Part shown: piece after piece, positions 1 to 14,649 of the stretch
Layout of the letters: every line of letters starts with the position of its first letter
Numbering within the stretch: the first letter of the stretch is position 1
The notes under the pieces: model-generated
Database searches by the model: none
Told to the model about the DNA's origin: nothing
The model's input: only the letters and a program-made list of their open reading frames with translations
DNA from: Hormoscilla sp.
GTDB taxonomy: Bacteria; Cyanobacteriota; Cyanobacteriia; Cyanobacteriales; Desertifilaceae
Assembly: GCA_051439505.1 (NCBI GenBank)
Contig: JBFRWI010000083.1
Location: 1 to 14,649, forward strand
DNA: 14,649 nt
Reading direction: 5' to 3'
Translations under genes and position numbers: made by a program

Positions 1-178
1 GTTTGCCTCGGTCAAGTTAAAGGAGCTTTTTACATCTAACTCACGCGGTCCTACAAAATCCATTCGTTCCGTTCCTTAAAGCCAGACGACAGAGCTACGA
101 GCTGGCGCTCACCCGTAGGTGTCATGACCCCCCTAATGTAGGTCTGATCCTGGACCTGCATCTTGCATCTTCCTGAGG
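1..178 (-). ncRNA. ssrS: Probable 6S RNA (SsrS/SsaA); 3' end lies beyond the window edge and the 5' end is approximate
   Basis: No ORF. The minus strand reads ...GAAGATGCAAGATGCAGGTCCAGGATCAGACC...GGTCATGAC...CCGCGTGAGTTAGATGTAAAAAGCTCCTTTAACTTGACCGAGGCAAAC, resembling cyanobacterial 6S RNA as I recall it. Possible long-range pairings (GGUCA/UGACC, CCUAC/GUAGG) fit a rod-like fold. Needs Rfam RF00013 confirmation. Confidence 0.7.
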
Positions 179-223
179 GAGATAATTCCAACAAAGGTCA
201 GAAATTACCGGATTTTATGCAAG

Positions 224-234
224 AGTATATCATA
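224..234 (-). promoter_or_regulatory. Candidate -10 elements (TATGAT/TATACT) upstream of the putative 6S RNA
   Basis: Minus strand reads TATGATATACT; no convincing -35. Confidence 0.25.
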
Positions 235-315
235 ACTGCTGCCTCATTTATCAGTTTGGCACATTGGCAACCGATTAATCTTTAAGTTTTATTAACAAAG
301 GATTCGGGCCAGAAA

Positions 316-592
316 CCAGAAACCGGGTTTCTGCGAGTATTTCCGTATTCTAACTGAGATCTGAAAAGAAACCCGGTTTCTCAACTCCTACCGAAACCCG
401 ATCGCGCCAATACCAGAAACCTGGTTTCTGCGATTATTTTCGTATTCTAACTGAGATCTGAAAAGAAACCCGGTTTCTCAACTCCTACCGAAACCCGATC
501 GCGCCAATACCATAAACCTGGTTTCTCCAAATATTTTCGCATCCGGACCGAGATCTGAAAAGAAACCCGGTTTCTCAACTGGCACCCGATCG
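316..592. repeat. Tandem 97-bp repeat (~2.8 copies), each unit containing the inverted pair AGAAACC(G/T)GGTTTCT ... AGAAACCCGGTTTCT
   Basis: Units start at 316, 413 and 510. Units 1 and 2 are nearly identical; unit 3 has diverged. Matches the AGAAACCGGGTTTCT dispersed repeat type of filamentous cyanobacteria. Confidence 0.9.
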
Positions 593-598
593 CCGCCA

Positions 599-889
599 TT
601 ATCCAGCCATACTTAATAATAGTAAGTAACAGCCGCCATTCAATAAAGCTGTAATCACTGCACCGATAATCACCCCTTTCATCATACTCATGCGGTTTTT
701 CCGTTTCAACCAGATACATAGGGGCACCACATACAGCAATTGCGATATCCCAATTGCTGCGATATATATTAGCAAAACTTGGACTCCTAAAGATGCGATC
801 GCCAAACATATTCCCACGGAAAGCACATTCAGACCTAATAAAATCAGAATGCCCCAAATGACCTGTACAAATTCTCTTCTTTCCGACAT
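599..889 (-). CDS. Small integral membrane protein (96 aa, ~3 TM helices) with C-terminal GAVITALLNGGC motif
   Basis: ATG start and three hydrophobic segments separated by a basic loop (KRKNR). Lies 27 nt downstream of the radical SAM gene on the same strand. Confidence 0.8.
   Translation of the reverse strand: MSERREFVQVIWGILILLGLNVLSVGICLAIASLGVQVLLIYIAAIGISQLLYVVPLCIWLKRKNRMSMMKGVIIGAVITALLNGGCYLLLLSMAG
795..802. repeat. HIP1 octamer GCGATCGC (representative site; dispersed through the window)
   Basis: Also at 1430, 1611, 1727, 3331, 4538 and further sites; a hallmark of cyanobacterial genomes. Confidence 0.9.
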
Positions 890-916
890 CTAAATTGCTC
901 CATTCATGAAATTATC

Positions 917-2329
917 TCATCTTTGGGAAACCAAGTGATGACCAGCGCTAGTTTCCCGGTAAAACATATTAAAGGTGTCAAAGGGAATTATTCTCCCATC
1001 TGGGTGGACGATGTGAATGCAGGAACGCTTCACGGAACGGACATCAAAATTATAGGGGTCGAGAAACTGGACGATCATTACCCGAAAGATATTTTCATAG
1101 GTCAGTCCTGCCGGTACTGGCACCAAGGGCAAGCAGCAGAGTAATTGTTTTAATGAAGTTGCTGCTGACGCCGGTGAATGACCCGTGGAAAACAGTTCAA
1201 AGATTTTGTCTTTGAGTTCTTCCTGCTGTTCGTATAATACCGTGTTGGGGACAACTCGCACGAATTCACTCTCGTCCATCATACCTGTCAGGGGTATCAC
1301 TTTACCATTTAACTTCAGGGCGTAACCCATTGCTAAACAGTCCGGATGACAGGGCACTGGAATAATATCTTCCGCTTTGAAGTGATCGCTCTGTGCTAGA
1401 ATATTACGGCGGACTTCCGTGAGGGTGTAGCGATCGCGCTGGGGATCGAATCCTTCTAAGCGCCCCGCAACTTGAACCGGCTGAAAGGTGACGCCGCGCA
1501 CGCATTTCTGCTGTAAGGCGTAGTCGATGATTTGGCCAATTTCCCCATCATTCAGCCCTTTCTTGACAGTAACTACTAGGGTTGTAGAAATATTGAACTC
1601 GTTCAGATGGGCGATCGCCCGTTCCCGGACGTCCCGCAAATCTGCCCCTCGCAATGATTCCAGGGCGGCTGTCTGAAAACTATCAAATTGCAGATAGACT
1701 TCTATTCCCGGCATGTACTGACTCAGGCGATCGCAGAATTCCCGTTCCTTAGCAATTCTCACCCCATTAGTATTGATCATCAAGTGCCCGATCGGCTTGC
1801 TTTTCACCAGATCCATGATGGCAAAGAACTCGGGATGAATAGTCGGTTCGCCGCCACTCAACTGGACTACCTGGGGTTCTCCCTCATTGGCCACCACCGC
1901 ATCTAGCATGTTCTCAATCTGTGCTAAACTGCGATGTTGTCTGGGTTGATGTCCGTCCGGGAAAAATTCTGCCGCCCCGGAATCAGCATAGCAAATGGGA
2001 CAGGAAAGATTGCAGCGATCGGTCACCTCTATGAGAGTCAAGCAACTATGCTGTTCGTGATCCGGGCAGAGTCCGCAATCGTAGGGACAGCCATATTTTA
2101 TCGGAGTGTTAAACTTGAGAGGCAGATCCCCGGGCTTGATGAATTCCTGGGATTTACGGTAATATTCCACATCATCGGCAATTAACACTTCTTCCCGTCC
2201 GTGGGTGGGACAATGCTTCACTAGGTAGACCCGATCGTCCCGAAAGATGATTTTCGCCTCCACCTTAGTCAGACATTGGGAACAGACGCTATTGGTTAAA
2301 GCATAAAATAGATATGGTCGAGTAGGCAT
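917..2329 (-). CDS. Radical SAM protein, Tes/GDGT-MAS (MJ0619, COG1964)-like, ~470 aa
   Basis: N-terminal CSQC + CPTH (rubredoxin-like metal site), CPYDCGLCPDH (CxxxCxxCxxH auxiliary cluster), CNLSCPIC (SAM cluster), SGGEPT, NTNG, YLQFD, C-terminal CHPDC and RSCIH..DGRIIPFDTFN. Start set at MPTRPY (2329), not the longer ORF start at 2458. Confidence 0.9.
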   Translation of the reverse strand: MPTRPYLFYALTNSVCSQCLTKVEAKIIFRDDRVYLVKHCPTHGREEVLIADDVEYYRKSQEFIKPGDLPLKFNTPIKYGCPYDCGLCPDHEQHSCLTLIEVTDRCNLSCPICYADSGAAEFFPDGHQPRQHRSLAQIENMLDAVVANEGEPQVVQLSGGEPTIHPEFFAIMDLVKSKPIGHLMINTNGVRIAKEREFCDRLSQYMPGIEVYLQFDSFQTAALESLRGADLRDVRERAIAHLNEFNISTTLVVTVKKGLNDGEIGQIIDYALQQKCVRGVTFQPVQVAGRLEGFDPQRDRYTLTEVRRNILAQSDHFKAEDIIPVPCHPDCLAMGYALKLNGKVIPLTGMMDESEFVRVVPNTVLYEQQEELKDKIFELFSTGHSPASAATSLKQLLCCLPLVPVPAGLTYENIFRVMIVQFLDPYNFDVRSVKRSCIHIVHPDGRIIPFDTFNMFYRETSAGHHLVSQR

Positions 2330-2475
2330 GGGTTTATTTCCGATAAACGACAATATTGGCATCAGCGCGGTTTCGCATGAGTTCCCGGGTTTCTCAAAGA
2401 CATGACATCTTTGTGAGGTTATAACATTTTTCAAGATCGATATGATAGACTTTTGCAAGTTCAGAGCGGAAAATC

Positions 2476-3048
2476 ATGGTTTATATACGCGAAATATCCG
2501 CATCAGATTCAGATGTCATTGCCGACCTCAACGCTCAAAGTTGGCGGACGAGTTACCGAGGGATTTTGCTCGATAGTTATCTTGATGGCCCTATATTCGA
2601 GGACTTTCTCAACCTATGGCGAGATCGGCTTTTGAATAATCCTGCACCAGAACATCTCGGACTGCTTGCCCTATCCGGCACATCAGTCGTTGGATTTACC
2701 TTTGCCTCGATCGGTCGCGATGACCGCTGGGGAACCAAGATTAATAGTCTGCATGTGGCCCCCGGATGTCGTGGCAAAGGCGTCGGAACGAGATTGTTGG
2801 CAGCCCTTACTGACTCGCTTCTTAGTCGGAAATACGAGGCCGGGATTTATGTTTGGACGTTCGAGGCGAACCATCGTGCTCGCCAGTATTACGAAAGATT
2901 GGGTGCAAAAGCAATGGAGCACGGCCATTGCAACCGACCGGGAGGCAACAGGGTTGCAGAATGGCTCTATGCCTGGCAATCTGTTAGGCAACTTCAGGTC
3001 GCCAGCACTTTCGCACTTGCTGACAAAATCAGCAGCAACACTATATAG
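2476..3048 (+). CDS. GNAT family N-acetyltransferase
   Basis: Acetyl-CoA motif LHVAPGCRGKGVGTRL and NHRARQYYERLG; N-terminal SWRTSYRGIL is typical of this GNAT subgroup. Confidence 0.88.
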   Translation: MVYIREISASDSDVIADLNAQSWRTSYRGILLDSYLDGPIFEDFLNLWRDRLLNNPAPEHLGLLALSGTSVVGFTFASIGRDDRWGTKINSLHVAPGCRGKGVGTRLLAALTDSLLSRKYEAGIYVWTFEANHRARQYYERLGAKAMEHGHCNRPGGNRVAEWLYAWQSVRQLQVASTFALADKISSNTI

Positions 3049-3055
3049 GAGCCTT

Positions 3056-3865
3056 CTATCTCAGCGGTTCGATCGTGCCCTCCACTATAGTATAACTATT
3101 GCGGATGATCGGAAGCCAAGTAATTAATCTGAACAGAAAAGGCCAACGTTCCGGACAGAGTTGAGGTAGGGATGCGACCTTGACTAAGGACAACCCCATT
3201 GCTGCTACCTCTGCTTCATCTCGAACGTACCACTTGAAGGGAGCACCTAGTCGATCTAACTTATTTTTCCCTGGTGCTAGCTGGGCCACATTCCCCAGTA
3301 CATCCATCAGTAAGGTGCCACCGGGAAAGCGCGATCGCATCTGGTCAACGATCTGTTGCACGTCACCTGCTGCCAAGTACATCAGCAACCCTTCGGCAAT
3401 AAACAGAAAGTTTTCCGGCGGTATTTCTGGCAGGGCATCCATCCAGCTAAAATCTAGCACAGAACTGCTAATAAATTGATGTTGCTCTGTCTGGGTATCT
3501 AACTGACGGCGCAGTTCCGTTACCACGGGCAAGTCCAGATCGAACCAACGATAGACCTTACTGCCAATGCGATGATAGCGAGTAGACATGCCCGCTCCTA
3601 ATTCTACCACAACGGGTTGCGAATGGCTGGCAATGTGTTCCGAGGCTATGCGATCGTGATACGCGGCTCGAATAGCCAAGTAATTCTGATAAGCCCAATT
3701 ATAAAATTCCCCTAGTTCCTCATCCCTAGGCAGAACTTTACTCCATTCTACCGCCAAGGGGTCTGAAAACAGGGGCACCAGACGGTGCTGTTCGTCTGCC
3801 CGTCCTTTTAATGTAAATAGCATGGTGCGGGGGACGCCATCAAGTTTGGGAGTTAATTCTGTCAT
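3056..3865 (-). CDS. Class I SAM-dependent methyltransferase (LCM/TcmP-like O-methyltransferase)
   Basis: VVELGAGMSTR (motif I), WFDLDLP, FIAEGLLMYL. The ATG at 3865 overlaps the Lgt-like stop (ATGA), so it is preferred over 3886. Confidence 0.88.
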   Translation of the reverse strand: MTELTPKLDGVPRTMLFTLKGRADEQHRLVPLFSDPLAVEWSKVLPRDEELGEFYNWAYQNYLAIRAAYHDRIASEHIASHSQPVVVELGAGMSTRYHRIGSKVYRWFDLDLPVVTELRRQLDTQTEQHQFISSSVLDFSWMDALPEIPPENFLFIAEGLLMYLAAGDVQQIVDQMRSRFPGGTLLMDVLGNVAQLAPGKNKLDRLGAPFKWYVRDEAEVAAMGLSLVKVASLPQLCPERWPFLFRLITWLPIIRNSYTIVEGTIEPLR

Positions 3866-4620
3866 GACTGGGGAATTTTTTTCCATGTCAATAAATGTTT
3901 AATGCTACGCCAATAATATCCTAAACCCAGTGCGCAGGCAATCTGGATGGCACTTAGCCCCAGGATAACATGAAAATCTGGCTTCAGGAAATCAATCAGG
4001 AAGCGAAATCCCAGGTAAGCGATGATGTACAATTTGAAGAGGTCACCCTCTTGCCTTTGATAGCGGGCACGAATCTGAATTAAGATCGCCAATGCTAGCA
4101 TAAAGATTATCTCATAGATCTGGGTGGGATGTCGGTAAATGCCATCGCCAAAATCTACCCCCCAAGGTAAAGTCGTGGCTACTCCATAGGTTTTATCGCT
4201 CAACCCCGTGAGAAAACAGCCCACCCGCCCGATCGCCGTAGCCACAATTAGGGGATAGACGAAGACATCCCCAGTCGATCGCCTGACGCCAATCATTTTT
4301 TTAGTCGTTTCCACCCCAATTATTGCTCCTAACAATCCGCCCACGATCGTTTTTCCTTGCAGTAGCAGTAACAGCCACAGTTGCCAACTTTGCCACAGGA
4401 GATAAATATGTTGCAGTCCCACCAGGATTTTCGCCCCCACTAATGCTCCCACCATGCCACCGACTATTACCGAACTCCGCTGACTGGGAGTAATAGTATC
4501 TTGCTTAATTATATTCCGTCGCAGCAGCAACCGAAAGGCGATCGCGTAGGCGAGTACCTCAAACAAGAAGTGCGGATGAATGCGCCAGGATCCGATCTCT
4601 AAATAAACGGGAAATGTCAT
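3862..4620 (-). CDS. Prolipoprotein diacylglyceryl transferase (Lgt) family protein, non-canonical paralogue
   Basis: Multi-TM protein with GRVGCFLTG, YG..TTLPWGVDF, RHPTQIYE and FRFLIDFLK. The canonical GG(M/L)S(F/I)HGG is replaced by GKTIVGG. Confidence 0.85.
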   Translation of the reverse strand: MTFPVYLEIGSWRIHPHFLFEVLAYAIAFRLLLRRNIIKQDTITPSQRSSVIVGGMVGALVGAKILVGLQHIYLLWQSWQLWLLLLLQGKTIVGGLLGAIIGVETTKKMIGVRRSTGDVFVYPLIVATAIGRVGCFLTGLSDKTYGVATTLPWGVDFGDGIYRHPTQIYEIIFMLALAILIQIRARYQRQEGDLFKLYIIAYLGFRFLIDFLKPDFHVILGLSAIQIACALGLGYYWRSIKHLLTWKKIPQS

Positions 4621-4663
4621 GATTTTTTCTGTCTATTTTCTATTTTCACCTTTTTCAATTGAC

Positions 4664-4686
4664 GGGCAGGCGATCCGCCCGCCCTA
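4664..4686 (-). terminator. GC-rich hairpin (terminator or REP-like) just after the 126-aa gene
   Basis: Imperfect inverted repeat GGGCAGGCG-ATC-CGCCCGCCC about 8 nt past the stop codon; no U-tract. Confidence 0.35.
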
Positions 4687-4693
4687 GGCAACA

Positions 4694-5074
4694 TTAAGAT
4701 TGACTATCTCGACGGCCCAACTCGTACACGCCGCAGCAGACACAAGCAACTAACCCCATACTAATTGACCAGCTGCGACCTAAAGTGATTTCCACCCCGT
4801 AATTGCACAAACCCCCAGCGATCAGAAAGGGGATAATGCTGAAAATTGAGGCGTAGAAAGAATTTTGGGATTCTCTAGCTTGACGGGTTCTTTCAAATTC
4901 CTCAGTGGAGGTGTATAGCGATCGCTCGGCGAAGTTAAACCAGCGGTTGAGCTGTTCTGCTACCCAGTCCCCTACTGGGGAAAAGCCCAAATACAAGGCT
5001 AGGGACCACAGGGACGTACCGGCGATCGCTGTAGTATTCAGAGTCAACTGAAATGGAAGCATGTCATTTAACAT
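4694..5074 (-). CDS. Conserved cyanobacterial hypothetical membrane protein (126 aa)
   Basis: Hydrophobic segments; motifs LWSLALYLGF, RWFNFAERSLY and GVYELGR recalled from conserved cyanobacterial hypotheticals. Confidence 0.8.
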   Translation of the reverse strand: MLNDMLPFQLTLNTTAIAGTSLWSLALYLGFSPVGDWVAEQLNRWFNFAERSLYTSTEEFERTRQARESQNSFYASIFSIIPFLIAGGLCNYGVEITLGRSWSISMGLVACVCCGVYELGRRDSQS

Positions 5075-5127
5075 AGGTGGTGAGAAGATAGGTCTGATTT
5101 CTACTTATCTAACATATCAGCAGCAAT

Positions 5128-6102
5128 TCACAATTGGCGATCTGCTGCTGCTGCTGCCATCAATGCCTGGAGAGAACCCTGCCAAGGTGTTTCTGGGAAA
5201 GGTTTTGCCCCCTGTTCGATCAGTTGCTGATTGCCTGGGGGGACATTTCCCTCCATTCTGACAAAGATCGGAACGCTATTTTCCCGTTTTAAGGTTTCCG
5301 TCGCCCCATTCCAAGTGCCACCTTTTCCAAATGCCGCACTCACTACTATAGCATAATCTGCTAAACTATAAATATATTTATTCCGACCGATCGCCTTTCC
5401 GGCTTCAAACTCATCTTCCGGGTCGTAAACCGAAACCAGAGATAGTCTCCCTTTCCGGATCCCATGACGATAAAAACCATTGACAGGGGCTTTAATTAGC
5501 CGATCTGCTAGCACCCCGACAGCGGTCCCCCCCGCCGACAAAACTCCCAACATTGCCGTTATATCCACCCCCCGGGCCCCGCCGGAAACTATTTGCATGT
5601 TTTGGGCAGCACAAGTTTTTGCTAAAAGTTTGGTATAGTCAATTCCTTCGAGATCCACATTGCGGGAACCTACAACTGCCAATCCTCCCCCTGAGAGTAA
5701 ATCCCTATTACCCACACCATAGATAATTGCCGGGGCTAAATGCTTCAGCCGCTGTTTCAGACGCTGGGGATATTCTGGGTCGCTGCGTCCTAAGATCCAG
5801 ATGCCATGATTAGTCCAGCTTTTCATTGCTAATCTTAACATAGCTTTTCTTGCTAACAGGTCGAGCAGGCGATCGGGCTTTAAATTTATCTGGGGGATGT
5901 CTGACAATCTTTTTTGAATAGCTTGGTTCAGCAGATCTGCTGGGCGCAGTTGATTTTTCCGCAACCACATAGCTAATCTATTGTACTCTCCCAGAGTCAG
6001 AGGTTGGGGTTCTATTTCTATAGGTAGACCAAAGTTAGCACATAGCAGCAAAATCGCCTGGGTATCTGGCCTCAATATCGGTTTGACATCTTTGCTTGCC
6101 AT
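5128..6102 (-). CDS. dprA: DprA/Smf family DNA-processing protein, atypical N-terminus
   Basis: Rossmann-fold DprA motifs: YPQRLK, LAVVGSRN, IVSGGARGVD, AIGRNKYIYSLA, GKGGTWNGA. Confidence 0.85.
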   Translation of the reverse strand: MASKDVKPILRPDTQAILLLCANFGLPIEIEPQPLTLGEYNRLAMWLRKNQLRPADLLNQAIQKRLSDIPQINLKPDRLLDLLARKAMLRLAMKSWTNHGIWILGRSDPEYPQRLKQRLKHLAPAIIYGVGNRDLLSGGGLAVVGSRNVDLEGIDYTKLLAKTCAAQNMQIVSGGARGVDITAMLGVLSAGGTAVGVLADRLIKAPVNGFYRHGIRKGRLSLVSVYDPEDEFEAGKAIGRNKYIYSLADYAIVVSAAFGKGGTWNGATETLKRENSVPIFVRMEGNVPPGNQQLIEQGAKPFPETPWQGSLQALMAAAAADRQL

Positions 6103-6116
6103 TTAATTTACTGTTT

Positions 6117-6171
6117 GTAGTAAGGACTAAAGTCCTTACCATTGGTGAATAAGGACTTTAGTCCTTACTAC
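6117..6171. repeat. Inverted pair of GTAG-REP-like palindromes (GTAGTAAGGACTAAAGTCCTTA)
   Basis: One copy on + at 6117-6139 and one on - at 6150-6171; the latter supplies the lpxD TAG stop. Confidence 0.8.
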
Positions 6172-7184
6172 GAACTTAGTCGTTTCAACATTTGATAAAT
6201 TTCTGGGAGGCGTTTGTGGATCGCCGATGCTTTCAAATGGGTTTTGTGTGGAATTGCTGGGTAACCCGAGACAATTTCTCCTGGCGGTACGTCGCTGTAA
6301 ATTCCGGCTTTTGCTGAGGCGATCGCCCCATCTCCTATGCTGACCCCATTGACAATGCCAACTTGACCTGCCAGAGTCACTTTATTTCCTATTTTAACAC
6401 CTCCTGCCATCCCTACTTGACCCGCGATCGCGCAATTTTCGCCAATTTGACATCCGTGACCTATTTGCACTAAATTATCTATCTTCGTATTGCGACCCAC
6501 CCTGGTTTCTCCTACCGCTGGCCGGTCGATCGCGCTATTGCAACCCACCTCTACTCCATCTTCTAAGATCGTACAGCCAGATTGCTCCATTTTCAACCAG
6601 CCTGACTGGGTCGGCACGAAGCCAAAACCTTCCGCACCAATTACCGCACCGCTGTGAATTACGCAGTCTGCCCCCAGGCGCGATCGCTCGTGGATCGTGC
6701 AGTTAGCATGTAAAATCGTGCGATCGCCGATTTCCGCCTCGTGATAGATTACCACATTGGGATAAATGCCAACATCCTGGCCAATTTTGACCCCAGCTTC
6801 GATGACAGCATTTGCCCCAATATAGACATTTTCTCCTACTATCGCAGATGGGTCAATTACTGCTGTGGGATGAATTTTAGCTTGGGGACGGAAGGGTTCG
6901 TAGAAAAGGGAGATCGCCCGGGCAAATAATAACCTCGGTTGGGGCGTCGCGATCCAAGCAATTCCCCGATCGGCTGCTGCTCCTGTTAACCTTGGTGGTA
7001 AAATCAAAGCAGTTGCTGCCGTTTGGGCCACATGAGAGGCAAACTTCCCACCTTCAATAAAACTGAGACTATTGGGTGCCGCTGCATCTACGGGGGCCAC
7101 CCCGGTAATTTCCGGATTCAGATCTGCTAGACTATTATTGTTAGCAGCATCTCCTAACTTTTCTACGACTTCACTTAATTTCAT
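6168..7184 (-). CDS. lpxD: UDP-3-O-(3-hydroxymyristoyl)glucosamine N-acyltransferase
   Basis: Hexapeptide repeats; IGAEGFGF, VEVGCNSAIDR, TKIDNLVQIGHG, LAGQVG; N-terminal uridine-binding domain. Confidence 0.96.
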   Translation of the reverse strand: MKLSEVVEKLGDAANNNSLADLNPEITGVAPVDAAAPNSLSFIEGGKFASHVAQTAATALILPPRLTGAAADRGIAWIATPQPRLLFARAISLFYEPFRPQAKIHPTAVIDPSAIVGENVYIGANAVIEAGVKIGQDVGIYPNVVIYHEAEIGDRTILHANCTIHERSRLGADCVIHSGAVIGAEGFGFVPTQSGWLKMEQSGCTILEDGVEVGCNSAIDRPAVGETRVGRNTKIDNLVQIGHGCQIGENCAIAGQVGMAGGVKIGNKVTLAGQVGIVNGVSIGDGAIASAKAGIYSDVPPGEIVSGYPAIPHKTHLKASAIHKRLPEIYQMLKRLSS

Positions 7185-7280
7185 CTCACAACAACAACTA
7201 ACAACGGGTGGTATTCAAATGCATTATCTTTTTAGGTTTGGTTATCCTTTGTTACCCAACAACCGCAACGCCAACAATAT

Positions 7281-7337
7281 CGTTCGGTTTCGTGCGGATA
7301 CCCAACCTACAAGTTGGTGGGCAGTGCCCACCCTACC
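7281..7337 (-). repeat. Two tandem GTAG-REP-like elements (GGTAGGGTGGGCACTGCCCACC and GTAGGTTGGGT...)
   Basis: 7316-7337 matches the copies at 9289, 9347 and 11063; 7281-7310 resembles 13689-13717. The first supplies the rlmD stop. Confidence 0.75.
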
Positions 7338-8724
7338 AAGCATTCAGAAAGGCGGCGCATTCCACGTGAGAGGTTTGGGGAAAGAAATCAGCGGGTTGTA
7401 CCCTACTTAAATGATAACCCCCATCTACACATAATATCTGCAAATCCCGGGCCAGGGTCGAAGGTTTGCAACTCACGTATACAATGCGCTGGGGTTTCAT
7501 TTCCAGCAGGGTTGACAACACCGCCCGATCGCACCCTTGGCGGGGCGGGTCTAATAATACTATATCCGGCATTACTTCCAACTGGGGTAACAATTTCTCC
7601 ACCTTTCCCACCTGAAACTGCACGTTTTCAATCTGATTTAACTTGACATTTATTTCGGCTTGTGATATGGCTTCCGCCTGCCGTTCTAAGCCGATCGCTT
7701 GCCCCACCCGCCCTGCTAAGGGTAAAGTAAAGGTACCAATGCCGCAGTAGGCATCAACTAATACTTCATTTCCTTGCAGCTGCAATTCCTCGACTATTAT
7801 CTGTAATAGCATCTCGGCAGCTTCAGTATTCACCTGGAAAAAAGTATCGGGTCTTAACTGGAACTGCAACCCGGCAAACTCCTCTCGCAAAAAACCACGT
7901 CCCGCAATACAGCGAGTTTCTTGGCCGAAGATGACATTGGTGCGATCGCGATTATAATTCAAGCAGACACCCACTAAACCCCGATAGCGCTGCAACCATT
8001 CTTGCCCTTGGGATTCTACTGGTGGTAAATTACCATCCATTACCACCAAGGTTAACAAGATTTCACCAGTACGTCGTCCCACGCGCAGGGCCAAGTGGCG
8101 CAGTTCTCCCCGGTGACGCCTTTCATCATAAACTGGCCAATTGAGTCGCTGCAAATCTAGCTTTACCTCTGCTAGCAGTGGGTCAAGGCGCGAGTCCTGT
8201 ACCGGACATTGATTCAGATTAACTAGCTTGTGAGTACCCTTTTGGTAATAGCCAGCTTGCACCCGACCAGTAGATGATAATCCTAAGGGATAGGTAACCT
8301 TATTGCGGTATTTCAGGGGTGCGTCAGCAGTGAGTACCGGATCCACTGTTGCTTGAGAGATGCCCCCAATCCGTTCTAAACTTTGGACGACCAGATTGCC
8401 CTTGGCTTGCAACTGGTAGCTATAATCGACATGCTGCCACTGACAACCGCCACATTTATCCGCCACAATGCAACTGGGACGGACCCGGTGCTGGGAAGGA
8501 ACTAGCAACTGTTCTAACTTCCCGTGGGCATACTGCTGCTTCACTCGCACCAGACGCACCAGGGCCCGATCTCCCGGGACCGTATCCGGCACTAACACCA
8601 CCCGCTGCCCGCACCGGCCCACCCCCTCACCCCCATCGCTCAAATCAGTGACGGTGCATTCGACTAAATCCTCTTGTCGCCATTGGTTGGCTGATTCTTG
8701 ACGGTCGCGACGATTGTCGAGCAT
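7333..8724 (-). CDS. rlmD: 23S rRNA (uracil(1939)-C5)-methyltransferase
   Basis: N-terminal TRAM domain, C..ADKCGGCQWQH Fe-S motif, FFQVN, DAYCGIGT, DPPRQG, YVSCKPSTLARD, DFFPQTSHVE. Start set at MLDNRR (8724). Confidence 0.93.
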   Translation of the reverse strand: MLDNRRDRQESANQWRQEDLVECTVTDLSDGGEGVGRCGQRVVLVPDTVPGDRALVRLVRVKQQYAHGKLEQLLVPSQHRVRPSCIVADKCGGCQWQHVDYSYQLQAKGNLVVQSLERIGGISQATVDPVLTADAPLKYRNKVTYPLGLSSTGRVQAGYYQKGTHKLVNLNQCPVQDSRLDPLLAEVKLDLQRLNWPVYDERRHRGELRHLALRVGRRTGEILLTLVVMDGNLPPVESQGQEWLQRYRGLVGVCLNYNRDRTNVIFGQETRCIAGRGFLREEFAGLQFQLRPDTFFQVNTEAAEMLLQIIVEELQLQGNEVLVDAYCGIGTFTLPLAGRVGQAIGLERQAEAISQAEINVKLNQIENVQFQVGKVEKLLPQLEVMPDIVLLDPPRQGCDRAVLSTLLEMKPQRIVYVSCKPSTLARDLQILCVDGGYHLSRVQPADFFPQTSHVECAAFLNAW

Positions 8725-8793
8725 TGTTCTTCTCTTTAATTGTGTCCCGGAAACCGCTAGACTACAAATAATACCTTTAATATCGCGATCAAT

Positions 8794-9279
8794 ATGAGCG
8801 TAGTTAGCCAAGTAATTCTCAAAGCCGACGACGAACTGCGATACCCCAGTTCCGGCGAACTCCAGAGCATCCAAAAGTTCTTGCAAAGCGGGGAACAGCG
8901 GATGGAAATCGTCGAAACCCTTACGGAAAACGAGAAAAAGATTGTCGAACGTGCCAGTAAAGACCTGTGGAAGAAGCGCCCCGACTTCATCGCCCCGGGA
9001 GGAAATGCCAACGGTCAACGGGAAAGGGCCCTCTGCCTGCGGGACTATGGGTGGTATCTGCGTCTGATCACCTACGGCCTTCTCGCTGGCGATAAGGAGC
9101 CGATCGAAAGCATTGGCCTCATTGGCGCCCGGGAAATGTATAATGCCCTCGGGGTACCCATGCCCGGAATGGCCGAAGCCATGCGGTGCTTGAAAGAAGC
9201 TTCCCTCTCGATCCTGAGTACGGAAGACGCCTCCGAAGTCGCCCCCTACTTTGATTTCCTCATTCAAGGCATGTCTTAA
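8794..9279 (+). CDS. apcD: Allophycocyanin subunit alpha-B
   Basis: 161 aa; [23 protein letters not shown], chromophore Cys in [17 protein letters not shown], ends [12 protein letters not shown]. Confidence 0.96.
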
Positions 9280-9288
9280 TTATCAGTT

Positions 9289-9378
9289 GGTAGGGTGGGC
9301 ATTGCCCACCATGTCAGTAGGCATTGCCCACCTGACCTTGTCAATCGGTAGGGTGGGCATTGCCCACCATGTCAGTAA
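9289..9378 (+). repeat. GTAG-REP-like cluster GGTAGGGTGGGCATTGCCCACCATGTCAGTA (2 full copies and 1 partial) downstream of apcD
   Basis: Direct copies at 9289 and 9347, each with the palindrome GGTGGGCA-T-TGCCCACC; a partial copy lies between them. Confidence 0.85.
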
Positions 9379-9431
9379 AGCACTAAAACGGGTGCATCTG
9401 CTGTGCAAGCTTCTTGAGCAATGTCAAATTA

Positions 9432-9556
9432 AAAATTGAAAATTGAAAATTGAGCAAGGATACATTGAAAATTGCTCCATTTTCCATTCGCCATTCTCAA
9501 TTAGCCATTCTCAATTAGCCATTCGCAATTAGCCATTCTCAATTAGCCATTCTCAA
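9432..9556 (+). repeat. STRR-type short tandem repeats: (AAAATTG)n followed by (ATTAGCCATTCTCA)n
   Basis: Heptamer AAAATTG x3 from 9432; about five 14-mer units at ~9490-9556, ending at the ATG at 9557. Confidence 0.85.
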
Positions 9557-10171
9557 ATGCAGAAACTCCGTTTAGGCAAAGTTGTGAAATCCAATTCCCA
9601 CTGCGACTATCTGGTACAGGTGGACGATCGGTTGGAAGTGAGGCATCCTCCTCAACCAGAAGACTATGGGTTTGGCAGCTTTGTGAAACTGGAAGAAACA
9701 GAGGGGCGCCATTGGGCAGTAGGAACGATCTACAATTCCCAGTTGCAGAATCCGTTATTTTCCAATATCGGTCCCCGTCTTTCCAGCGAACCAGACCCCC
9801 TGTTTACCCCGGATTTAATTAATGAAACCCGGGTAATATTGGGAGTAGTGCTGATTGGCAGTTTAGAAAAAGCTGCTAGTAAAGTTTATGGCAAGCATGG
9901 GATTCCCAGCGCCGTGGTGCCAGTCTATACACCGGTTTTCAAGATGACTGATGAGGACATGTATCGTTTCCACCTGAATCAAGAGAACCGGCCTCATATG
10001 GGTTATTACGCCCATTTAATCAGGACTGGGGGGAGTTTTGCATCCCAACTAACTCAGCAGGTGTTAGAACAATTGATCGATAGTAAATTGTTTCAGGGCC
10101 CCGAAAGGAGAGCGCTGGAAATATTATGTAAGGAACTATCATGGAAAAATACTCTGGGTGCGATGGGCTAG
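9557..10171 (+). CDS. HAS-barrel-like (HerA/NurA-associated type) conserved protein
   Basis: 204-aa ORF; LGKVVKSNSHCDY and PEDYGFGSFV..AVG.IYN resemble HAS-barrel proteins as I recall them. Family assignment is tentative. Confidence 0.65.
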   Translation: MQKLRLGKVVKSNSHCDYLVQVDDRLEVRHPPQPEDYGFGSFVKLEETEGRHWAVGTIYNSQLQNPLFSNIGPRLSSEPDPLFTPDLINETRVILGVVLIGSLEKAASKVYGKHGIPSAVVPVYTPVFKMTDEDMYRFHLNQENRPHMGYYAHLIRTGGSFASQLTQQVLEQLIDSKLFQGPERRALEILCKELSWKNTLGAMG

Positions 10172-10192
10172 AGAAAGGTTTGTATAAGGTTT

Positions 10193-10276
10193 GTAGTAAG
10201 CACGAAGCGTGCTTCGGAAGGTTACTTTTCTGGTGACCGGGGTCTCCCCGGTCACTCCCGCTTGAGGCTCTGCCTC
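10193..10276. repeat. Cluster of three short palindromes (REP-like or terminator)
   Basis: GTAGTAAGCACG-AAG-CGTGCTT (10193-10214), GTGACCGGGG-TCT-CCCCGGTCAC (10233-10255), GAGGC-TCT-GCCTC (10264-10276). Confidence 0.7.
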
Positions 10277-10333
10277 CTGGCCTTCTTGCGAGAGTAATAC
10301 CCTCAGCGGCTTTTTTTCTTTCCCAGTCAGGAG

Positions 10334-10633
10334 ATGTCGGTTTCCGAAATGCGAGAAGACGTGCTGGGAGAACGGGGATTGCTGAAAATGAATCAATGGG
10401 ATTTAATGGGAGAGTACGACAAGGTTCCCTACGAGTGGGCAAGAAATTTTATTAGTTTCTCGAACGGATACCACAAGCGATCGGACCCTAATTTCCCCAT
10501 GATTACTGGTAGAGTCACGATCGGCCAGGTGAATGGCAAGGTTTTTCGGGTAACGGCCCATTACCCAGCTGAATATGCAGATGGGTTTGGACCCAGAGAA
10601 GGGGTGATTTTGGCAAATGTAGAGCCCAAATAA
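10334..10633 (+). CDS. Hypothetical protein, possibly the C-terminal remnant of a longer cyanobacterial protein
   Basis: 99-aa ORF with HYPAEYADGFGPR; the frame extends upstream (FFFPSQE) only to a TAA at 10295. Confidence 0.5.
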   Translation: MSVSEMREDVLGERGLLKMNQWDLMGEYDKVPYEWARNFISFSNGYHKRSDPNFPMITGRVTIGQVNGKVFRVTAHYPAEYADGFGPREGVILANVEPK

Positions 10634-11002
10634 TTAATCGGTTTGCTGCTGTTGCTGCCATTCTAATTGTGCTAAATACTCGCCCAGGAATAATGCTGGT
10701 AGCTTGGCAGTCAGATGGTCCCCCGATCGCCAGCGACAGGATTTAGGAAAGCATGAGACTTCCAGTCGCGACCTTTGCTGCAAATCGCCTGGATGATAGG
10801 CGATCGCGCAGTAAATGCCATTATGTTCGCAGCTATCGAGGATAGCAGCAAAGAGCATGCCATGACTGCCCGGATAATCAGCAACAGAATACCAGTCTCC
10901 CTGATAGATGACTTCAAAGGTTGCCGGAGGACGCAGGCGACAGCGATCGGGTTCGAGGGTTGCCCATTTTGCCAACAAGGATGGCAGATAAAGTTGTTCC
11001 AT
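10634..11002 (-). CDS. Hypothetical protein (122 aa)
   Basis: ATG start and protein-like composition; its stop directly abuts the stop of the convergent ORF (TAA/TTA at 10631-10636). Confidence 0.6.
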   Translation of the reverse strand: MEQLYLPSLLAKWATLEPDRCRLRPPATFEVIYQGDWYSVADYPGSHGMLFAAILDSCEHNGIYCAIAYHPGDLQQRSRLEVSCFPKSCRWRSGDHLTAKLPALFLGEYLAQLEWQQQQQTD

Positions 11003-11062
11003 AATCTGTAAAAGACTCCCATTCAGATATTTTTATAGTATACTAGGAAATGTCGGATGGTT

Positions 11063-11084
11063 GGTAGGGTGTGTACTGCCCACC
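11063..11084 (+). repeat. Degenerate GGTAGGGTGGGCA(C/T)TGCCCACC REP-like copy
   Basis: GGTAGGGTGTGTACTGCCCACC, two mismatches to the 7316-7337 copy. Confidence 0.65.
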
Positions 11085-11257
11085 AGGAAAGTTATGCAAG
11101 AACCCGGGGGCGATTATTGGGATAGGCATGCAGTTTGACGGGGGCGAATCTGTTGGAGACGATCGGTTACGGTTCCGATCGGGAATTATCTCAACATTTG
11201 TTCTGAGATTAAACCAGTTTGGAATAGCTAACAAGGTCGCCGAATCACGATTGCCTG

Positions 11258-11266
11258 TGATAGAAT
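11258..11266 (+). promoter_or_regulatory. Extended -10 promoter (TGaTAGAAT) for the thermonuclease gene
   Basis: TGnTAGAAT 34 nt before the ATG, followed by a purine-rich RBS (AGAAGGAAGGAAGGG). Confidence 0.45.
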
Positions 11267-11300
11267 AAACAAGTTAGTCAAGAAGGAAGGAAGGGAAGTC

Positions 11301-12095
11301 ATGAAAGAAATAGTCAGAGATATTTTAACGCAATTACCAGAAGAGTGCCCATCCCCCCCACCCTACTTTCAGGAACTCAAAACATACAAGGTCGTGAAAG
11401 TATCGGATGGAGATACAATTGATGCGGTGATGGATGGTGCTGCTGAAGAAATCACGGTTCGCTTCGTCCACATCGACACTCCAGAAACGGCCAAGGGATG
11501 GGGAGACTCGATGGTGGAAAAGCTGAATGGCGCTAACCGAGTCTATGAAAGTCAATTTGACTGGGGGAAAAAAAGTCAAGAACGACTCCAGGAACTGGTA
11601 GAACAAAGTGGCGGTCAAGTGAAATTGAAAATTACCGGCGAAGAAAAGCGCCCCGGTCGATCGCCGCGCTGCTTTGGAGAAGTGTATCTGCTAGATGGCA
11701 CCTTTGTCCAGTACGTTTTAGTGCGAGAAGGTTTAGCCCGAATTTATTACGATTATTTCGGTCAATGTCCCCGGGAAACGGCGATCTTAATGATGCTAGC
11801 AGAAGCGGAGGCGGAAGCAAAGGGCCTCGGACTTTGGCAAGAACCCAAGTCAGAGTTTCTGTCACCGTGGCTGTTTCGTTCCCTCAAAACCAAACAAAAG
11901 AACTTCCTCAAAAGCCACAGTAAAGAGATAAAGGCAGGTAAGATGACGGAGGAAGAATTGTCCGCTGACTTTGGAAAAAAGCTGACGGAGTTCCAGGATA
12001 CCCTAAAAAAAATCAGCGCCGAAATGACAGGCGATCGGATGACGCAAGCGGAGTTTGAAGAACAGTTGAAAGCCAAAATTAAGCAGCTATATTAA
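11301..12095 (+). CDS. Thermonuclease (SNase-like) family protein with Lys/Glu-rich C-terminal tail
   Basis: VVKVSDGDTI, VRFVHIDTPE, RCFGEVYL.DG, LVREGLA, AEAEAEAKGLGLW, PWLFR. Confidence 0.88.
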   Translation: MKEIVRDILTQLPEECPSPPPYFQELKTYKVVKVSDGDTIDAVMDGAAEEITVRFVHIDTPETAKGWGDSMVEKLNGANRVYESQFDWGKKSQERLQELVEQSGGQVKLKITGEEKRPGRSPRCFGEVYLLDGTFVQYVLVREGLARIYYDYFGQCPRETAILMMLAEAEAEAKGLGLWQEPKSEFLSPWLFRSLKTKQKNFLKSHSKEIKAGKMTEEELSADFGKKLTEFQDTLKKISAEMTGDRMTQAEFEEQLKAKIKQLY

Positions 12096-12132
12096 GGTGT
12101 TTTGCGGGTTCCAAGTCAATTAGCCTCCTGGT

Positions 12133-12170
12133 CCCGCCTGGTAACGCGGGGGTTGGCAACCCCCGGCGGG
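12133..12170. repeat. GC-rich palindromic element CCCGCC...GGGGTT..AACCCCCGGCGGG (related copy at 13834-13861)
   Basis: Hairpin-forming sequence after the nuclease gene; shares AACCCCCGGCGGG with the element at 13834-13861. Confidence 0.55.
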
Positions 12171-12225
12171 ATAACAGCTTGCGTGACTAACTATATCATC
12201 ATTAAAGCAAAATGGTATAAAACAG

Positions 12226-12864
12226 ATGAATTACAGCAAAAAATGGCGATTAAGTGGTATGTTAGCGATCGCCCTAGCAGCAACAATCACAATCAGTTCG
12301 CCAGCATCATCGGGACTGTTTGACGGTCCAGTCGATCGACTGCCGGTGGAAGAGAGGGTGGCCTTGCGGCAAGGGCGGGTAGTCATGACAGGAGAGGAGG
12401 GAGAATATACGGGTAGGATACTGGTCAAAGCCCCGATCGCCACGGCCTGGGAAGTCTTAACTGACTATAACAATTTTAAGAACTTTCTGCCTAACGTTGC
12501 CAAAAGTGAGGTAATACAGAAGAATGGGAACAGTCTAGTATTCGAGCAAGTAAATGTGATTAGAGTTTTCATATTTACCCAGAAACCCCGGGTGAAAATC
12601 GCAGTTAAGCAAACCTATTTCCAGCAAATTGCTTTTCGCCTGATCGAAGGAGATGTAGACTCGTTAGAAGGCGTGTGGCGACTGGAACCCGTGTCGCCTT
12701 ATCCGGGGGCCCCGCCCGATCGGGTTTTGATCTCTAATCAAGTAACGGTAGATCCGGGGAATATCTCGACAAGAGATTTATTTTTTAGCATCTACAAAAA
12801 AACTACGTCAGATACCCTAGCAGCGATCAAAGAAGAGATAGAAAAGCGTAGCGAGAATAATTAA
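12226..12864 (+). CDS. SRPBCC (START/polyketide cyclase-like) family protein with N-terminal signal or TM segment
   Basis: AWEVLTDYNNFKNFLPNVAKS, IAFRLIEGD..LEGVWRLEP; basic then hydrophobic N-terminus. Confidence 0.85.
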   Translation: MNYSKKWRLSGMLAIALAATITISSPASSGLFDGPVDRLPVEERVALRQGRVVMTGEEGEYTGRILVKAPIATAWEVLTDYNNFKNFLPNVAKSEVIQKNGNSLVFEQVNVIRVFIFTQKPRVKIAVKQTYFQQIAFRLIEGDVDSLEGVWRLEPVSPYPGAPPDRVLISNQVTVDPGNISTRDLFFSIYKKTTSDTLAAIKEEIEKRSENN

Positions 12865-12876
12865 GGATGGCAGCAG

Positions 12877-13170
12877 ATGCAGGGACCGGAACTAAAGATA
12901 GAATGCCAATTCCAAGTACCGATTCCGGAATTACCGGAATTACATAGATTAGAAGCGGAGATGAAAGCCCGATCGGCCTATGTAATGACATTGCTGGGAC
13001 ATGGCGATATCAGCGCCGGACGGGCAGCAGAACTGTTAGGGATCGATCGGGCGGAACTGTCGGAATTGATGAGTGCCTATGAAATCTCGCCATTTCCGCT
13101 GCAGACAATGGCAGAATTAGAGCGTGAAGTGACCCAAGCGATGCAGACTCTGGAGAAATACAAGAAATGA
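12877..13170 (+). CDS. UPF0175 family HTH protein (putative antitoxin), copy 1
   Basis: GDISAGRAAELLGIDR..LSELM motif; ATGA overlap with the downstream PIN gene. Confidence 0.85.
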   Translation: MQGPELKIECQFQVPIPELPELHRLEAEMKARSAYVMTLLGHGDISAGRAAELLGIDRAELSELMSAYEISPFPLQTMAELEREVTQAMQTLEKYKK

Positions 13171-13652
13171 TTGTTGTTGCCGAGGCCACGCCATTAAGCG
13201 AACTGGCAAAAGTGGTGGGACAAATAAATATCTTGCGAGATCTATTTGGGCAAGTGATAGTATCTCAAGAAGTATACAAAGAAGTGACAGTAGGAAAACA
13301 TCCAGCAGCATATGCAGTGCCCTTAGCAACCTGGATAGAAGTGCGATCGGTTTACGATCCTCAGAAAGTATCGGATCTGAGAACTACCAGCTACCTGAGT
13401 TGGAGTGAATCTGCGACCATCGTGCTAGCTGAGGAATTGGACGTAGATTGGGTATTGATAGATGATTTAGAAGCGCGGCGAGTAGCTAACTCTCGCAAGT
13501 TGCCAGTTATCGGTACCATAGGAATTCTGTTGCTGGCTCAACAGCGAGGACTGCTGGATAGCGTCAAAGAAGTTATGGACGCCTTGAAGGCCGAAGGTGC
13601 AGCTATTAGTCCACGGCAATATCAGGAAATTAGCGCGATCGCCCAGGAGTAA
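13167..13652 (+). CDS. DUF3368 PIN-domain protein (putative VapC-like toxin)
   Basis: MIVVAEATPL, VSQEVYKE, SESATIVLAEE, VLIDD.EARR, GTIGILL; coupled to the UPF0175 gene. Confidence 0.85.
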   Translation: MIVVAEATPLSELAKVVGQINILRDLFGQVIVSQEVYKEVTVGKHPAAYAVPLATWIEVRSVYDPQKVSDLRTTSYLSWSESATIVLAEELDVDWVLIDDLEARRVANSRKLPVIGTIGILLLAQQRGLLDSVKEVMDALKAEGAAISPRQYQEISAIAQE

Positions 13653-13717
13653 GTAGTTCGTAGTTCGTAGTTTGTGAAGTAGTAATTCGTAGGTTGGGTT
13701 TCGTGCCTCAACCCAAC
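13653..13717 (+). repeat. (GTAGTTC)n heptamers followed by REP-like GTAGGTTGGGTT...AACCCAAC hairpin
   Basis: GTAGTTC GTAGTTC GTAGTTT after the stop; GTTGGGTT/AACCCAAC inverted repeat at ~13693-13717. Confidence 0.7.
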
Positions 13718-13881
13718 GGTGTATTCATCGAACTCCCAGGATACAACGAAGGCGGGATCGATCGCGACTTTCAACTGAAATTTTGCACCATTGTAAATTT
13801 GCACCATTGTAAATTAGTAAATGAGTCTCCTGGCCCGCCGTAGGTTCAAACCCCCGGCGGGTGAAGTGCGAAGTGAAAGAA

Positions 13882-13911
13882 TTGCTGCTTGTTGGGTTCG
13901 GGAGCTATAAT
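13882..13911 (+). promoter_or_regulatory. Sigma70-type promoter for the second antitoxin gene
   Basis: TTGCTG (13882-13887), 18-nt spacer, perfect TATAAT (13906-13911), 31 nt upstream of the ATG at 13943. Confidence 0.55.
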
Positions 13912-13942
13912 AGAAAGGTAAACCATTAGCCCGATCGCCAAT

Positions 13943-14239
13943 ATGAATGTGAAGATACAAAAACATACGGAGGTGAAATTCACCTTACCCGTTGGTAATA
14001 TCTCCGACCCCATCAGGATAGAAGCAGAACGCCAAGCGAAGGAAGCTTATGTGATGACATTGCTGCGACATGCTGAGATCAGCGCCGGACTGGCAGCACA
14101 TCTGCTAGGGATCGATCGGTGGCAACTTTCGGAGTTGATGAGTGCCTATGACATCTCACCATTTGCAACGCTGACGTCCGAAGAATTAGATCGCGAGGTT
14201 GCCCAAGCTATGCGTACCCTGGAGAAATACAAGAAATGA
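13943..14239 (+). CDS. UPF0175 family HTH protein (putative antitoxin), copy 2
   Basis: AYVMTLL..EISAGLAAHLLGIDR.QLSELMSAY; clearly paralogous to 12877-13170 at both protein and DNA level. Confidence 0.85.
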   Translation: MNVKIQKHTEVKFTLPVGNISDPIRIEAERQAKEAYVMTLLRHAEISAGLAAHLLGIDRWQLSELMSAYDISPFATLTSEELDREVAQAMRTLEKYKK

Positions 14240-14298
14240 TCGTTGTTTCCGACACTACTCCTCTCAGCGAATTGGCAAAGGTGGGAAAACTGGAGTAG
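14236..14298 (+). pseudogene. Truncated DUF3368 PIN toxin remnant (MIVVSDTTPLSELAKVGKLE*)
   Basis: Same ATGA overlap and N-terminus as 13167-13652; ends at TAG 14296-14298, immediately followed by heptamer repeats. Confidence 0.85.
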
Positions 14299-14371
14299 AG
14301 AGCAGGGAGCAGGGAGCAGGGAGCAGGGAGCAGGGAGATCGAGCAGGGAGCAGGGAGCAGGGAGATCGAGC
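14299..14371 (+). repeat. STRR-type heptamer array (GGGAGCA)n with two GGGAGATC interruptions
   Basis: Directly visible tandem AGGGAGC units. Confidence 0.9.
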
Positions 14372-14526
14372 GCACCAGTGAGGGTTTCCAAATTGTTTCA
14401 CAGATTAAAAGCTGCGCACCGAATGACAGGTTTAAGAATTGTACCTCTAAAGTGCTGAGAACTGCTATAAAAGAGCGGTTGCGTAGATCTTGGCCATAAA
14501 AATTCATCTTCTCAGATAATAAATGT

Positions 14527-14649
14527 AATTTAGCCCGCGCAGGCGGGCTTTGTTCATGTAGCCGGACCCTTTAGGGTACCGTTCCGGAAAAATCGGGCGA
14601 CTAACGCTACGGGTACATTGATAATATAATAATTTAGCCCGCGCAGGCG
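14527..14649. repeat. Dispersed palindromic repeat AATTTAGCCCGCGCAGGCGGGCT..., two direct copies 104 bp apart (second cut by the window edge)
   Basis: AATTTAGCCCGCGCAGGCG at 14527 and 14631; stem AGCCCGC/GCGGGCT. Confidence 0.8.

Follow-up and report, generated by a model that had tools for sequence, protein, structure and literature searches.

Gene content and organization of the locus

The window, a stretch of 14,649 nucleotides from a contig of the cyanobacterium Hormoscilla sp., carries the following genes:

4694-5074: upstream gene of 126 aa, neighbour of the Lgt paralogue, non-member
3862..4620, minus strand: Lgt paralogue (252 aa; PF01790, E 8e-27), core gene
3056..3865, minus strand: LCM/TIGR00027-type SAM methyltransferase (PF04072), non-core
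2476..3048, plus strand: GNAT acetyltransferase (190 aa; PF00583), non-member
917..2329, minus strand: Tes/GDGT-MAS-like radical SAM enzyme (rSAM; 470 aa; 7TOL, E 1.6e-62), core gene
599..889, minus strand: small membrane protein (96 aa, three predicted helices), core gene and presumed substrate

Lgt attaches lipid anchors to bacterial proteins, and Tes is an archaeal enzyme linking lipid tails to one another. The original prediction described four co-oriented, tightly spaced genes: all four open reading frames are present at these coordinates, but the run is broken by the plus-strand GNAT gene, which is convergent with the methyltransferase gene and divergent from the rSAM gene. The ATGA overlap that it reported is real, the lgt-like stop codon overlapping the methyltransferase gene at its second in-frame ATG, as is the spacing of 27 nt between the rSAM stop and the start of the small gene. 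A scan of the locus for promoters and terminators remained at chance level (8 vs 6.3 and 2 vs 4.3). The genes of a relative are covered by contigs from RNA libraries, though such contigs cannot show transcription.

The methyltransferase, earlier proposed as a possible tailoring enzyme of the system, is found in none of 160 outside loci (two sets, 0/80 each), and we accordingly rejected it as a core component. Its remnants adjoin the lgt-like gene in three of the four same-genus genomes, and a 60% identical paralogue is present on another contig (C228). Hence, it is a genus-level accessory or passenger, cargo of this lineage, and in view of the ATGA coupling and the three same-genus remnants it may have a lineage-specific role. 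The GNAT gene was likewise discarded as a member: it lies on the opposite strand, is missing from all 160 outside loci and is skipped in a related organism, whose contig joins position 2331 to 3066 without it. Given that it is absent from that contig and present on a contig from another study, we conclude that it is a real, later insertion. The 126-aa gene adjoins the module in only 6 of 80 loci and is present in four of five genomes without the module, and was also set aside. The conserved core thus consists of three genes, namely those for the Lgt paralogue, the Tes-like rSAM and the small cysteine-containing membrane protein.

The recurrent co-localization proposed as a check of the original prediction is observed in Cyanobacteriota, Bacteroidota and metagenomes, and is complemented by a protein in which the Lgt paralogue and the rSAM are fused (P0122). 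An lgt-like gene lies within 6 kb of the rSAM gene in 67 of 80 rSAM loci, and of the 38 lgt-like loci that could be evaluated, 36 have an rSAM gene next to the Lgt paralogue; these counts include kin and are hence non-independent, and the organism-labelled sample comes nearly entirely from two phyla. Among 301 genomes of the host phylum, 23 encode both enzymes, two the rSAM alone (one of these genomes being 66% complete) and one the lgt-like gene alone, and in some genomes the two genes are found apart (G029, G041). None of the four same-genus relatives has an intact module: its genes decayed jointly in three (G004, G005, G006), and none of them was found in the fourth (G003). The paralogue is patchy and dispensable, and coexists with a housekeeping lgt. 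The association of the three genes far exceeds chance, and the trio forms a module that is conserved and inherited together.

The two enzymes and their altered active sites

The Lgt paralogue scores 94.5 bits against PF01790 (gathering score 24.9) and falls short of the TIGR00544 equivalog cut-off (50.6 vs 118.9 bits). Its sole fold match at E<0.001 is 5AZB (TM 0.61), and in the ESM Atlas it matches only LGT clusters. The possibility that it is merely the housekeeping lgt, which would have left the original prediction without a basis, is dispelled by a separate copy on contig C146 (E 1.2e-80) that passes the TIGR00544 cut-off. With the canonical enzyme (E. coli; 5AZB/5AZC; PF01790, TIGR00544) the paralogue has in common the fold and the residues R143, H196, E202, Y235 and R239, which correspond to its R132, H164, E170, Y202 and R206; the lipid-binding network of R143, Y235, R239 and E202 is kept in 61/61 rows of the paralogue clade at each position. 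In contrast, His103 is replaced by Val or Met, Tyr26 by His, Tyr30 by Glu, Met100 by Lys, Asn146 by Cys and Arg246 by Lys, while the signature Glu151 aligns with Thr144. The catalytic histidine of the HGGL motif, His103, which is present in 29 of 30 canonical rows, becomes Val93 here, and no row of the paralogue clade has a His at this position (0/61 and 0/78). In a single MAFFT run the register slipped around E. coli residues 96-103; three other alignments equate K90 with M100 and V93 with H103, and the segment contains no His in either register.

The near-invariant residues specific to this clade are His17, Glu21, Lys90 and Cys135, which by alignment map onto E. coli Y26, Y30, M100 and N146. 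Passages of the E. coli structure paper (PMC4728403) place these four in the lipid site or the hydrogen-bond network, and the active site itself on the periplasmic side below the interface. Alignment to that paper suggests that the four residues of the paralogue share one cavity, possibly as a metal or thiol site. Cys135 is invariant (61/61 and 78/78 rows); at this position, 29 of 30 rows of canonical Lgt carry Asn. In the published E. coli work, as far as excerpts of it go, His103 mutants are dead and Asn146Ala is inactive; as both positions are changed in the paralogue, catalysis is not assured. Indeed, the altered positions of the essential His103, Asn146 and Glu151, the existence of the fusion with rSAM, and the invariant R48, E104 and K107 at helix ends that inferred topology predicts to face the cytoplasm, would all suit a non-enzymatic membrane dock that presents lipid to the rSAM. 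We consider such a role highly improbable, because the lost residues are replaced by other invariant polar ones within the cavity, a pattern that speaks more for a new active site than for decay, and a dock leaves the cysteine of the partner proteins (see below) unexplained.

The rSAM matches Tes over its whole length, including all four domains (VIA Z 46.6, rmsd 2.0, 400 residues, 32% identity; Foldseek TM 0.81). This four-domain fold is common to Tes/GDGT-MAS (M. jannaschii MJ0619; 7TOL/7TOM; NF045702; IPR034474), and the architecture is also that of the TrsS radical SAM (seleno)protein (NF045646); however, the rSAM stays under both cut-offs, with 288.4 vs 450 bits for NF045702 and 319 vs 490 bits for NF045646, the latter being its best NCBIfam score. 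In a profile of 145 sequences, every sequence keeps the cysteines of the rubredoxin-like site, the N-terminal auxiliary cluster and the SAM cluster (145/145), but the C-terminal set is reorganized. Just one of the five C-terminal Cys positions of Tes visible in the alignment is invariant in the rSAM clade: the CC of Tes becomes [S/T]C and its PFC becomes PF[D/E]. C327, C398, C399 and C437 are in turn invariant in 145/145 sequences and, judging from this conservation, could be the ligands of the C-terminal cluster; C398-C399 is a new invariant Cys-Cys in a loop with pLDDT under 50. The published Tes cluster is, in the portions seen, a [4Fe-4S] center with three Cys and a Met as ligands and is required for C-C coupling. 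Tes Tyr459 is Ile440 in the rSAM (Ile in 144/145 clade rows) and Met439 is Val420 (Met kept in 77/145), both being residues that passages of PMC9433317 describe as completely conserved in archaeal Tes yet dispensable for activity. With His103 missing from the paralogue, and Tyr459 and Met439 lost and the C-terminal cysteines changed in the rSAM, the initial assumption of textbook reactions for both enzymes is not supported.

These changes raise the prospect of a different cysteine chemistry, in which the paralogue would act as an acyltransferase with Cys135 as acyl-enzyme nucleophile (alongside Glu21, Lys90 and His17), and/or the rSAM would halt at the C-S half-reaction, joining a tail carbon to sulfur. 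The Asn-to-Cys135 switch is in keeping with such a mechanism; further, passages of PMC4728403 have Y26 and M100 of E. coli Lgt contacting the sn-2 ester, Tes itself forms a C-S intermediate, and the new Cys-Cys lies in a poorly ordered loop. The retention of all of R143, Y235, R239 and E202, which bind the phosphodiester and diacylglyceryl moieties, points away from it, and an outer-face cysteine would be hard to reach for a soluble rSAM. On balance, we regard it as rather unlikely.

Cysteine-containing membrane proteins as candidate acceptors

The 96-aa protein has no Pfam or NCBIfam family match and falls only in unnamed ESM Atlas clusters. Its Cys87 lies 16 residues past Lys71, where the last helix is predicted to reach the outer face, and is followed by a 9-residue tail; unlike Cys28 and Cys58, it is conserved, in 40/40 aligned rows. 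The cysteine-bearing helix is the third and last, so that it is not an N-terminal cleavable signal peptide. A second copy of the protein is encoded on contig C155. The idea that the Cys motif tags large passengers at their C-terminus for sorting in this genome was rejected, since an HMM of the small family matched only two stand-alone copies there.

Comparable proteins abound at the other loci: we collected 92 small Cys proteins across 70 of 80 loci, 21 of these 70 having two or three copies in tandem. The distance from the last Lys/Arg to the Cys is 16-17 residues in 84 of the 92, a Gly occupies position -2 in 83, and a net-positive loop precedes the Cys helix in 91, which by the positive-inside rule would place the cysteine on the outer face. 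Under a wider rule for Cys proteins, 146 of 186 nearby membrane ORFs qualify; for distant ORFs the figure is 22 of 118, and for housekeeping-lgt loci it is 1 of 26. Exceptions exist: a homologous membrane protein without the cysteine is found at one locus (L071), and two others (L021, L077) have no small Cys membrane-protein gene by our search rules. As in canonical Lgt substrates, the cysteine is predicted where an in-to-out helix ends on the outer side, and its spacing is, as far as sequence can tell, the geometry of an Lgt substrate. Unlike those substrates, which have a lipobox, the partners have their cysteine mostly near the C-terminus, and the canonical lipobox [LVI][ASTVI][GAS]C occurs in 0/92 of them (6/146 by the wider rule). 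Forms with an N-terminal helix are restricted to some loci, and some partners resemble exported, signal-peptide-bearing proteins, for instance a repeat protein of about 358 aa.

The post-cysteine tails measure 2-14 residues, and 10 of 16 loci examined encode short Pro-rich peptides of the signal-peptide type with two further cysteines. Together with the presence of lspA in the genome, these features would accommodate a RiPP-like pathway in which signal peptidase II cuts before the lipidated cysteine and the freed short lipopeptide is the real product. However, the tails are unconserved while the preceding helices are conserved, a further helix follows the cysteine in other loci (11 of 146 first-helix cases under the wider rule), and among the loci inspected neither a dedicated peptidase nor a dedicated transporter turned up; we hence deem this quite improbable.

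A possible second lipidation pathway

Taken together, we see an evenly balanced case for a second, orthogonal lipidation pathway, in which a radical-modified phospholipid is transferred to the fixed cysteine of small membrane proteins. In such a pathway the soluble rSAM would draw an inner-leaflet phospholipid into its Tes-like pockets and abstract a hydrogen from an acyl tail. The likeliest product, with about half the weight of this explanation, would be a tail-to-tail or tail-to-ring C-C link; given the differing ligands of the C-terminal cluster, the tail may instead acquire a C-S bond or some other alteration. The Lgt paralogue would then hold the modified donor through the retained Arg132, Tyr202, Arg206 and Glu170 network, and the acceptor thiol would be activated without His103 by His17, Glu21 and Cys135 (with Lys90), conceivably as a Zn site. 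Such sites occur in other thiol-alkylating enzymes. The acceptors would be in-to-out helices terminating in x-G/S/A-x-Cys; having no lipobox, they are probably passed over by the housekeeping Lgt. Neither the methyltransferase nor the GNAT would be required. The order originally envisaged, lipidation followed by cross-linking on the protein, is hard to reconcile with a soluble rSAM and a cysteine whose predicted place is the outer face.

The narrower version, a new class of lipid anchor in which the rSAM fuses phospholipid tails into a macrocyclic or membrane-spanning lipid and a metal-dependent Lgt variant with a His/Glu/Cys site instead of His103 sets it on a non-lipobox cysteine, is doubtful; if true, small membrane proteins and some exported ones would be riveted through the bilayer in aerobic bacteria that have no known lipids of this kind. 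Neither cyanobacteria nor Flavobacteriaceae are known to us to make membrane-spanning lipids, which counts against the pathway as a whole, although a protein-bound product would be minor. An unlikely alternative dispenses with protein lipidation: the rSAM would make a free macrocyclic or membrane-spanning lipid, the paralogue would shuttle diacylglyceryl or head groups between lipids, and the cysteine would serve as a transient carrier or scaffold. The Tes fold across the entire rSAM and the absence from the paralogue of His103, the proposed thiol base, are compatible with this, as are the bacterial phospholipids bound by Tes in passages of PMC9433317 and the reported involvement of bacterial Tes in tetraester synthesis (Chen et al. 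2025, as cited in part of PMC13023045). Conversely, the diverse, often tandem partners, including apparent exported proteins, suit substrates better than one fixed subunit, and most proven diacid producers have no detected Tes homologue according to passages of PMC13159169.

The novelty lies in the system; taken one by one, the enzymes are variants of known families. Bacterial radical SAM tail-to-tail coupling is described for Mss, only remotely related to Tes, and for acidobacterial Tes in passages of PMC13159169 and PMC13023045, which make no link to Lgt or protein substrates; nor did we find a paper tying a Tes homologue to Lgt in the literature searched, which took in few subscription journals. 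Lgt has so far stood for a single reaction, with a single catalytic histidine and a single lipobox; a widespread paralogue whose active site is rebuilt and whose substrate signal is its own would represent a second lipidation code. If coupled to radical tail chemistry, it would amount to a kind of protein modification for which we found no precedent in the searched literature. The trio comprises three small genes and is directly testable in E. coli.

Bacterial Tes homologues also serve as genomic proxies for producers of branched GDGTs, although passages of PMC11868695 call the activity of these homologues unconfirmed. The rSAM clade passes BLAST filters of this kind, yet it differs from Tes/GDGT-MAS in being co-inherited with the Lgt paralogue and tied to protein partners; in view of these ties and the C-terminal cysteine differences, many such matches may not make membrane lipids. 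Tes-like proteins linked to methyltransferases, on the other hand, keep the CC/PFC pattern without an Lgt and form a clade distinct from the rSAM. A quick-method tree built without archaeal Tes serves only to show a 21-row clade with a support of 99.

Gene arrangement and linkage

The window is the complete contig C83 of a cyanobacterial genome, which has a phycobilisome gene and whose nearest relatives are in Cyanobacteriota. The genes under consideration are:

4620-3862, minus strand: Lgt-family gene (the paralogue)
3865-3056, minus strand: LCM-type methyltransferase
2476-3048, plus strand: GNAT gene, between the methyltransferase and the radical SAM gene
2329-917, minus strand: radical SAM (rSAM) gene with an HMPTM zinc ribbon
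889-599, minus strand: 96-aa membrane protein

The ATGA overlap of the Lgt-like and methyltransferase genes and the 27-nt gap between the rSAM and small genes are both borne out by the sequence. The original prediction of a tight, co-oriented run of four genes holds for the four minus-strand ORFs; however, it overlooked the GNAT gene, which splits the run. On a relative's contig position 2331 is joined to 3066 with 80 other letters between and GNAT absent; in a different study, a contig has GNAT at the same place as in the window. The uninterrupted run of four genes therefore probably came first at this locus, and GNAT is probably a real insertion into it. The housekeeping lgt sits on contig C146, and the Lgt of the window is thus a paralogue rather than the sole housekeeping copy.

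Among the best 80 of 416 rSAM relatives from assembled-genome contigs, a paralogue lies within 6 kb of the rSAM in 67 loci, and neither the methyltransferase nor GNAT is found within that distance in any of the 80. The remaining 13 are a count of loci (within 6 kb) and not of whole genomes; in one exception, L012, the same named organism has a paralogue (P0110). From the Lgt side, 80 of 540 metagenome loci were kept, and the rSAM is present in 36 of the 38 evaluable ones with at least 1.5 kb on each side; the methyltransferase and GNAT are again absent from all 80. The expected co-localisation of the Lgt-like and rSAM genes is thus recovered from both directions. In a set of 301 genomes of the phylum, which includes kin so that its rows are not independent, the rSAM (at least 58% identity) occurs in 25 and the paralogue in 24, with both enzymes in 23, the rSAM alone in two (one 66% complete) and the paralogue alone in one; a 26th genome has only distant rSAM matches of 30-34%. 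In the genome G029 a distance of 1.3 Mb separates the two genes, pointing to co-inheritance independent of adjacency, and the protein P0122 is an Lgt-rSAM fusion in one chain. Together with the small Cys protein these enzymes form a real and conserved system of three genes, not four.

The cultured and harmless carrier Tolypothrix tenuis PCC 7101 is the source of L011. The Actinomycetota-labelled record L025 is probably a mis-binned contig, since its rSAM is 83% identical and its neighbours are of the cyanobacterial type.

The methyltransferase had been proposed as an accessory tailoring enzyme of the system, but its absence from the loci outside, together with its remnants in same-genus genomes, makes it a genus-level companion. 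An intact rSAM is found in none of the four same-genus genomes: G003 has no match to the module genes, the paralogues of G004 and G005 are riddled with stops, and G006 carries a decayed module (C1:2500098-2503546; L004, L121) with an in-frame lgt-methyltransferase fusion created by a deletion, an rSAM truncated to a 42-codon remnant and three broken small genes. This fusion stands in databases as the 439-aa protein P0004, where it might be mistaken for a functional one.

Active sites of the two enzymes

The model of the paralogue (pLDDT 87) has E. coli Lgt as its sole structural match (TM 0.61), and a profile alignment (probability 99.9) equates its H17, E21, K90, V93 and C135 with Y26, Y30, M100, H103 and N146 of that enzyme. 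R132, H164, E170, Y202 and R206 are retained in all 61 paralogue rows, in which H17, K90 and C135 are likewise invariant and His is absent at position 93. Metagenomic paralogues, fetched with patterns that fixed H164, R206 and K213 and left H17, E21, K90 and C135 free, have H17, E/D21 and C135 in 78 of 78 rows and K90 in 77. The canonical Lgt control of 30 rows (one probably mis-extracted) has Y26, H103 and N146 in 29 each and Lys100 in none. According to PMC4728403, every H103 mutant of E. coli Lgt fails, Y26 and M100 are in contact with the ester at sn-2, and Y30 and N146 share one buried H-bond network. The paralogue has thus lost the catalytic base and acquired four new polar invariants in the same cavity, and is rewired rather than decayed. 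Loss of the base might also be read as a paralogue serving as a non-catalytic dock, which, beside the four new invariants, we consider very improbable. We infer that H17, E21, K90 and C135 constitute a replacement thiol-activating site, in which His, Glu and Cys could plausibly be a Zn ligand set. Farnesyltransferase and MetE are analogues for such a Zn-dependent thiol-alkylation site. An alternative to the Zn site is an acyl-enzyme on Cys135.

The rSAM matches the archaeal tetraether synthase Tes (7TOL) in sequence (E 1.6e-62) and fold (TM 0.81), with Z 46.6 versus 19.8 for the next family; its score lies below both the Tes and TrsS cut-offs. The N-terminal and SAM-cluster Cys are invariant in 145 clade members. 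In the C-terminal domain C327, C398, C399, C437 and H439 are likewise present in 145/145, position 436 is Ser/Thr and 451 Asp/Glu in all 145, and C331 is found in 54; 43 distant homologues have Cys at 331, 436 and 451 in 38, 39 and 38 cases, respectively. The C-terminal cluster of Tes (three Cys and Met439) holds the first radical in the form of a C-S adduct, as described in PMC9433317 and PMC13459092. As the three Tes Cys ligands are unnamed in the cited texts, the residue patterns of the window rSAM clade point to a reorganised ligand set and not to demonstrated cluster loss. In the model, the loop bearing C398 and C399 is disordered. C-C coupling by the rSAM is plausible, though not assured; acyl or C-S chemistry, with which the C-S adduct of Tes and a Cys135 acyl-enzyme would be compatible, we regard as quite unlikely.

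Other Tes-like clades are separate systems: P0258, P0266 and P0270 are fusions to a methyltransferase, an NTP transferase and HD domain, or DUF5714, and in L235 the gene adjoins a methyltransferase.

The cysteine-bearing partners

We defined partners as small hydrophobic ORFs with a C-terminal Cys and removed 21 of 113 candidates, which were either fragments of Lgt or ORFs longer than 140 aa. The 92 that remain occur in 70 of the 80 loci, or in 70/75 when only loci with 700 nt downstream are counted, with 2-3 copies in 21 loci; only 5 of 63 distant membrane ORFs match the rule. The Cys lies 16-17 residues past the last Lys/Arg in 84/92, with Gly at -2 in 83/92 and a following tail of 2-14 residues, and none of the 92 has a canonical lipobox. 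Cys87 of the window protein is present in 40/40 rows of the cyanobacterial alignment, its other two Cys being unconserved. By the positive-inside rule the partner Cys is predicted near the outer face, where PMC4728403 and PMC8689077 place the Lgt active site.

Under a wider rule a Cys partner gene is present in 63/68, 10/18 and 30/36 evaluable loci of three sets, and in 1/26 housekeeping-lgt loci, a weak control of short loci with only 6 membrane ORFs; 146/186 near membrane ORFs match versus 22/118 far ones. The Cys geometry is constant while the architecture differs: the Cys is at the last helix in most, whereas elsewhere the Cys helix comes first and a further helix follows, or a signal-peptide-like start precedes a repeat protein. 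The latter, about 358 aa and WD40-like by eye, lies downstream of the rSAM in L130, L135, L141, L143 and L160, and its start ends in a non-canonical Cys motif. Pro-rich peptides of the signal-peptide type (61-75 aa) adjoin the paralogue or rSAM in 10 of 16 loci examined. These peptides, from other classes in the phylum sample (L099-L112), have a WF[AS][ST]xAC motif and two further Cys. If a lipopeptide is released at all, they are the strongest candidates for it, but such a release as the purpose of the system we consider very improbable. In L107 and L110 the neighbours of the rSAM are the housekeeping lgt and a gene for a Pro-rich peptide; in G041 the paralogue is on a different contig. Against this pattern, L071 has a partner homologue without the Cys, and L021 and L077 have no partner gene under the rules applied. 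Elsewhere in the window's genome (C155:4819-5148; L119) the small Cys protein has a second, unlinked copy, flanked by a long gene with repeats and by an unrelated gene; this copy is possibly a substrate in trans.

Proposed order of action and flanking elements

We favor, at about even odds, an order in which the rSAM would act first and the transferase second, because phospholipids of the inner leaflet would be within reach of a soluble enzyme, whereas a lipid attached to an outer-face Cys would scarcely be, and because the altered donor pocket of the paralogue would suit a non-standard donor. This order also fits the fact that the paralogue has decayed in those same-genus genomes from which the rSAM was lost. 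The mechanism is sharply testable. A free-lipid pathway we deem unlikely. Bacterial Tes homologues of unknown activity are noted by Zeng et al. (PMC8941075) and Lloyd et al.; PMC11868695, PMC10087280, PMC13274423 and PMC13023045 discuss them as brGDGT candidates, and PMC13159169 found none in most diacid producers. Solibacter has two such homologues. The words 'lipoprotein' and 'diacylglyceryl' are absent from the main text of PMC10087280, PMC13274423 and PMC13023045, as is 'lipoprotein' from PMC8941075 and PMC13459092. Our literature search, with supplements outside its scope, found no paper pairing a Tes homologue with Lgt, and the three-gene system is apparently undescribed.

Immediately downstream of the small gene (315-605), a 97-nt unit with inverted repeats inside it occurs three times in tandem. 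A blast search gives 45 hits across 31 contigs, and the 15-nt core motif is present in 356 copies genome-wide; the unit is a dispersed REP-like element, which could serve as a terminator too. Upstream of the paralogue, 4694-5074 encodes a conserved 126-aa cyanobacterial protein without a Pfam family, which is similarly placed in 6/80 loci and found in module-free genomes as well. Further along, a UPF0175 and DUF3368 gene pair (12877-13652), which we take to resemble a toxin-antitoxin pair, is followed by a second UPF0175 copy (13943-14239), whose downstream partner looks broken at about 14290-14370, where short tandem repeats interrupt it.
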